Below are positions 1 through 60,370 of a DNA stretch of 60,370 nt, one piece after another (within the stretch, counting starts at the first letter, position 1; each line of letters opens with the position of its first letter). A model generated the notes under the pieces. The model saw only the letters and a list, made by a program, of their open reading frames with translations, searched no databases and had not been told where the DNA came from. Source of the stretch: Methanomassiliicoccaceae archaeon (lineage in GTDB: Archaea > Thermoplasmatota > Thermoplasmata > Methanomassiliicoccales > UBA472); the NCBI GenBank assembly GCA_003135935.1, contig PNBI01000101.1, positions 1 to 60,370 of the forward strand, in the 5' to 3' direction. A program made the translations under genes and the position numbers.

Positions 1-465
1 TTATCATTTTCGGTATCGAGATGCTAAGGGCTTTATCATCCAACTCGTCTCGCTTAAAACATGGAATCAGGTGTTCGCAAACAGAGAATATTTCGACCCA
101 TGCAATTGGTAATACTCTCTTCTGCGGTGATCCTAGGCCTAGTAGTTTTACTACTCAAGTATTACCTTTAATAAATTAGGTCGAGCCCCACCTCATTCTC
201 AGCCTTCGCAACTCCTTTTCGTCTGCAATAAACATGATGCGGCACATCATAATTCATGTCAGCAAGCTTGACGCAAACTATCAGATTCCCTATGTTGGAT
301 GAGCCCTAATCACTAAGACCGGGCAGGAAGCGAATCTTACAACCTTCTCCGCGACGCTTGCGAAAATCGCAGATCAGCTTCAAACCTCTTCCTTATTCTT
401 CATCTATCTCGGATTGATGCTTCATCAGGTTGCTATGCAGCACAAGAATTCCTTGGCGTCTCGGC

Positions 466-1239
466 TTATTCCTCAAAGATGAAGCTCCGATGCGAAATAG
501 AGCCGTGCTGGAAGCCTTCGTGAATACATCGGAGGTTATCATTCTCCCTCCTCATTCCTAGGATGTAGATCATCGGAAGATAGTGCTCTGTAGTCTGGAA
601 AGCACGACGGCTAATAGGGTCCCTTTCGAAATGCACCAGCGTTTCTTGGCTATTTTCTTCGATTGCCTTCCATTGCATGGCATCATAATCCTTGGCCCAG
701 TCGAAAGGTGCAGTATCCCATTCCTGTTTTAGCTCCCTGAAGGTGTGAATGAGGTTCCCACTGCCAACAAACAGAATGCCCTTGTCCCTGAAATCCGAAA
801 GCGTCTTTCCCAGCTGGCGATGTCTTTCGGGGCTTAAGCTCATGTCCAGGCTCATCTCTACCACAGGTACATTGGCATCAGGAAACAGATGGATCAGTGG
901 AATCGTAGCAGCATGGTCGATGCCCCATTCATTGGAGACCGAAGCATTCGTGTTTGAAAGAGCGTTGACCAGGTCCTTGGCCAACCCAGGGTCTCCCCGT
1001 GGCTCGTATTTCGCATCATAGAGCCTCTTTGGAAATCCGTAGAAATCGAAGATTTGTTTCGGCCTATCATCAACCGTGAACTGCGTTCCGCTGGTCATCC
1101 AATGAGCTGAGATGAGGACAATGGCTTTGGGCTTATCCAACTGATCGCGTAACATCCTTAGGTCCTTCGTGAAGGGATTATCCATGATCAGGTTGAAAGG
1201 GGAGCCGTGACCAATGAACAACGCAGGCATTCTGGGCAT
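466..1239 (-). CDS. class III extradiol ring-cleavage dioxygenase, 4,5-DOPA dioxygenase (LigB/YgiD) family
   Basis: 257-aa ORF. It has N-terminal PALFIGHGSP and internal SAHW, GSGNLIHT and EHYLP motifs characteristic of the YgiD/LigB family. Confidence 0.8.
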   Translation of the reverse strand: MPRMPALFIGHGSPFNLIMDNPFTKDLRMLRDQLDKPKAIVLISAHWMTSGTQFTVDDRPKQIFDFYGFPKRLYDAKYEPRGDPGLAKDLVNALSNTNASVSNEWGIDHAATIPLIHLFPDANVPVVEMSLDMSLSPERHRQLGKTLSDFRDKGILFVGSGNLIHTFRELKQEWDTAPFDWAKDYDAMQWKAIEENSQETLVHFERDPISRRAFQTTEHYLPMIYILGMRRENDNLRCIHEGFQHGSISHRSFIFEE

Positions 1240-1577
1240 ATGGAACAGACAATTTGATGAAGGGTGATAATGCTATTTGTTGAGAATCGAGAAGGAACGA
1301 TGGAAACATCTCCGACCTGGAATAAAGTAGAGGAAAGGATTTCGCCCGGAAAATCAAATAGCATATTCTTCGTTTTGATCTTAGCAAATTGATAATAATC
1401 TGGATGATCCGCGATGGGCTTCACCGACGATAGCAAAGCCAATTTCATCAAAAGGCAATGAAGAGAAGGAGATAAAATGCTGGGCCATTCAAGGTGCTTT
1501 CTCGGATGAATCGGCATCTTCATCGACCCGAATAAGAAGAAAGAGAGGGTAATGCGTTTCTGGAATTCAAGCCAGTT

Positions 1578-1955
1578 CTATTTCTTGACCATGGCGAGAG
1601 TCTGTGTGTCGGTGACCAGCGTCTTCATCACACTGGTTTGAAAGGACATAAGGGCCATCATCTCAGGTTCATTCGAAAAGGCCATCAGGTTATCCATGCT
1701 TGGCGTATCGTAAACAGCAAACGTTGTATGGGTTGGGGGGTTGACCCAAACGCCAACGATCTTTATCTTATGCTTTGCTGCCAACGATTTCCGCTTTTCA
1801 AATGCGGTTAGCATTACATCTTTGTATTTTGTTTCGAAAGCGGGACAATTCTCGGGACTATGTTTCGATATATCCATTACCAACATTTCTTGCACCTTCT
1901 TTCCTTCCCATCCAAGAAAACTTGGCATTATCGCAGCTAAGTATTTTTGCATCAT
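1578..1955 (-). CDS. hypothetical protein
   Basis: 125-aa ORF whose start overlaps the stop of ORF 1952..2305 by 4 nt, an operon-like arrangement. An internal Met (MLVMDISKH) may be the true start. No family recognised. Confidence 0.45.
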   Translation of the reverse strand: MMQKYLAAIMPSFLGWEGKKVQEMLVMDISKHSPENCPAFETKYKDVMLTAFEKRKSLAAKHKIKIVGVWVNPPTHTTFAVYDTPSMDNLMAFSNEPEMMALMSFQTSVMKTLVTDTQTLAMVKK

Positions 1956-2305
1956 AGCGTGTTTACCGACAAATGAAAGGAATGGGTTCTACCCATCTCC
2001 CAGAGCCCAAACCTAACCGTCTCCCTATAAGTTCTGGGCTTATGCCTGGATCTCGGAATTACTATAATGAATTCTAACAATACCTGATTTGGTGGTTTAT
2101 CACGGGAGAAATAGAGCTTGCCGAGGACTCCTATCCTAACAGTTATTTCAGGAAGGACGCAAAATATCGGGATAATTTTCTTACAGGTGAATGTGAGATT
2201 TTGGGGCTTGTTTGCAACGTTCACGATTGCAGAGCATGCTCCTTTGCCACGGCATACATGATCAACAATAAGGATTGGCGGAATGGTTGATTTGCTGGTT
2301 AGCAA
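1952..2305 (-). CDS. hypothetical protein (weak call)
   Basis: 117-aa ORF in an AT-rich stretch. The only support is its 4-nt overlap with the downstream ORF. Confidence 0.3.
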   Translation of the reverse strand: MLTSKSTIPPILIVDHVCRGKGACSAIVNVANKPQNLTFTCKKIIPIFCVLPEITVRIGVLGKLYFSRDKPPNQVLLEFIIVIPRSRHKPRTYRETVRFGLWEMGRTHSFHLSVNTL

Positions 2306-2457
2306 AAATGGATGTGCCTTCGAAATACGTCCACTACTAGATTAAAAAGCAAATCGGTCTTATCCATTTGCTTATCCAATGGGGCTGAGCGATAGGTCAT
2401 TCCATCCGGTCTCATTTAATGAATTTTGCACATGATGGTTTGGGAAGTCAAGAAATG

Positions 2458-3312
2458 TCAGAGTCTCTCGAGAATCTGCTTTCTTTTTTCCTCATACTCT
2501 TGCTTGGAGATCAGCCCCTTCTGCATTAGTTCATCGAGTTCCTTGAGCCGGTCCTGAGCGTTAGCTGGAGTCATTTGAGGCATCGGCTGATTGACTATCA
2601 TGACTGGTGTAGCGCCAGGATGGATTATAGCGCTGGCCACTTTGACCACTTCAAAGGGTTTTCCTACGTTCTCCCAAGAAACTGCTCCACCAGTCATCAG
2701 TTTGATCCCCGGCGACTCGTAGTCTATGCCTCCCTTCTCACCAGCGGTTGCGAAGTAAATGTCACCAAACCCGAATATCCTTTCATACCATGGTTCCATC
2801 ACCGTAACGTTCTGGATCTTGTCCACCCCGATATCCGCGTAATGGAGTGTGAAGATGCCATAGCGAGTGAGGACCCGGCGATCCGTGATCACGAACATCA
2901 CCCGGCTCAGGTAGATGTAGTTACCGAACAAGGTCAGTATGGCAAACGCCAGTGGTATAAGGAACCAATACCATCCGATGCCACTCTTATCCAAGACCGC
3001 CCAGACGGCGATGGCGATGCCGGCCAGACCGCCGATCAGTCCAATGCGCCTCTCCGTCGGGATCATTAGGATGCAAACAAAGACGGCTATGCCAATAGCC
3101 AGCAGGTTCGCGCGATCAGCGTTGTACAAGGCCATGCAAGTAAGGTAAATTAAAGAAAAGGCAGTTAACAGAAGTCCTCTTCCCAAGATGTATATGGCTG
3201 CTGGCTTGCCTTGCCATTTAACCGTCTCGCCACCAGTCAGATAGTCTGACGGCGGCGAACCGCTAGCTATTCGAGATACCACCGAGCTGCCCTTTGATTT
3301 CGCCATCTTCAT
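2458..3312 (-). CDS. membrane protein with bacterial PH (bPH_2, YdbT-like) domain and C-terminal SHOCT domain
   Basis: The pattern GETVKWQGKP is followed by hydrophobic helices, then FVITDRRVLTRYGIF...IQNV (bPH_2 pattern). The C-terminal LKELDELMQKGLISKQEYEEKRKQILERL is SHOCT-like. Confidence 0.7.
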   Translation of the reverse strand: MKMAKSKGSSVVSRIASGSPPSDYLTGGETVKWQGKPAAIYILGRGLLLTAFSLIYLTCMALYNADRANLLAIGIAVFVCILMIPTERRIGLIGGLAGIAIAVWAVLDKSGIGWYWFLIPLAFAILTLFGNYIYLSRVMFVITDRRVLTRYGIFTLHYADIGVDKIQNVTVMEPWYERIFGFGDIYFATAGEKGGIDYESPGIKLMTGGAVSWENVGKPFEVVKVASAIIHPGATPVMIVNQPMPQMTPANAQDRLKELDELMQKGLISKQEYEEKRKQILERL

Positions 3313-3627
3313 CCAACCTCATGCATTCGTCCTTATCATCGAACGGCATTGACCGTCTTGTTAAGGCTACTTAGGGGAATGATGACGTGACCATGTTATT
3401 AGGATTTGGACACCCGGTTGAAGGCGATCAACGATTACATCTTGTTTTGACGAGAGCAAATAGGCAGCAATCTGGATAAGGCGCGGTAGCGGCGATAGCA
3501 TCCTCGATCAATGTGACTCGCACATCAATCCAATTGGTTTAAGTATAGGTCCTCTGGACGGCGAAGAAGCTTGGTTCTTCTTATCTAGCATATATCCCCC
3601 AGACTCTAGCAATCGAAATGACAAAAG

Positions 3628-3634
3628 TTTAAAT
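3628..3634 (+). promoter_or_regulatory. TATA-like box (TTTAAAT) upstream of the surface-protein gene
   Basis: AT-rich box about 60 nt upstream of the first possible start. A GGTG motif lies immediately before the ATG/GTG cluster at 3692-3707, which suggests a leadered mRNA. Confidence 0.3.
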
Positions 3635-3691
3635 CTCCGCCCTGTTTCATAAAGCGTCAAGCTCGGAATCCTAACGAGTCATCAACGCAAG

Positions 3692-6600
3692 GTGGGCATG
3701 GGCAGGATGAAAAAACAATACATTAGACATTTAACATGTTTCGGTATACTGTCCATGCTCCTGATCGGAGCGCTCCTTATCGTTGCCACGGACGCATTAG
3801 CTGCAGATCAGCAGGATGGGGATTATCTCTATTCAATTGATGCCGGTAATGCCAATATCACGGGATATACTGGCGCTGGCGGACCGATCGTGATCCCCTC
3901 AATATTGGGTGGCGTGTATGTAACAGCTGCCATCGGAGACCACGCGTTCTTCCAGATCGCCTCGCTGACTTCGGTGATCATACCTAACAACGTCACATAT
4001 ATCGGGGAGGGGGCTTTCGACCAATGCGTCAATCTGACCTCCGTGACCTTAGGTGATGGCATAACAATCATCGAAGATCATGCGTTCGCCAACTGCAGCT
4101 CACTGACATCGATAGAATTCTTAGGTCTCACTTCTCCAGTCATTGGAGGGGTCAATTGGACGATGGGTGCGCCCGGCACGATCCTAGGCCACGCATACGC
4201 CGATTCTAATTTCCCCGCCCCAGGGGAGGCATTCAATGGGCTGATCATGGGTGATTTCATACCGACAGCCCCTGGCGTCCCGACGGGGCTCATCGCCACT
4301 CCCAGCAACGCCCAAGTGGTTCTGACCTGGACAGCCCCTGCCGATGATGGCGGAAGCGCCATAACTGGATACAATGTCTACCGTTCCGACACCGAGACTG
4401 GAACATACTTGCTGATCGATTCGCCAACCGGACCTGCCTACACTGATTCCGGAGTGACTAACGGTCAGACCTATTGGTACGAGGTCAGCGCTGTCAACGC
4501 CATCGGAGCGGGTGCGAGGACCGCACCATCATCGTCCGTCCCTTTCACCGTTCCTGATGCCCCCACCGGGCTTATCACCACGGCTGGCAATGGCAACGTC
4601 AGTCTGAGTTGGACCGCTCCTGCCTTCGATGGCGGGCGGGGGATAGATTACTACGTCATCTACCAGGATAGCGTCCCCTTAACAGGTCATCCGACCGGCC
4701 TTTCGACCGTGATCACCGGCCTGACCAACGGGCAGCCTTACTTCTACCGGGTAAGCGCCGTGAACGCAGCGGGAGAGGGCCTGTTGTCGGCTGAGGCTTC
4801 GGCCACACCGGCCACCGTGCCGACAGCCCCTATCATCAGTTCTGCAACCGCTGGCAATTCCAATGTGACCTTAGTCTGGTCCGGACCATCAACTAACGGT
4901 GGCGCCCCCATCACCAACTATAAGGTTTACCGTAGCATCACCTTAGGCGGAGAAACGTTCCTCAACACGCTCGGGAACGTACTCACTTACACCGACACCA
5001 TGCTAACCAATGGCCAAACCTATTACTACAAGGTCACTGCGGTCAATTCTGTTGGGGAGGGGCCGCAGTCAAATGAAGCGTTTGCTTCCCCCGCAACCGT
5101 TCCGACCGCTCCTCGTGGCCTACGAGCTGTGGTCGGGGACTCGATGGTTCACCTGAATTGGACCGTGCCTTCGTACACTGGTCCTGGAACGATCACCTAT
5201 CATCTGTTCCGCGACAGCATCCCGATATGGAACGGATCGGGACTGAATCACGAGGATTCAGCCGTTACGAATGGCATTGCCTATTCTTATGAAGTCTCGG
5301 CGAACAATAGCATCGGTTGGGGACAGAACAGTACCATTGTCCAGGCCACTCCGTTGTCAGATGAGCAGAGACCAACCGCCCCAAAGAACCTCACGGCAAC
5401 AGCTGGATTGGGGAATGTGACCCTGACCTGGGACGCTCCAGCGCATAGCAACGCGTCCGCCATTTCTGGATACATGATTTCTTATGGCTTCTCAATGGAC
5501 TCGCTCACTAATCAAATCACTTGGAATCAATTGGTTTACGTTCTTGACGGCTTGACCAAGGGAACGACTTATTACTTCAAAGTGGCCGCCCAGAACAGCG
5601 CAGGCTGGGGTGTGAACTCGAGCGCCAAATCTGCCACGCCGTTCGGCGTTCCTTCCGCACCTCTTGGCTTGGGGGCGATCGCTGGCAACGGCTACGTCCT
5701 CCTGAACTGGACCGCGCCAAGCTATATTGGGCCAAGTCCGTTGACATACCGCCTGTTCCGCGACGGCTTCCCGATTTGGAACGGCACCCTTGTCGCATAT
5801 TTGGATATGCCGTTGGCCAAGAACGTATCGTTCTCATACCAGCTGGCGGCCGCGAACTCGATCGGCTGGGGACCCAATTGCACGGCAGTCGCCGCTACTC
5901 CGTTCGGTGCACCAGATGCCCCGTGGGGATTGAGCGCGACACCGAGCGATGCGAGCATATCGCTGAGCTGGAATGCAGTGAACTATTCCGGCCCCGGGGC
6001 ATTGATCTATCATCTGTTCCGAGATGGCGCATTGGTCTGGAGTGGGGCTGGGACCAATCATAGCGATAACGGCCTCATCAATGGCCAGAAGTATATTTAC
6101 AGTGTGACCGCTTCCAACTCACTGGGTTGGGGCGAAAATTCATCCATCGTGTCATCAGCCCCGCAAGGACGGCCGACCGCTCCGACGGGATTGCAGGTCG
6201 TTGCAGGAAGCAACTACGTCCAGCTCAATTGGTCCGCTCCCACATATGCCGGACCGGGGACGATCACATACCACCTGTTCCGCAATAGCACATCGATTTA
6301 CAACGGAACTGAAGCGGGATATAACGATACATCAGTGGTGAACTTCGTCCACTATTCCTATCAAGTGGCGGCCGAGAACTCGATCGGCTGGGGTCCGAAC
6401 AGCTCCGCCATCCAGGCAATGCCGCTGCCAAGCGGAATGAAGCCGACCGCCCCAAGGGGTCTTGTGGTGGTGCCTGGCAATAGGAACGCTACCTTGACTT
6501 GGAGCACGCCGCTTTACAGCAACGCATCTGCCGTATCTGGGTACATGATCTCCTATGGCACGGCTCCGGATTCGATGCCAAGTCATATTACCTTGAACCA

Positions 6601-7372
6601 GCTGGTCTACATCGTGCATGGCTTGGATAAGGCCGTGACGTATTACTTCTCAGTGAAGGCGCAGAATAGGGCAGGCTGGGGCGATAGCTCAGACATCGGA
6701 TCTACCACGCCGTTCGGCGTTCCCGACCAACCGACGAACCTGTCGGCGTTAGCAGGTAATGCGAGCGTTGACCTGAGTTGGAACGCACCATCGTACTCTG
6801 GCCCCGGGGCATTGACCTATCATCTGTTCCGCGACGGTATCCTTGTCTGGTCGGGGAGCGAGCTGGCATACAATGATACGGGGCTGGCAAACGGGCAAGA
6901 GTATTCGTACAAAGCCTCGACCAGCAACGATGTTGGGAGGGGACCGAATTCGACCGAGGTTCGGGCAACTCCCTTTGCGCCGGTGGCGCCCGGACCGCCG
7001 GAAAACTTCAATGTGACAGTAGGTAATGGGTTCGTTGATCTTGCTTGGGACCGCCCAACGCTTAGCGGCACCTCGCGGGTCACCGGCTATAATGTCTACA
7101 AAGGCGAGGACGCCTCTCACATGACGTTCTTGGCGACGGTGACATCCGCGACTTCTTACAAAGACTCCGCAGTATTGAACGGGCATCAATATTGGTATCA
7201 GGTATGCGCAGTAAGCAGCGTTGGAGAAGGCCCACTGACCGGGGTCCTAAGCGCCCAGCCGCATGCACCAGATGTCCCAAATGTTATAGATTGGTATACC
7301 TTGACCCTATCGGCAGTTGCCGGCGTCATAGTAATAGGGATGGCGATATCCTATCTCAGATCGCGCAAATGA
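3692..7372 (+). CDS. cell-surface protein: signal peptide, BspA-type leucine-rich repeats, 11 fibronectin type III domains, C-terminal TM anchor
   Basis: 1226-aa ORF. MKKQYIRHLTCFGILSMLLIGALLIVATDALA is a signal-like N-terminus, and the start could be 3692, 3698 or 3707. IPS..VT.IGDHAF..ASLTSVIIPNNVTYIGEGAFDQCVNLTSVTL..ITIIEDHAFANCSSLTSIEF is an LRR_5/BspA pattern. It is followed by repeated P.AP.GL....G...V.L.W..P...G...I..Y.......Y.Y.V.A.N..G.G units. The C-terminal WYTLTLSAVAGVIVIGMAISYLRSRK is a TM helix with a basic tail. Confidence 0.9.
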   Translation: MGMGRMKKQYIRHLTCFGILSMLLIGALLIVATDALAADQQDGDYLYSIDAGNANITGYTGAGGPIVIPSILGGVYVTAAIGDHAFFQIASLTSVIIPNNVTYIGEGAFDQCVNLTSVTLGDGITIIEDHAFANCSSLTSIEFLGLTSPVIGGVNWTMGAPGTILGHAYADSNFPAPGEAFNGLIMGDFIPTAPGVPTGLIATPSNAQVVLTWTAPADDGGSAITGYNVYRSDTETGTYLLIDSPTGPAYTDSGVTNGQTYWYEVSAVNAIGAGARTAPSSSVPFTVPDAPTGLITTAGNGNVSLSWTAPAFDGGRGIDYYVIYQDSVPLTGHPTGLSTVITGLTNGQPYFYRVSAVNAAGEGLLSAEASATPATVPTAPIISSATAGNSNVTLVWSGPSTNGGAPITNYKVYRSITLGGETFLNTLGNVLTYTDTMLTNGQTYYYKVTAVNSVGEGPQSNEAFASPATVPTAPRGLRAVVGDSMVHLNWTVPSYTGPGTITYHLFRDSIPIWNGSGLNHEDSAVTNGIAYSYEVSANNSIGWGQNSTIVQATPLSDEQRPTAPKNLTATAGLGNVTLTWDAPAHSNASAISGYMISYGFSMDSLTNQITWNQLVYVLDGLTKGTTYYFKVAAQNSAGWGVNSSAKSATPFGVPSAPLGLGAIAGNGYVLLNWTAPSYIGPSPLTYRLFRDGFPIWNGTLVAYLDMPLAKNVSFSYQLAAANSIGWGPNCTAVAATPFGAPDAPWGLSATPSDASISLSWNAVNYSGPGALIYHLFRDGALVWSGAGTNHSDNGLINGQKYIYSVTASNSLGWGENSSIVSSAPQGRPTAPTGLQVVAGSNYVQLNWSAPTYAGPGTITYHLFRNSTSIYNGTEAGYNDTSVVNFVHYSYQVAAENSIGWGPNSSAIQAMPLPSGMKPTAPRGLVVVPGNRNATLTWSTPLYSNASAVSGYMISYGTAPDSMPSHITLNQLVYIVHGLDKAVTYYFSVKAQNRAGWGDSSDIGSTTPFGVPDQPTNLSALAGNASVDLSWNAPSYSGPGALTYHLFRDGILVWSGSELAYNDTGLANGQEYSYKASTSNDVGRGPNSTEVRATPFAPVAPGPPENFNVTVGNGFVDLAWDRPTLSGTSRVTGYNVYKGEDASHMTFLATVTSATSYKDSAVLNGHQYWYQVCAVSSVGEGPLTGVLSAQPHAPDVPNVIDWYTLTLSAVAGVIVIGMAISYLRSRK
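4262..7276 (+). repeat. intragenic tandem array of 11 FN3-encoding units (~270-285 nt each)
   Basis: The array was counted manually from the translation. Two sub-types alternate: an SGYMISYG type and a Y(H/R)LFR(D/N) type. The blocks at about 5369-5908 and 6440-6982 are a duplicated pair, with stretches of near-identical DNA (for example ggccccggggcattga.ctatcatctgttccg). Confidence 0.8.
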
Positions 7373-7458
7373 AGGAACGCCAGACCATCTTCTTAGAGCA
7401 TATTCTTGGAATCGATCCATTGAGCGGATTAGAGGCCATCAGTTCAAACGACGAACCT

Positions 7459-8031
7459 CTAAAGGTCGAATTCGATGGATCCGCCGAGGATTCTTCGGTT
7501 GACATGTTCCTCCCATGGAGTGATCACATCACGACCGCCTTCTGGCCTTCTCCCCAGTTCAAACAAAGCGGTCTCAAGGTCCGACAGCGATTGGAAGAGG
7601 TGGATCCTTCTCTTCACATCCTGATAGCGGCCCAGTATGACATCCTGAATTTTCCGGCGGACGTCCTTCGCCTCGAAGACGAATATGCGATCGTCAAGTT
7701 CTCCTCGACCAGCACCGCAGATCAAATAATCATAGTCCAATGACGGGAAGCGCCAATCCAAAGCCATCCAACCATAGGACAGAACGGACGTCGGACGATA
7801 GTCGTACTTCAGAGAAGAATATCTGATGCGGATTACCTTCTTTGCCCAGTCCACTCCGTTCCGGGTTCCCGAGATTATCCGATAGGTCGGTGCATGACCA
7901 GGCAATTTCTTATATTTCATTCCAAGCTCGTCCAGATTATCCAATATCACTGCCTGGCACTTACTTGTCAGCTCCCATTTTGAAGTTTCTTTCCCCATCC
8001 AAATACCGAGACACCTAGGGAGAGTGGTCAT
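7459..8031 (-). CDS. hypothetical protein, putative PD-(D/E)xK nuclease-fold partner of the CHAT-like gene
   Basis: 190-aa ORF 26 nt downstream of 8058..8591 on the same strand, with GGAG 11 nt before the ATG. It has E20 in a predicted first helix, then SLDYDYLICG (D101) and IFVFEAKDV (E120-x-K122) on predicted beta strands. Confidence 0.45.
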   Translation of the reverse strand: MTTLPRCLGIWMGKETSKWELTSKCQAVILDNLDELGMKYKKLPGHAPTYRIISGTRNGVDWAKKVIRIRYSSLKYDYRPTSVLSYGWMALDWRFPSLDYDYLICGAGRGELDDRIFVFEAKDVRRKIQDVILGRYQDVKRRIHLFQSLSDLETALFELGRRPEGGRDVITPWEEHVNRRILGGSIEFDL

Positions 8032-8057
8032 TTAACATTATGCTCCGGAGACCATGC

Positions 8058-8591
8058 TCAAGTCCAAAATTGAAAGCCGCCTTTTGCCTTGCCTTTCAGG
8101 ATCGTGTTCGTCCTGTCCAACGCTCCTTTCGGTGTGTAATTTTTGTGCAGGACGAGATAGTAGAAATTGATGAACCAAACGGCTGAATCGATGAATTCGA
8201 CATCATGCACCGGGGCGATGACTCGTGACGCACCAGTAGTCTCCATGAACTCGCTGACGAAGTTCGTGCGGCTCATGCCGCAAGCCGACAAAGTCACCGT
8301 CTGCCGAGAGAAGCAACCCTCGGGAAATTCCTCAGGGCGAATGCTCCCCTGAGGCAAGTTGATCGATTCGCTATCATCTCCGCCATGAGCCGAGATATGC
8401 ACGAAATCGAACTTCTGGAGGTCACGCTTGCCCCCGAGGTAGTTCGACATCTGCGATTTCGATCGAATCGCATGGGTATGAATAGCTTCTGGCTCAGTCA
8501 TCCTCAGGAAGCTCGATAGCACCAAGCTCTCATTGAACTTCTCCGACCGGGGGATGCACTCGATTATCAACAGTCTTTTGTTTCTAGCCAC
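8058..8591 (-). CDS. minimal CHAT / caspase-like cysteine peptidase domain protein
   Basis: 177-aa ORF with a GTG start preceded by GTGAT plus a 5-nt spacer. Motifs in order are KRLLIIEC, FDFVHISAHGG (His69), TVTLSACGMS (Cys104) and GASRVIAPVHDVEFIDSAVWFINFYYLVL....GAL, which matches the CHAT His/Cys dyad and C-terminal signature. Confidence 0.6.
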   Translation of the reverse strand: MARNKRLLIIECIPRSEKFNESLVLSSFLRMTEPEAIHTHAIRSKSQMSNYLGGKRDLQKFDFVHISAHGGDDSESINLPQGSIRPEEFPEGCFSRQTVTLSACGMSRTNFVSEFMETTGASRVIAPVHDVEFIDSAVWFINFYYLVLHKNYTPKGALDRTNTILKGKAKGGFQFWT

Positions 8592-8770
8592 GTCCCATCA
8601 CTTCAACTATTCGAATCATTGGTAATTCGTATCTGGAGTTTGAACTAAGGAATCGATGCTATATCGCCTTTTCTTGAGACCGATAGCTTAGTTGCAAGGC
8701 GATTCCCGCGAGCATCTGATCTAAGGACGGGTTCCTTGGGGCTCCGATGGGTGCAGGGATTCGGATTCGC

Positions 8771-9442
8771 CTATAGCTTGCTGCCACACTCCCCGCAGAA
8801 TCTTGTGCCCGGAGTGTTCTTCGCGCCGCAGTTCTTGCATTCCAGCATCCCCAGTGGTGCGCCGCAGTTGTTGCAGAATTTGCCCTGCCCCGCCGGCTTG
8901 CCGCACTTGGGGCAGATCGTCTGTCTCGAATCGATCTCGCCGGTGAATACCTGGGTCTGCTGGGCCTTCTCCTGGATATCCTGCTTCATCTTCTCGGCCC
9001 GGGCGGCCGAGACCTCCACTGCCTCACGTGGCGCGTCATCAGTGCAGAGCTGCGCCTCCTCATTCCAATCATTGTCGCAGACGTACTTGTGGCAACGCGG
9101 GCAGCGCTTGAAATGGCCTTTGGCTTCATTGCTGGCCTGCTCGAAAACCACCTCATGCTCCTTATGCCACTCTGGAGACATGCCCGAATACTTGCTTGAC
9201 AAGATGTCCGTTCCATATTGGGAGGCTTGTCCGATGTTGTATTTGCCGGTGAGGGACCCGACCGCTCCAGCTGCCTTCCCGAGTCCTGATAGCAGCCCCT
9301 TCTTCTTGTAGGTCTTTGACTCCACGAAGCTGGTCTTGAAACCCTCCCTGCATATGTCGCAGAAAAAGGTGAATTGGAATCCAGCCTCAGTGCTATTGTC
9401 CTCCATGTTCGATGTGAACGATATCAGCTTCCCATTGCTCAT
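8771..9442 (-). CDS. zinc-ribbon domain protein (double zinc ribbon at C-terminus)
   Basis: The track ORF is 8771..9595, but ATG at 9442 (MSNGKLISF) overlaps the upstream stop as ATGA, so I take it as the likely start. Cys pairs are CDIC..., CPRCHKYVC, CPKCGKPAGQGKFCNNCG and CKNCGAKNTPGTRFCGECG. Confidence 0.65.
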   Translation of the reverse strand: MSNGKLISFTSNMEDNSTEAGFQFTFFCDICREGFKTSFVESKTYKKKGLLSGLGKAAGAVGSLTGKYNIGQASQYGTDILSSKYSGMSPEWHKEHEVVFEQASNEAKGHFKRCPRCHKYVCDNDWNEEAQLCTDDAPREAVEVSAARAEKMKQDIQEKAQQTQVFTGEIDSRQTICPKCGKPAGQGKFCNNCGAPLGMLECKNCGAKNTPGTRFCGECGSKL

Positions 9443-9774
9443 TTGCTCCCTCCATATAGCGGCTTTCCGCATTTGATGCAATTCTGACCCATCGGTGCCT
9501 GTGGGGTCTTGCATTTCGGGCACGTTACCTGCAATCTCGCTCCGCAATGCTCGCAATAGTCGCCAAGGAAAGTGCTTTGGCTGCAGGAAGGGCAACTAAC
9601 CATCAAAGGCAATCCGCAGCTCATGCAGGCCTTCTGTCCAATTTGGATTGGAGCACGACATTTGGGGCAGCGAAAACTATCCGTGGGGTTCACCTTGCCG
9701 CACCAAGGGCAAACCCTTGCATCGGGGTCCACCAATTGATCGCAGTATTTGCACGGCTTCTGATAGCCAACCAT
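9439..9774 (-). CDS. small protein made of four consecutive zinc ribbons
   Basis: 111 aa containing CKYC-x11-CPWCG, CPKC-x10-CMSCG, CPSC-x9-CEHCG and CPKC-x10-CIKCG. GGAG lies 9 nt upstream of the ATG, and an AT-rich box lies near 9845-9853. Confidence 0.7.
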   Translation of the reverse strand: MVGYQKPCKYCDQLVDPDARVCPWCGKVNPTDSFRCPKCRAPIQIGQKACMSCGLPLMVSCPSCSQSTFLGDYCEHCGARLQVTCPKCKTPQAPMGQNCIKCGKPLYGGSK

Positions 9775-9930
9775 GATTTGATTCTCCGGTATGGACCGTC
9801 ACCCAACGATCCACTTTCCATTGCCGACAATAACTGTGCGGCCAATTATAATAAGTTTCCATAATTTACCATTAACAGATAATCTTGGTGATGGTCATCG
9901 ATCATCGAGCAGGCTGATCGCTTGTCCTCC

Positions 9931-11262
9931 TCATTCGGATTTATTCCATCTCTGGGCGTCGCTATCTTGAGACACATTGAAATCCAGAAGAGCATCGACA
10001 TCGAGCTTCCACTGCTCAATGGAGGAGTGGACCACTCTTCCGATGAACCTCTCTCTGAGGAGTCTCAGCTCGGGAATTCGCATTATGGAATATCGATAGC
10101 GGGTGTATTCCGGGGAATACAAACTCTCGTTTGGAAGGTAGATCGGCTCTCGCCTGAAATTTATGGCCAAAAGGCCTTTGGCCGTTTCCATCAGAGCAGT
10201 TTCTGCCATAGGATCCAGTATGGACGGGTCCACCATCTGCGAATAGTCCTTCCTACCGATCATGCGAAAGAAATATGTCGCCCTGCCCTCTTCCTCGCCA
10301 GAGGTGGCCTCGAAAGCGATGGCATTGCCGCTTCTAGAAGCCCCTTTGGGATAGATGGGAGCAAGGAACCAGATATAATCCTTTTTCGTCTCGCCAGCTA
10401 ACGTCCTCTTCATTCCGATCCTGACCCCAGCCACTTTCGACTTCGAGGCCAAGAAAGCATACTCCTCCCCGATGCCAAGCCCTGATATCTTCATTTCCAA
10501 TCTTGACCAGAGGCCAGGGCAGGCATTCTCGAGATCACTTCTCTTCGCCGCTTTTCCATCTTTCATGAACTGAGAGGCCTTAAGAATTGCATTTGGGTCT
10601 GATTCTGGATAAACATCCTTGAGCATATCCTGCACTCTAACTGACAATTCCGTGATGGAGTCGACTATCGCTTTTTGGAAGGGTTCGAGGTCTCTGCCCA
10701 AGCGGGTGAACTCGATCTTGCCCCCAGACTCCAATAGGGCGACGACTTTGAGCGCGTCCGCCTTGCAGGTCAATAATTCGCTGTAGGGGACCCTAACGAG
10801 GTCGCTCCGCTCAGGCATGATCACCATTGCGGTTTCATATAGCCTGACCTCGCTTTTTCCTCCAACTTGTCGTTGTTCTCTTGCATCGATGAACGCGAAA
10901 TCTGCCTTGATGCCTTGTTTCCTCAGCTTCTCTTCCATTAGCAAGTCCTTGAGGGACAGCTCATTTCTTGCCTGGATAAGATTTCTTAAGAAATCCTCAT
11001 ACTTATAGCCCATGTTAGACAAAAGCAAATTATCGCCATTGGCCAGAACAATCTTGATGCGATATTCGGACTCCGCAATGTTGCCAACTTCCCTCAGTGA
11101 GAAGGACCTCGGTTCCCCATCCTTTGGGGCGATAATCATCGTCTCGGCTTCTATCATCCCGTTTCCGTCCCCTGCCACCATCACCTCGCCACCTGGGTTT
11201 GTGATGGAGAACTTCAACGTCGCCTGCATGATGAAATAACGGTCTTGCTCTTTTATTATCAT
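9931..11262 (-). CDS. hypothetical protein with a weak internal duplication in the N-terminal half
   Basis: 443-aa ORF; an alternative start is MQATLKF at 11229. Segments AETMIIAPKDGEPRSFSLREV...YRIKIVLANGDNLLLSNMGYKYEDF and ETAMVIMPERSDLVRVPYSEL...LKVVALLESGGKIEFTRLGRDLEPF align by eye. No family recognised. Confidence 0.6.
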   Translation of the reverse strand: MIIKEQDRYFIMQATLKFSITNPGGEVMVAGDGNGMIEAETMIIAPKDGEPRSFSLREVGNIAESEYRIKIVLANGDNLLLSNMGYKYEDFLRNLIQARNELSLKDLLMEEKLRKQGIKADFAFIDAREQRQVGGKSEVRLYETAMVIMPERSDLVRVPYSELLTCKADALKVVALLESGGKIEFTRLGRDLEPFQKAIVDSITELSVRVQDMLKDVYPESDPNAILKASQFMKDGKAAKRSDLENACPGLWSRLEMKISGLGIGEEYAFLASKSKVAGVRIGMKRTLAGETKKDYIWFLAPIYPKGASRSGNAIAFEATSGEEEGRATYFFRMIGRKDYSQMVDPSILDPMAETALMETAKGLLAINFRREPIYLPNESLYSPEYTRYRYSIMRIPELRLLRERFIGRVVHSSIEQWKLDVDALLDFNVSQDSDAQRWNKSE

Positions 11263-11516
11263 TTACCTGTTGCCATGAAACCAGGGGTTGCACGGGAAGA
11301 AGCAAACAGAATTCGTCTTGATGAGAGCAAATGAGCGATAAGTGCAATGAGCTCGAATCATTATTGCGGGTATGAGCGCTGTTGTCCGGCGGACGCTTCA
11401 ATGACAAACCTTCAAAAAAGGAAGTGACATTTAATCGATGGGCATTGCCATAAGGAATTGGTCGTTATTCATTTCATGGACTGGGAAGACTTCAAGTCCG
11501 AACCCGGAGAACCCAA

Positions 11517-11930
11517 TTAATAGGCAGAGATCTCAAGCGAAGCGATGACCGACTCGGTGGCATGGTACTTGATGAGAACGACATAGGTGGTTCCCGGATG
11601 CAAGTTGCCTACCGTGAAGGCGTCTCCCTGGCTTAAGCGGTCTCCAGCTCCAATTATCTTTCCAGCATAGATGGTGGAATTGTCAGGGATGACAACAATC
11701 GAGACTTTGTCACGTTCGATCTCATGGTTTGTGAGCGCGATAACCCTGACAGTATAATTTCCGGAGTCATTCCTAATGCTTGTCAGTGCGCCCATTGCGG
11801 GAATACCACCGGGCGTCACATCTGTGACCATGACATACAAGACGCTTCCCAGGACGAGCAGGACAACGATCGTCGTCAGGGTCGCGATCAGGGCGGAGAA
11901 TGCCCTGGCATCTTTTGCGAGCTTATTCAT
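11517..11930 (-). CDS. archaeal type IV pilin-like protein (class III signal peptide)
   Basis: 137 aa. The N-terminus MNKLAKDARAFSALIATLTTIVVLLVLGSVLYV combines a charged leader with a long hydrophobic helix, as in archaeal prepilins and DUF1628-type proteins. Confidence 0.5.
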   Translation of the reverse strand: MNKLAKDARAFSALIATLTTIVVLLVLGSVLYVMVTDVTPGGIPAMGALTSIRNDSGNYTVRVIALTNHEIERDKVSIVVIPDNSTIYAGKIIGAGDRLSQGDAFTVGNLHPGTTYVVLIKYHATESVIASLEISAY

Positions 11931-12086
11931 CCACCAGCCCCCACAACGTTCATTTTCCCTGGGAATTTCGGGTTTGTCGGTATAAACTATCTAATTTGAG
12001 AATCAATTTTGAGTTTCACTTTCTTCGATCTCTATTCCAGAAAAACTTCATCCACGATCCAAGATTGAAGCTCGATCTCCATCCAT

Positions 12087-13382
12087 TCAGGTCATTCGAT
12101 CCTTTGTAATCGTCTTCACGACCCGCATCGCCAGAGCGCTGGCGGTCAGCATGGTCGGCAATCCTTGCGATTGGGGGAGCAGCGAAAGGTCGGCAACGTA
12201 CAAGTTCTCCGGCAGATCGCCAGGATGCATGGAATCGACGTCCTCCCTCCGGAGCGGCACCGTGCCCCCGAGATGCCCGCCGTTGAGCATGCCAGGAACG
12301 AACGGCCCTTCCACTCCCGCGTCGAGCATCACCCTCTTGGCGAGCTCCGTTGCCGCGGCAAGCTTGTCATGGTCCGCAGACGTCAGCTCCTTGCGCACCG
12401 TTCCGTCCGCCTCCACCACGCCATTTGCCTCCTCTCCCAGTTTGACCATCACTCCCACTCGGTCTTTCAGCCCCACGTTTCTCCAGGGCTTATGGAACCA
12501 GTGCGACAGGATGTCCAGATAGGGCGAGAGGATGAAGCGGTCGTGCTTTGTGTACCAGACCATCGGAGGCTCGGAGAGCATCTCGGCGTCCTGCTTGCTA
12601 CCGCCGAGCGTCAGCACGATGTCCGCCCAAAGTTTGTCCTGGACTGGAAGCGAGGATGCGCGCAGTATCTGTGCCGTCCCGATGCCGCCGGCAGCCAGCA
12701 CCACTAGATCCGATTTGATCGTCTCATTTCCCCGCTTGGTGTGTACCAAGACTCCTGATGCAAGGCCTCGCTCGACGATCACTCGCTCCACCGGCGTCTC
12801 GAGGCGCACTTCCGCTCCTTCGAGCTTCGCTTGATCTAGCCACTGGCGGGCGTCCCACTTGGCCCCGCTGCCGCAGCCGATCTCGCACAATCCGCAGGCG
12901 ACACATCGAACGGCCTTCATCGCCTTTGGCGTTGGAGCTGGGTTGTATCCCAAGCGCTCCGCTGCCTGGAACATCGCCTCGGTCGTCGGCCTCCAGCGCT
13001 CCCTGGGGAACGTGACCGGGTGCAGCTCCGCCTCAAGCTCCTCGAACTCCTTGGTGAGGTCTAGCCCGATCTCGTCCAGGCCGCCTGTCGCCCGCACCAG
13101 ATTCCCGCAGGCGATGGTGGTCGTGCCGCCAGCAGTGATGCCTCGAACCAGCACAAGCTCGTCGCTGCTCCTCGCGGTCCACATCGCAGGGAACAGTCGG
13201 TGGATGGTGCGCTCCGTCCCCATGATCCCTGCCCGGCGAAACGGCTCCGTCATGGTCACTCTCCGGGACATCGGTCTGAACTCCGATCCCGCCTCGAGGA
13301 CTACGACGTCCATTCCTGCCTTCCTAAGTTCCCTGGCCGCCAGGCTTCCCCCTGCGCCCGATCCCACGACGATCGCCCTCAT
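12087..13382 (-). CDS. FAD-dependent GMC-family oxidoreductase
   Basis: 431 aa with MRAIVVGSGAGGSLAARELRKAGMDVVVLEAG (a dinucleotide-binding GxGxxG motif) and a GMC-like C-terminal region. The start overlaps the upstream stop by 4 nt. Confidence 0.8.
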   Translation of the reverse strand: MRAIVVGSGAGGSLAARELRKAGMDVVVLEAGSEFRPMSRRVTMTEPFRRAGIMGTERTIHRLFPAMWTARSSDELVLVRGITAGGTTTIACGNLVRATGGLDEIGLDLTKEFEELEAELHPVTFPRERWRPTTEAMFQAAERLGYNPAPTPKAMKAVRCVACGLCEIGCGSGAKWDARQWLDQAKLEGAEVRLETPVERVIVERGLASGVLVHTKRGNETIKSDLVVLAAGGIGTAQILRASSLPVQDKLWADIVLTLGGSKQDAEMLSEPPMVWYTKHDRFILSPYLDILSHWFHKPWRNVGLKDRVGVMVKLGEEANGVVEADGTVRKELTSADHDKLAAATELAKRVMLDAGVEGPFVPGMLNGGHLGGTVPLRREDVDSMHPGDLPENLYVADLSLLPQSQGLPTMLTASALAMRVVKTITKDRMT

Positions 13383-13984
13383 CTGCCTGCCTCCTTTTCG
13401 AACTTGAACTCAGCCACGCATTCCGGCTTGCCAGATGTTAGATGCTGTGTGAACTTGAGCTCCGCTCTTTCGCTAAGGCCGTGCACTACGCCCTCATCGG
13501 TCGCGCATAGCACCTCGCAGGTGCTCGAATCGTACAGCCTTGCGAGCGCGCATCGGTGCACGCGCATCTCGCCGCGCCTGTCCTCGTAGCTCATCGTGAA
13601 TTCGATGCCCAGCACTCGATAGAGCACCTTCGCTGCCTTTCGCAAGTCGCCAGGCTCATCCCTGACGCTCAGCTTCTCTCTTGCTTCCCTTCCCAGCTCC
13701 GTTCCAGCTTGGAATAAGGCAAGTCTAGCTACCTCCACCGCCCTCTCCCTTCCCAACGCTTCGACCAGGACTGCCACGCGCTCCTTATGCCCTCGCGCCA
13801 TCCGATCGCGCAGCTCTTCCAGCCTACTATCATCCTCGGCAAGTGTTCGGGGCAGGTAGCCAGAGACGCTCGCGCCAATCGCCTCGTCGAGTGCGGCGTT
13901 GGTCGCCTGCTCAACGTGCAGCAGCTCCTTCCTAATGGTGCGTTTGGGAAGGTAGGCGCTCGCGATCGCCAACCGGAGGCTCAT
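13379..13984 (-). CDS. L-2-amino-thiazoline-4-carboxylic acid hydrolase-like (ATC_hydrolase family) protein
   Basis: 201 aa. The C-terminal pattern HRCALARLY...CEVLCATDEGVV.GL....L.FTQ.LTSG...C.F.F resembles the ATC hydrolase family. It has 4-nt overlaps with both neighbours. Confidence 0.5.
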   Translation of the reverse strand: MSLRLAIASAYLPKRTIRKELLHVEQATNAALDEAIGASVSGYLPRTLAEDDSRLEELRDRMARGHKERVAVLVEALGRERAVEVARLALFQAGTELGREAREKLSVRDEPGDLRKAAKVLYRVLGIEFTMSYEDRRGEMRVHRCALARLYDSSTCEVLCATDEGVVHGLSERAELKFTQHLTSGKPECVAEFKFEKEAGR

Positions 13985-16749
13985 TTGTCCTCCTGCCGGC
14001 CGATGTGCAGCGCGTCATTGTGCGAATCAGCTCCGGAATAAAGCGCAGCGATAAGGTCCGCGAAACTGGCCTCGACCTTCGGGCGTCTGAGCTTCAGGTT
14101 AGCGGTGAGCTCACCAGACTGCACGGACAGCCTGCCTTTCACCACCGCCCAACGGCGCGGCCTCTCCGGCTGCGAGAGCCTTGCGTTCACTTCGCGCACG
14201 GTAGCATCGATCTTAGCTGCAATATCGTCGCTCCAATCCGAGCCCTCAGGCCAGAGCAGCGCGATGCAGTAGGGCTTCCCTTCCCCCACCATCAGCGCCT
14301 CGGCCAGCAAGATCGAGTCGCGTAGCATCGATTCCACCCGCATCGGGCTGACGAACTTGCCGTACGATGTCTTGATCAGCTCCTTCTTCCGTCCTTCGAG
14401 GAACAGGTAGCCCCCCTCGACCTTGCCCAAATCCCCGGTCAGCAGCCAGCCATCGCGGAATGGCTGCTGCCCTTGGTAATCGTGATAGCCAGATGTGACC
14501 TGAGGCCCACGCACCAGCACCTCTCCGTCCTCCGCGATCGCAACATCCGTCGAAGGCAGTGGTTCGCCCACGCTGCCGATGCGGTTGCGCCGCTTGCGGT
14601 TGAGCGTGACCAATGGTGCCTCGGTCAACCCGTAAGCGTTGTGGACGACGATCCCCAGCCTATCAAGGTCAGAAAGGATATCGTTGCCCATCGGGCCCGA
14701 GCCGACGATCAGGTGCTGGCATTCGTCCAGGCCGGCACGCTTCAAGGCAGCGTGGCCAACGATGGAGCGGTGCAGCTTGGCGAGCGTGCCTGAGCGATTC
14801 CGCATGGCCTTCTCGCCCATCTTCGTCTCCTTGATAGTATCCCATAGCTTCTCATAGAAGCGGGGAACGGAGAAGAACACGGTCGGCCTGACCAATGGTA
14901 GGCAGTCGCGCAGCGACTTGAACTCCTCCAGGAAGTAGATGTCCACCGAGGTTGGGGCATAGTACGGTCCATACGTTGCGAGGATGCCTTCGACCACATG
15001 GTTCATCGGCAGATAGGACAGGTAACGGACTGGACGGTTCCGTGCTTCCCATGGCGGCAGCGATGCCATCGATTCTGCCATGTAAGCCAGGTGCTCGTGC
15101 GTGAACCGGACGCCTTTTGCCTTTCCCGTCGTGCTTGAGGTGTATCGTATCGTCGCTAGGTCCTCTGGAGCAACGTTTGCGAGCGGAATCTCTCGCTCGG
15201 TCCCTAGTGCCAGGAACTCCTGCCAATCGAGGACATCGGCCGGCCTCTCCTCCGATGTACGGCAGAATGACACCGCCTTGGCCGAGCGTTCGATCTCGTC
15301 CGCTCGCTTGAGCAGCTCGTTCGTTCCAACGAATAGCACCTTCGCATCAGATGCCTGCACCAACTCAGCGATGTCGGCCGGCGGCGAGGTATAGTAGAGC
15401 GGGACGCTGACCGCGCCAACCAGGCCGATTGCCGTTTCGATGGTCAGGTAGCGGCTGCTGTTCCATCCGACCACCGCAACTCGGTCGCCTTTTCGCACTC
15501 CCAGCTCGCCCAGAGCGGACGAGGCTCGAAGGATGTCACGGCGAAGGGAGGCAGCATCCACATCGATCACTTTGCCTTCCACGATATCGTGGCAGGCGAT
15601 CCGACGGTTCTCGTGGCCCAGTCGGAAGAGCACCTGCTCGTGCACCGTCCGCCCGGTGCGATGCAGGAAGCCGGTGTATGCGGCATACTCCAGCATATGC
15701 GGCAGGATCTCCTTCCATTGTAAGTCAGGAGTACCGATCAACCTCTCGGCGTTGGCGCGCGAGAACTCCCGCCTTTCGGTGAAATAGGGTGCTAGCTGAG
15801 CAAGGTTCGAAGCCTCCCCCTTGGCGCCCACCTTGAGCAATGCTTTAACCGCGCCCTGAGGCAAGGGCAGGAACAAAGGCCTTGCCAGCTCGACCTGAAG
15901 GTTCCCGCTCGCCCATTTCATTGCCTCCTCAAACAGCTCGCCCACTTCTGGGCAACCTTCGATCGGAGCGGTGAGGTGGAACGTCTTCCCCTCAGCCTTC
16001 GGATCGAGCATCAGGCGGACCAGGGCGTCTGCGACGAGATTCACTGGCATCAGATTGACCTTGGTGTGCGACGAGATCGGGAAGAAGCGGATGTGGCCAG
16101 TGAGATACAGCCGCAATGGATAGTAGATGACATTGAACGTCCTCACCCAGCCAGACGAGGAATCCCCCACTACCATCCCAGGGCGAAAGATGCTGACCGG
16201 TAGCTTGCTCGCATGCTCGCGCACCGCCCTCTCGCCCAGGTTCTTGCTGCGCTCGTAGTTATTGTCAAGTCCTCCAGACTCTCCGAGCGAGTCTTCGTGC
16301 ACTAACCCTTCCTTATTGCTAGCCACATAGGCGGTGCTGACATGAGCGAAACGCTGCAGCCCATGATCCGCGTGGGCCCTCTCCGCGAAACGCAGAACGT
16401 TCAGCGTACCCTCGACGTTGGTACGGTTCAGCTCCTCCAGCGAAGCGTTCAGGCGCAGATCCGCTGCCGAATGAATGACATGCGTGATGCCGCTGACCAG
16501 GGAATTGTAGGTCGCCTCATCCAGCCCCAGATTGTTCTCCTTGACGTCCGCCGCGATGACCTGGACCCGTGTGCCGATGAGCTTTCTCAATTCGGGGAAA
16601 TCCCACCATGCCCTCCGGAGGCGCAGCTCCGCTTCCTCGTTAAATCGAGCGCGGACCAGCGCAACAACGTTGCATTCCTCGTCCATGAGGCGATGGGCGA
16701 CCTCAGTGCCGATGAAGCCGGTCGCACCGGTGATCAGCACAAGGTTCAT
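13981..16749 (-). CDS. fusion protein: N-terminal thioester/fatty-acyl reductase-type SDR domain + C-terminal AMP-forming long-chain acyl-CoA synthetase domain
   Basis: 922 aa. The N-terminal part has LITGATGFIGTEV and YERSK (NAD_binding_4 type). The C-terminal part has IRYTSSTTGKAKGV, NAYGLTEAP and TGDLG...GRKKELIK AMP-binding motifs. I saw no carrier-protein motif. Confidence 0.85.
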   Translation of the reverse strand: MNLVLITGATGFIGTEVAHRLMDEECNVVALVRARFNEEAELRLRRAWWDFPELRKLIGTRVQVIAADVKENNLGLDEATYNSLVSGITHVIHSAADLRLNASLEELNRTNVEGTLNVLRFAERAHADHGLQRFAHVSTAYVASNKEGLVHEDSLGESGGLDNNYERSKNLGERAVREHASKLPVSIFRPGMVVGDSSSGWVRTFNVIYYPLRLYLTGHIRFFPISSHTKVNLMPVNLVADALVRLMLDPKAEGKTFHLTAPIEGCPEVGELFEEAMKWASGNLQVELARPLFLPLPQGAVKALLKVGAKGEASNLAQLAPYFTERREFSRANAERLIGTPDLQWKEILPHMLEYAAYTGFLHRTGRTVHEQVLFRLGHENRRIACHDIVEGKVIDVDAASLRRDILRASSALGELGVRKGDRVAVVGWNSSRYLTIETAIGLVGAVSVPLYYTSPPADIAELVQASDAKVLFVGTNELLKRADEIERSAKAVSFCRTSEERPADVLDWQEFLALGTEREIPLANVAPEDLATIRYTSSTTGKAKGVRFTHEHLAYMAESMASLPPWEARNRPVRYLSYLPMNHVVEGILATYGPYYAPTSVDIYFLEEFKSLRDCLPLVRPTVFFSVPRFYEKLWDTIKETKMGEKAMRNRSGTLAKLHRSIVGHAALKRAGLDECQHLIVGSGPMGNDILSDLDRLGIVVHNAYGLTEAPLVTLNRKRRNRIGSVGEPLPSTDVAIAEDGEVLVRGPQVTSGYHDYQGQQPFRDGWLLTGDLGKVEGGYLFLEGRKKELIKTSYGKFVSPMRVESMLRDSILLAEALMVGEGKPYCIALLWPEGSDWSDDIAAKIDATVREVNARLSQPERPRRWAVVKGRLSVQSGELTANLKLRRPKVEASFADLIAALYSGADSHNDALHIGRQEDK

Positions 16750-17996
16750 TCCACCACCGGTAATCCGTTATCAAGCGCGAACTTTCGGAGCAGCTCTACG
16801 TTTCGCTTCGCCTTCTCCACATGCTGCGCGTTGATTAGCAGAATGCGCTCGCGGATCGTTTCACGTCCGCTCAATAGGCGGTCGTCGATATTCCTCAGCC
16901 TCTCCCAGGCATCCTCCGCCCTGCGGGGGATGAAGAACTCGTCCCTCATGCCGCTCTCCTGGTAGAGGTCACGCAGGCGAAGGTCGTGGCCTAAAGCAAC
17001 CTGCGGAACCCCCCCGGCCATGGAAAGAACTGCGGCGTGGTAGCGCGAAGTGACCAGCAGGTCAAGCGAGCGCAGGATGCGTGTCATAGTGGCGGCGTCA
17101 TACTCGTTCGAGGAGAACACTTTTGCCTTATCCCTCTCCTTCATGCGCTCGCGCACCATCCTCGCCAGATGTTCGTCCACCGCCTCCATTGAGATGAGCG
17201 CGATGTGCTTGTCATACTTCTCGACCAGGCGGTCCGCCTCCGCCGCTAAGTTGCTCGCCAACTCCTCACTCGCTTTCCGACGCTTCTTGGACCGTGAGAA
17301 ATAGTAAGGCCAGCGATAGCAGTCCCGCCTTCGGCCGAAGGGTCTTATCACCACCGGCCAGATATTGAAGTCCACCACCGCCATTCCGGCGACGTTCCTG
17401 GCCTCGGGCCAAAGGCGCTTCAGCGTTCCCTCTTCCGATCCGGCGTTGAACGTGAAAGCGGTGTCGTCAGTCACCTCGATCGGGGCAGTCACGCCCCACT
17501 TGCGCAGTCGGTCGGCAGAGAGCTTGGTGCGGGTGATCAACAGATCGATCTTACTAGCTTCGCGACGAACCCTAGACTTCCATCTATCGCTCAGTTGGCC
17601 CGAGTCTACCGCGTATGCGATCATCGGCACACCATAGCCTTCGGAGTACTTTGAAGCGGAGAGGAAGGACAGGAGCAAAGCTCCCGCCCAGGTGTCCATA
17701 AAGCAGCTGCCCTCCACCAGCATGGTCAAATCGCTCCGCTTCACCAGGCGGCGTAATGCGAAGAAGAAGATGGATGGGACCGGAGCGATCCGCAGATGCT
17801 CTTCCTCCTCAAGGTAGCGGCGCAAGTTCACTTCATTGAGCGTTGGGACGGTGATAATGGCCTCAGAACCGAAGACCTTGCGAACGTCCTCGATGATCGA
17901 GATTAGACGAGTCTCAGAACCGGTGTTGTTTGCACCGTTATAACCGAACAGTAGGATCCGCGGACATTTTCTGATCTTAGGGTTTGATGAAGGCAT
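16746..17996 (-). CDS. polysaccharide pyruvyl transferase family protein
   Basis: The track ORF extends to 18047. ATG at 17996 (MPSSNPKIRK) lies about 31 nt downstream of an ATTATAT box, so I take it as the start. Motifs ILLFGYNGANNTGSE and TSRYHAAVLSMAGGVPQVALGHD resemble PS_pyruv_trans. Confidence 0.65.
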   Translation of the reverse strand: MPSSNPKIRKCPRILLFGYNGANNTGSETRLISIIEDVRKVFGSEAIITVPTLNEVNLRRYLEEEEHLRIAPVPSIFFFALRRLVKRSDLTMLVEGSCFMDTWAGALLLSFLSASKYSEGYGVPMIAYAVDSGQLSDRWKSRVRREASKIDLLITRTKLSADRLRKWGVTAPIEVTDDTAFTFNAGSEEGTLKRLWPEARNVAGMAVVDFNIWPVVIRPFGRRRDCYRWPYYFSRSKKRRKASEELASNLAAEADRLVEKYDKHIALISMEAVDEHLARMVRERMKERDKAKVFSSNEYDAATMTRILRSLDLLVTSRYHAAVLSMAGGVPQVALGHDLRLRDLYQESGMRDEFFIPRRAEDAWERLRNIDDRLLSGRETIRERILLINAQHVEKAKRNVELLRKFALDNGLPVVE

Positions 17997-18023
17997 TGCC
18001 GCACGGTTCAAGCAACTGGCACG

Positions 18024-18030
18024 ATATAAT
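18024..18030 (-). promoter_or_regulatory. TATA-like box (ATTATAT on minus strand) for the 17996-12087 operon
   Basis: The box is centred about 31 nt upstream of ATG 17996, consistent with a leaderless archaeal transcript. Confidence 0.4.
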
Positions 18031-18272
18031 CCTTTTGTGAAAAACATGGGGTCCGGGGCATCTTGCCACCTCGATGATAAACTGAGTTCCTTCGCCAGGA
18101 TAGCCCCGTTGCAGGAGGATCAACTGGCAATTTGAACCAAAGCTGTTCAGGACAGGTGGAATGAGTGTTTCAGCGATCAAAGAAATCCAAGAGATGAGGT
18201 CTGGACCGAACCCACAGCGGTCGATGAAGCGATTCAATAATGCCTTATATCGTGCTATTCAATTCGAAACCA

Positions 18273-18932
18273 ATGACCAAGGAGCTGGATCAGAAACGAC
18301 TGAAGCTAACCATCTTCGGAGCGACTGGAGGAACCGGCAAATTGTTGGTTGATCAAGCTCTTGAGGCTGGATATCACGTCGTCGCCTACGCCCGTAATCC
18401 ATCTAAGTTGGCAAAGACTCACGAACGCTTGACGGTCATCCAGGGAGAACTGAGAGATCATGAAGGGATCGAGAGAGCGATGAGCGGTGCGGACGCCGTC
18501 ATCAGCGTTCTAGGGCCGAGAAGAGATTCGAAGGGCAAGCCGATCACGGAAGGCATCCAGAACATCATTGCAGCCATGAAGAAGGAAGGCGTTCGCAGAT
18601 TGATCATATCCTCCACGGCAAGCGCCGAAGACCCGAGTGATGAGCCTGATCTCAGGTTCAAGATTCTTGTCGAAATAGTAAGGCTCTTGATTCGTCCATC
18701 ATACGAGGAGATCATTGGTACAGCGAACGCGGTGCGCAAGTCCGGTCTCGATTGGACGATAGTGCGCTTATCCCTGCTCAATAACGGACCTAGGTCTGGA
18801 AAGGTCAGAGTTGGCCATAAGGGCAGAGGGGAGGTGGGCTTGAGGATAGCCCGTGCTGACATTGCCGATTTCATGCTCAAACAGGTGAATGATCCGAAGT
18901 ATCTGCGACAGGCCCCGCTGATAAGCAACTGA
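18273..18932 (+). CDS. NAD(P)H-binding (NmrA/atypical SDR-like) oxidoreductase
   Basis: The motif is KLTIFGATGGTGKLLVDQALEAGYHVVAYARNPSKL. The track start is 18240, but ATG 18273 (MTKELDQ) sits about 25 nt after TTATAT at 18245-18250. Confidence 0.8.
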   Translation: MTKELDQKRLKLTIFGATGGTGKLLVDQALEAGYHVVAYARNPSKLAKTHERLTVIQGELRDHEGIERAMSGADAVISVLGPRRDSKGKPITEGIQNIIAAMKKEGVRRLIISSTASAEDPSDEPDLRFKILVEIVRLLIRPSYEEIIGTANAVRKSGLDWTIVRLSLLNNGPRSGKVRVGHKGRGEVGLRIARADIADFMLKQVNDPKYLRQAPLISN

Positions 18933-18936
18933 GAGT

Positions 18937-19401
18937 CTAGGTCTGTTTTTGCGGATTCTTCTCCAATTTTGTTACGTCAAAGCCCTTATCCCGTACGCGT
19001 TGAAGCACTGCGTTGTAGGTGGTCTCGTCCATCTGAGGCGTTCTCGACAGTATCCAAAGATACTTCCGGGATTCGTCGCCTACAACGGCATATTCGTAGT
19101 CCTTTCCGAGCTCAAGGATCCAATAGTTGGCGGCGAAGGGCCAGAAGAAACTCACTTTAAGCTTCGCGTTCGTCGTTGTGTCGACTACCCAAGCTTTGCC
19201 CCTGGCCGTTTTTAGTTTACCAGCGAAAGTGCCTTCGTAACCGCTATTCAGAACCCTAACCTTGCCATTTGGAAGCAGCGTGTAGTCCGCCGTTACGCCG
19301 ACAAGCCCTTTTTCGAACCTTTGTGGGAACTTCGCAATTTCAAACCAGGTTCCCATATACCTCTTCACGTCGACACGATCTACCGTCTTGAGTTCAGGCA
19401 T
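18937..19401 (-). CDS. lipocalin family protein (Blc-like), no signal peptide
   Basis: 154 aa. VDVKRYMGTWFEIAKFPQRFEKG matches the bacterial lipocalin Blc signature (KRYLGTWYEIARFDHRFERG). The ORF begins directly at the lipocalin fold. Confidence 0.8.
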   Translation of the reverse strand: MPELKTVDRVDVKRYMGTWFEIAKFPQRFEKGLVGVTADYTLLPNGKVRVLNSGYEGTFAGKLKTARGKAWVVDTTTNAKLKVSFFWPFAANYWILELGKDYEYAVVGDESRKYLWILSRTPQMDETTYNAVLQRVRDKGFDVTKLEKNPQKQT

Positions 19402-19517
19402 TTTACTAACTCTCTATGGTGCCATATCAGTTAATATTACTAGCGGAGCTGCGTGGCAAATGATTGCTTGCCGCGGCTCGAGGCTTAAGTGGTAAGTGAA
19501 TGCTTTCGGTCCTTCTT

Positions 19518-20009
19518 CTAAATGTTGAGAGTGACCGGATAAGTCCCTCCGCTCACCGGAGTGACAACAGCCTGGTCGCTCTTGTCCCCGAAACCACCTC
19601 CACTCGAGTTGGCCAGAATTACTGCGCTGTAAAGCCCTGTCTGATTCTCAGCGAATACTAATTGGATTGTATAGATGATCGAGGAATGGGCGGAAATATC
19701 TCCCGCTGCTTTCTGATCGGAGTTCAAATAGAGCACATAATGGACACTGAAGATAGAATGGGTGGAATGGATCGTGACTATAACCTGAGCTGATGCTTGA
19801 CCTTGCGATAATGTAACATTATGATCTGATCCGTTTGACCCACTATTGTTCGAGCCATCAGAAGGATTAAAGGAACTATTCTGTTTTGAAGCCTCATATG
19901 ACCAGGCCAGTGCAGCAATTATCACAATCGCCGCAACTGCGACTAATGCAATGATGTGCGCAAAGCCATCTTTATCAATTTTCCTATCTACCCTGGTTCG
20001 ATTGCTCAT
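19518..20009 (-). CDS. membrane-anchored hypothetical protein
   Basis: 163 aa with an N-terminal TM helix (FAHIIALVAVAAIVIIAALAW), an Asn/Ser/Gly-rich linker and a beta-rich C-terminal region. Confidence 0.55.
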   Translation of the reverse strand: MSNRTRVDRKIDKDGFAHIIALVAVAAIVIIAALAWSYEASKQNSSFNPSDGSNNSGSNGSDHNVTLSQGQASAQVIVTIHSTHSIFSVHYVLYLNSDQKAAGDISAHSSIIYTIQLVFAENQTGLYSAVILANSSGGGFGDKSDQAVVTPVSGGTYPVTLNI

Positions 20010-20281
20010 CTAACCTCGTCAATGTTTGTGAGGAACTTGACTTAAAACCATCTCAGGAAGGGCAATCTCAGCTTCTCGAAAGTGGAGGAACTGCAAGGAT
20101 GAAGATAAGGAGCAATAACCTCACGCCAGTTGACCAATCATCCTCTATTATTGCATCCCCCCTCAACCAGTCCACCAAATATTACGTAAGCGTAGTGAGA
20201 CAAGGTAGATCGGAACATCATTCATCGGATGCTGCCCAAACATGCAAAGCTTCATCGTCCTCACTTACAATGTTTCCTTAG

Positions 20282-20701
20282 GTGGATGACATGGTTGCTT
20301 TGCCCGAAGAGGTCATGAAAGCGCTCAACGATCCGGCAAGTGTTAAAGTGCTTGCGACGAAGACGCCAGAGGGTATGGTGCATGCGATACCGTTAGGAAG
20401 CCTGGTGGCACTGGACTCTAACACCATCATTTTCGGAGTGGTGTTCATGAAGCAGACGCACAATAACATGGAAAAGATGAAGAAGAAAGGCGAGAGCCCG
20501 GCGGTCCTGGTGGTGAATGGCAGGAACGCTTACCAGATCCATGCGGCGATCAAGGACTTCAAGACGTCCGGACCGGCCCTGGACGCGATGAACGAGAAGG
20601 TAAAGGCGCGGGGCCTCACCGTGACCGGCGTTTGGTTCATGGAGCCAGAGAGCGTATTTGACCAAAGCCCGGGTCCGAACGTTGGAAAGAAGTTGGTTTG
20701 A
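20282..20701 (+). CDS. pyridoxamine 5'-phosphate oxidase-like FMN-binding family protein
   Basis: 139 aa. LPEEVMKALNDPASVKVLATKTPEGMVHAIPLGS is a PNPOx-like split-barrel N-terminal pattern. Confidence 0.5.
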   Translation: MDDMVALPEEVMKALNDPASVKVLATKTPEGMVHAIPLGSLVALDSNTIIFGVVFMKQTHNNMEKMKKKGESPAVLVVNGRNAYQIHAAIKDFKTSGPALDAMNEKVKARGLTVTGVWFMEPESVFDQSPGPNVGKKLV

Positions 20702-20820
20702 GGAATTGGCCAAACTTCCGCTTTAGCCATTAACGAGAGGTCATCAGCTATGCTTTGAGCGATGGCTAACCTTATTGCGTTCAGCGGAATTGAGTGACCA
20801 TACGCTATCGTGGGTTCTGC

Positions 20821-21012
20821 TCAACTAGGTCTCATCGGACGACCGCATTGAGGACAGATAGCTTTCTTTGTGATCAAACCTCGCTTAGGAACGCAATTCT
20901 TGCAATACCACAACCCTATGTTCTTACATCCTTGAGAGTTGCAAAAGTATCCCCTAGACAAAAGGAATTCACTAACTGGCTTCCCACAATTATAGCAATT
21001 TCCTCGGATCAC
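20821..21012 (-). CDS. small zinc-finger protein
   Basis: 63 aa with Cys pairs CYNCG, CNSQGC, CKNC and CPQCG. Confidence 0.45.
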   Translation of the reverse strand: MIRGNCYNCGKPVSEFLLSRGYFCNSQGCKNIGLWYCKNCVPKRGLITKKAICPQCGRPMRPS

Positions 21013-21166
21013 ATTGAAAAAGAGGCCGAAGTGGGCTTATAAATCTGCACTTACGATTACCTATGATGATAATGGGCAGGCAGCCCCATGTTTCGGGAAA
21101 GAGCCAATTCCTTTTTCTTGGAATTGCACCTATAGTACTGATAGCCAACAATAACAATAATGATCG

Positions 21167-21598
21167 TTGAAGCAGAAGGATGGTAATTGGATGAATCTAA
21201 AGACTTCAGGGAGAGATCTCCGAGTATTGATCATAACCAACGTTCCTGAGCTGAGCAAGCTATCCTCAGATGAGAAGGCTGGGGTGATGAGAAGCATCGA
21301 AGATTTGAGGTTCTATTCCACTACGTCCGATAAGGACACCAAAGATATCACCTCAATTGAAATCTATCACAAGGAGACCAGGGATGACAGGGAAAATGCC
21401 TTCGTTGTGATAATGTCTTGTTCAATTGTCGAGCCAGAAGTGAAAATACTCTGCGGCAAGAGAGAATACGCATTCGAAATTAGCTTGATAATAAAAAGGC
21501 AGACGCCTGATGAATATAATGATGAGCGGTATTATGCCTCTCCATTATCCAGAGATGAGGTTAGCGCGATACTATTCGGAGAAATTCTGCCATTGTAG
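21167..21598 (+). CDS. hypothetical protein (orphan, AT-rich)
   Basis: 143-aa ORF with a TTG start; an alternative start is ATG MNLKTSG. No family recognised. Confidence 0.4.
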   Translation: MKQKDGNWMNLKTSGRDLRVLIITNVPELSKLSSDEKAGVMRSIEDLRFYSTTSDKDTKDITSIEIYHKETRDDRENAFVVIMSCSIVEPEVKILCGKREYAFEISLIIKRQTPDEYNDERYYASPLSRDEVSAILFGEILPL

Positions 21599-21707
21599 AA
21601 TGGATGATTGCTTGCCTTTATGAACCATATCTTAGCCTGGCCACCATGGACTGAATCATACCGCACGCTTGATTATCTCTCTAACCCAATAAGCGGCCGA
21701 CCGTGCG

Positions 21708-21715
21708 TATTTAAT
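21708..21715 (+). promoter_or_regulatory. TATA-like box (TATTTAAT) for citrate synthase
   Basis: The box is centred about 29 nt upstream of ATG 21741, which implies a leaderless or near-leaderless transcript. Confidence 0.4.
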
Positions 21716-21740
21716 TGGACCATCGGGATATCGGGGAAGA

Positions 21741-22874
21741 ATGACCAAGAAAGGCGAGAGAGCCGTCGTGCGCGGGCTGAAGGATGTTGCCGCTGCTGAG
21801 ACCAAGATAAGTTTCGTTGAGCCCAAAGGCTTTCTCTACTACCTGGGCTACAACATCGACGACCTGGTGGGGAGGGTCGTCTATCCAGAGGTTGCCTTTC
21901 TCCTCATTCACAAGAGGCTGCCCAACCGGCAAGAGCTTGATCAGTTCAACGCCTGCCTCATTTCCGAAATGAAGCTGCCCGAAAGGATGGTCGAGAGCAT
22001 TCGGGCAACCCCTAAGAGCTGCCACCCGATGGACATATTGCGAACAGAGGTCTCCCGCCTCGGTGAGTGCGATCCCGAGAACAATGACTTGTCCGAGGCG
22101 GCGAATTTGAGGAGGGCCACCCGGCTGGTCGCCAGAGTACCGACCATTGTGGCGACCATTCATAGGGTCCGCCTGGACAAGCCAATTCCTGTCCCGAGGG
22201 AGGACTTCAGCTTCACTGAGAACTTCCTCTATATGTTCAAGGGATCCCCTCCAGAGGAGGCGGAGACGGATGTCCTCCACCGCCTCATGATACTGCAAGC
22301 TGACCACGGGTTCAACGCGTCCACCTTCGCTGCGCGAGTCACCGCGAGCACCAATTCAGACATGTATTCTGCCGTTACTTCCGCCATCGGCACTCTCAAG
22401 GGGCCATTGCACGGGGGGGCGGGCGAAAAAGTAATGGAGATGCTCGACGACATCGGGTTGGAAGAGCATGTTGAAGAGTACATCCAAGGGTTGCTGGACG
22501 AGAACAAGAAGATCATGGGCTTCGGTCACAGAGTCTATAAGGCAGAGGACCCAAGGACGAAGCATCTCCGGGGTATAGTCAGGAATCTATGCTATCGCGA
22601 CAGGACCAACAGCTTGTGCAACAAATGCAGTAAGATCGAGAAGATCGTCCACGACCGGAAGAAGATCTATCCGAACTTGGACTTCTACTCGGCAGTGGCA
22701 ATGGACGCGTTGGACGTCCCCAAGGAATTCTTCACGCCATTCTTCGCCTCAAGTAGGATATCGGGCTGGGTCGCACACGTGATAGAACAGTACGAGGATG
22801 CGGTCTTGCTTCGTCCGTCATCCAAATATGTCGGAGAATTCGGCAGGAAATTCATCCCGATCGAGCAAAGATGA
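21741..22874 (+). CDS. gltA: citrate synthase
   Basis: 377 aa with GFGHRVYKAEDPR, ILQADHGFNASTF and NLDFYSA signatures. Confidence 0.92.
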   Translation: MTKKGERAVVRGLKDVAAAETKISFVEPKGFLYYLGYNIDDLVGRVVYPEVAFLLIHKRLPNRQELDQFNACLISEMKLPERMVESIRATPKSCHPMDILRTEVSRLGECDPENNDLSEAANLRRATRLVARVPTIVATIHRVRLDKPIPVPREDFSFTENFLYMFKGSPPEEAETDVLHRLMILQADHGFNASTFAARVTASTNSDMYSAVTSAIGTLKGPLHGGAGEKVMEMLDDIGLEEHVEEYIQGLLDENKKIMGFGHRVYKAEDPRTKHLRGIVRNLCYRDRTNSLCNKCSKIEKIVHDRKKIYPNLDFYSAVAMDALDVPKEFFTPFFASSRISGWVAHVIEQYEDAVLLRPSSKYVGEFGRKFIPIEQR

Positions 22875-23033
22875 ATGAGGCAGCGTAGAAGCTCGGGATG
22901 TCCTGATCAACGTATGTGGGGCATCCAGAAAGGTGGTGAACACGCTGATGGAAAATTCCTATCCAATACTCAAGCGGTTCGCCGTCCCGAGGACGAAATA
23001 GACCGACCTGAGATCGACGGTCTTCGGAGCGTC

Positions 23034-23594
23034 TCAAAAGCCAAGCTTGATCGATATGTTGTTCATGCTGGTGAGTGCCAGCCATAGAAACTCCTCTAGG
23101 CCTAGTCCCAACTCCGAACAGCGTGATATTCTCTCCCTCGATACGCCCTTTGCGAAGTCCTTGGATTTGAACTTCTTGGCTAATGATTCGAGTTTGACAT
23201 CGGAGATCTTCTTCGACGGCATTACCAGGGCGCAGGCAAGCACGAGGCCGGAGACGGCATCGCATGCCACTAGCCCTAACTTCAGAGGGGAATCGATTGG
23301 AACGTTTGTGTTCTCGTAGTTATGGGCCATTATGGCTTCGATGACTTCGTCGTCGACAATGCCGCTGAGCAGCTCTTTTGCTTTTAGCGTGTGATCTGCC
23401 GGACCAGAACAGACCTCATAGTCAATGTCGTGCAGGATGCCCACCACCTCCCATTTGTTCGAGTCCTCATTCAGCCTGGTGGCGACCACTCGCATGATCG
23501 CTCCGACCGCGATCATGTGCTTGACGTTGTTCTCCTTCGTGACGTATTTCCTGACCAAATCTAGGGCGCTCTCCCTTTCTAGCATCATGAGCAA
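23034..23594 (-). CDS. HD-superfamily hydrolase
   Basis: 186 aa with H..AV......A and VGILHDIDYE (the HD motif). Confidence 0.75.
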   Translation of the reverse strand: MLMMLERESALDLVRKYVTKENNVKHMIAVGAIMRVVATRLNEDSNKWEVVGILHDIDYEVCSGPADHTLKAKELLSGIVDDEVIEAIMAHNYENTNVPIDSPLKLGLVACDAVSGLVLACALVMPSKKISDVKLESLAKKFKSKDFAKGVSRERISRCSELGLGLEEFLWLALTSMNNISIKLGF

Positions 23595-23716
23595 ACGTCA
23601 ATTTGAGTTCGAGGAATTAATACTAAGGCTTGTAAATCTCAGAGTCTGAAGATTATCGCATTTGGCCGGAACAGAGTTGGGGGAAATCGGCCAGAACTCC
23701 TGCTAGGTTGGCGGAT

Positions 23717-24508
23717 TTATGAAGATCCCTCTCTACTGAATGGGCGCAGCTTCGAACGGTCGACCGTCCAACCGCATTTCGAGCATTGCTGCCATTCCTT
23801 GGCGATTATGCCATTGCAGCTGGGGCATCGCCCGATAGCATGGACCAGAATGGGTTGGACTACATTCTTTGATTGAAGATAGATGCGACGAGGTTTCTGG
23901 TCTCTTGATAGGAATTGACTCGACGATTCCAGATGCAAAGGATCACTCTCATGCCGATCATAGAATGGCAGCCTAGATTGTTTCATCTTCAAGCTCTTGC
24001 TAACTGTCAATAGAATAGCAATGACAGCCATCGCGAACAGGAGTATGAGACCTGCCCCTAGCAAAATGTCGTCGATCGAAACGGAGGCGCTCGAACTTTG
24101 AACTCCGGGAATGATGGCTCTAGCATAATAGGTTATTTGAACGGTTTGACCGTTCGGCTGGGCACTTCCTTGAACGGTGTTGTCTACGATCAGGTAATTG
24201 ATCCCCTCAGCCATGTCACCATAGTAGGCGGCGTGTCTTGTATCAAGGAACGTCCCTTGCAACGAATAGGAGGAAGGTTCCAAAACACCGTTCATGTAAT
24301 CGACGTAGCCTGCCGCGTCGGTCAGGATTACATCGACATTGGGGCCGCTGACCACCGTGACATCATATGATGCAAGGGAAACCGAACTGCCTGAGATTTG
24401 GAGAACCAGGCATCCATTTGGATCGATGTAAGCCGTTTGAGGGGAGGCTGCATCGGCCTTCATGTCAATCAATGGCATCGAAGCTAGGAATATGCAAATG
24501 ACAAACAC
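23717..24508 (-). CDS. membrane protein with extracellular domain, one TM helix and cytoplasmic C-terminal zinc ribbon
   Basis: 263 aa with a hydrophobic N-terminus, the TM helix LLGAGLILLFAMAVIAILLTV, and CPSCNGIIAKEWQQCSKCG at the C-terminus. Confidence 0.55.
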   Translation of the reverse strand: MFVICIFLASMPLIDMKADAASPQTAYIDPNGCLVLQISGSSVSLASYDVTVVSGPNVDVILTDAAGYVDYMNGVLEPSSYSLQGTFLDTRHAAYYGDMAEGINYLIVDNTVQGSAQPNGQTVQITYYARAIIPGVQSSSASVSIDDILLGAGLILLFAMAVIAILLTVSKSLKMKQSRLPFYDRHESDPLHLESSSQFLSRDQKPRRIYLQSKNVVQPILVHAIGRCPSCNGIIAKEWQQCSKCGWTVDRSKLRPFSREGSS

Positions 24509-24694
24509 GGTGACTAAGGATTTCGTTGGGCCACCGGCGAGTAGTAGCCTAAGGATATGATAAGTCTGTCGGAAGCACCAATTTTTATCGCTAAATAAGC
24601 TTTGATGGGTCCGAGATTTGCTGAAACCTTTTCATCCCATTTCTCAGGAGCAATGACATTGTTTTTAGGGTCTCTTGATGGAGTCGGTCGGATT

Positions 24695-25336
24695 TCATTC
24701 CTTGATAAGTCCCTCGAACAATTCCCTGGCCAAGAAGATTTCACTGGCTGGCTCATAATGAGATTTGTATGATATCATCGCGTCAATGGCTTTCTTTGTT
24801 AGGGGCTTATTGATCCTGATGGTGGTCGCATCGAGATAGTCCAGACAAGATAGGATGAACGACATCACTCTGATCTGGCAGAACGTGGACACGGATATTG
24901 AGGATAGCATCACCGAGTCCAGTTTGGCCATCGAGAAATTATGTGGATATGGGTTCTTCTGGAAACAATGGTGGTAGAGAAGGACCTGCGATAGGATGTC
25001 GTCGTCGTCATGGACCAGTTCATAGGAGTAATTTGGATGATTCTGGAAGCCGGTCGGAGCTTTGCGACCCTTGCATTCCTCCCAGGATTCCGCTGGATAC
25101 AATAGCTTTCCAACATCGTGCAGGAGGCATGCCTCATGGATCGTGCCATAATCGAGGCAGGTCCCATTGATCTTACAATCGCAGAACGATTGCGAATTCA
25201 GGTCTAGCTTGTCGCACATGGCTGCCATTCTAAGGCTATGTTGATATGTCTTCGGAAGCTTGTGCTTCAAAGCTCCCAGTAGATTTTTCTTATAGGTCCC
25301 ATCAATCATTCTTCTTTGCTCCAGACTTATGGCCAA
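24695..25336 (-). CDS. HD-domain protein, degenerate HD-GYP-like
   Basis: 213 aa with H.L.MA, LLHDVGKL and LLYHHCFQKNPYP (compare HHE..DGSGYP). Confidence 0.55.
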   Translation of the reverse strand: MAISLEQRRMIDGTYKKNLLGALKHKLPKTYQHSLRMAAMCDKLDLNSQSFCDCKINGTCLDYGTIHEACLLHDVGKLLYPAESWEECKGRKAPTGFQNHPNYSYELVHDDDDILSQVLLYHHCFQKNPYPHNFSMAKLDSVMLSSISVSTFCQIRVMSFILSCLDYLDATTIRINKPLTKKAIDAMISYKSHYEPASEIFLARELFEGLIKE

Positions 25337-25405
25337 CGATTCTTTCTTTTTATCTTATGAAACTAAGCGGGTCCAAGTTAGAACGGTTGCCTTCTTTTGA
25401 TAGCT

Positions 25406-25576
25406 CTATTGTATCCCCTTTTGGACCTTCTTTTGATCCTTCCTGACTTCCCTATCGATATCCTTGCCAACATGTTCTTCGTTGTTCTGAATGGACTTGA
25501 CGCCATCTTTGGCTCCCTTCTTGAAGTGCTCTTCCTTGATCTCGCTGCCAACATCACTCTTCCCCTTTTCCTTCAT
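25406..25576 (-). CDS. small Lys/Glu-rich hydrophilic protein (paralog of 37562..37714)
   Basis: Internal ATG of track ORF 25406..25717, preceded by GAGGTGA plus a 5-nt spacer. The 56-aa product is MKEKGKSDVGSEIKEEHFKKGAKDGVKS...DREVRKDQKKVQKGIQ. Confidence 0.55.
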   Translation of the reverse strand: MKEKGKSDVGSEIKEEHFKKGAKDGVKSIQNNEEHVGKDIDREVRKDQKKVQKGIQ

Positions 25577-25778
25577 GCCATTCACCTCGAAGATAAGGAC
25601 GCTCCAACTATCCCATTTGTCCAACATCAGCTTGGGACCAACCACTATATGAGTTTGGCTGTTCAGATTCTCATCCATATTCGACCATTCATTGTGATCA
25701 CACCATTTCAACGCCACGATAGGAAAAGTAAGTTATAGCCATCTAATCCCCTTCATTAGTCATTCGATTGGACTCAAC

Positions 25779-27116
25779 ATGAAGGAAGTCTTGGTTCTCA
25801 ATGGAAAGTGGTGGACACCCGCAACGCCGCACCAGGTCACCGAAGGGGAGATGACATTCGACCCATCGAAGGGGGCCATCCTAAAGCTGAGCGGGTTGCT
25901 CAAGGAAAGCGAGACTTGCGCGATGCCCTTCGAGATAGTGCTCGGAGAGACCAATGAGGGCATCCCGGTCACCATGATCGGTTCGAGCGGTGTATGGCTG
26001 GCCCGCCCCTACCGAGCGGCCGATGCCGGAGAATTGGACATCCCCGTCTGCTCCTCCCTCTGCGCCAACGTACTCTTGGTCGGGAGGCACTATCTCTCCC
26101 CGAAGGAAATAGGGTTCAAGGGATTCGACATCGACCTGTCTCATCTGCAGGACTGGGCAGGCCTCGATGAGCAAGACGGTACTGACCCGATTCGTCCGTG
26201 CGCATTATCGTCCGATTGTGGTATCGGACAATTAGGAAAGTTGATCATCGAGCTCGAAGACACTGGTTCCTGTCATCTAGCCCTCAGGTTCGATGGGGAG
26301 GTCAGCCTGGACAAGGGGATCGACCTGGTCCGCCAACTTCGCAATCTGATGGCCCTTCTGATGCATCGGTCGGTGCAGGAGTTGAGGGTGCGAGGTGTCG
26401 CCGGAGGCGGATCGGGCGAGGCCCGGCCTGACATGATGGTCGACATCTTCTATCCGTCCTTCGCGCGTGACCGGAGCGCCGGCCCGCTGGCGCCAGAGGA
26501 TATGCTCTTGCCTTTGCGCCACATCAGAGCGGATCTGGGCAATATCATTGCCAAGTGGTTCTCGGCTAACGAGACGATGCCTCAGGTCCTCGACCTCTAC
26601 TTCGCAGCTTCGCACAGCGCTGAGCTCTTCCCCGAAACCCGCTTCCTAATGTACGTCCAAGCGCTAGAGGCGTATCACCGCATCCGCTATCGGAACTTCG
26701 AGGTGGACCCGGCAGAGCACGCAGAACGACTGGCCATCATCCTAGCTAGTATACCCGAGCAATACCGGGAATGGATGCGGGACGGGTTGGAGCATAGCAA
26801 TGAGCCATCCCACGGTCAGCGAGTGAGGGAGATCTATCGGGACCTGAGCGACGTAATGGACGAATTCGTCGAGGACAAGAAGCGGTTCATTTATCAGGTC
26901 GTCAAGACCAGGAACCAAATGATGCATTTGGAGGGTGACAGCCTGGTCCTCGAAGGGAACGATTTGGTTCTCGCGACTACCCGGCTCAGGCTGCTGTTGG
27001 AGTTGTGCCTTCTCAAGGAGATTGGCATCGGTAAGGAGAAGATGAAGGCGGCAGTTTTGAATAACTCTATGTTCTCAAGAATAAGGGCCCGATCTGAAAG
27101 TCCGGAAAGCGAGTAA
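25779..27116 (+). CDS. ApeA-like HEPN-domain protein (putative RNase, defence-type)
   Basis: 445 aa. The N-terminus LNGKWWTPATPHQVTEGEMTFDPSKGAILKLSG resembles the ApeA N-terminal domain. The C-terminus has FLMYVQALEAYH ... VVKTRNQMMH, which is an Rx4H HEPN motif. Confidence 0.6.
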   Translation: MKEVLVLNGKWWTPATPHQVTEGEMTFDPSKGAILKLSGLLKESETCAMPFEIVLGETNEGIPVTMIGSSGVWLARPYRAADAGELDIPVCSSLCANVLLVGRHYLSPKEIGFKGFDIDLSHLQDWAGLDEQDGTDPIRPCALSSDCGIGQLGKLIIELEDTGSCHLALRFDGEVSLDKGIDLVRQLRNLMALLMHRSVQELRVRGVAGGGSGEARPDMMVDIFYPSFARDRSAGPLAPEDMLLPLRHIRADLGNIIAKWFSANETMPQVLDLYFAASHSAELFPETRFLMYVQALEAYHRIRYRNFEVDPAEHAERLAIILASIPEQYREWMRDGLEHSNEPSHGQRVREIYRDLSDVMDEFVEDKKRFIYQVVKTRNQMMHLEGDSLVLEGNDLVLATTRLRLLLELCLLKEIGIGKEKMKAAVLNNSMFSRIRARSESPESE

Positions 27117-27244
27117 AGGGACTTCCCGTTCATTCCCAATCGGAAGTAGCATGACAAGGGTCCGACGTCTTATGTCAAGAATTTGAAGTGTTTTTTGGCC
27201 CGATCTAATCGATTAAGGCGACGGATGGTTCAAACACTCGTCGA

Positions 27245-27571
27245 TCAGCCGAGGATGAACCCGATAATCGCACCGACGATGAAGCCAACGCTCAAAGGAA
27301 GCACTCCGACAATGAGAATGCCAAGTTGGACTGCGGCTGGGCCATATTGTTGCGCAAGCTGCTGCAGCGTAGCGATATTGATGGAGTAAAGCCCCAAGTA
27401 GATGGCCACCGCCAGAATGATAATGGCGATGATTGCGATTTTCAGGACTTTGTTCACCAAGAAACCGACGATCAGCCCGACGACGAACGGAAGGATCATT
27501 ACTACTAGGGGCGGAAGCCCGCCGATGCTTCCATTGACCACGAAGTTCAACACTTCGTCAATCAATCCCAC
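27245..27571 (-). CDS. small integral membrane protein
   Basis: 108 aa, almost entirely hydrophobic, with about 4 predicted helices. Confidence 0.6.
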   Translation of the reverse strand: MGLIDEVLNFVVNGSIGGLPPLVVMILPFVVGLIVGFLVNKVLKIAIIAIIILAVAIYLGLYSINIATLQQLAQQYGPAAVQLGILIVGVLPLSVGFIVGAIIGFILG

Positions 27572-27610
27572 GATAGCCCTCCCGTTCGATCATCGATCAT
27601 ATGATACTGG

Positions 27611-28039
27611 TTATTCAACTTCCTTGGGTTCCTTTGGGTTCTTGGGGGCATTGGCATACCCGGTTGAGAGCGGCGCCTGGAATCTTCCCACGTTCTCCCT
27701 GATGATGCCATATCCCTTTTGAGCGTGATCAGTTGGCAGTTTGTCCAGATCCAGCGATTCATCGCTGCCTTTGAGCTTGAGCCTGAGCTTTGATCGCAAT
27801 ACCCCCTTCTCCATTTCCACGCCTGCAATGTCTGAATAGCTATAATCAGTGTAATCCTTCTTCAACCTTGCAGCATGTGGATGCCGCAGAATTACCCTTT
27901 CATTCGTTACAACCATCGAATCGATGTTCATCTTGGGATGGAAGATTTTCTCTTTGATATACATCTCGACCTTTTCGTTCGGGCCGAGAATCTTCTTCAC
28001 ATCATCCGGTACTTCTTCAGATTCAGCCATTTCCATCAA
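27611..28039 (-). CDS. bacterial PH (bPH)-domain protein, soluble
   Basis: 142 aa. ILGPNEKVEMYIKEKIFHPKMNIDSMVVTNERVILRHP ... YSDIAGVEMEKGVLRSKLRLKLKG is a bPH-like pattern. Confidence 0.55.
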   Translation of the reverse strand: MMEMAESEEVPDDVKKILGPNEKVEMYIKEKIFHPKMNIDSMVVTNERVILRHPHAARLKKDYTDYSYSDIAGVEMEKGVLRSKLRLKLKGSDESLDLDKLPTDHAQKGYGIIRENVGRFQAPLSTGYANAPKNPKEPKEVE

Positions 28040-28043
28040 CCTT

Positions 28044-28376
28044 CTAATACAAACCTGGAATGAGGTTTGTGATCAATCCACTACCGTTCGTTAGCTCGCC
28101 AGCAAGATTTCTTCCTTTCTCAGTAAGACATAGCGAGAACGATTCGAGATCCCTTTCACGAGACGACAACTCGACCAATCCATCGCTCGACATCCTCTTT
28201 ATCAGGTTGCATATCTCAAGGTTCTCGAATTGGACCGCTGTCATGACAGAGCATTTCAATTCGTCATTCTCCTTAAGATAATCGAGGAAGGGTGCGAAGT
28301 ATGGATCGCTCTCTATGGAGAAGAGATCAAGATCGAAATGGGGCATGTGTTCAATCATTGCTTCAGAAGTTGGCAC
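28044..28376 (-). CDS. putative winged-helix (MarR-like) DNA-binding protein
   Basis: 110 aa. ICNLIKRMSSDGLVELSSRERDLESFSLCLTEKGRNLAGEL looks like a recognition helix plus wing. Only 4 nt separate it from the downstream bPH gene. Confidence 0.4.
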   Translation of the reverse strand: MPTSEAMIEHMPHFDLDLFSIESDPYFAPFLDYLKENDELKCSVMTAVQFENLEICNLIKRMSSDGLVELSSRERDLESFSLCLTEKGRNLAGELTNGSGLITNLIPGLY

Positions 28377-28716
28377 CTTAGTAGGTATAGCTTCCCCGCT
28401 GCTTAGGCGAGATTAGGGACAAAGTAGGCTGCAACGTCGGACACGATGTTTCGGTCCGATTGGTTTTCCACATATCCACTGGATGACCGGAAGTCTGCCT
28501 TTGTAAAAATGAGATGTTCCTTCGGCAACGAGGAAGCGCTCCGTCCAAAATCGAGTGAGCCCCGCGAAATCGCGTATCTAACATTACTCAGAACCGGAGT
28601 CAAGATCCATCAAGGCCGTTCTTTTCGACGCCTTTTGATATCCATTATCGCTATTGGCCATACCTGGATAGGCTGAAAGGACACAGCGGCAAGGCCAAGG
28701 TGCCCGGTTCAAGTTC

Positions 28717-28724
28717 TTATATTA
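28717..28724 (+). promoter_or_regulatory. TATA-like box (TTATATTA) for the nucleotidyltransferase-kinase gene
   Basis: The box is centred about 29 nt upstream of GTG 28750, which predicts a leaderless transcript. Confidence 0.4.
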
Positions 28725-28749
28725 CTCCCTCACACCTATTGGCGGAGAT

Positions 28750-30393
28750 GTGACTCTGAGCAGGCTCAAAGATGAGGAGAAGTCCAAGCTTCTCGTCCTT
28801 GCAGAATCCTTGGTACCCAAGGAGCAGATTCACTCTCTCTGCGCATATGGCTCAAAGGTCGCTGGGCTGGAAAAGCAAGACTCGGACTATGATATCATCA
28901 TTGTAACGAAGGACTTCGAAGGAAGTATACCGGACAAACCTGACCAGGCAGCGAAGAAATCCTTGCCAATCATAGTGGATGCAGCGGCTCTGCTCAATGC
29001 AGCGCAACGGCCTGCACTCGGGGAGTCAATAATTGGCAGATTTCTGAACGTTTACGAGCCCTTAATCAACGAGGAATACTTGCGGAAGGTCGAGGTCGAG
29101 TACAAGAAAAGGGTCATTGCTGAAGAGCTGATGGAGATCCAGTCCGACTATGGAGACTTCTCTTCGAACTTGATTATTCCGTATGAATACTTCCTCTTCG
29201 ATAGGTTGCACAAGCGGGCACTCGAATATCCAGGTGCGATCGAGAGCTTTGCCAACATCTATGGTGGCGACCTTAAAGTTGAGAACTTGGAGCTAACGCT
29301 TCGAGGTTTCCGCGACGGTGCGGAACTGCTCGCCTCTCAAGGGATAATAGAGAAGACCGAGGATTCGGTCAGGATCTTCAGGGACAGGAGGAAGCGCAAG
29401 AGCGCGCTTGCCATGCTATACAAAATGTATCCTTTGACGACACGGGGCGCCATCAAATATGCATTTCATACCTTAGCCAGCGGATTGGGTGTTGAGTCCA
29501 GAACCAGGCCCCTCCTCAAGTTGAGGTTCATCGACAAGATCAAGCCCATCGTCGAGCTCGACCGGCCCAACAAACTGCTGAAGCTTGAAGAAGGGGTCAT
29601 CTTTGACGATGCTAGTAAGGCTGTCGAAGAGATCGCGTTGCTGTCGGGGTTTAATTCCTCCTACGAATCCAAGGAGAAGAAGAAAGGCGACGTCACCAAT
29701 GCAAGCAAAGAGCTCGAGATCTGGGATGATAGCAAACGGGCGAAGTTCATACTCAAGCAGTTTCCGCAATTGAAGTCTGTCAAATGGGTCCTCCTCAACC
29801 TTTGGTCGGTCGCTGCCAAGAGGTTCAATATGAGCCCTCTTTCCAGGCTCAATAGGGAGGTCGAGGCCGTAAGGAGATTGCATGGATTGGGGATCAAGAC
29901 GCATCGCATAACCGGGATCATCTTGGGCGAAAGGACGCTGGTTACGGAGTATTTCGAGGGAGAGCCGCTCGACAAGTCCGTCCAGGAGATCACGGACGGG
30001 AAGAGCACCGATACTAGTGATATCAAGAAATATGCGCAGATTCTGGGCAGGCTCCACAAGGCCGGCTTGGTGTATGGAGATACCAAGCCGCAGAACGCGC
30101 TAGTCGGCAAGGACGGAATCTACCTACTGGACCTGGAACAGGCAGTGGAGAGAGGGGACAGGGCATGGGACCTCGCCGAGTTCCTCTACTATTCTGCGAA
30201 GGTCGCAAAAAAGGGGGAAGGAATGAAGCTGGTGGCCGAATCCTTCCTTTTGGCCTATCGTTCAGAGAATGGCTATCAGGTCATCGCGAAAGCAGGGAAC
30301 AAGAGATACCTCACCCCGTTCCTGATCTTCCTTAAGCCAGAGATGAGAAAGGTGGTAAGAGACGCAATAGCAGACTACTCTGTACCTGAATGA
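28750..30393 (+). CDS. fusion protein: N-terminal minimal nucleotidyltransferase (MNT-like) domain + C-terminal RIO/Bud32/Kdo-kinase-like protein kinase domain
   Basis: 547 aa. The N-terminus has CAYGSKVAGLEKQDSDYDIIIV (GS...DxD NTase motif). The C-terminus has FILKQF (Lys), REVEAV (Glu), TEYFEG (hinge), LVYGDTKPQN (catalytic loop) and LLDLEQA (DFG-equivalent). Confidence 0.7.
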   Translation: MTLSRLKDEEKSKLLVLAESLVPKEQIHSLCAYGSKVAGLEKQDSDYDIIIVTKDFEGSIPDKPDQAAKKSLPIIVDAAALLNAAQRPALGESIIGRFLNVYEPLINEEYLRKVEVEYKKRVIAEELMEIQSDYGDFSSNLIIPYEYFLFDRLHKRALEYPGAIESFANIYGGDLKVENLELTLRGFRDGAELLASQGIIEKTEDSVRIFRDRRKRKSALAMLYKMYPLTTRGAIKYAFHTLASGLGVESRTRPLLKLRFIDKIKPIVELDRPNKLLKLEEGVIFDDASKAVEEIALLSGFNSSYESKEKKKGDVTNASKELEIWDDSKRAKFILKQFPQLKSVKWVLLNLWSVAAKRFNMSPLSRLNREVEAVRRLHGLGIKTHRITGIILGERTLVTEYFEGEPLDKSVQEITDGKSTDTSDIKKYAQILGRLHKAGLVYGDTKPQNALVGKDGIYLLDLEQAVERGDRAWDLAEFLYYSAKVAKKGEGMKLVAESFLLAYRSENGYQVIAKAGNKRYLTPFLIFLKPEMRKVVRDAIADYSVPE

Positions 30394-30439
30394 TATCGTT
30401 GAGTCGACGGCAAATCAGTTAGATCGGATGGAATCGCTT

Positions 30440-31165
30440 CTAAGCGATCACTTTTCGGATCTTGATCTCCTCTCCCTTGAAGGTGAATAACTTCGGCTTT
30501 CCGCCCATAAGCTCGACATAGGTGTTGTTCGGGCTTTCACCGTCGACCCATGAACCGGAGTTAACGACATTCTCCTCCGAATTGATGAAAGGTTGATGCG
30601 TATGGCCAAAAACGATTATCTGTCCTGGTTTGCCTCGAACTTCATCAAGGGCGCGCTTCTGAATGTCCTCTATAAGGTCCTTGAGCCTTTCCTGGGGCTT
30701 CGCATGGAAGTTGCCAGCGATCATCAGGAGGGAATCGGACATGACGTGGCAGTACACCTCCATTATCGGCTTCATGAATTCCAGCTCGCCTCCATATTCG
30801 AACTCGTAGCCATGCATGAACCGATAGGTATGGGCGCCATCCTTCAGCTCCAGGCTTTCCGAGAACTCGAATGGATAATGGTAATGAGGCGCTCGGTTCT
30901 TCAATCTCAATAGATGGTAGTCATGGTTGCCAGCGACCCAATGCACTTTGATCTTGCTTTGCAGTTCTCTGATGATCCTAATCGTGTCCAGGTTCTCCAG
31001 GAAAATGCCAGAAGCATCCCTATGCCACATGTCCACGATGTCTCCCAGGAGTACCAGGTCGGTCAACTTCTTGTCCTCATGAAGCGAATCAAGGAACTCG
31101 ATGAACGCGGGTTCGTTGCTTTTCTCAGCGCCAAGGTGGATGTCAGAAACTGTAATGATCTTCAC
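30440..31165 (-). CDS. metallophosphoesterase (calcineurin-like, LpxH-like)
   Basis: 241 aa with VSDIHLG, LLGDIVDMW, GNHDY and GHTH motifs. Confidence 0.85.
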   Translation of the reverse strand: MKIITVSDIHLGAEKSNEPAFIEFLDSLHEDKKLTDLVLLGDIVDMWHRDASGIFLENLDTIRIIRELQSKIKVHWVAGNHDYHLLRLKNRAPHYHYPFEFSESLELKDGAHTYRFMHGYEFEYGGELEFMKPIMEVYCHVMSDSLLMIAGNFHAKPQERLKDLIEDIQKRALDEVRGKPGQIIVFGHTHQPFINSEENVVNSGSWVDGESPNNTYVELMGGKPKLFTFKGEEIKIRKVIA

Positions 31166-31226
31166 ATAACTCCCAATGGAACGATTCTAACTCGGAATAT
31201 ATAACCTAGTTGAAGAAGTGGTCAGA

Positions 31227-31540
31227 TCAAGCCCGTTTCGTCGACTCCTCGATCCAATCCAGATATGGCTGATAGCCGTCAGCGATGTCCTCCTTGATGA
31301 TGCAGGGAATCTCATCCGGATGCATGGAGCGGATCGATTCAGCCACAAAATGAAAATCTGATGAGCGTATCTTCAAGAGCAGGACCCACTCGTCGCTATT
31401 CTCGATCTTGCCCCTCCATCGGTAGGTCGATCGGCAAGGGAAGAAGTTGGCGCAAGCGGCCAATCTCTTCTCCACCAGCTCAGCGCCTACGACGCCGCAA
31501 TCTCCTCACTCGGGGCTGTGACAAAGACCGTTGCGAACAT
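31227..31540 (-). pseudogene. cutA: cutA (divalent-cation tolerance protein CutA1) interrupted by a 1-nt frameshift near the 5' end
   Basis: Track ORF 31227..31475 encodes the CutA core (EKRLAACANFFP.RSTYRW.GKIE...HPDEIPCII). It lacks the first beta strand. That strand is encoded upstream as ATG-MFATVFVTAPSEEIAAS-stop in another frame. I cross-checked the nucleotides against the translation of the overlapping plus-strand track ORF 31361..31708. Confidence 0.6.
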
Positions 31541-31549
31541 TTTCTTGGA

Positions 31550-31861
31550 TTACGAATGTTCCATTTGATAGTCCAATTCGATCTTCTTCTGTATCTCTTC
31601 CCAATTCAGCATTTGAAATGGGATCAGGGTTTCTGTCTTCTGCACATATGGCAGCAATCTGATTTTCAGGATCCTGCTGTCGATGTCGTGCGCATTCCCC
31701 GTCAGTGAGATGACAAAGTCGAAGTTGCCATGCACGAAATCCACCCTCTCCACCTTGGAGTCGGTTATCAACCTCTTCGACACAACCTCGTTGGCGAACT
31801 CCTGCTCCATGCCTGGTTGGATTGCGATAAGCACGTAGGCGCGACCATTGTCGTTATCCAC
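31550..31861 (-). CDS. Lrp/AsnC ligand-binding (RAM) domain protein, no HTH
   Basis: 103 aa. AYVLIAIQPGMEQEFANEV......V..VDFVHGNFDFVISL is the typical stand-alone RAM domain pattern. Confidence 0.65.
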   Translation of the reverse strand: MDNDNGRAYVLIAIQPGMEQEFANEVVSKRLITDSKVERVDFVHGNFDFVISLTGNAHDIDSRILKIRLLPYVQKTETLIPFQMLNWEEIQKKIELDYQMEHS

Positions 31862-31944
31862 AGTACACCACCGTGAATAATCTAGTATGGAATGGGTTAA
31901 TATCGATTTCTATAGAAGCGGGCAAAATACCGAAACGACCAAGG

Positions 31945-32261
31945 TCATGTCAGCCTCCTGCCACAATTACCACAGAACTGCATGCCCTCCACTGAAGCTC
32001 CGCAGCCCGGGCATCGAGTCGGACCCGACTGAGGTTGCATTCCGCCTGCATTGTTGGCAAGGAACCGCCATCCGGCGTCGACAGCGTTCTGCCACGACTC
32101 ATAAAGACGAATGCGCGACAATGCCGGCCATTGCAATAATCCCAACGATGAGGATTACGATCCACAAGGGCATCTGGCCTGAGCCAATTGCGTTCGTCGC
32201 CGACGCCGCTGTCCTTTTGATTGAACGAATTCACATTGGCAGATTCATTGGCATATGGCAT
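31945..32261 (-). pseudogene. possible decayed gene for a TM + C-terminal zinc-ribbon protein (pieces in three frames)
   Basis: Frame a encodes MPYANESANVNSFNQKDSGVGDERNWLRPD. Frame b encodes PLWIVILIVGIIAMAGIVAHSSL, a TM helix. Frame c is track ORF 31945..32145, ending CPGCGASVEGMQFCGNCGRRLT. Confidence 0.3.
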
Positions 32262-32365
32262 GCGTTAACCGAATTGGAAGAATGAGCTTCTTTGGCCTTG
32301 GTGTGTTTTATTACCGCCTTTCTCCAATGCCATCTAATAACAATCTCGATAGTTGATGTGATACA

Positions 32366-33301
32366 TTGGGCCAAACCCGTGAGATATCGTGCGAGGGCAT
32401 TACCAAGGTATACGATGGCAACAAGACCGCTTTGTCATCGATAGATTTCGCCATACCTGCTCATGGCATCTTCGCCGTAATAGGTCGGAACGGCGCAGGC
32501 AAGACCACATTGGCCAGGATACTCTCGACCCTACTCGAACCAACCTCGGGGAAAGCGACCATCGACGGCCTGGACGTGATGGCTGATGCAAATAAGCTCC
32601 GGGAACGGATGGCTGTGGTGCCCCAGGAGGGAAGAACGGTCGCTTGGATGACGCCTGTTCAGACCGTCTCCGCTTATCTGTTGTGGCGAGGCATCAGCTA
32701 CAAGGAATCTCTCAAACGGGCAGGGGAAGCTGTCGCCCGTGTAGGTCTGGAGGATCAAGCGGACCGCTTGAATCGGACTCTTTCGGGCGGGATGAAGCGC
32801 AAGGTTCTGGTGGCGATGGTTCTCGCCTCCGATTCCGAGTTCATTTTCCTCGACGAGCCTAGCACCGGTCTCGATCCCATCTCCAGGCAGCAACTGTGGC
32901 GGCTCTTGATCGAACTGGGGAAGGACCGGTTCGTCCTGCTCACCACCCATTACCTGGAGGAGGCGGAGCGCGTCGCTGACCGCATCGGGATCCTCAATAA
33001 CGGAAGGCTGATGGCCATCGGCAATATGCCTGAGCTGCGGGGGCGGCTTGAGCACCAGTATAGCCTCAAAGTGCCTGCGGGACTAGACCTTCAGGTCAAG
33101 GTGGGAGAGACCGTGGATCTGGAGAACGGCCAATTGCAAGTACTAACAACGCAGGACGAGGCCTTGAGAATATCCAAGAACCTGATCGAGGCAAAGGCCC
33201 AGTTCTCGGTGAACCCGATCACGCTGGACGACATCTTCACCTACACGGTCGGCAGCATCGACGCGGAGGTCAGGGAGGATAAGGAGGCGGACGAGGAATG
33301 A
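32366..33301 (+). CDS. ABC transporter ATP-binding protein (ABC-2 exporter type)
   Basis: 311 aa with GRNGAGKTT (Walker A), LSGGMKRKV (signature) and IFLDEPSTGLD (Walker B). Confidence 0.9.
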   Translation: MGQTREISCEGITKVYDGNKTALSSIDFAIPAHGIFAVIGRNGAGKTTLARILSTLLEPTSGKATIDGLDVMADANKLRERMAVVPQEGRTVAWMTPVQTVSAYLLWRGISYKESLKRAGEAVARVGLEDQADRLNRTLSGGMKRKVLVAMVLASDSEFIFLDEPSTGLDPISRQQLWRLLIELGKDRFVLLTTHYLEEAERVADRIGILNNGRLMAIGNMPELRGRLEHQYSLKVPAGLDLQVKVGETVDLENGQLQVLTTQDEALRISKNLIEAKAQFSVNPITLDDIFTYTVGSIDAEVREDKEADEE

Positions 33302-34038
33302 GCCGGCTGGGAAGCCAGATACTGGCATCTATCCTTGTGAACGCGGTCTACGAGATGAAGAACTATCCCGCGGTCCTTGTCATCACAGTCCTATCCCCAC
33401 TTTCCTTTCTCACTTTGATCTTCTTCATCAGCGGAGGAACGCTGCTAGCCGTCGGGATCGTGGGCGGGCTCATAATGACTATGTTCTCAGCCGGTACATC
33501 GCTCCAGGCCGACCTGTCTCATCTGAAGAACGACTTCAAGCTCCAGGACATGGTGGTGGGCTCGCCGACGAGCGCCTCAGTCTACGTCACCGGGATGGCG
33601 CTATCGGAACTGATCTACACCTCACCCGCTTTGGTCATTTTGGCATTATTGTTCGGACTGTTCGTGCACGTGGAGCTCGTCATGGTCCTGGGGATCGTCA
33701 TCGTCATGTTACTGATGTTCCTCACGTCGATTTCGCTTGGATTCGCTTTCGCCACATTCTCATCGGACATAGTGCAGAGCTTCGCGTTCACTCGTTTGCT
33801 CTCCCTGCTATTCACAACCCTTGCACCGGTCTATTATCCAATCACCCTAATACCGATGCCGTGGAGATACCTGGCATATCTCTCGCCCACGACCTATGCG
33901 GCCGAGATCGGGCACGACCTCATCGGATTCCTGAGCCTCTCAGCGGACATGCTCATAATCGATTGGGTGGTCCTCTTGGGCCTCACCATCATATTCCTCT
34001 GGGTCGGGACGAAGAAGGCCAGATGGAGAGAGAAGTGA
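33298..34038 (+). CDS. ABC-2 type transporter permease
   Basis: 246 aa with about 6 hydrophobic helices and a 4-nt overlap with the upstream ATPase gene. Confidence 0.8.
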   Translation: MSRLGSQILASILVNAVYEMKNYPAVLVITVLSPLSFLTLIFFISGGTLLAVGIVGGLIMTMFSAGTSLQADLSHLKNDFKLQDMVVGSPTSASVYVTGMALSELIYTSPALVILALLFGLFVHVELVMVLGIVIVMLLMFLTSISLGFAFATFSSDIVQSFAFTRLLSLLFTTLAPVYYPITLIPMPWRYLAYLSPTTYAAEIGHDLIGFLSLSADMLIIDWVVLLGLTIIFLWVGTKKARWREK

Positions 34039-34096
34039 ATTCTAATCAGACCTGAGCATATAGATTCTATATTGCTATCCATTGGTTATCGTAATC

Positions 34097-35566
34097 TCAA
34101 ACATGGCCCTTGTCTCTCTTTTCGTGGCCCATGGCCCTCTTCTCCTTCCCCCGCAGGATGGAGAGAACAAAGGCGACCATGAGCAGCAAGATGGATACCA
34201 GCATGGCCGATCGCATGCCGTCGATGAAGGCGGTGGCCAATGGCCCGCTTATCCCTTCACCTACGCCCAGGAAGATCTGGAAGGCGAGGTCGCGGGGAAT
34301 GGCTATTGAGGCGAAGAAGATAGCCACTGCGAAACTGCAGACCATGCCTAGGTTCGACATGGTTCTCAACAGCCCAGCGCTGATCCCGTATGAATGAGGC
34401 GGGGCATTGGCCATCACTGCGCTGGTGTTCGCTGGGAAGAAGGTACTTGTGCCCGCCCCGCTGAGGACCGAGCCGAGGACCACGATTAGCACTGACGTGT
34501 CCAAGGCAAGCGTCGAATAGACCAGAATGCCACAGATCTGTAGGAGAAGCCCAAGCGATGCGATCACCCGCGCTCCCTTGTAGTCGGACAACCTGCCCGA
34601 GAACGGTGCTATTAGTCCGCCTAGAACGTAGCCTGGAATCAGAAGGAGTGACGCGTCCCAGGGGGTCATCCCCCGAGGCCCTTGAAGGTACATTATCACC
34701 AGGAAGATCACCGCATAGCTTGCCAGGGCCTGGAAGAAAGCCGCCAAAGAGGATGACCGGAAAATCCTGTCCCTGAATAGTGAGAAATCCAGGAAGGGAT
34801 TGGAGGCATACCTCTCCCAAAGGAAGAAGGCGATCAGGGCGACCAATCCAGCCACAAATTCGATACCGTATTCGGTTGTCAATCCAGAGCCAGTGATATC
34901 GGTTATGGCCACCAGGATCAGCAGCAGGCTGGTTCCCATGAGAACTATCCCACCAAGGTCGATGGTTTGTCTCTTCCTAGGAGATCGCTCCTGCAGGAGA
35001 TAGTATCCGGCGATGGTCGCGAAGATCCCGATGGGGATGTTGATGAAGAAGATGTAGCGCCAGGTCAGGAAGGTGACGAAGAACCCGCCCACCAGGATGC
35101 CCAGCACCGCGCCGATCGACCATCCCATGCCGGTAATGCCGAACGCCTTCCCCCGCTCCCTCTGATGGAATGTGTCTGCGATGATCGCCCCACTGTTGGA
35201 GGAGATGAAGGCGCCCCCGACCCCCTGAAGCACTCGGAAAGCGATCAATTGGGTGCCATCCTGCGATAAGCCGCAAAGCAGCGAGCCGAAGGTGAATAGG
35301 GCAAACCCAAGATTGTACATGCGGACCCGTCCGAACATGTCCCCAAGCTTGCCCACCTGAGTGCCAAGAATGGTAATGATCAAGAGATATGCCAGCAGGA
35401 CCCAGATCATGCTCAGGATGTCGGTGTTGAGATCCTGCTTCATCACTGGGAGGCCCAATACAACCGCAGTGGTATCGATCGCGCTCATCGTGACGCCCAG
35501 CATGATAATCACGATTGCAACGGTGCGGTACTTCTTCTCCTTCGGAGAGTGCGGAGCCTCAAGCAT
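34097..35566 (-). CDS. MFS transporter, DHA2 (EmrB/QacA-like, 14-TMS) family
   Basis: 489 aa with the motifs GKLGDMFGRVRMYNLG and LQGVGGAFI, and many TM helices. Confidence 0.85.
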   Translation of the reverse strand: MLEAPHSPKEKKYRTVAIVIIMLGVTMSAIDTTAVVLGLPVMKQDLNTDILSMIWVLLAYLLIITILGTQVGKLGDMFGRVRMYNLGFALFTFGSLLCGLSQDGTQLIAFRVLQGVGGAFISSNSGAIIADTFHQRERGKAFGITGMGWSIGAVLGILVGGFFVTFLTWRYIFFINIPIGIFATIAGYYLLQERSPRKRQTIDLGGIVLMGTSLLLILVAITDITGSGLTTEYGIEFVAGLVALIAFFLWERYASNPFLDFSLFRDRIFRSSSLAAFFQALASYAVIFLVIMYLQGPRGMTPWDASLLLIPGYVLGGLIAPFSGRLSDYKGARVIASLGLLLQICGILVYSTLALDTSVLIVVLGSVLSGAGTSTFFPANTSAVMANAPPHSYGISAGLLRTMSNLGMVCSFAVAIFFASIAIPRDLAFQIFLGVGEGISGPLATAFIDGMRSAMLVSILLLMVAFVLSILRGKEKRAMGHEKRDKGHV

Positions 35567-35698
35567 TGAAGGCCGGGGACGTTCGCCCCTTCCTATATCC
35601 TTTGCGATGGAATGCGAGTTCGTTGGGTGCTTCGAAGAAGAAAAGGTCGCAGTCAGTAAATACCAAGTCTAACCCTATTATCACGCACTGGTGGACTG

Positions 35699-36025
35699 AT
35701 GAAGAGCTGCGTATTGCTGATGAAACTGCCATGCACCGAGGGCGAATCCTGGCGCATCGGGGAGGCCATCCGGGCCAAGGGAGACTCCCTTTTCCTGCTC
35801 GGCGATGCAGTAGCCATCTGCCGAAAGGAATACCGCGGGCATGCCGCCTCCATTGTGAGTAGCGTATTGAGCAAGGGCGCAAAGGTGAACGCGAGCGCCA
35901 GGGACCTCCGCGCTCGGGGCATCGAGGCTTCGGAGCTTCCTGAGGGGGTCAAGGTCATCGAAGATATCGAGGGTGATTTCATAGATGTGACGATGGACCA
36001 AGCAGATCGGGTGATAGCGTGGTAG
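35699..36025 (+). CDS. DsrH/TusB-like sulfur-relay protein
   Basis: 108 aa with LFLLGDAV, ARDLRARGI and the C-terminal FIDVTMDQADRVIAW. Compare E. coli TusB LLLLQDGV, EDLIARGL and FVRLTVKHPSQMAW. Confidence 0.7.
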   Translation: MKSCVLLMKLPCTEGESWRIGEAIRAKGDSLFLLGDAVAICRKEYRGHAASIVSSVLSKGAKVNASARDLRARGIEASELPEGVKVIEDIEGDFIDVTMDQADRVIAW

Positions 36026-36423
36026 AGAAGAAGACGCTGACGATCATGCTAGCTTCAGCTCCACTCGGTAGCCAATATGCGGACCACATGTGCCGGGTCG
36101 CCCTGCGGGCGCTGGAGAAGGGACATGAGGTGGAGATATTCCTTTATGGGGATGCGGTCCATGCGCAGATGAACCATCAATCCCCAAAGCTCTTCTTCCC
36201 CGTGGGGGAGAAGCTTAAGGAACTGGTCGTGAAGGGAGCTAAGGTCTACAGCTGCGAGATCTGCTCTGTAGCTCGGGGCTACATTTCCGGTCAGCTGACG
36301 CCTGACGGCAAGAAGGACTACTCCTCCACCAAAGTTCTCGACGGCATTCAGTTCACTACCATCTTCGGCTTCGTTGAATCGCTGGCTAGGGCGGACAAGG
36401 TGCTCTCGTTCGGAGGCGGGTAG
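36019..36423 (+). CDS. DsrE/TusD-like sulfur-relay protein
   Basis: 134 aa with a GTG start overlapping the upstream stop. Motifs are LTIMLASAPLGSQ, IFLYGDAV and VYSCEICSVARG (the conserved Cys region). Confidence 0.75.
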   Translation: MVEKKTLTIMLASAPLGSQYADHMCRVALRALEKGHEVEIFLYGDAVHAQMNHQSPKLFFPVGEKLKELVVKGAKVYSCEICSVARGYISGQLTPDGKKDYSSTKVLDGIQFTTIFGFVESLARADKVLSFGGG

Positions 36424-36424
36424 C

Positions 36425-36787
36425 ATGCCCAAGTTGGTGATCGAGATCATCCACGGTCCATATGGACGCGAGAACGCTTACGCCGGGCTCTTCATTGCCA
36501 TGGGCTGGGTTGCCGTGGGGAATGAGGTCATCGTGGCATTGCACGGTGATGGAGTCTACGCCGCAAGGAAGGGGCAAAAGGACCCAATGAAGGAGATCAG
36601 CCTGCCTTCTGTCGAGAAGCAGGTGATGGACATTCTCGAGGAGGGCGGAAGGGTGATCGCGGATCGCACGTGCATCGAGGTACGCGGTCTGGACAAGGAG
36701 ATGCTGATCATGGGCGTAGAGGTGCTCGATGGCGATGACCTGGTCGAGTTGGTCTTCAAAGAAGGCGAGCGCGTAATCACACTATGA
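36425..36787 (+). CDS. DsrF/TusC-like sulfur-relay protein
   Basis: The start is the internal ATG (MPKLVIEIIHGPYGRENAY) 1 nt after the upstream TAG. The product is 120 aa with VALHGDGV and CIEVRGL. Confidence 0.75.
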   Translation: MPKLVIEIIHGPYGRENAYAGLFIAMGWVAVGNEVIVALHGDGVYAARKGQKDPMKEISLPSVEKQVMDILEEGGRVIADRTCIEVRGLDKEMLIMGVEVLDGDDLVELVFKEGERVITL

Positions 36788-36796
36788 GGTGATTTC

Positions 36797-37024
36797 CTGA
36801 CTGATGAGAAGCTTGACTGCCTTGGCTTGGTCTGCCCTCGTCCCCTGTTCGAGACGCTCAAACGATTGAAGCGTATGTCCATAGGACAGACCGTCGAGGT
36901 CATCGGAGATTATCCTCCCTCAGTGCCGGAGATCACCGAAATGATGAGCAAGCAAGGACAAGAAGTCATCTCATCGAATCACGAGGGACCAATATGGCAT
37001 ATCCTAATCCGGAAAACGAAGTAG
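36797..37024 (+). CDS. tusA: TusA/SirA-like sulfurtransferase (start codon unresolved)
   Basis: KLDCLGLVCPRPLFETLKRLKRMSIGQTVEVIGDYPP matches the TusA LD..GL.CP.P motif. The track start (TTG 36827) would delete the first strand. An in-frame CTG at 36797 follows GAGGTGA (36786-36792). The reading frame is the same as dsrF, separated only by TGA at 36785-36787. Confidence 0.6.
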   Translation: MTDEKLDCLGLVCPRPLFETLKRLKRMSIGQTVEVIGDYPPSVPEITEMMSKQGQEVISSNHEGPIWHILIRKTK

Positions 37025-37062
37025 ATTGAAGATATCCTGGTTAAATCCTCGACTAAGCCTCT

Positions 37063-37314
37063 TTACTTCTTTTTCTTTTCGAACCAATCCTGTGCCGTCG
37101 TCACCGTCCAGCCCTTTTCCTTGGCGAAAAGGTAGCTCACGACGTGAGTGCCGACCTCGCATTTCTTTGCGTCATAATGCCCCTTCAGACAGCCAACAAT
37201 GGCCTTGACGCCCTTGTCCTCTTCAATGGTGATGGTCCGGATCGAATTCTTGTCATACTTGTCGAGATTCTCGTGGCCGCTCCTGATGAATTCCTTTGTC
37301 TCTTCCCATGGCAT
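37063..37314 (-). CDS. hypothetical small protein
   Basis: 83-aa ORF ending FAKEKGWTVTTAQDWFEKKKK. No family assigned. Confidence 0.5.
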   Translation of the reverse strand: MPWEETKEFIRSGHENLDKYDKNSIRTITIEEDKGVKAIVGCLKGHYDAKKCEVGTHVVSYLFAKEKGWTVTTAQDWFEKKKK

Positions 37315-37561
37315 CTAGATCGCCTTTTTAGCATCCATAGCTGAGGGTATTTCAACCCTTCCCACGCGAGAGCGGTCTATCAAGTCTATTTCGAAGCACT
37401 CAGTATTCAATGTTTGGCGATTCTTGGCACGGTTTCCGTTTTCTCCCTTTCCTAAGGACGGCTTGCTCAATCTAACGAAGAACCAAATAGTAGGCGGTCC
37501 AAACTTGTATCCACAAATGACTGGGGCAGAGAATCTGTGCCTGGTCTTGAGGATGAATAGC

Positions 37562-37714
37562 ATGAAAGGAAAAGTCAGGACCGATATAGACAAGGGAATT
37601 GAGGACGTTCAGAAGGGAGTCAGGAGTGGCATTAAGGAAGTCCAGAAGGGTGCCAGGGACGTTGGACAGGGCATCGACAAGGAAGTCAAGAAAGTACAGA
37701 AAAAACTGAAGTGA
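37562..37714 (+). CDS. small Lys-rich hydrophilic protein (paralog of 25406..25576)
   Basis: The 50-aa product is MKGKVRTDIDKGIEDVQKGVRSGIKEVQKGARDVGQGIDKEVKKVQKKLK. The ATG is preceded by GAGGATGA plus a 5-nt spacer, and the 5' region is similar at the DNA level to that of 25576. Confidence 0.55.
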   Translation: MKGKVRTDIDKGIEDVQKGVRSGIKEVQKGARDVGQGIDKEVKKVQKKLK

Positions 37715-37834
37715 GATCAGGATCTCTTCCTAAGTCCCAGGACGCGAATCCGCAGCGGCATCAATAAAAGCTGCAATTGACAAGCCTTGATTGATCGCTG
37801 CGGAGAAACCCCAAATTTCCAGAATTTGGATCGC

Positions 37835-39307
37835 TCAGGCGATAGGGCCGTAAAGCCTGGATATGTCTTCCTTTAACTTTACCAGCCGTGAACGCTTCTG
37901 GTATTCTTCCTTTGTGAGCTCAATGCACCAATGCTCGATGTCGTATTCATAGGCGGCCTTAACTTTCTTGGCAAGTCCCTTATCATAGACAACAGCATTG
38001 CTCTCGAAGTTCAACCCCAAGCTGCGGTTGTCGAAGTTGGCACTGCCGATCGATGCCACCGCATCATCCATGACAACGACCTTGGCGTGGATGAAGCCAT
38101 TCTTATTGACCTGATGAATGCGGACATTGCTGCGTAGAATATGCCCTGCGCTAAAGAGCGATGCCCAATAAATGAACGGATGATCCGGCTTAGAAGGCAT
38201 CATCACCCTCACATCTACCCCTGACTTCGCCGCAACAACTAAGGCAGCTGTCACAGCTTCGCTCGGGACGAAATATGGCGTCTGGATGTAAATGTAGGAT
38301 TTAGCAGTGGCGATCATCTTCACATATTGTTCTTCGATGTGCCGAGCAGCGGTGTCCGGACCTCCGGAGACGACCTGCAGGCTGACCTTTCCGCTACCTT
38401 GTCGGGTCGGAGCATAGTCCTCCACCTTGAGGCTGTCTTTGGCGGCGAAGTTCCAATCTATCACTATGCGCTCTTCAACGCTGATGGCACCGCTGCCCCG
38501 GATGCGCAGCATATCATCGCGCCAATGGCCGAGAGGTCCTTCTCCTCGATACTCGACCCCGATGTTACAGCCGCCGATGAAAGCCGTGTCCCCATCCACG
38601 ACGAAGAGCTTGCGATGGTTGCGATTGTTGATGCCAAAATTCAATTTAGGGATGAGCGAAGGGAAGAAGAAGGCAGTCTTGCCTCCTGCGTCGGTCAGCT
38701 CCTTGAAGAATCCCCTGGGAAGCTTATGGCATCCCGAGGCGTCCATGACCAGCTTGACCTCGACGCCTTCTCTGGCCTTCTGCGCCAGCGCTTGCCTGAA
38801 CTCCTTGGCAATCGCGTCATTACGGATCATGTAATACTCCATATGGATGAAGCGCTTGGCACCCTTGATCTCCTCGAGCATGGCTTTGAAAATTTGGTCA
38901 CCCTCGTTGTAATATTCGACCTCGTTGTCGCTTGTGAGGTAGGAATGCCCTGAGTCGAATAGCATACGAGCCAACGACTCGTTTTGTCCTAAGCCAGGCT
39001 TGGAATAGTCAGATTCGAAAAGGGTCCCTTTCGTCTTGAACAATGCTCTGCCAACCTCTCGGTCCATCTCGGCCTTGTTGCCAAACATCTTCTTTCTCTT
39101 ATAGTCCCGTCCCAGGAAGATGTAGAATAGAAGAACGAATGCCAGTGGGAAGGCAAGGCAGGCTATTACCCATACCAGAACGGCCTCGGGCGGCTTCTTC
39201 TGGATGAAGACTATGGTCAGAACAACATCGATGGTGAACAGGTAAAGGATGACAGTAATGTATAATCCAAAAGTGGACCAAAATAGGTCGATCAATCCCA
39301 AGGCCAT
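37835..39307 (-). CDS. cls: cardiolipin synthase (phospholipase D superfamily, two HKD motifs)
   Basis: 490 aa with two N-terminal TM helices and the HKD motifs NHRKLFVVDG and HAKVVVMDD. Confidence 0.9.
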   Translation of the reverse strand: MALGLIDLFWSTFGLYITVILYLFTIDVVLTIVFIQKKPPEAVLVWVIACLAFPLAFVLLFYIFLGRDYKRKKMFGNKAEMDREVGRALFKTKGTLFESDYSKPGLGQNESLARMLFDSGHSYLTSDNEVEYYNEGDQIFKAMLEEIKGAKRFIHMEYYMIRNDAIAKEFRQALAQKAREGVEVKLVMDASGCHKLPRGFFKELTDAGGKTAFFFPSLIPKLNFGINNRNHRKLFVVDGDTAFIGGCNIGVEYRGEGPLGHWRDDMLRIRGSGAISVEERIVIDWNFAAKDSLKVEDYAPTRQGSGKVSLQVVSGGPDTAARHIEEQYVKMIATAKSYIYIQTPYFVPSEAVTAALVVAAKSGVDVRVMMPSKPDHPFIYWASLFSAGHILRSNVRIHQVNKNGFIHAKVVVMDDAVASIGSANFDNRSLGLNFESNAVVYDKGLAKKVKAAYEYDIEHWCIELTKEEYQKRSRLVKLKEDISRLYGPIA

Positions 39308-39425
39308 TGGTACTAGAACGTGAGCGCGCCATTATATTATGTTTTCCGGGTAGGAAAGCCCGGCTTGGATCAGAGTCGAAAAAGGTCTAGATGTTTCTAG
39401 TGGTTGCGTATCCACTCTGGTAATC

Positions 39426-39569
39426 CTAGCTTATCTTCAGGATCCCCATCAGGAGCAAGACAACCACTGCTAATATTACCGCACCGAGCAGACCAAACAA
39501 CAGCCATCCAATGACGAATGCTACGACTGAACCAAGTCCGATGGCTCCCCAATTCATTGTTATAGCCAT
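39426..39569 (-). CDS. 47-aa hydrophobic membrane peptide (below the ORF-track size cut-off)
   Basis: My own translation gives MAITMNWGAIGLGSVVAFVIGWLLFGLLGAVILAVVVLLLMGILKIS. The ATG is preceded by GGTGAG plus a 5-nt spacer. Coordinates were read by eye and may be off by 1-2 nt. Confidence 0.45.
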   Translation of the reverse strand: MAITMNWGAIGLGSVVAFVIGWLLFGLLGAVILAVVVLLLMGILKIS

Positions 39570-39710
39570 TTTAACTCACCGTTTTTTCAACGGAGCGTGC
39601 CATTTATAAACTTATTGTCTTGCTCGCGCTCCAGCCAGTCCCCCGACACTCCCGCGCCATCTTTTTTCAAACCGTCAAGGTTAATAATCGTCCGCTGCGT
39701 GCTATTTGGC

Positions 39711-40130
39711 ATGGCTAATTCAAGTGTAAAAGGAAAAGGAATGAAGGAGGACCCATGGATATTGAAAACTCCCTCTGGCGAATCGGAATTCATTGCATAC
39801 CGGGATGAGACCTCAAGCCCACCCGCCATTGTGGTCGTCGTTGGCAAAACCGAGCTTAGATACCACATTCATTGCATCGAGGATCTTCAGGCGATGCTCA
39901 AAACGCACGGAGACTGGATGTTCTTGGGAAATGCAGATGAGCAAAAGCCGGTCAAAGAGGGAACGGTCGAAGCTTGGGCTCGGTCGCCGAAAAATCCGGT
40001 CGGAGGATGGTATGGGCTAAAGAAAGGACTGCGGGGCCGTTTTGCCACTTATATCCCGCCAATATTGGAAATGCTTGGCCTGGCTGAAGTTGAGCACAAC
40101 CCAAGAAACAACCGAATGCGAGCGCTGTAG
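39711..40130 (+). CDS. conserved hypothetical protein
   Basis: Internal ATG (MANSSVKG) of track ORF 39597..40130. The motifs WILKTPSGESEF, RYHIHCIEDLQAMLK, NPVGGWYGLKKGLRGRF and HNPRNNRMRA look like a family I have seen widely as uncharacterised bacterial proteins. Confidence 0.6.
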   Translation: MANSSVKGKGMKEDPWILKTPSGESEFIAYRDETSSPPAIVVVVGKTELRYHIHCIEDLQAMLKTHGDWMFLGNADEQKPVKEGTVEAWARSPKNPVGGWYGLKKGLRGRFATYIPPILEMLGLAEVEHNPRNNRMRAL

Positions 40131-40179
40131 TGGAATAATGGAAACGATGAAAGAAAGGTAAGGGGTTTGGTGAGGGTTT

Positions 40180-40587
40180 CTATTTCCACTCAAAGCCAAC
40201 ATCGGAGAATTCCATCATGTCCCCAGTGATGTCCTTCACTACCGTGACCATGTTCATCCACTTCAGCTTCTCCGACATGGTCATGAAGCTCAGCAGCATT
40301 ACTCCCTTGACATTGGGCCCGGTGCGGACTGACTGACCCTTCCCATGCCAAGTCACCATTTCCCCGTCGGCGGTCATCAGGATGCCTTGCCACTTCCCAT
40401 GGGCCTTCCCGCTTGGTTTTACCCAGATGGTTCCAGACCCCATGTTCTTGCCGCTTGGGAACTTCCCCATGCCCTTCAGGTCAGCCTCGAATGACTGTTT
40501 CATGACCACTCCGTCGTTGTCGATGGATTCTATGTAGGTCATGGTCATCTTGCCTTTCTCTTCGAACCACTTGTCTCCTAATGGCAT
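40180..40587 (-). CDS. hypothetical protein (beta-rich)
   Basis: 135-aa ORF. No family recognised. Confidence 0.5.
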   Translation of the reverse strand: MPLGDKWFEEKGKMTMTYIESIDNDGVVMKQSFEADLKGMGKFPSGKNMGSGTIWVKPSGKAHGKWQGILMTADGEMVTWHGKGQSVRTGPNVKGVMLLSFMTMSEKLKWMNMVTVVKDITGDMMEFSDVGFEWK

Positions 40588-40810
40588 TTAAACACCTAGG
40601 TCTCGCCCGGCATCAAGCTATACATTAGGGTTACTCGTCGAATTGGCGGGATGCCGCGTCTAAGGCCGCTAGGTTTTCACTTGCCCTGTTATTGAGACAT
40701 AGACAAAATCGATTTAGCGATTCCAGGACTCTCATTCGACAGCTATCATTCGAAACATACGTTTTAATCCCCGTTCTTGTGTCCTATAAGCCTAACTCGG
40801 CTGCCGAGTT

Positions 40811-42058
40811 ATGTTTCGCAATCGAGGTGTGAGTAGAATGGCGAAGACAGTCGAACAATCCGATAATCCCTCGCGTGGACCAGAATCACCCGTGGTAGCG
40901 CTTGTCAGATGCGGGGAATATGGAAGGGCGACCGTCTTCTCCGCCGCGTCCCGCGCGGTCGAGCTGCTAGGTGGCATCGGAGCCTTTGTCAAGCCGGGAA
41001 TGCGCGTTCTAGTGAAGCCGAATATCCTGCAGGCGTCGGCGCCCGAGAAGGTGATATGCACCCATCCAGATGTCATCTACGCTGTTTGCAGGATTCTGAA
41101 GGAGCATGGCTGCAAGGTCATACTGGCCGAGAGCCCAGGAGCTGGCGCGATCTATGGCTCTGCTCAGCTCAAGAAGGCCTATGAGAAGACCGGTTACGCA
41201 CAAGTCGCCGACGAGCTCGGCATCGAGCTGAACTACGACGTCACATATGAGGAAGTGCCAAACCCTGATGGCAGGTTGATAAAGAGGTTCGCGATCATCA
41301 AGCCGGCCATGGAGGCCGACGCCATCGTTGTGGTCTCGAAGCTGAAGACGCATCTTTTGACCGAAATAACTGCCGCTACCAAGAACCTGTTTGGTCTGAT
41401 CCCGGGGTATGAAAAGGCAAGCTTCCATGGTCGATTGCCAGACCCGATGGACTTCTCCCGAATGCTTGTCGATCTGAACGAGCTGATACGTCCGACCCTC
41501 CAGGTCATGGACGCAGTGATCGGGATGGAAGGGGATGGTCCTAATTCCGGTGAGCCGAGGAAGATCGGCGCGATCCTGGCTTCGAATTCTTATGCTAGCA
41601 TTGATGTTGTCGCCGCTCGAGTGATTGGCATCCCACCGATGGACATACCAACGGTCAGAGCGGCAATGGAACGTGGGATTTTGAACAAAGATTTCGAGGG
41701 CATCGAGATAAGGGGCGAAAGCCCCGAGAGCTTCGAAATCAAGGATTTCAAACTCCCCTCGACCTATGCCGCTGGGGGGAAGAAGAAATCAGGATTCTTC
41801 GTGCAGAATATGATGAAGATGATGCGAGCATACGCCCTGCGACCAGTGGTAGTAGCGGAGCGATGTTCGGCATGCGGACAGTGTGTGCGTGCCTGCCCCG
41901 TCCAATCGGTGCAAATGCATCGAGGAAAGGCCAAGGTGGATCACAGCAAATGTATCAGATGCTACACCTGCCATGAGATGTGCGCATCTCAAGCGATCGT
42001 CCTCAAAAGAAGTCTTGCAGGCAACGTTGTGGCGAAATTTGTCGAGCGAAAGGGCTAG
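40811..42058 (+). CDS. DUF362 domain protein with C-terminal 2x[4Fe-4S] ferredoxin domain
   Basis: 415 aa with VLVKPNIL (DUF362-like), and CSACGQCVRACP and CIRCYTCHEMC. The start may be the internal MAKTVEQ. Confidence 0.8.
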   Translation: MFRNRGVSRMAKTVEQSDNPSRGPESPVVALVRCGEYGRATVFSAASRAVELLGGIGAFVKPGMRVLVKPNILQASAPEKVICTHPDVIYAVCRILKEHGCKVILAESPGAGAIYGSAQLKKAYEKTGYAQVADELGIELNYDVTYEEVPNPDGRLIKRFAIIKPAMEADAIVVVSKLKTHLLTEITAATKNLFGLIPGYEKASFHGRLPDPMDFSRMLVDLNELIRPTLQVMDAVIGMEGDGPNSGEPRKIGAILASNSYASIDVVAARVIGIPPMDIPTVRAAMERGILNKDFEGIEIRGESPESFEIKDFKLPSTYAAGGKKKSGFFVQNMMKMMRAYALRPVVVAERCSACGQCVRACPVQSVQMHRGKAKVDHSKCIRCYTCHEMCASQAIVLKRSLAGNVVAKFVERKG

Positions 42059-42261
42059 GTTCTTCCACCGAAGCCAGGATGAAATGGGATCTCGATTTAT
42101 GCGTCAGCAGAGGACGAGCCGGCCATTGATCAATATTACCTGCTAGAGATCGATGACTTGGCAATGAGTGCCAAAGTCAAGACAATGGCAATAAACACTG
42201 ACAAGCATTAAACGCGGTCTCGCGAACGATTAAATAACCCAGGTTCCCAGAGTATGTTCGG

Positions 42262-42711
42262 GTGACAGAAATTGGCGTAAAGGAAAATCTCGAATTAATG
42301 AGAACACTGGACAATGCATGGAATGCAGGGCCTGGAAGTCCTCTCTGGGAAACGTTCAGGAAGCGCCACCGGGAAGACGTTGCGGTCTATTGGCCCAATC
42401 AGCCTGAGCCGACAAGAGGGCGACACAACCATGACGTTGAAGCCACTGAGTTTTTTAAGAGCTTCGATAACAAGCTCATAAACAACCCGTATAAGCTGGC
42501 CTTCGGTCAAGACGACCATACGTGCACTGTTGCCGATTGGACTGTGACCCTGAAGGTGCCGATGAAAGGTGCGGGCGGAAAGATGGTCCAGCCGGGAAAG
42601 ACTGCGAAGTTGGAGTTCTGCACGGTCGCCACTTGGAAAGATAACGAAATCGTCGAGGAAAGGCTGTTCTACGATGTTGTCGGAATGATGAAGCAGCTTG
42701 GCTTGATGTGA
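42262..42711 (+). CDS. SnoaL-like / NTF2-fold (ester cyclase-like) protein
   Basis: 149 aa with ENLELMRTLDNAWNAG.. and a C-terminal EERLFYDVVGMMKQLG pattern. Confidence 0.6.
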   Translation: MTEIGVKENLELMRTLDNAWNAGPGSPLWETFRKRHREDVAVYWPNQPEPTRGRHNHDVEATEFFKSFDNKLINNPYKLAFGQDDHTCTVADWTVTLKVPMKGAGGKMVQPGKTAKLEFCTVATWKDNEIVEERLFYDVVGMMKQLGLM

Positions 42712-42742
42712 AGAGCAATCCAATTGTCTGGGTGATAGGAAA

Positions 42743-43435
42743 ATGATCGAGAAGAAGGCGAAAAGGATCGAGATCATCAGCAACGGTCCTTATGTGGTAA
42801 CTGGAAACGTCCCGTTGGCCAAGGAAATCTCCGTACGAGACAAGAAGGGCGTCCCAGTGGAATGGGAGATACTGGAAAGATATCCTGACCAGGAAGATTA
42901 CGACCTATGCCGCTGCGGCGCCTCGAAGAACAAGCCTTTCTGCGACGGCTCGCACCACGCCGTTGATTTCGAAGGCAGAGAGACCGCTTCGCGTGCTCCT
43001 TTCTCTCAGGTCGCTGAGAGATATGAAGGCGCGGAATTCGACCTGCTGGACGATGAAGAGCTTTGCGCAGGTGCCCAATTCTGCCATAGAGGCGAAGGGA
43101 TATGGGAGTTGGTGGACGCGCCCAACGATTCGAATGCAAGACTAATGGCCGCTGAGATCGTAGGCAATTGCCCCACCGGGCGGCTGGTGGTGTGCGAGAA
43201 AGGCACTGGAAAGCCGATCGAGCCTCATTTCGAGAAGAGTATCACCGTCCTTGAGGACCCTGGGCGAAAGTGCAGTGGCCCTTTATGGGTGAAGGGCGGG
43301 ATCCCGATACAATCGTCTGATGGGTCGGAGTATGAGGTGAGGAATCGGGCAACCCTTTGCCGCTGCGGGAAGTCGAGCAACAAGCCGTTCTGCGATGGGA
43401 CCCATATCAGCATCCGCTTCAAGGATGACGAATGA
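42743..43435 (+). CDS. CDGSH iron-sulfur domain protein (two CDGSH motifs)
   Basis: The motifs are CRCGASKNKPFCDGSH and CRCGKSSNKPFCDGTH. Confidence 0.85.
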   Translation: MIEKKAKRIEIISNGPYVVTGNVPLAKEISVRDKKGVPVEWEILERYPDQEDYDLCRCGASKNKPFCDGSHHAVDFEGRETASRAPFSQVAERYEGAEFDLLDDEELCAGAQFCHRGEGIWELVDAPNDSNARLMAAEIVGNCPTGRLVVCEKGTGKPIEPHFEKSITVLEDPGRKCSGPLWVKGGIPIQSSDGSEYEVRNRATLCRCGKSSNKPFCDGTHISIRFKDDE

Positions 43436-43474
43436 TCCTCATCGGAATTGGCCGCGGTCGATCTGCCAATCGGC

Positions 43475-44221
43475 CTACAAACCCCTAAGGCTTCTTCTTC
43501 TAAGCACAAACACGGCGAGGGCCAGGAAGGCCAGGGCAAACGCCAACATAACCAGGAGGTCGGTCCACCAAGGGAATACTGATACCTGCCCGGTGCTCAT
43601 ATTCAGTGCGTCGACGAGATAGGTGAGGGGCGAGCAATAGGTAACGTAAACACCAACTCCGGTCATCTGGCTCACCGGGATGAATATGCCGGAGACGAAA
43701 ATCAATGGGAAACGCACCAATGCCGCCAGCATCATGATATTTGCTGGCGTTTTTGCTCCAGGTGAGGAGAGCAGGACCCCAAGTGAAGAGAAGCAGATAT
43801 TGCCAAGAACGAAAGCGATGAAGATCATGAAAACATCGGTGATTGCTATCGGGATCAGGAAGATGCCCGCAACGCCCACGATGGTGCTTATCATCAGCCC
43901 GAATAGCGCCCCGGCGATCATGTCTCCCAGGACGATGGTGCCAATGCTCACCGGATAGGAAAGCAGGCGCTCGAACGTGCCTTGCTGCTTCTCCCAAGGA
44001 ACGATCAGCGGTCCGACCGAAGAGGAGGTGAAGAACAGCGACATTGCTAAGAACCCGGGGAAGTACTTATGGATGTCCAGTTCCCTGCCAACGAAGAACG
44101 CGAAGAACAAGAAAGTGGGCAGGATCAGGCCGAAGATGAACACCGGTGCCTTGCGATAATAGATGCGGATGTCCTTCCTCGCGACGACGGTCACGGCGCG
44201 GAAGTACATGTTCCAGTCCAT
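43475..44221 (-). CDS. ABC-2 type transporter permease
   Basis: Hydrophobic protein with about 6 TM helices. The start MDWNMYF overlaps the upstream stop as TGATG. The track ORF extends to 44236. Confidence 0.8.
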   Translation of the reverse strand: MDWNMYFRAVTVVARKDIRIYYRKAPVFIFGLILPTFLFFAFFVGRELDIHKYFPGFLAMSLFFTSSSVGPLIVPWEKQQGTFERLLSYPVSIGTIVLGDMIAGALFGLMISTIVGVAGIFLIPIAITDVFMIFIAFVLGNICFSSLGVLLSSPGAKTPANIMMLAALVRFPLIFVSGIFIPVSQMTGVGVYVTYCSPLTYLVDALNMSTGQVSVFPWWTDLLVMLAFALAFLALAVFVLRRRSLRGL

Positions 44222-45138
44222 CAAGGCACCTCGCACAGCTTGACAAAAACATCCTCGAGCGTGGGCCCGGTGGTGCTGATGGAGGCTATCTTCAGGTCCA
44301 TCTTTTCATTGATCGTGACGATATCCCGGATCGCCTTGTCCGGATCTTCGGTATAGAATTGCCACTTGTCCCCGCACTGCACCACTCGCGTGATGTGCTC
44401 CGAACGGAACCAGGCAGCTTCGATCTTCTTGTTGAAGCCCACCTCGACGATCTGCATCTTCTCTGCCGTCCTGCGCAACCTCTCCGGCGAATCGATGGCG
44501 ACGATCTCGCCCTTATTGATGATGCACACTCGTTGGCAGAGCTTGTTCGCCTCCTCGATGTTGTGCGTCGTGAGGATGACAGTCGAGCCTTTCTGGTTCA
44601 TCTCCTTGACCTTATCGATGATCAAACGGCGGCTCATGACGTCCAGGCCCTCGGTCGGCTCGTCCAGGATGAGGATCGGCGGTTCGTTCACTAGGGCGCA
44701 GGCGATGCTGATGCGCTGCCTCATACCCTTGGAGAACTTGCGGGCGAAATCGTCGCCCCGATCCATCAAGCCAAGGTCGGCCAGCAGTTTCTCAGCCCTT
44801 TCCTGTCTGAGCGCTTTCGGCAGGCCGTAGAATCGACCGACGAGGTCGATGTTCTCCCTTGCGCTGAGATCAGGGTAGATGTTGCCAACCTCGGGGATCG
44901 CCCCGATCTTGGATTTAGCTTCGAAATAGTTCTTGCTAAGGTCGACGCCCTCGATATGGATGCTGCCCGCGTCAGGCTTGAGGACGCCGATGATCATTCT
45001 GATGGTAGTGGTCTTCCCTGCGCCGTTAGGACCTAGGAGGCCGAAGAATTCTCCCCGGTTGACGGTGAACGAGATATCCTTCACTGCCTTGACCTCGCCG
45101 AAATGCTTGCTAAGCGAACGAACCTCGAGCGCAGGCAT
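44221..45138 (-). CDS. ABC transporter ATP-binding protein
   Basis: The motifs are GPNGAGKTT, FSKGMRQRI and ILDEPTEGLD. The start is uncertain: 45138, 45150 or 45159. Confidence 0.9.
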   Translation of the reverse strand: MPALEVRSLSKHFGEVKAVKDISFTVNRGEFFGLLGPNGAGKTTTIRMIIGVLKPDAGSIHIEGVDLSKNYFEAKSKIGAIPEVGNIYPDLSARENIDLVGRFYGLPKALRQERAEKLLADLGLMDRGDDFARKFSKGMRQRISIACALVNEPPILILDEPTEGLDVMSRRLIIDKVKEMNQKGSTVILTTHNIEEANKLCQRVCIINKGEIVAIDSPERLRRTAEKMQIVEVGFNKKIEAAWFRSEHITRVVQCGDKWQFYTEDPDKAIRDIVTINEKMDLKIASISTTGPTLEDVFVKLCEVP

Positions 45139-45365
45139 CTTTCCCCGCATCAGCGCCAACTCACTTAATACGTTCTTAGAAGAGGTTCGGTCTTCGCGGA
45201 GGTTTCAGATTAACTGGATACTACACTGCAGTCTTAGCGATTGTAAATGATTTCTTGGATTCTCAGCAATGAATCGATATGGATGTCAGCTCTTTTTGCG
45301 AATGAAAGAAATTAGGGCGATTTTGAAACGGTGCGAGGGAACGAGAAAGAAGAAGTCCTTGTCGG

Positions 45366-45932
45366 TCAATTCGCAGCGATGGCTAATGGATTTCCTCTGG
45401 TTGCCAAATAGTACAGAACGACCAGAGGATGCAAAGTTGGCTGCAATATATCTGCCTGATAGAAGTCCTCTGATCCGGTCGGGTATACCTTCACAAAAGC
45501 CCTTCCATCTATTCCAGGTATTTCGTAGGAGGGAAGGAGTCGCTGAGTATCGGTAGGCTCTGCAATAGCCACCACTTGATTATAGGCATTCATCAGAGAC
45601 CATTGTGCTGGCTTCCCCTTAACGATCCAGCCTCCCTTCTCCCTATGCCTGGTTTTAATTATCGAACCGATATACTGGCCGCTGGAATCGAAGACGTTTA
45701 GATCATCTGGATGGAGCGCTCCCGTGTGCGCCGGTTTTGCTTCCATCATTGTTACTCCCGTGTCATCTATTATTGTCGCCCCTTTGACATGGAAGATGGT
45801 TTTGCCGGTTGCATCCTGCACTTTTCCTGAAAACTCCTTCCTTTTCTTCCAGTGAAATCTTTCGAGCACATAGGTTACCAAGACATCGGATGGATTAGAC
45901 CCAGCCTCATCGACCACCATTCTTTCCTGCAA
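45366..45932 (-). CDS. hypothetical protein
   Basis: 188-aa ORF, beta-rich. Any resemblance to LURP-one/tubby-like folds is only an impression. Confidence 0.45.
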   Translation of the reverse strand: MQERMVVDEAGSNPSDVLVTYVLERFHWKKRKEFSGKVQDATGKTIFHVKGATIIDDTGVTMMEAKPAHTGALHPDDLNVFDSSGQYIGSIIKTRHREKGGWIVKGKPAQWSLMNAYNQVVAIAEPTDTQRLLPSYEIPGIDGRAFVKVYPTGSEDFYQADILQPTLHPLVVLYYLATRGNPLAIAAN

Positions 45933-46406
45933 TTGGTTGGCGCTTTAATAATGAGTAGCACGATTTGTGATTTTCATCCTTCATGTGGTCCTTTGCTTCA
46001 CTTTGATTCTTCTTCAAATTCTGTTTCGTTTCGGCCGATTGTTCTTGCCTCGACCAGGATTCGCCCTCTGCGGTTACCGTATTGGCGTACGTTGAAGATC
46101 GGCGGCTATCGAAACGATAAATATCTTGGAGGAGTCGAATCGCATAAGCGCCTTCTGTAGGGCGAAGGCCATGCAGTAATAAGCAAAGGGAAGAGCTCAA
46201 GAGTGGAAGGGTTAGAGGCCAAACTATTCATTTTTTGACATATCCAGAGTGGTCGACCTCCCACTTTTCTGGCTGATAAGGTTCCCCCAAGGATTTTGAA
46301 TATGGGACGCTGTGGGAAGGTCAGTTGATTCACTCAAAATGAAAGATCGAATCGGAAGAGGCTAAGGATGCGACCTTGCTCTTCACCGGCGTCAGGCTTC
46401 CCAACC

Positions 46407-46706
46407 TCACTTCTTCATTCTCTCTTCATAGGCATCGAAGAACGACTTCAGTGTTCTCATTGATACGTAAGGATGCGACCGTACCATCATTGCATCGCCC
46501 AAGGGGCTGATCATTTCGAACAGTTCCTCTGGCGACTCCGCATTGAGGATGAGAAATCCTCCTCGTTCATCAGAATAGATACCGTGCTCTTCGACCTTCC
46601 CTGATTTCACGAGCTTGTCCATCTGGTCGAAAACCATTTTTTGCACCGGCACAGCACTCATCGGGTCAAAGTTGTCCCGTGCAATCATTTCCACGTGGAA
46701 CCTCAT
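46407..46706 (-). CDS. muconolactone isomerase-like (dimeric alpha+beta barrel) protein
   Basis: MRFHVEMI... and GFLILNAESPEELFEMISPL resemble the MLFHVKM...VFDV.S.E.L..L..LPL pattern of the muconolactone isomerase family. The start was chosen at the internal Met. Confidence 0.4.
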   Translation of the reverse strand: MRFHVEMIARDNFDPMSAVPVQKMVFDQMDKLVKSGKVEEHGIYSDERGGFLILNAESPEELFEMISPLGDAMMVRSHPYVSMRTLKSFFDAYEERMKK

Positions 46707-47041
46707 AATGTTGCCTCCGGTTGATATGACTGAGAAGCGCACGTATTTTTAAATTGCATCAGTTTATTGCGGATTCTAGCAATTATCACGTGGATTCCGC
46801 TATGGTGCGTCAGCTTTCACTCATTTCAGATAATTCTCTTATCTGTGGTCGATTGCGAAGCGCCGTCACAACTGTTGGGTTTGCGAGCATCAATCTGGCC
46901 TTCTATCAGAAAGTTCAAATATGGTCGGGTCCGAGGCGCACATGCAATGCGATTGGCCGACCCATAATATGCCAAATGGGCATCTAATTTGGGCATAATA
47001 GGTCAATCGATAGCTGTAACGGCGCTATTGGAAGTGAGCTC

Positions 47042-48040
47042 TTGTATTGTCCGAAATGCGGAACCCAGCTGCCTGACGACGCGGCATTCTGCCTCAAATG
47101 TGGGACTAACCTTGTGGGGGTGGGGGGGAAGCAAGCGGCCCAAGCACCTCCAGTGATAGCTCCGATCGAGGCGAAATCTCTCAACTGCCCCAGCTGCGGC
47201 GCCCCCATCAATCCTCAGTTCGGGGAAATGGTGATCACTTGCTCCTATTGCGGCACGACAATCTCCCTAAGCGCCAATGGCTGGAAGGGAATCGCAAAGC
47301 AGACCATGCTGCCAGTCAACTTCTTGGACAAGGAGAAGATCAATGCCATGATCCATGACCTGATGGATCAGGGACTACTGCACAGGCACCTCCAAGAGAA
47401 TTCCACCTTGGAGGAGATGAACTTAAGTTTGGTGCCTTATTGGATAGTTACTGCTTCCGCCCGTACCAATATCGTGGCGAGCGACGTTGCGATGGAGACA
47501 GGGCAGATCGCAACTACTGCAGCGCTGTTCGCGCTGATGGGAGCTGGAATGGGCGGTCGACGGGGCGGATTCGGAATCGGCATGGCCGGTCCATTGATGG
47601 CGGGAACCATGCTCGGCGGCACTATGGCTGGTAGAGGTGGCTCAAGAAAGAGCTTCGAGTTCAACAACAATTACAATTTTCCAGTGGTGGCGCTTAAGGC
47701 CCTGGCCGAGCATCAACCCAAGGATTACCAGTTTGACCTCCAAGCCCGGACATTCTTTGACGTTACCAAAGTCCCCAAGGATATCAAGATCCTGAACGGT
47801 GACGTGGGCGAGGAGGCGGCAAAGCAGCAGGCGAAGGCGCTCGTCGACCAACTGCAGTCCGATCGGGCGCATGCCCAATATCATCTGATCCAGCAGATCA
47901 ATACCGAAGTCGATGTTGGTGAATCCGAACTGCTGCATGCCCCGATATGGTTCGCCCGGTATGACTTCCGGGGGCAGAAGATCGCCCTCGTCATCGATGC
48001 CAATTCTGGAGCCGTGATAAACAGCATAGGGCTTCGCTAA
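47042..48040 (+). CDS. zinc-ribbon protein with Gly/Met-rich low-complexity insert
   Basis: 332 aa with a TTG start preceded by GGAAGTGA. Motifs are YCPKCGTQLPDDAAFCLKCG and CPSCGAPINPQFGEMVITCSYCG. The Gly/Met-rich segment is GAGMGGRRGGFGIGMAGPLMAGTMLGGTMAGRGG. The C-terminus has HAPIWFARYDFRGQKIALVIDANSGAVI. Confidence 0.65.
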   Translation: MYCPKCGTQLPDDAAFCLKCGTNLVGVGGKQAAQAPPVIAPIEAKSLNCPSCGAPINPQFGEMVITCSYCGTTISLSANGWKGIAKQTMLPVNFLDKEKINAMIHDLMDQGLLHRHLQENSTLEEMNLSLVPYWIVTASARTNIVASDVAMETGQIATTAALFALMGAGMGGRRGGFGIGMAGPLMAGTMLGGTMAGRGGSRKSFEFNNNYNFPVVALKALAEHQPKDYQFDLQARTFFDVTKVPKDIKILNGDVGEEAAKQQAKALVDQLQSDRAHAQYHLIQQINTEVDVGESELLHAPIWFARYDFRGQKIALVIDANSGAVINSIGLR

Positions 48041-48062
48041 TGGTCGCAAGGAGGTAAAATGA

Positions 48063-48830
48063 ATGAGGATGCAGGCGAATACAATCCTGATAACTGGCGG
48101 AGCCACCGGGATCGGTCTCGCATTGGCAGAATCGTTCCTGGAAAGGGGCAATGAGGTCATCGTCTGCGCTCGCACCGAGGAGCATTTGGTTCATGCGAAG
48201 GAAAGGCTGCCGAGGCTGCAAATTCGAAGATGCGACCTTTCCAAGGAGAGCGAACGAAGGGACCTCCACGACTGGACAATCTCCAATTTCCCGGAGATGA
48301 ACGTCCTGATAAACAACGCTGGGATTCAAAGGGTGATTGATTTTAAGAGGGGGCTGGCAGACCTGGACCGCCATCGGGAGGTTGATGAGGAGGATGAGAT
48401 CGAGATCAACTTCAGGGCCTATGTACAAATGGCTGCGGCATTCGTCCCGGACCTCATCAAACAGAAGGAAGCAGCTATCGTGAACGTCTCCTCTGGCCTC
48501 GGCTTCATTCCGCTAACGATTATGCCGGTTTATTGCGCAACCAAGGCAGCAATCCATTCTTTCTCCCTGAGCCTGCGCCACCAGCTAAGCGATACGCCCA
48601 TCAAGGTGTTCGAGATCATCCCGCCAACGGTCGATACTGAGCTTGATAAAGGCGCCAGGGCTTCCAGGGGACAACAGGACCGGGGCATTGCACCAGGCCT
48701 CGTGGCAAAGGAGGCGCTGCCTCGTATGGAGAAGGACGATTACGAGATCGCCATAGGCAGGGCGGGGAACATCAGGGCGGCATCGGGCATCGACTTCGAC
48801 CGGATATTCGCAAATATGAACCACAATTGA
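48063..48830 (+). CDS. short-chain dehydrogenase/reductase (SDR)
   Basis: The motifs are ILITGGATGIGLALAESF, NNAG and YCATKAA. Confidence 0.88.
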   Translation: MRMQANTILITGGATGIGLALAESFLERGNEVIVCARTEEHLVHAKERLPRLQIRRCDLSKESERRDLHDWTISNFPEMNVLINNAGIQRVIDFKRGLADLDRHREVDEEDEIEINFRAYVQMAAAFVPDLIKQKEAAIVNVSSGLGFIPLTIMPVYCATKAAIHSFSLSLRHQLSDTPIKVFEIIPPTVDTELDKGARASRGQQDRGIAPGLVAKEALPRMEKDDYEIAIGRAGNIRAASGIDFDRIFANMNHN

Positions 48831-49685
48831 CTAATTGATAGGGTCGAGCCATTTTGCTGTCAATCGGCCGCTGACTTCCCACAATCGTTGCGCTTCGATC
48901 TGGTCCATGGACTCCGGAGACGACTCCGTCGCCTGCTTCTCGAAGAAATACTTCCCGGTGATGCCTTCGACCTCAGGCGACGAAGCCAGGTAGACAAGCG
49001 TTTCAGCACCCCTCTCGGGCGAGATTAGGAAACGTGACGCTACCGAATAAGCCAGCGTGGCGGCTCGCCCCATCCCACTGCCGATATTGGTGCGAACGGC
49101 TCCAGGATGGAAGCAATTCACGGTGACCCCGCTTCCCGCCAAGCGGCGGGCCAGCTCGAAAGTGAAGAGGGCGTTTGCCAGCTTCGACTGGCCATAAGCC
49201 GCCCAGGAGCGGAAGGATCCCTCCGCCATGAGGTCATCGAAGTCCATGTGGCCTCTGAATTGGGAATAAGAGCTGGTCACGACCACTCTTGAAGGGACGC
49301 TAGCCTTGAGCTTGTCGAGCAGCAAATTTGTCAGGACAAAATGAGATAGATGATTTACTGCGAAGATGGACTCGAATCCGTCGGCAGTTTGTGTTCGCTT
49401 GCCAGAAATAATTCCTGCATTGTTGGCTAAGACGTCGAGCCGATCGTACGATGCCACAAATGCGGCTGCCGCTCTCCTAACAGTATCGAGCGAAGCCAGG
49501 TCGCAGGCAATCATATCGAGATTGCTGTTGCCGGTCATTTCCCTCACCTCGCGCATGGTATCCTTGGCCTTTGTCTCATTACGCGCCAGAATGACGATGT
49601 TTGGGTGCATGTCAGCCAGAGCGATGAAGGCTGCCCGCCCGATGCCAGAGGTCGCTCCTGTCATCAATATGGTTTCGCCCTTCAT
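48831..49685 (-). CDS. short-chain dehydrogenase/reductase (retinol-dehydrogenase-like)
   Basis: The motifs are ILMTGATSGIGRAA, NNAG and YGQSKLA. The internal Met MKGETIL was chosen as start because the longer track ORF overlaps the upstream gene. Confidence 0.85.
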   Translation of the reverse strand: MKGETILMTGATSGIGRAAFIALADMHPNIVILARNETKAKDTMREVREMTGNSNLDMIACDLASLDTVRRAAAAFVASYDRLDVLANNAGIISGKRTQTADGFESIFAVNHLSHFVLTNLLLDKLKASVPSRVVVTSSYSQFRGHMDFDDLMAEGSFRSWAAYGQSKLANALFTFELARRLAGSGVTVNCFHPGAVRTNIGSGMGRAATLAYSVASRFLISPERGAETLVYLASSPEVEGITGKYFFEKQATESSPESMDQIEAQRLWEVSGRLTAKWLDPIN

Positions 49686-49710
49686 CGCTTCAGATTTCAA
49701 GTACCTCACC

Positions 49711-50088
49711 TTAGGTCTTGTTCCGACGTAGGTCGTCCTGCATCTGCAGATATTGCTCTCTGGTGATTTCACCGCGGGCATATCTGGCATCCAGGATTTG
49801 TTCTGGCCCCAGTTCTCTCTGAAGAGGTCCATTCTGCCAATTGAACCGAGAATATCTGTAGGGCTGATAGCCGCGTCCGACCCAGACAATGATGCGGACG
49901 ATGAACATGACGATCAGAATCGTGATGATAATGCCGAATACCCAAAAGGGAAAGTATCGCGTCCCCGTCATCATGCCCGAATCGGTCGAGCCCAATACAA
50001 TGAATATGAGGAGGACGGCGAAGATGGCGATCACGAGGGCCGAGATAGCCAGGCCGAGCGCCCTCGACGAAGTTCGGTTCATGCGCAT
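49711..50088 (-). CDS. membrane protein with C-terminal SHOCT domain
   Basis: Two TM helices are followed by ILDARYARGEITREQYLQMQDDL (SHOCT-like). The start is uncertain, and the track ORF extends to 50166. Confidence 0.6.
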   Translation of the reverse strand: MRMNRTSSRALGLAISALVIAIFAVLLIFIVLGSTDSGMMTGTRYFPFWVFGIIITILIVMFIVRIIVWVGRGYQPYRYSRFNWQNGPLQRELGPEQILDARYARGEITREQYLQMQDDLRRNKT

Positions 50089-50170
50089 GCTTTGAGAGCA
50101 GGTCCTAGATAAATCTGATTTCCCGTTAGGTTGATCCGTTTGCAGAGGGCGAGCCAAGCCCTCCATTTTC

Positions 50171-52702
50171 TCAATACTTCATGTGGATATAGAAAAAGTG
50201 CTTGGCTATCTCATCGCTGGCGATGTACCCAACCACGATCAGACCCAGAAGTCCCAGGAACTCAAGTGGCAAGGACTGGAAGCCGAACAGGCCAAAGGGA
50301 GTGACATAGGGAAGGGTCAGCGTCACCATAGCCACCACCATCGTCGCCACTAGCAAGTACTTGCCTGGTCGGCTCCTGAGGAAAGGTCGGCGAGTGCGTA
50401 TCACCAGCACTATGATCGCTGCCGATATTACGGATTCTACGAACCATCCGGTTTGGAACTGCGCCTCCGAAGTTCCGAGAATGAAGATCAGGGCACCGAA
50501 GGTGATGAAATCGAAGATGGAGCTGATTAGACCGAAGACCAGCATGAACCTGCGAATGAAGGCCATATCCCATCGTCTCGGTCGCTCCACCATCTCAGGG
50601 TCGACATTGTCCCTCGCGATTGTCGTCTCCGGGAGGTCGGTCAGCAGGTTGGTTAAGAGTACTTGCTTGGGAAGCAGGGGGAGGAAGTTCAGGAAAAGTG
50701 AAGCTCCTGCCATGCTGAACATATTGCCAAAGTTTGCGCTCGTCGCCATGAAAACGTATTTCATGGTGTTGGCGAAAGTCGATCTTCCCTCCCTTACTCC
50801 GTCCAACAGAACTTCGAGGTCCTTCTCCAGGAGCACGATGTCCGCTGCCTCCTTGGCAACGTCCACCCCGCTTTCCACTGAGATACCCACATCTGCCGCA
50901 TGAAGGGCGGACGCGTCATTGATCCCATCCCCCATATAGCCCACGACATTGCCGCTCTTCTTGAGGGCCAGTATGATGCGTTCCTTCTGATTCGGCTCCA
51001 GTTCGGCGAAGATGTCAACCTCGTTCACTTGTCTCAAAAGTGCTTCGTCGCTCGTCTGTCGCAATTCCTGGCCAGTGAGCACCTTCGCATCTTTGATCCC
51101 CACCTGGTCAGCCACTGACCTGGCCACTACGGCATTGTCGCCCGTGATTACCTTCAGGCTGACTCCCAGGCCTTTGAGCTCGTTCAGGGTCTTCTCCAGA
51201 CCGGGTTTGGGCGGATCGAACAGAACCACGAAACCAAGGAATATCATTTCCATTTCTGATTCCTTAGAAATCTTGTCGACCTTTCCCACGTCTTTGTAGG
51301 CCAGCCCAAGCGCTCGGTAACCTTTCTTGCCCAGATCATCGAATAATCGGTGTATTCCTGGTCCGGCAGTATGGATGTCTCCGATCACGCCCTGCGCGTC
51401 TTCTGCCTTTGTGCATACCTCCAAGATATTTTGGTATGCCCCCTTGCTGATCATCAGGTTCTCGCCGTCCTTGGCGCGTACCAGGACGCTCAGTCTCTTT
51501 CGAATGAAATCGTATGGAACCTCGTCCAACTTTTGATAACCACTCTCTCCGAGAGGCACTGCCTTCCGGATGGCCTCGTCTATGGGGTTCAAGAAGCCCG
51601 TTTGATAATTCGAGTTTAGGCTGGCAAACACCCGAACCTTGTTACTCTCTTTTCCCTCGCCATCGACCGTCCCTTGGAGGTTCACTATCGCCTGGGTAAG
51701 TGTGCCGGTCTTGTCTGAGCAGAGAACGTTCATGCTCCCGAAGTTCTCGATCGATGCCAGACGTTTAACGACAACCTTCGATTCCGCCATTTTCCGTGCG
51801 CCATGGGCTAAATTGATGCTCACGATAGCTGGAAGGAGTTGCGGGGTGAGCCCAACGGCCAACGCCAATGAGAAAAGGAAGGATTGGAGGATCGGTTTCT
51901 GAAGCAGCACGTTGATGGCGAAGATGACGATTACCAGGACCAAGGTAATCTCCATGAGCATGAAGCCGAATCGTTTGATCCCAGCTTCGAATTCCGTCTC
52001 TGGGGCGCGTAGTCGCAGCGAGTCTGACACTTTCCCGAACTCGGTCGTTCGGCCTGTATGGACAACGAGCGCAGTCGCGGTGCCGCTGACCACATGCGTG
52101 CCCATAAACAGCGAATTGCTCCTCTTATTGAGCGCGGTCTCTGGAGTAAGATGGCCTTCCAGTTTTTCAACTGGATAGGTCTCCCCCGTCAAAGTTGCTT
52201 CATCGACGAATAGGTCTGTCGATTCAAGGATGCGGGAGTCACTGGGAATGATATCTCCCGCCGCCAGCGTCAATATGTCGCCAGGCACCACGTCTTCCGT
52301 CGATATTATCTTCTCTGCACTGTCTCGAATCACGGACGCCTTGGTTTGGACTATGGAAAGCAACTTCGAGATTACATCGGTCGCCTTCCTTTCCTGCCAG
52401 AAGCCAAGCAAACCGCTGATGATCACGATGGAGATGATGATTATGGCATCGGTAGCGTCTCCCAGGAAAGCCGAGATTATGGCTGCGATCAGCAGTATGA
52501 TGATAAGGGGACTTTTGAATTGGTTAAGGAAGAGGGTCAGCGGGCCAGCCTTTCTCTTTGCTTTGAGCGAATTCGGGCCATAAGTGGAGAGCCTTTTTAT
52601 AGCCTCATCCTCTGTCAGTCCGGTTTTCCGGTCAGTCTTCAAAGAGGCCAACAAATCGGAGTCGTCTTCGGACCAGAATTGCTTCGCGCTCTCATCCATC
52701 AT
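50171..52702 (-). CDS. mgtA: magnesium-translocating P-type ATPase
   Basis: 843 aa with DKTGTLT and GDGINDA. The C-terminal LPLLPKQVLLTNLLTDLPETTIARDNVDPEMVERPRRWD closely parallels the E. coli MgtA region LPMLPLHLLIQNLLYD...FDNVD.E...KPQRWN. Confidence 0.85.
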   Translation of the reverse strand: MMDESAKQFWSEDDSDLLASLKTDRKTGLTEDEAIKRLSTYGPNSLKAKRKAGPLTLFLNQFKSPLIIILLIAAIISAFLGDATDAIIIISIVIISGLLGFWQERKATDVISKLLSIVQTKASVIRDSAEKIISTEDVVPGDILTLAAGDIIPSDSRILESTDLFVDEATLTGETYPVEKLEGHLTPETALNKRSNSLFMGTHVVSGTATALVVHTGRTTEFGKVSDSLRLRAPETEFEAGIKRFGFMLMEITLVLVIVIFAINVLLQKPILQSFLFSLALAVGLTPQLLPAIVSINLAHGARKMAESKVVVKRLASIENFGSMNVLCSDKTGTLTQAIVNLQGTVDGEGKESNKVRVFASLNSNYQTGFLNPIDEAIRKAVPLGESGYQKLDEVPYDFIRKRLSVLVRAKDGENLMISKGAYQNILEVCTKAEDAQGVIGDIHTAGPGIHRLFDDLGKKGYRALGLAYKDVGKVDKISKESEMEMIFLGFVVLFDPPKPGLEKTLNELKGLGVSLKVITGDNAVVARSVADQVGIKDAKVLTGQELRQTSDEALLRQVNEVDIFAELEPNQKERIILALKKSGNVVGYMGDGINDASALHAADVGISVESGVDVAKEAADIVLLEKDLEVLLDGVREGRSTFANTMKYVFMATSANFGNMFSMAGASLFLNFLPLLPKQVLLTNLLTDLPETTIARDNVDPEMVERPRRWDMAFIRRFMLVFGLISSIFDFITFGALIFILGTSEAQFQTGWFVESVISAAIIVLVIRTRRPFLRSRPGKYLLVATMVVAMVTLTLPYVTPFGLFGFQSLPLEFLGLLGLIVVGYIASDEIAKHFFYIHMKY

Positions 52703-52827
52703 TCACTTCTCCATCGTAGAACTGAATATAGACTTGAGCCACCTATATTTGAGGATGATATTCGATTGAATTTCGGCTCATATTTTACTTGTCTCGCGTC
52801 GAATCGAATGTAAATGATACGGGGCAA

Positions 52828-53229
52828 TTACAAAGGTCGTGTCGGTTGCCAGAGGCCTAAGATATTGCCTTCTGTGTCTTCGAAGTAAGCATAAATTCCC
52901 ATATCTGCCATTGCAGTCTTGGGCACCGATATCTTTCCGCCCGACTTCTTGACTTCCTCTATTGCTTTATCGACATTATCCACGACGATGGTGATGATCG
53001 GGTGCTTGAGCGGGCCCATGCGGTTGATGATGCCCCCGTTGATCGCTCCCTTCTCTTGCAACATGCCGTGCTCATCGGTCTGCGCCGTTGTCGCCATGAC
53101 GTAGTCCTGACCTGGCGCCCCACCAGGCACTGAGCGGATAGCCCAGCCAAAAGCTTCGGAATAGAACTTTTTGGCGCGATCCACCCTGTCCACTGGTATC
53201 TCGAAATGCATGACTTTCCCCTTAATCAT
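52828..53229 (-). CDS. VOC (glyoxalase/bleomycin-resistance) family protein
   Basis: 133 aa with HFEIPV..DRAKKFYSEAFGW and YFEDTEGNILGLWQ. Confidence 0.8.
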   Translation of the reverse strand: MIKGKVMHFEIPVDRVDRAKKFYSEAFGWAIRSVPGGAPGQDYVMATTAQTDEHGMLQEKGAINGGIINRMGPLKHPIITIVVDNVDKAIEEVKKSGGKISVPKTAMADMGIYAYFEDTEGNILGLWQPTRPL

Positions 53230-53482
53230 GATAACACCAATTGCCGAACTCCGGAGCGACGGGTACTTAGAGGTTACCAGACGAATTCTCGGATTATTGA
53301 TGAAATCTCATATGTGACTGGAAAACTTGACGGGATCCGATCAGCGAAATGCGACGGCTGGAATATCTTGGACGGAAACTGAAGCCGCCAGAATTTGTGG
53401 AGTTGCGATAGGATCCTTTGATCGCCTTTGAGTGTTAGCGCGCGCCATCCAATAAATTGGTCGAGATGATTCAAATTGAGGC

Positions 53483-53953
53483 TCAAACTGATTTCGGAAG
53501 ACCTTTCACCAGGTCAGCTGCCCAGGCTTTTGCTTTCTCCGCCTCACCGTCTTTCATCTGATATCGATCAGTCTTGCCCTCCACATAGGAGATAAGTGGG
53601 GGCGAGACCAGTTTGAAGCCCAACTCACTAAGCTTGGCCTCTATGGCCTTGGTGGCATTCCCGCTGATCCTCATTTGTATCTGAGTGTCGAAAGCAGCAG
53701 CCATCTTGCCTGACTTGGAATCACTAGCCAGGCTTTCAAGGAACTTCATTATCTCCTTGGTCGGTTTCCACGCCATCGTGGGAGAGCCAACTATGATGCA
53801 GCCATAGCCTTTGACTGCCTCAGGTTTGACCTCCTTGTAGAAGAAACAGTCAACCTCTGCTCCATGCTCCTTCAACGAATCCGCAATGATCTTCGCTACC
53901 TTCTCCGTCATCTTCGTTGCCGAGACAGAATCATAAACAACTAGGGTCTTCAT
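53483..53953 (-). CDS. flavodoxin-like protein
   Basis: 156 aa with MKTLVVYDSVSATKMTEKVAKIIA and CIIVGSPT. Confidence 0.7.
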   Translation of the reverse strand: MKTLVVYDSVSATKMTEKVAKIIADSLKEHGAEVDCFFYKEVKPEAVKGYGCIIVGSPTMAWKPTKEIMKFLESLASDSKSGKMAAAFDTQIQMRISGNATKAIEAKLSELGFKLVSPPLISYVEGKTDRYQMKDGEAEKAKAWAADLVKGLPKSV

Positions 53954-54212
53954 GGATTTCCCTCAAAGATGGAATGATTCATGCTTTGTGGGGACTTAAT
54001 GTTTGTCTTGTTAGTGCGCTGGCCTTCGTGAGATCGGTCCCGTTTCCGGGAAGACAAGCTGACCAAGTCCCGAGCCATTTTCGAGGAATTTTCATATGCT
54101 GGCCCGCATTATCAAAGGTTTTCCTCCGAAAACGCACACTCGCAACCGTCGTCTTTATTAACTAGAAGTCCATGGCTTAAGCAATCACAAGGGTTCGAAA
54201 GGATTTTTGGGA

Positions 54213-54220
54213 TTATATAA
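54213..54220 (+). promoter_or_regulatory. TATA-like box (TTATATAA) for the CxxC-x17-CxxC gene
   Basis: The box is centred about 25 nt upstream of ATG 54242, which predicts a leaderless transcript. Confidence 0.45.
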
Positions 54221-54241
54221 CAACATAGGTAGATTAGTAAT

Positions 54242-54424
54242 ATGTATGGAAAAGAGAGATCGGGCGGCTACGGTCGCCCAAGAAACGATGGACCGCGCGA
54301 GATGCACGACGTAACATGTTCCGACTGCGGAGCACAAACTCAGGTACCTTTCAAGCCGACAGAGGGCAGGCCTGTATATTGCAGGGACTGCTTCCAGAAG
54401 CACAAGCCGAAGGACCGATTCTAA
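54242..54424 (+). CDS. CxxC-x17-CxxC domain protein
   Basis: 60 aa. CSDC, then exactly 17 residues (GAQTQVPFKPTEGRPVY), then CRDC, with basic Arg/Gly-rich flanks. Confidence 0.75.
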   Translation: MYGKERSGGYGRPRNDGPREMHDVTCSDCGAQTQVPFKPTEGRPVYCRDCFQKHKPKDRF

Positions 54425-54451
54425 ACCGGCCTAACGGCCTAATTCCTCAAA

Positions 54452-54473
54452 TTTTTTCATTTTCTTATTTTTT
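54452..54473 (+). terminator. oligo-T tract (archaeal-type terminator candidate)
   Basis: The sequence ttttttcattttcttatttttt lies 28 nt after the stop codon. Confidence 0.4.
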
Positions 54474-54560
54474 ATCCAATTATTTGCATCCTGGATTCTT
54501 TAGCAAGCTATCCTTTATTATTGATTATACTGTCGGCGAAAAAAGAAACGCTTTAAAGCG

Positions 54561-56396
54561 ATGCGGCTATGGCGTGATGTGCTCATCAAGGCTCGGGGCG
54601 TCTCCAAATCGTTCGGACCTAAAGAAGTCCTCCGATCTGTTGATGTCGAAATAGCGCCGGGCGAGCGGTGGGTTTTGCTTGGGCCGAACGGCGCTGGCAA
54701 GTCGACTTTACTTAAGATCCTCATGGGTGAGATCAAGCCCGACCTTGGAGAGATAACAAAACAAACGGACAAGATCCAATATCTGCCGCAGTTCCAAGAA
54801 ATTGGAGAGACAACGGTCGAGGACGCATGCATTGATCCATGGGCTTCAGCGACGCAAAGGAGGTTGGAGAAACTGGAGGCGCTCATGGCGAACTCGGCGA
54901 GCATTGCGGAGCTCGACCTCGGCGATATAGCATCCGAATATGGCCAATTGCAAGAGGAACTGACTTCGCGAAGGACGCACGAGGTCGATGAAAAGAGAAG
55001 GGCCGCGCTCGAACGGGTCGGAATGTCGGAGCGCTCTGGTGATGACAAGATATCGGAGCTCAGCGGAGGAGAACGGACGCGAATCATGTTGGCAAGGGTC
55101 CTGATGCAAGCGGACGATGCCGACCTCATCATCTTAGACGAACCGACCAGTCATCTGGACATCGAGGCAGTGGAATCGCTCGAGGAGTACCTTTGCGGTT
55201 TTAACGGAGCAGTCCTAGTGGTCTCCCATGACCGGTACTTCATGGACCAGGTGGTCAATCGCGTCTGGGACCTGGACGAGGGGAAGGTCACCAGTTACCG
55301 AGGCAATTACACCGAATTCGCGGGAAAGAAGATGCTAGAGATCGAAAGGAAGAGAATTGCCAGCCAGAAAAATCAGACCGAGCGGGAGCGGATGCTGAAG
55401 ATCGCCGAGGAACAGCATCTGCGGCTGAGGTTCGCCCATACGCATAAGACCCGCTTGAAAATGGTAGATAGGATGGAGGACATTCAAGCCCCAACGGAGC
55501 AGAAGAGGATGTCGATCAATGTCCCAACGGTCGCGAAGTCTGGCAAGAACTTCGTGACATTGAAGCAGCTAGTTGTATTTCGCGGAAACAAAAAGGTGCT
55601 CGACGGCGTCGATCTGGACCTCACGGTCGGGGACAAGCTGGGAATCTTCGGCCCGAACGGCTCCGGGAAGACCACGCTCTTGAAAGCCTTGATCGGGGAG
55701 ATACCACATAAAGGCGAATTCTGGATTGCACCGGGCGCGAAGGTTGGCTATTTTGCTCAAGGGCACGACAACCTCGATGAGAAGCTAACCCCGGAGGAAC
55801 AGATGCTCGCGGCGGTGGGTGAGGAGGAGAAGGGGAAAGCCCGGAGCCTGCTTTCCAGATTCCAGTTATGCGCCGAGCACGTCGTTACCCCGATAGGCAA
55901 ATTGTCCGGAGGGGAGAGGGCCAGGGTTTCTTTGGCGCTCCTCATCAGCGAGAAGAGGAATCTTCTCCTGCTCGATGAGCCGACGAATTACCTTGACATC
56001 CTTTCGAGAGAGGCGGTCGAAGATGCGCTTCGCGAATACAAAGGAGTGATGATCCTGGTCACTCATGACCGCTATCTCTTGGATGCGGTCTGCAATAAGG
56101 TCGGGGAGCTTAGGGCAGGAAAGATCAGCGTCTTTAACGGCACCTATTCCCAATTGAAGGGCCAGATCGCCCATGAAACCACATTCTCAGATGCGAACGT
56201 CTATCGCGTCGTTTCCGGGTTCACCGAATGGACCACCAGGAAGAAGTATAGAGAAGGGGACAAGGTCGCGATCGCGCCGGCGGAGATCGAGATCTACAGG
56301 TGGGCATTGGATAATGGGAAGCTGAAACGCGTCCCTGGGAGGGAGGTCAAGCGAGTGAAACGCCTTCCCATGGAAGAAAGGAACGTTGAGAACTGA
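54561..56396 (+). CDS. ABC-F family ATPase (two tandem ABC domains, no TM domain)
   Basis: 611 aa. The first ABC domain has GPNGAGKSTLLK, LSGGERTRIMLA and ILDEPTSHLD. The second has GPNGSGKTTLLK, LSGGERARVSLA and LLDEPTNYLD. A basic, helical interdomain linker is present, plus a C-terminal extension of about 70 aa. Confidence 0.88.
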   Translation: MRLWRDVLIKARGVSKSFGPKEVLRSVDVEIAPGERWVLLGPNGAGKSTLLKILMGEIKPDLGEITKQTDKIQYLPQFQEIGETTVEDACIDPWASATQRRLEKLEALMANSASIAELDLGDIASEYGQLQEELTSRRTHEVDEKRRAALERVGMSERSGDDKISELSGGERTRIMLARVLMQADDADLIILDEPTSHLDIEAVESLEEYLCGFNGAVLVVSHDRYFMDQVVNRVWDLDEGKVTSYRGNYTEFAGKKMLEIERKRIASQKNQTERERMLKIAEEQHLRLRFAHTHKTRLKMVDRMEDIQAPTEQKRMSINVPTVAKSGKNFVTLKQLVVFRGNKKVLDGVDLDLTVGDKLGIFGPNGSGKTTLLKALIGEIPHKGEFWIAPGAKVGYFAQGHDNLDEKLTPEEQMLAAVGEEEKGKARSLLSRFQLCAEHVVTPIGKLSGGERARVSLALLISEKRNLLLLDEPTNYLDILSREAVEDALREYKGVMILVTHDRYLLDAVCNKVGELRAGKISVFNGTYSQLKGQIAHETTFSDANVYRVVSGFTEWTTRKKYREGDKVAIAPAEIEIYRWALDNGKLKRVPGREVKRVKRLPMEERNVEN

Positions 56397-56483
56397 TTGG
56401 CATATCTCGTTACTCGTTCGACTTGCTTTGTGAATTCTCTCTAGAGGAAAAGGATAAGTCCCGGCATCTCCTGTTCGACGATT

Positions 56484-57341
56484 ATGGGCCGCCTGACCCC
56501 GCTTTACAGCGCACTCTTCAAGCGCTCCTTTGACAAGCGGTTTCGAATGGCCAAAATGACGCGACTCCCGGTACTCGGCCGAGCCATGGAATTCGCGTTC
56601 TTCGAGAACGACGACATCATCATTCTTCCGAAGGACGAGGTCGCCAAAGCGTCGCTTGAGAAGAAGCGAACGATAATGATGGGCAAACCGGTCGAGCCAA
56701 GCAGCATCATGCTGCCCTCGAAGGTAATCGAACACTTCATCTCGATTTCTCGCTACATCTTCTTAATGGACCACTGTATGTGCAGAAATTCTAGCGGATG
56801 CAAGGACTATCCCGCCGACCTAGGGTGCATCTTCTTGGGGCGGGGGACTCTAAAGATACCTGAGAGCATGGGCCATATGGTCACGAGGGAAGAAGCGCTC
56901 GATCACCTCCGTAAATGCCGGGAGGCTGGACTGGTCCATTTGATCGGCAGGGACAAGATCGACAGCGTCTGGCTTGGCACTGGCGGCAAGGAGAACCTGC
57001 TCTCGATCTGCAGTTGTTGCCCCTGCTGCTGCATATGGAAGATGCTCCCAGACCTGGCGGCCTCGATCAGCGCGACGGTGACCAGGATGCCCGGCGTCCT
57101 GGTGAAAGTTGAGGCGGAGCAATGTAGCGGTTGCGGGGCTTGCGTGAAGAAGGGGATCTGTTACCTGAATGCCATCCAACTAATGGACGGGAAGGCCGAC
57201 ATAGGCGAAGGGTGTCGAGGCTGCGGCAGATGTGTTGAGTTTTGCCCCAGCAATGCGATAAGGCTGCATATCGAGAATAGCGATTTTCTGATCGCAGCTA
57301 TCAAACGAATCGAGCCTCTGGTGGATGTGGTGTCCGAATGA
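56484..57341 (+). CDS. 4Fe-4S dicluster domain protein
   Basis: 285 aa with CSGCGACVKKGIC and CRGCGRCVEFCP, plus the upstream Cys-rich segment CSCCPCCC. Confidence 0.65.
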   Translation: MGRLTPLYSALFKRSFDKRFRMAKMTRLPVLGRAMEFAFFENDDIIILPKDEVAKASLEKKRTIMMGKPVEPSSIMLPSKVIEHFISISRYIFLMDHCMCRNSSGCKDYPADLGCIFLGRGTLKIPESMGHMVTREEALDHLRKCREAGLVHLIGRDKIDSVWLGTGGKENLLSICSCCPCCCIWKMLPDLAASISATVTRMPGVLVKVEAEQCSGCGACVKKGICYLNAIQLMDGKADIGEGCRGCGRCVEFCPSNAIRLHIENSDFLIAAIKRIEPLVDVVSE

Positions 57342-57351
57342 GAGTGCGCCA

Positions 57352-57726
57352 ATGAAATGTCAGCAGTGCGCCAAATGTTGCGAGGAGACGCTCATGGAGC
57401 TGTCTGTCAAGGACTTGCAACGCCTTGAGCAATCTGGCTATCATAGGGAGGAGATTGCGGAGAAAGGGGCGGACGGGATCTGGAGGCTGCGCAATGTGGA
57501 AGGGCATTGCGTCTTCCTCGAGCCGAAGGAAAGGAGATGCACGGTCTACATCATGAGGCCACTTGGCTGCTACATTTACCCACTGAACCTCAGTCCAGAT
57601 GGCGTCCTAGTTGTTGACTCAATTTGCCCGGCTGGCGAGTCAATGACCGCAGATGAGAGGAAGAAGAAGGCCGCTTTGCTTCGCCGCCATCTCCGCGAGA
57701 TCGATTCGCAAGCAAGGCTCAAATGA
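57352..57726 (+). CDS. YkgJ-family cysteine-cluster protein (UPF0153)
   Basis: MKCQQCAKCCEE carries the CxxCxxCC motif. The internal Met was chosen as start; the track ORF starts at 57325. Confidence 0.7.
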   Translation: MKCQQCAKCCEETLMELSVKDLQRLEQSGYHREEIAEKGADGIWRLRNVEGHCVFLEPKERRCTVYIMRPLGCYIYPLNLSPDGVLVVDSICPAGESMTADERKKKAALLRRHLREIDSQARLK

Positions 57727-57734
57727 TCTTGCGA

Positions 57735-58244
57735 TCACCACTTATTATAATGCACCCTCTGTTCCTGATAACGGTCCTGCGCCGCCACAGTCTTGGCTGG
57801 ATGTCCGATAACTACCAGGCCGAGGGGGATAACGTTCTCGGGCAGGCCGAACAGTTTCTGTAATCCTGCCACTCTGTCCGGCATCGGATGGGCTCCGGTC
57901 CATACCGCACCAAGACCCTTTTCATGGGCGGCAAGCAACAGGCACATGATAGCTGCCGAGCCGTCCTGCACCCAGAACCCGGGATACTTCTCTTTGGTCG
58001 TATCTCCGCAGACCAGGATGGCCAGCCTCGCCTGCTTGCACATTGCCGCATATGGGCTCACGCTCGGGATCTGGTCTAGCGTGCTTCTGTCATCGACAAC
58101 GACGAATTGCCACGGCTGCCCATTCCCCGCAGAGGGGGCGCTCATCGCCGCTCGCAACAGCTCATTGATCATTTCTGAAGAGACAGTTTCATCCGTATAT
58201 TGGCGAATGCTCCTTCGCGTGCGTATGGCTTCTAGGGTGTTCAT
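57735..58244 (-). CDS. nitroreductase family protein
   Basis: 169 aa with RRSIRQY, PSAGNGQPW and a typical length. Confidence 0.85.
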   Translation of the reverse strand: MNTLEAIRTRRSIRQYTDETVSSEMINELLRAAMSAPSAGNGQPWQFVVVDDRSTLDQIPSVSPYAAMCKQARLAILVCGDTTKEKYPGFWVQDGSAAIMCLLLAAHEKGLGAVWTGAHPMPDRVAGLQKLFGLPENVIPLGLVVIGHPAKTVAAQDRYQEQRVHYNKW

Positions 58245-58342
58245 TCTCGACCTCTATGGTTTAAGTCAACCACTGATAGTAAATCCTATCGCATCTTCGA
58301 TAGCACAGCCTTTTTCTACCTGGTTCTAGCCTTAACAAGCAA

Positions 58343-59422
58343 ATGCTTCGCTGCATCAAGTGCGGAACGGAGTACACTAATTTCCGGTATCGGTGCAGCC
58401 GATGCTCAAACGTGCTGATCTATCATAATGAAGGAATGAAATGGCAGCCCTCGGGCATTGGCGTCTGGCGCTATCAGTCGATGCTGCCGGTAAAGAAGAG
58501 GGTATCGATGTCGGAAGGCGGTACGCCATTGATCCGTCGCAGGGACGTCAAGGAACATGTATACCTCAAGTTGGAAGGTGACAATCCAACCGGTTCGTTC
58601 AAGGACCGGGGGACGACGGTCGCCATCTCCGATGCCATTGCCAAAGGCTACCGGACCGTTTCAGTGGCTTCGACTGGCAATATGGGTGCAAGCGTCGCAG
58701 CCTATTGCGCCTATGCTAACCTCGAAGCCAGGGTCTTCATCCCTCAAGACGTTCCTCGGGAGAAGATCTCCCAGATAGAAGCTTATGGCGCTAATCTGAT
58801 CCGGGTGGATGGTCCATTCAGCAAGGCGGTAGAACGGTCGATCGAGGAAATGGAGAGAGACCACAATCACGTCTATCTCGCATCCACTGGCCTCAATCCT
58901 CTATTCCTTGAAGGCCTAAAGACCGTTGGATTCGAAATATTCGAGTCGATCGGGGTGCCAGATCGAATAGTTGTACCTTCTGGGACCGGGGGCATGCTGA
59001 CCTCCATTTTCAAAGCATTCGAGGAATTGAAATCGCTAGGCATAGTGAACAAGCTGCCCCGAATGGTAGCGGTGCAGGCAGAGGACTGCTCTCCAATAGT
59101 CAATGCCTGGCGGACAGGGGGAGAGGTCATCCCCCAGGAACAATGCCGGACCGTGGCTTCTGCGATAATGGTGAAGGTCCCGTTCAACGCTTACTCGGCC
59201 CTGGATGCCATAAGGCGATCGGGGGGCGAGGCCATTTCTGTGACCGATGAGGCGATAATCGGTGCGAGCAAGGTTCTCGGGAAGGAAGGCGTGTTCGCAG
59301 AACCAGCTTCCGCAGCTGCCGCGGCAGCGATGCAATCTATGAAGACAGAGAAGGACGAAAAGGTCGTCCTAATGATAACAGGATCGGGGCTAAAAGACCC
59401 AAATGCCCAATTCAGGGATTAG
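58343..59422 (+). CDS. thrC: threonine synthase (archaeal type with N-terminal zinc ribbon)
   Basis: 359 aa with CIKCG...CSRC, then NPTGSFKDRG (the PLP-binding Lys) and ASTGNMGAS. Confidence 0.88.
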   Translation: MLRCIKCGTEYTNFRYRCSRCSNVLIYHNEGMKWQPSGIGVWRYQSMLPVKKRVSMSEGGTPLIRRRDVKEHVYLKLEGDNPTGSFKDRGTTVAISDAIAKGYRTVSVASTGNMGASVAAYCAYANLEARVFIPQDVPREKISQIEAYGANLIRVDGPFSKAVERSIEEMERDHNHVYLASTGLNPLFLEGLKTVGFEIFESIGVPDRIVVPSGTGGMLTSIFKAFEELKSLGIVNKLPRMVAVQAEDCSPIVNAWRTGGEVIPQEQCRTVASAIMVKVPFNAYSALDAIRRSGGEAISVTDEAIIGASKVLGKEGVFAEPASAAAAAAMQSMKTEKDEKVVLMITGSGLKDPNAQFRD

Positions 59423-60370
59423 GGTTCGTCTCAAGCTTGCCTTGCTCCTGGGGCGGCTCGAATGCTTTTGCTCCCTTCAACATCATTTTTCTGACTGTTG
59501 GATTCAAGAGGTTCGAGAAGACGACCCTCCTTGCCGTTTTGTTCTTGGCAAGTATCCACAAGATGTCTGCGATCCCGTCCTTGCTCCACCACCCTTTGAG
59601 CCAATCGGCATAAGCCTCACTCACGAAAGCCTCCAGCTCGTCCTTTCCGAAGCCATCCTTACTGTATTCGTAGATACGATGATTCCTTTTCCAGTCGTCC
59701 TTTCCGACCAGGTTGTTCTTTTCGAGGTCCTCCCAGATGCTTGTCCCAATAAGGCAGTCCAGAACATTCACCTGTACTGCGTGGGGACGGGAGGAGCGGA
59801 TGAAGTCAAGAGTCCGTTGGACGGCTTCCTTGGTCTCCACCGGTGCCCCGATGATGTAAGATGTCACGACAAGCATGCCAGCCTTCTTGGCGTTGGCCAC
59901 AGCCAATCTGGTCTTCTGCGGATTGATGTGCTTCTTGTAATACTCGAGGACTTTGTCATCCGCGCTCTCGGCCCCGAAGTAAATGACGTTGATACCAGCC
60001 CGCTTCATCTTTCTCATGAGCTCATAGCTTGCTCCATCGACTCTGCCCTCGCAATAGAATTGCATATCGATCTTGCGCTCGATAATGAGGTCGCAGATTT
60101 GCTCAGTTCGTTTCGGATTATGGGTAAAATTATCGTCCACAATCACGCAATTCTTATACCCCTGGCCATGAACGGTTTCCAACTCCTCAACAACGCTCTC
60201 GGCGGATCGCGGTCTCCATTTCCTCAGGGAGAAGGCTGCACACGAGCAATAGGTGCAACGGAACGGGCAACCCCTGGAGGTGGAAAGCGTCGTGAACTTG
60301 CCGAAGGTGAGCGGGATGCCTTGGAAAGAGTATCCGTAATCGATGCCAGACACCATATTCCGGTCAGGGA
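59412..60370 (-). CDS. radical SAM protein, probably B12-binding class; 5' end lies beyond the window
   Basis: TSRGCPFRCTYCS is the CxxxCxxC motif. The reading frame stays open to the window edge. The 3' end overlaps thrC by 11 nt (convergent). Confidence 0.75.
   Translation of the reverse strand, partial: PDRNMVSGIDYGYSFQGIPLTFGKFTTLSTSRGCPFRCTYCSCAAFSLRKWRPRSAESVVEELETVHGQGYKNCVIVDDNFTHNPKRTEQICDLIIERKIDMQFYCEGRVDGASYELMRKMKRAGINVIYFGAESADDKVLEYYKKHINPQKTRLAVANAKKAGMLVVTSYIIGAPVETKEAVQRTLDFIRSSRPHAVQVNVLDCLIGTSIWEDLEKNNLVGKDDWKRNHRIYEYSKDGFGKDELEAFVSEAYADWLKGWWSKDGIADILWILAKNKTARRVVFSNLLNPTVRKMMLKGAKAFEPPQEQGKLETNPNP

Follow-up and report, generated by a model that had tools for sequence, protein, structure and literature searches.

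Among described proteins, those closest to the one analyzed here are SAVED-CHAT, Csx29, and DdvA, in each case through the CHAT domain; each of them is a large, sensor-coupled protein with several domains, encoded at a defense locus. SAVED-CHAT undergoes filament-induced rigidification, and its catalytic dyad has been verified as H375/C422 (bioRxiv 10.1101/2023.06.23.546230). A second point of reference is Canu (CanABC), in which a caspase-family protease activates a latent nuclease encoded beside it. In Canu, the caspase is MALT1-like and carries an Ig-like domain, the nuclease is a gated metallo-beta-lactamase (MBL), and the conserved loci lie in defense islands (PMC12799240).

Here we analyzed a 60,370-nt stretch of DNA from a Methanomassiliicoccaceae archaeon (contig PNBI01000101.1), referred to below as the window, in which a preliminary description had proposed a candidate conflict module composed of a bare CHAT/caspase-like protease (ORF A) and a PD-(D/E)xK-like protein, a possible latent nuclease (ORF B). 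We find that ORF A adds a new member to the known CHAT protease superfamily, from a family for which Pfam has no dedicated model. Most probably, it is a self-contained gene for a single-domain CHAT-type cysteine peptidase, and ORF B is unrelated to it and adjacent by chance. The features of the locus are as follows.

8058..8591, minus strand: ORF A, predicted single-domain CHAT-type (clan CD, caspase-hemoglobinase fold) cysteine peptidase core, from the ORF and its translation, AlphaFold2 (AF2), Foldseek, the family profile, and conservation.
7459..8031 (or 7459..7998), minus strand: ORF B, 190 aa (more likely 179 aa), a narrow, lineage-restricted protein, from the ORF and homolog alignments.
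8045..8770, minus strand: 726-nt segment with ORF A and its upstream region, a single-gene indel, from blastn against locus L011.
8655..8675, minus strand: conserved upstream block AAGAAAAGGCGATATAGCATC, ∼70 nt 5' of the ORF A start, from alignments.
8771..9595, minus strand: double-zinc-ribbon protein gene, the upstream neighbor of ORF A, from Pfam DZR and Zn_ribbon matches and collinearity with L011.

ORF A is open over its whole length and encodes 177 aa from a GTG start codon. On rereading the sequence, we found its coordinates and all of the motifs quoted in the preliminary description in place, namely, KRLLIIEC, FDFVHISAHGG, and TVTLSACGMS, with GASRVIAPVHDVEFIDSAVWFINFYYLVL as the C-terminal stretch. 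The catalytic candidates are His69 (codon 8387-8385) and Cys104 (codon 8282-8280). The structure match and the conservation within the family, both described below, speak for an order of these motifs that goes beyond chance.

An AF2 model of ORF A, computed with a 16-sequence alignment as input, was confident (pLDDT, 86.5; pTM, 0.86). The elements follow one another as b1-a1-b2-a2-b3-[His]-loop-b4-[Cys]-a3-b5-a4-a5-b6, and this predicted order is the minimal six-stranded caspase-hemoglobinase topology, with H69 just past strand 3 (residues 63-67) and C104 just past strand 4 (residues 98-101). In Foldseek searches against the PDB, the top match was SAVED-CHAT (8tl0; E value of 1e-7; TM score on the query of 0.68 to 0.71), followed by the DdvA CHAT anti-sigma factor, Csx29/TPR-CHAT, and many entries for caspases-3, -6, -7, and -8. 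All of the top PDB matches were CHAT or caspase structures, with E values from 1e-7 to 1e-4 and a probability of 1.0, and the searches thus place the 177-aa protein inside the caspase/CHAT fold. In the viral structure library BFVD, the top match was an uncharacterized myovirus protein, and the best named matches were viral proteins with clostripain or caspase domains.

Profile searches pointed in the same direction at the level of the family. The ORF A family profile gave a single significant match among PDB sequences, the CHAT domain of 8tl0 (E value of 2e-7), and the alignment put the family HG on FIGHG and the family SAC on LNAC, at a distance of 47 residues along the chain. This spacing is that of H375 and C422 and so matches the published dyad (bioRxiv 10.1101/2023.06.23.546230). 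The Pfam CHAT model (PF12770) was matched at an E value of ≤0.01 by 22 of 102 family members, with a best E value of 9e-8. ORF A itself gave nothing significant in Pfam, PADLOC, NCBIfam, PHROGs, or PDB sequences; with Pfam CHAT, it did not reach the gathering score and gave no match even at an E value of ≤10, and ten relatives scanned singly, close ones included, were sub-threshold at most. The window protein falls below every Pfam, NCBIfam, and PDB sequence threshold; its placement among CHAT proteins is owed to the structure model and to transitive evidence from profiles. No TPR, SAVED, STAND, effector-associated, or other sensor or adaptor domain is fused to the 177-aa single domain. Taken together, the model and the alignments support ORF A as a genuine single-domain CHAT-superfamily protein with a predicted intact catalytic signature.

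A word-seeded search for ORF A returned 31 homolog clusters, with full-length members of 176 to 208 aa and, as the only organism name, a Thermoplasmata archaeon. In the 16-sequence alignment, C104 was invariant and H69 was present in all but one member. The region of H69 in that lone member is garbled and looks frameshifted. An exhaustive profile search extended the family to at least 334 clusters at 50% identity (E value of ≤1e-3); among the matches listed, lengths did not exceed 273 aa and were mostly ∼170 to 270 aa, with some shorter fragments. Across 102 aligned relatives, the mean column identity was as low as 17%, with C104 as the only invariant column and H65, H69, G70, E11, E21, P127, and Y144 conserved at ≥90%. 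The conserved motifs are HxxxHG after strand 3 and SAC after strand 4. Of the elements in the preliminary description, the reduced CHAT/caspase-fold core and its conserved His/Cys dyad are therefore borne out by AF2 and Foldseek, by the family profile, by the Pfam CHAT matches, and by conservation.

The family has gone largely unnamed. Among the members that we checked, the source names are limited to "hypothetical protein," with one exception, a 198-aa relative that carries the JGI label "CHAT domain-containing protein." Close relatives were found in Thermoplasmata/Methanomassiliicoccaceae metagenome-assembled genomes (MAGs) and in one Methanoculleus isolate; a scan of reference genomes with the 16-sequence alignment gave a patchy distribution of 11 loci over 9 genomes. 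One family member matches Peptidase_C13 (legumain) with an E value of 2e-6. The Pfam family DUF6642 was matched by 4 of the 102 members, all of them distant (best E value, 1e-6), and one 202-aa member spans most of that model at a score below gathering; the window protein and its close relatives gave no match to it even at an E value of ≤10. A literature search turned up nothing specific for either stand-alone CHAT proteins or DUF6642. Pfam, NCBIfam, and PADLOC all miss a family that carries the full CHAT catalytic signature in the absence of a sensor or adaptor domain.

We next turn to the pairing with ORF B. Loci with ORF A relatives were collected from reference genomes and metagenomes (n = 93); removing redundancy and requiring at least 700 nt of downstream sequence left 60, a sample in which a few sediment and peat metagenomes predominate. 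By tblastn, ORF B was detected among the 93 loci only in the window and in the 1.1-kb contig L060, and it was absent downstream of ORF A in 58 of the 60 nonredundant loci. Close relatives of ORF A (≥75% identity) behaved likewise, with 12 of 14 lacking ORF B. Conversely, five ORF B loci with enough upstream sequence had no ORF A there: the upstream gene is FN3/unknown in L006, baeRF_family10 in L009, a zinc-ribbon gene in L011, an HD_assoc_2 gene in L027/28, and an unknown gene in L029. Within a single MAG (GCA_003153895.1), the two genes lie on different contigs, ORF A on PMBU01000060 (92% identity) and ORF B on PMBU01000045. The preliminary description had staked its two-gene module in advance on the two genes being neighbors elsewhere, and in other genomes they are not syntenic. 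The A-B juxtaposition is a local accident of gene order and not a conserved protease-nuclease defense module, and with the proposed conflict module one false lead is removed.

The exception is L060, a diverged contig that has the same A-B arrangement and a B protein 91% identical to that of the window. No run of five or more T residues was seen in the A-B intergenic sequence that we read. The short gap, the lack of a T run, and the retention in L060 together leave room for cotranscription or for a link specific to this lineage.

The coordinates of ORF B, the gap of 26 nt between the ORF A stop codon and its start, and the residues singled out previously (E20, D101 in DYLICG, and E120-A-K122 in IFVFEAK) were all found as described. 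A GGAG does lie 11 nt 5' of the ORF B ATG, but the start at 8031 that it would serve is doubtful, as is the GGAG itself, because most homologs start at Met12 and residues 1 to 11 are poorly kept: seven of eight close homologs begin at the Met12 equivalent (179 aa, 7459..7998), and residues 1 to 11 are conserved only in the nearest relatives. Judging from these alignments, the product more likely begins at Met12 (position 7998) and has 179 aa.

The assignment of ORF B as a PD-(D/E)xK nuclease did not survive comparison with its homologs, which form 11 clusters, 8 of them close (≥73% identity) and 3 distant (58, 49, and 40%). D101 is invariant. E120 is replaced by S in P0188 and by V in P0189, K122 is replaced by R in four of the eight close homologs and by N in P0189, and E20 is not conserved, such that among the homologs with 40 to 58% identity D101 is the only proposed catalytic residue that is kept. 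ORF B had no Pfam match at an E value of ≤0.05 and none in NCBIfam, PADLOC, PHROGs, or PDB sequences; scans of the individual family members against Pfam and profile searches against the PDB also gave no match. An AF2 model built from a 9-sequence alignment was unusable (pLDDT, 41.5), and Foldseek with this model gave nothing at an E value of ≤0.001, with I-Ssp6803I as the best nuclease (E value of 0.46). In the same low-confidence model, D101 and E120-x-K122 occupy predicted strand positions that would fit a PD-(D/E)xK hairpin/core. As far as these sequences can tell, a nuclease status of ORF B is unsupported, and the case illustrates that PD-(D/E)xK calls made from motifs on orphan proteins need family conservation checks.

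L011 differs from the window by a clean indel of ORF A: it is collinear with the window over a 443-aa gene, the zinc-ribbon genes, and ORF B (79 to 84% nucleotide identity), and in it the zinc-ribbon gene is followed directly by ORF B. By blastn, L011 positions 1-2155 correspond to window positions 10922-8771 (84%) and positions 2231-2813 correspond to 8044-7459 (79%), which leaves 75 nt in L011 where the window has 726 nt containing ORF A. Judging by the 223-aa ortholog in L011, the zinc-ribbon gene probably starts near 9442. No convincing flanking repeats were seen around the ORF A cassette.

The AAGAAAAGGCGATATAGCATC block is common to the window, L015, L001/L030, L016, L032, and L034, and the sequence further upstream is unrelated among them. 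The homology of the window to the other aligned close ORF A loci begins at this block and, against L015 (blastn), ends at the ORF A stop codon; these bounds define a unit of promoter-like element plus coding sequence (CDS). The block resembles an archaeal BRE/TATA promoter element and looks like a putative promoter that travels with the gene. ORF A would thus move or be lost as a promoter-plus-CDS unit of ∼620 to 730 nt among what, in the limited diversity of loci sampled, are ordinary chromosomal genes. ORF B, in turn, would be an unrelated, narrowly distributed small protein that lies downstream of ORF A in this lineage by the chance of cassette position, because the cassette sits between the zinc-ribbon gene and ORF B.

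The neighborhood of the two genes consists of a surface FN3 protein, zinc-ribbon proteins, and oxidoreductases. PADLOC, run on A, B, and ten neighboring ORFs, returned nothing relevant and no defense island: no defense model matched A, B, or eight of the ten neighbors, no defense genes were found nearby, and the sole match was that of a C-3',4' desaturase-type model to a FAD/GMC oxidoreductase-like ORF (12087-13382). An Rfam scan of the window gave no match, and no relatives of A or B were found in IMG/VR viral contigs or PLSDB plasmids. The A-B pair had been described as less GC-rich than the FN3 neighbor; its GC content is indeed slightly lower (0.507 versus 0.559), but this is no compositional anomaly, since among segments of the same size (mean, 0.528; SD, 0.039) the pair ranks at the 34th percentile, and we rejected a compositional island.

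All-versus-all clustering of the ORFs flanking ORF A loci revealed no partner beyond clade-level synteny, with neighbors differing between clades. Pfam-annotated neighbors at other loci include transporters, an oxidoreductase, and a metallophosphoesterase. Read by eye from their sequences, recurrent neighbors resemble a low-molecular-weight phosphatase, a flavin-binding protein, and a pirin. One ORF A locus is flanked by transposases. One MAG carries three copies of ORF A among transporter and phosphoesterase genes; given this gene context, we consider strain mixture or duplication more likely than a mobile element.

The reading of ORF A as a self-contained gene builds on the fold, the dyad conservation, the family size, and the lack of conserved A-B synteny documented above. 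Its product would be an autonomous cytoplasmic cysteine peptidase acting through the His69/Cys104 dyad. Its control would most likely be achieved by self-association, comparable to caspase dimers or SAVED-CHAT filaments, or in trans through the availability of a substrate or inhibitor, because the protein has no fused or reliably adjacent sensor, TPR, SAVED, or effector-associated domain.

That A has the CHAT fold but is not an autonomous protease is unlikely. It could then serve as a regulatory or adaptor subunit, act as a decoy or inhibitor of another clan CD protease, or be a transpeptidase/ligase of the legumain/GPI8 type, with its partners encoded elsewhere. Such a role would be in keeping with its 177 aa, which lack the groove-building extra loops and domains of characterized CHAT enzymes (the aligned targets have 470 to 900 aa), with the one legumain-type match in the family, and with the failure of flanking-ORF clustering to find a linked substrate gene. 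Nevertheless, strict conservation of the dyad and its flanking glycine in a very divergent family speaks for catalysis over scaffold, and the model shows the full set of six core strands at high confidence. We regard it as a little less likely still that A is the effector of a defense or abortive-infection system with an unlinked or variable sensor, the family being mobile defense cargo. Known CHAT proteins are mostly defense linked, close relatives of A (≥80% identity) occur in differing contexts as a unit with the promoter, one locus is transposase flanked, and the occurrence in reference genomes is patchy; yet PADLOC models do not match A, its neighbors are transporters, oxidoreductases, and phosphatase-like and pirin-like ORFs rather than defense genes, and copies are absent from the phage contigs and plasmids searched.

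A two-gene conflict module, in which the mini-CHAT would cleave and thereby activate or inactivate a latent PD-(D/E)xK nuclease B in a Canu-like manner, is very improbable and, given the synteny data, largely refuted. What speaks for it is that A and B lie on one strand, 26 to 59 nt apart, in an arrangement kept in L060, that the D101 and E120-x-K122 positions of B are compatible with such a core at low confidence, that conflict-type genes are found close to some B relatives (baeRF_family10; HD_assoc_2 with DUF4238), and that caspase-activated nucleases have a precedent (PMC12799240). These points are outweighed by the many A loci without B and B loci without A, by the unlinked genes in GCA_003153895.1, by L011 with B and without A in the same context, by the loss of E20, E120, and K122 in the B family together with the lack of any nuclease profile or fold match, and by the absence of a PADLOC match or defense island. 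It would be similarly far-fetched, although conceivable, that the cassette inserted directly upstream of B and was kept in the window and L060 as a nascent, lineage-specific protease-effector pair, which would follow a Canu-like logic with a non-MBL, structurally novel effector; the mini-CHAT family at large would then be a plug-in protease with differing local partners.

If they are active, the roughly 180-aa proteins of the ORF A family, read as self-contained peptidases, would be among the smallest caspase-fold peptidases and would offer a convenient minimal model of CHAT core regulation without fused domains.

Comparison with known systems sets ORF A apart from each of them. The preliminary description did not recognize the pairing as a named system; the concept of a caspase with an adjacent latent nuclease, which it shares with Canu, has in fact already been named (Canu/CanABC; PMC12799240), but the Canu components are absent here: B has no MBL or other nuclease signature, there is no MALT1-like caspase, and the adjacency is not conserved. 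DUF6642 (PF20347; model of 182 positions) is matched by four distant members of the ORF A family and not by the window protein or its close relatives. SAVED-CHAT (8tl0), the accessory protease of type III-B CRISPR, is the best structural match, and its HG and (S/N)AC motifs align with those of A. In contrast to A, it has ∼490 aa with a cA3-sensing SAVED domain, acts in filaments, and is encoded at a CRISPR locus, whereas A has 177 aa, no sensor domain, and no CRISPR or CBASS context. Csx29/TPR-CHAT (Craspase, type III-E) and the CHAT domain of the anti-sigma factor DdvA share the fold and dyad topology with A, but they are multidomain proteins of 650 to 900 aa controlled by gRAMP-crRNA (Csx29) or by a membrane anti-sigma module (DdvA), and no counterpart of either control was found at the A locus. 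Caspases-3, -6, and -7 (family C14) likewise adopt the caspase-hemoglobinase fold, in which the His follows strand 3 and the Cys follows strand 4; A differs from them in its identity of only 10 to 15%, in having no p20/p10 linker, and in giving no Pfam Peptidase_C14 match. The active-site motif of caspases is QACxG, whereas the motifs of A, namely, HxxxHG, SAC, and the C-terminal FY..L helix, are of the CHAT type.

The genes next to B, the 190-aa neighbor of the mini-CHAT protease A, are retained in L011, a contig that is collinear with the window and does not carry A. Within 8771-11262 of the window (minus strand), positions 8771-10922 align with positions 1-2155 of L011 at 84% nucleotide identity, in a stretch that is collinear with B. 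The following ORFs are kept collinear with B there:

9931-11262, minus strand, 443-aa ORF
9439-9774, minus strand, double-zinc-ribbon ORF
8771-9595, minus strand, double-zinc-ribbon ORF called at 274 aa, overlapping the preceding one

A Pfam scan of the 443-aa ORF gave no match. Since the ortholog of the 274-aa ORF is only 223 aa long, this call is probably over-extended.

On the other side of the pair, the window encodes a surface protein:

3692-7372, plus strand, 1,226-aa protein that reads as many tandem FN3-like repeats, with a signal-like N-terminal segment and a hydrophobic C-terminal anchor

FN3-rich ORFs also occur near A or B relatives at loci L006, L013, L016, L017, and L019. Farther along the window, GC content rises to ∼0.60 between positions 12000 and 17500 (window mean, 0.527), and this block, which may represent an acquired acyl-activating/reducing operon, contains the following genes:

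12087-13382, GMC/FAD oxidoreductase-like protein
13379-13984, ATC_hydrolase-like protein
13981-16749, 922-aa NAD_binding_4 and AMP-binding fusion

The A-B arrangement was found on only one other contig, L060, where A carries a 1-nt deletion near codon 150 (L060 260-350), which is a true frameshift or else an error in the sequence. Apparently disrupted copies of A also occur in the metagenome-assembled genome MFD01299.bin.2.50, in which a multikilobase segment containing A is present three times (L016, L017, and L021). Neighboring genes encode MFS and CDF transporters, a metallophosphoesterase, and a PQQ-propeller protein. Two of these segments share one contig in opposite orientations, and two of the three A copies look truncated or frameshifted; strain mixture, duplication, or long-read indels are the likely causes. 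In Methanoculleus frigidifontis (NZ_VCYH01000001; L025 3763-6549), two mini-CHAT paralogs of 182 and 179 aa (∼39 to 40% identity to A) lie on either side of a 339-aa ORF with a signal-peptide-like N terminus, which from its sequence looks like a putative DNase I/EEP-type nuclease.

Comparison of the B loci, including L009 and L027/L028, revealed no partner common to them. Upstream of the B relative lies a baeRF_family10/eRF1-like gene in L009 (544-1380) and, in L027/L028 (L027 325-3452), a DUF4238 gene together with a 451-aa gene that matches HD and HD_assoc_2 weakly. Genes of these types are frequent in conflict neighborhoods.

When the predicted model of A was searched against BFVD, a library of viral structures, the top match was A0A8S5MXG5, an uncharacterized 320-aa myovirus protein (E = 3e-10; TM score of 0.78 on the query), indicating that, as judged from modeled structures, compact CHAT-like proteins are also carried by some phages.
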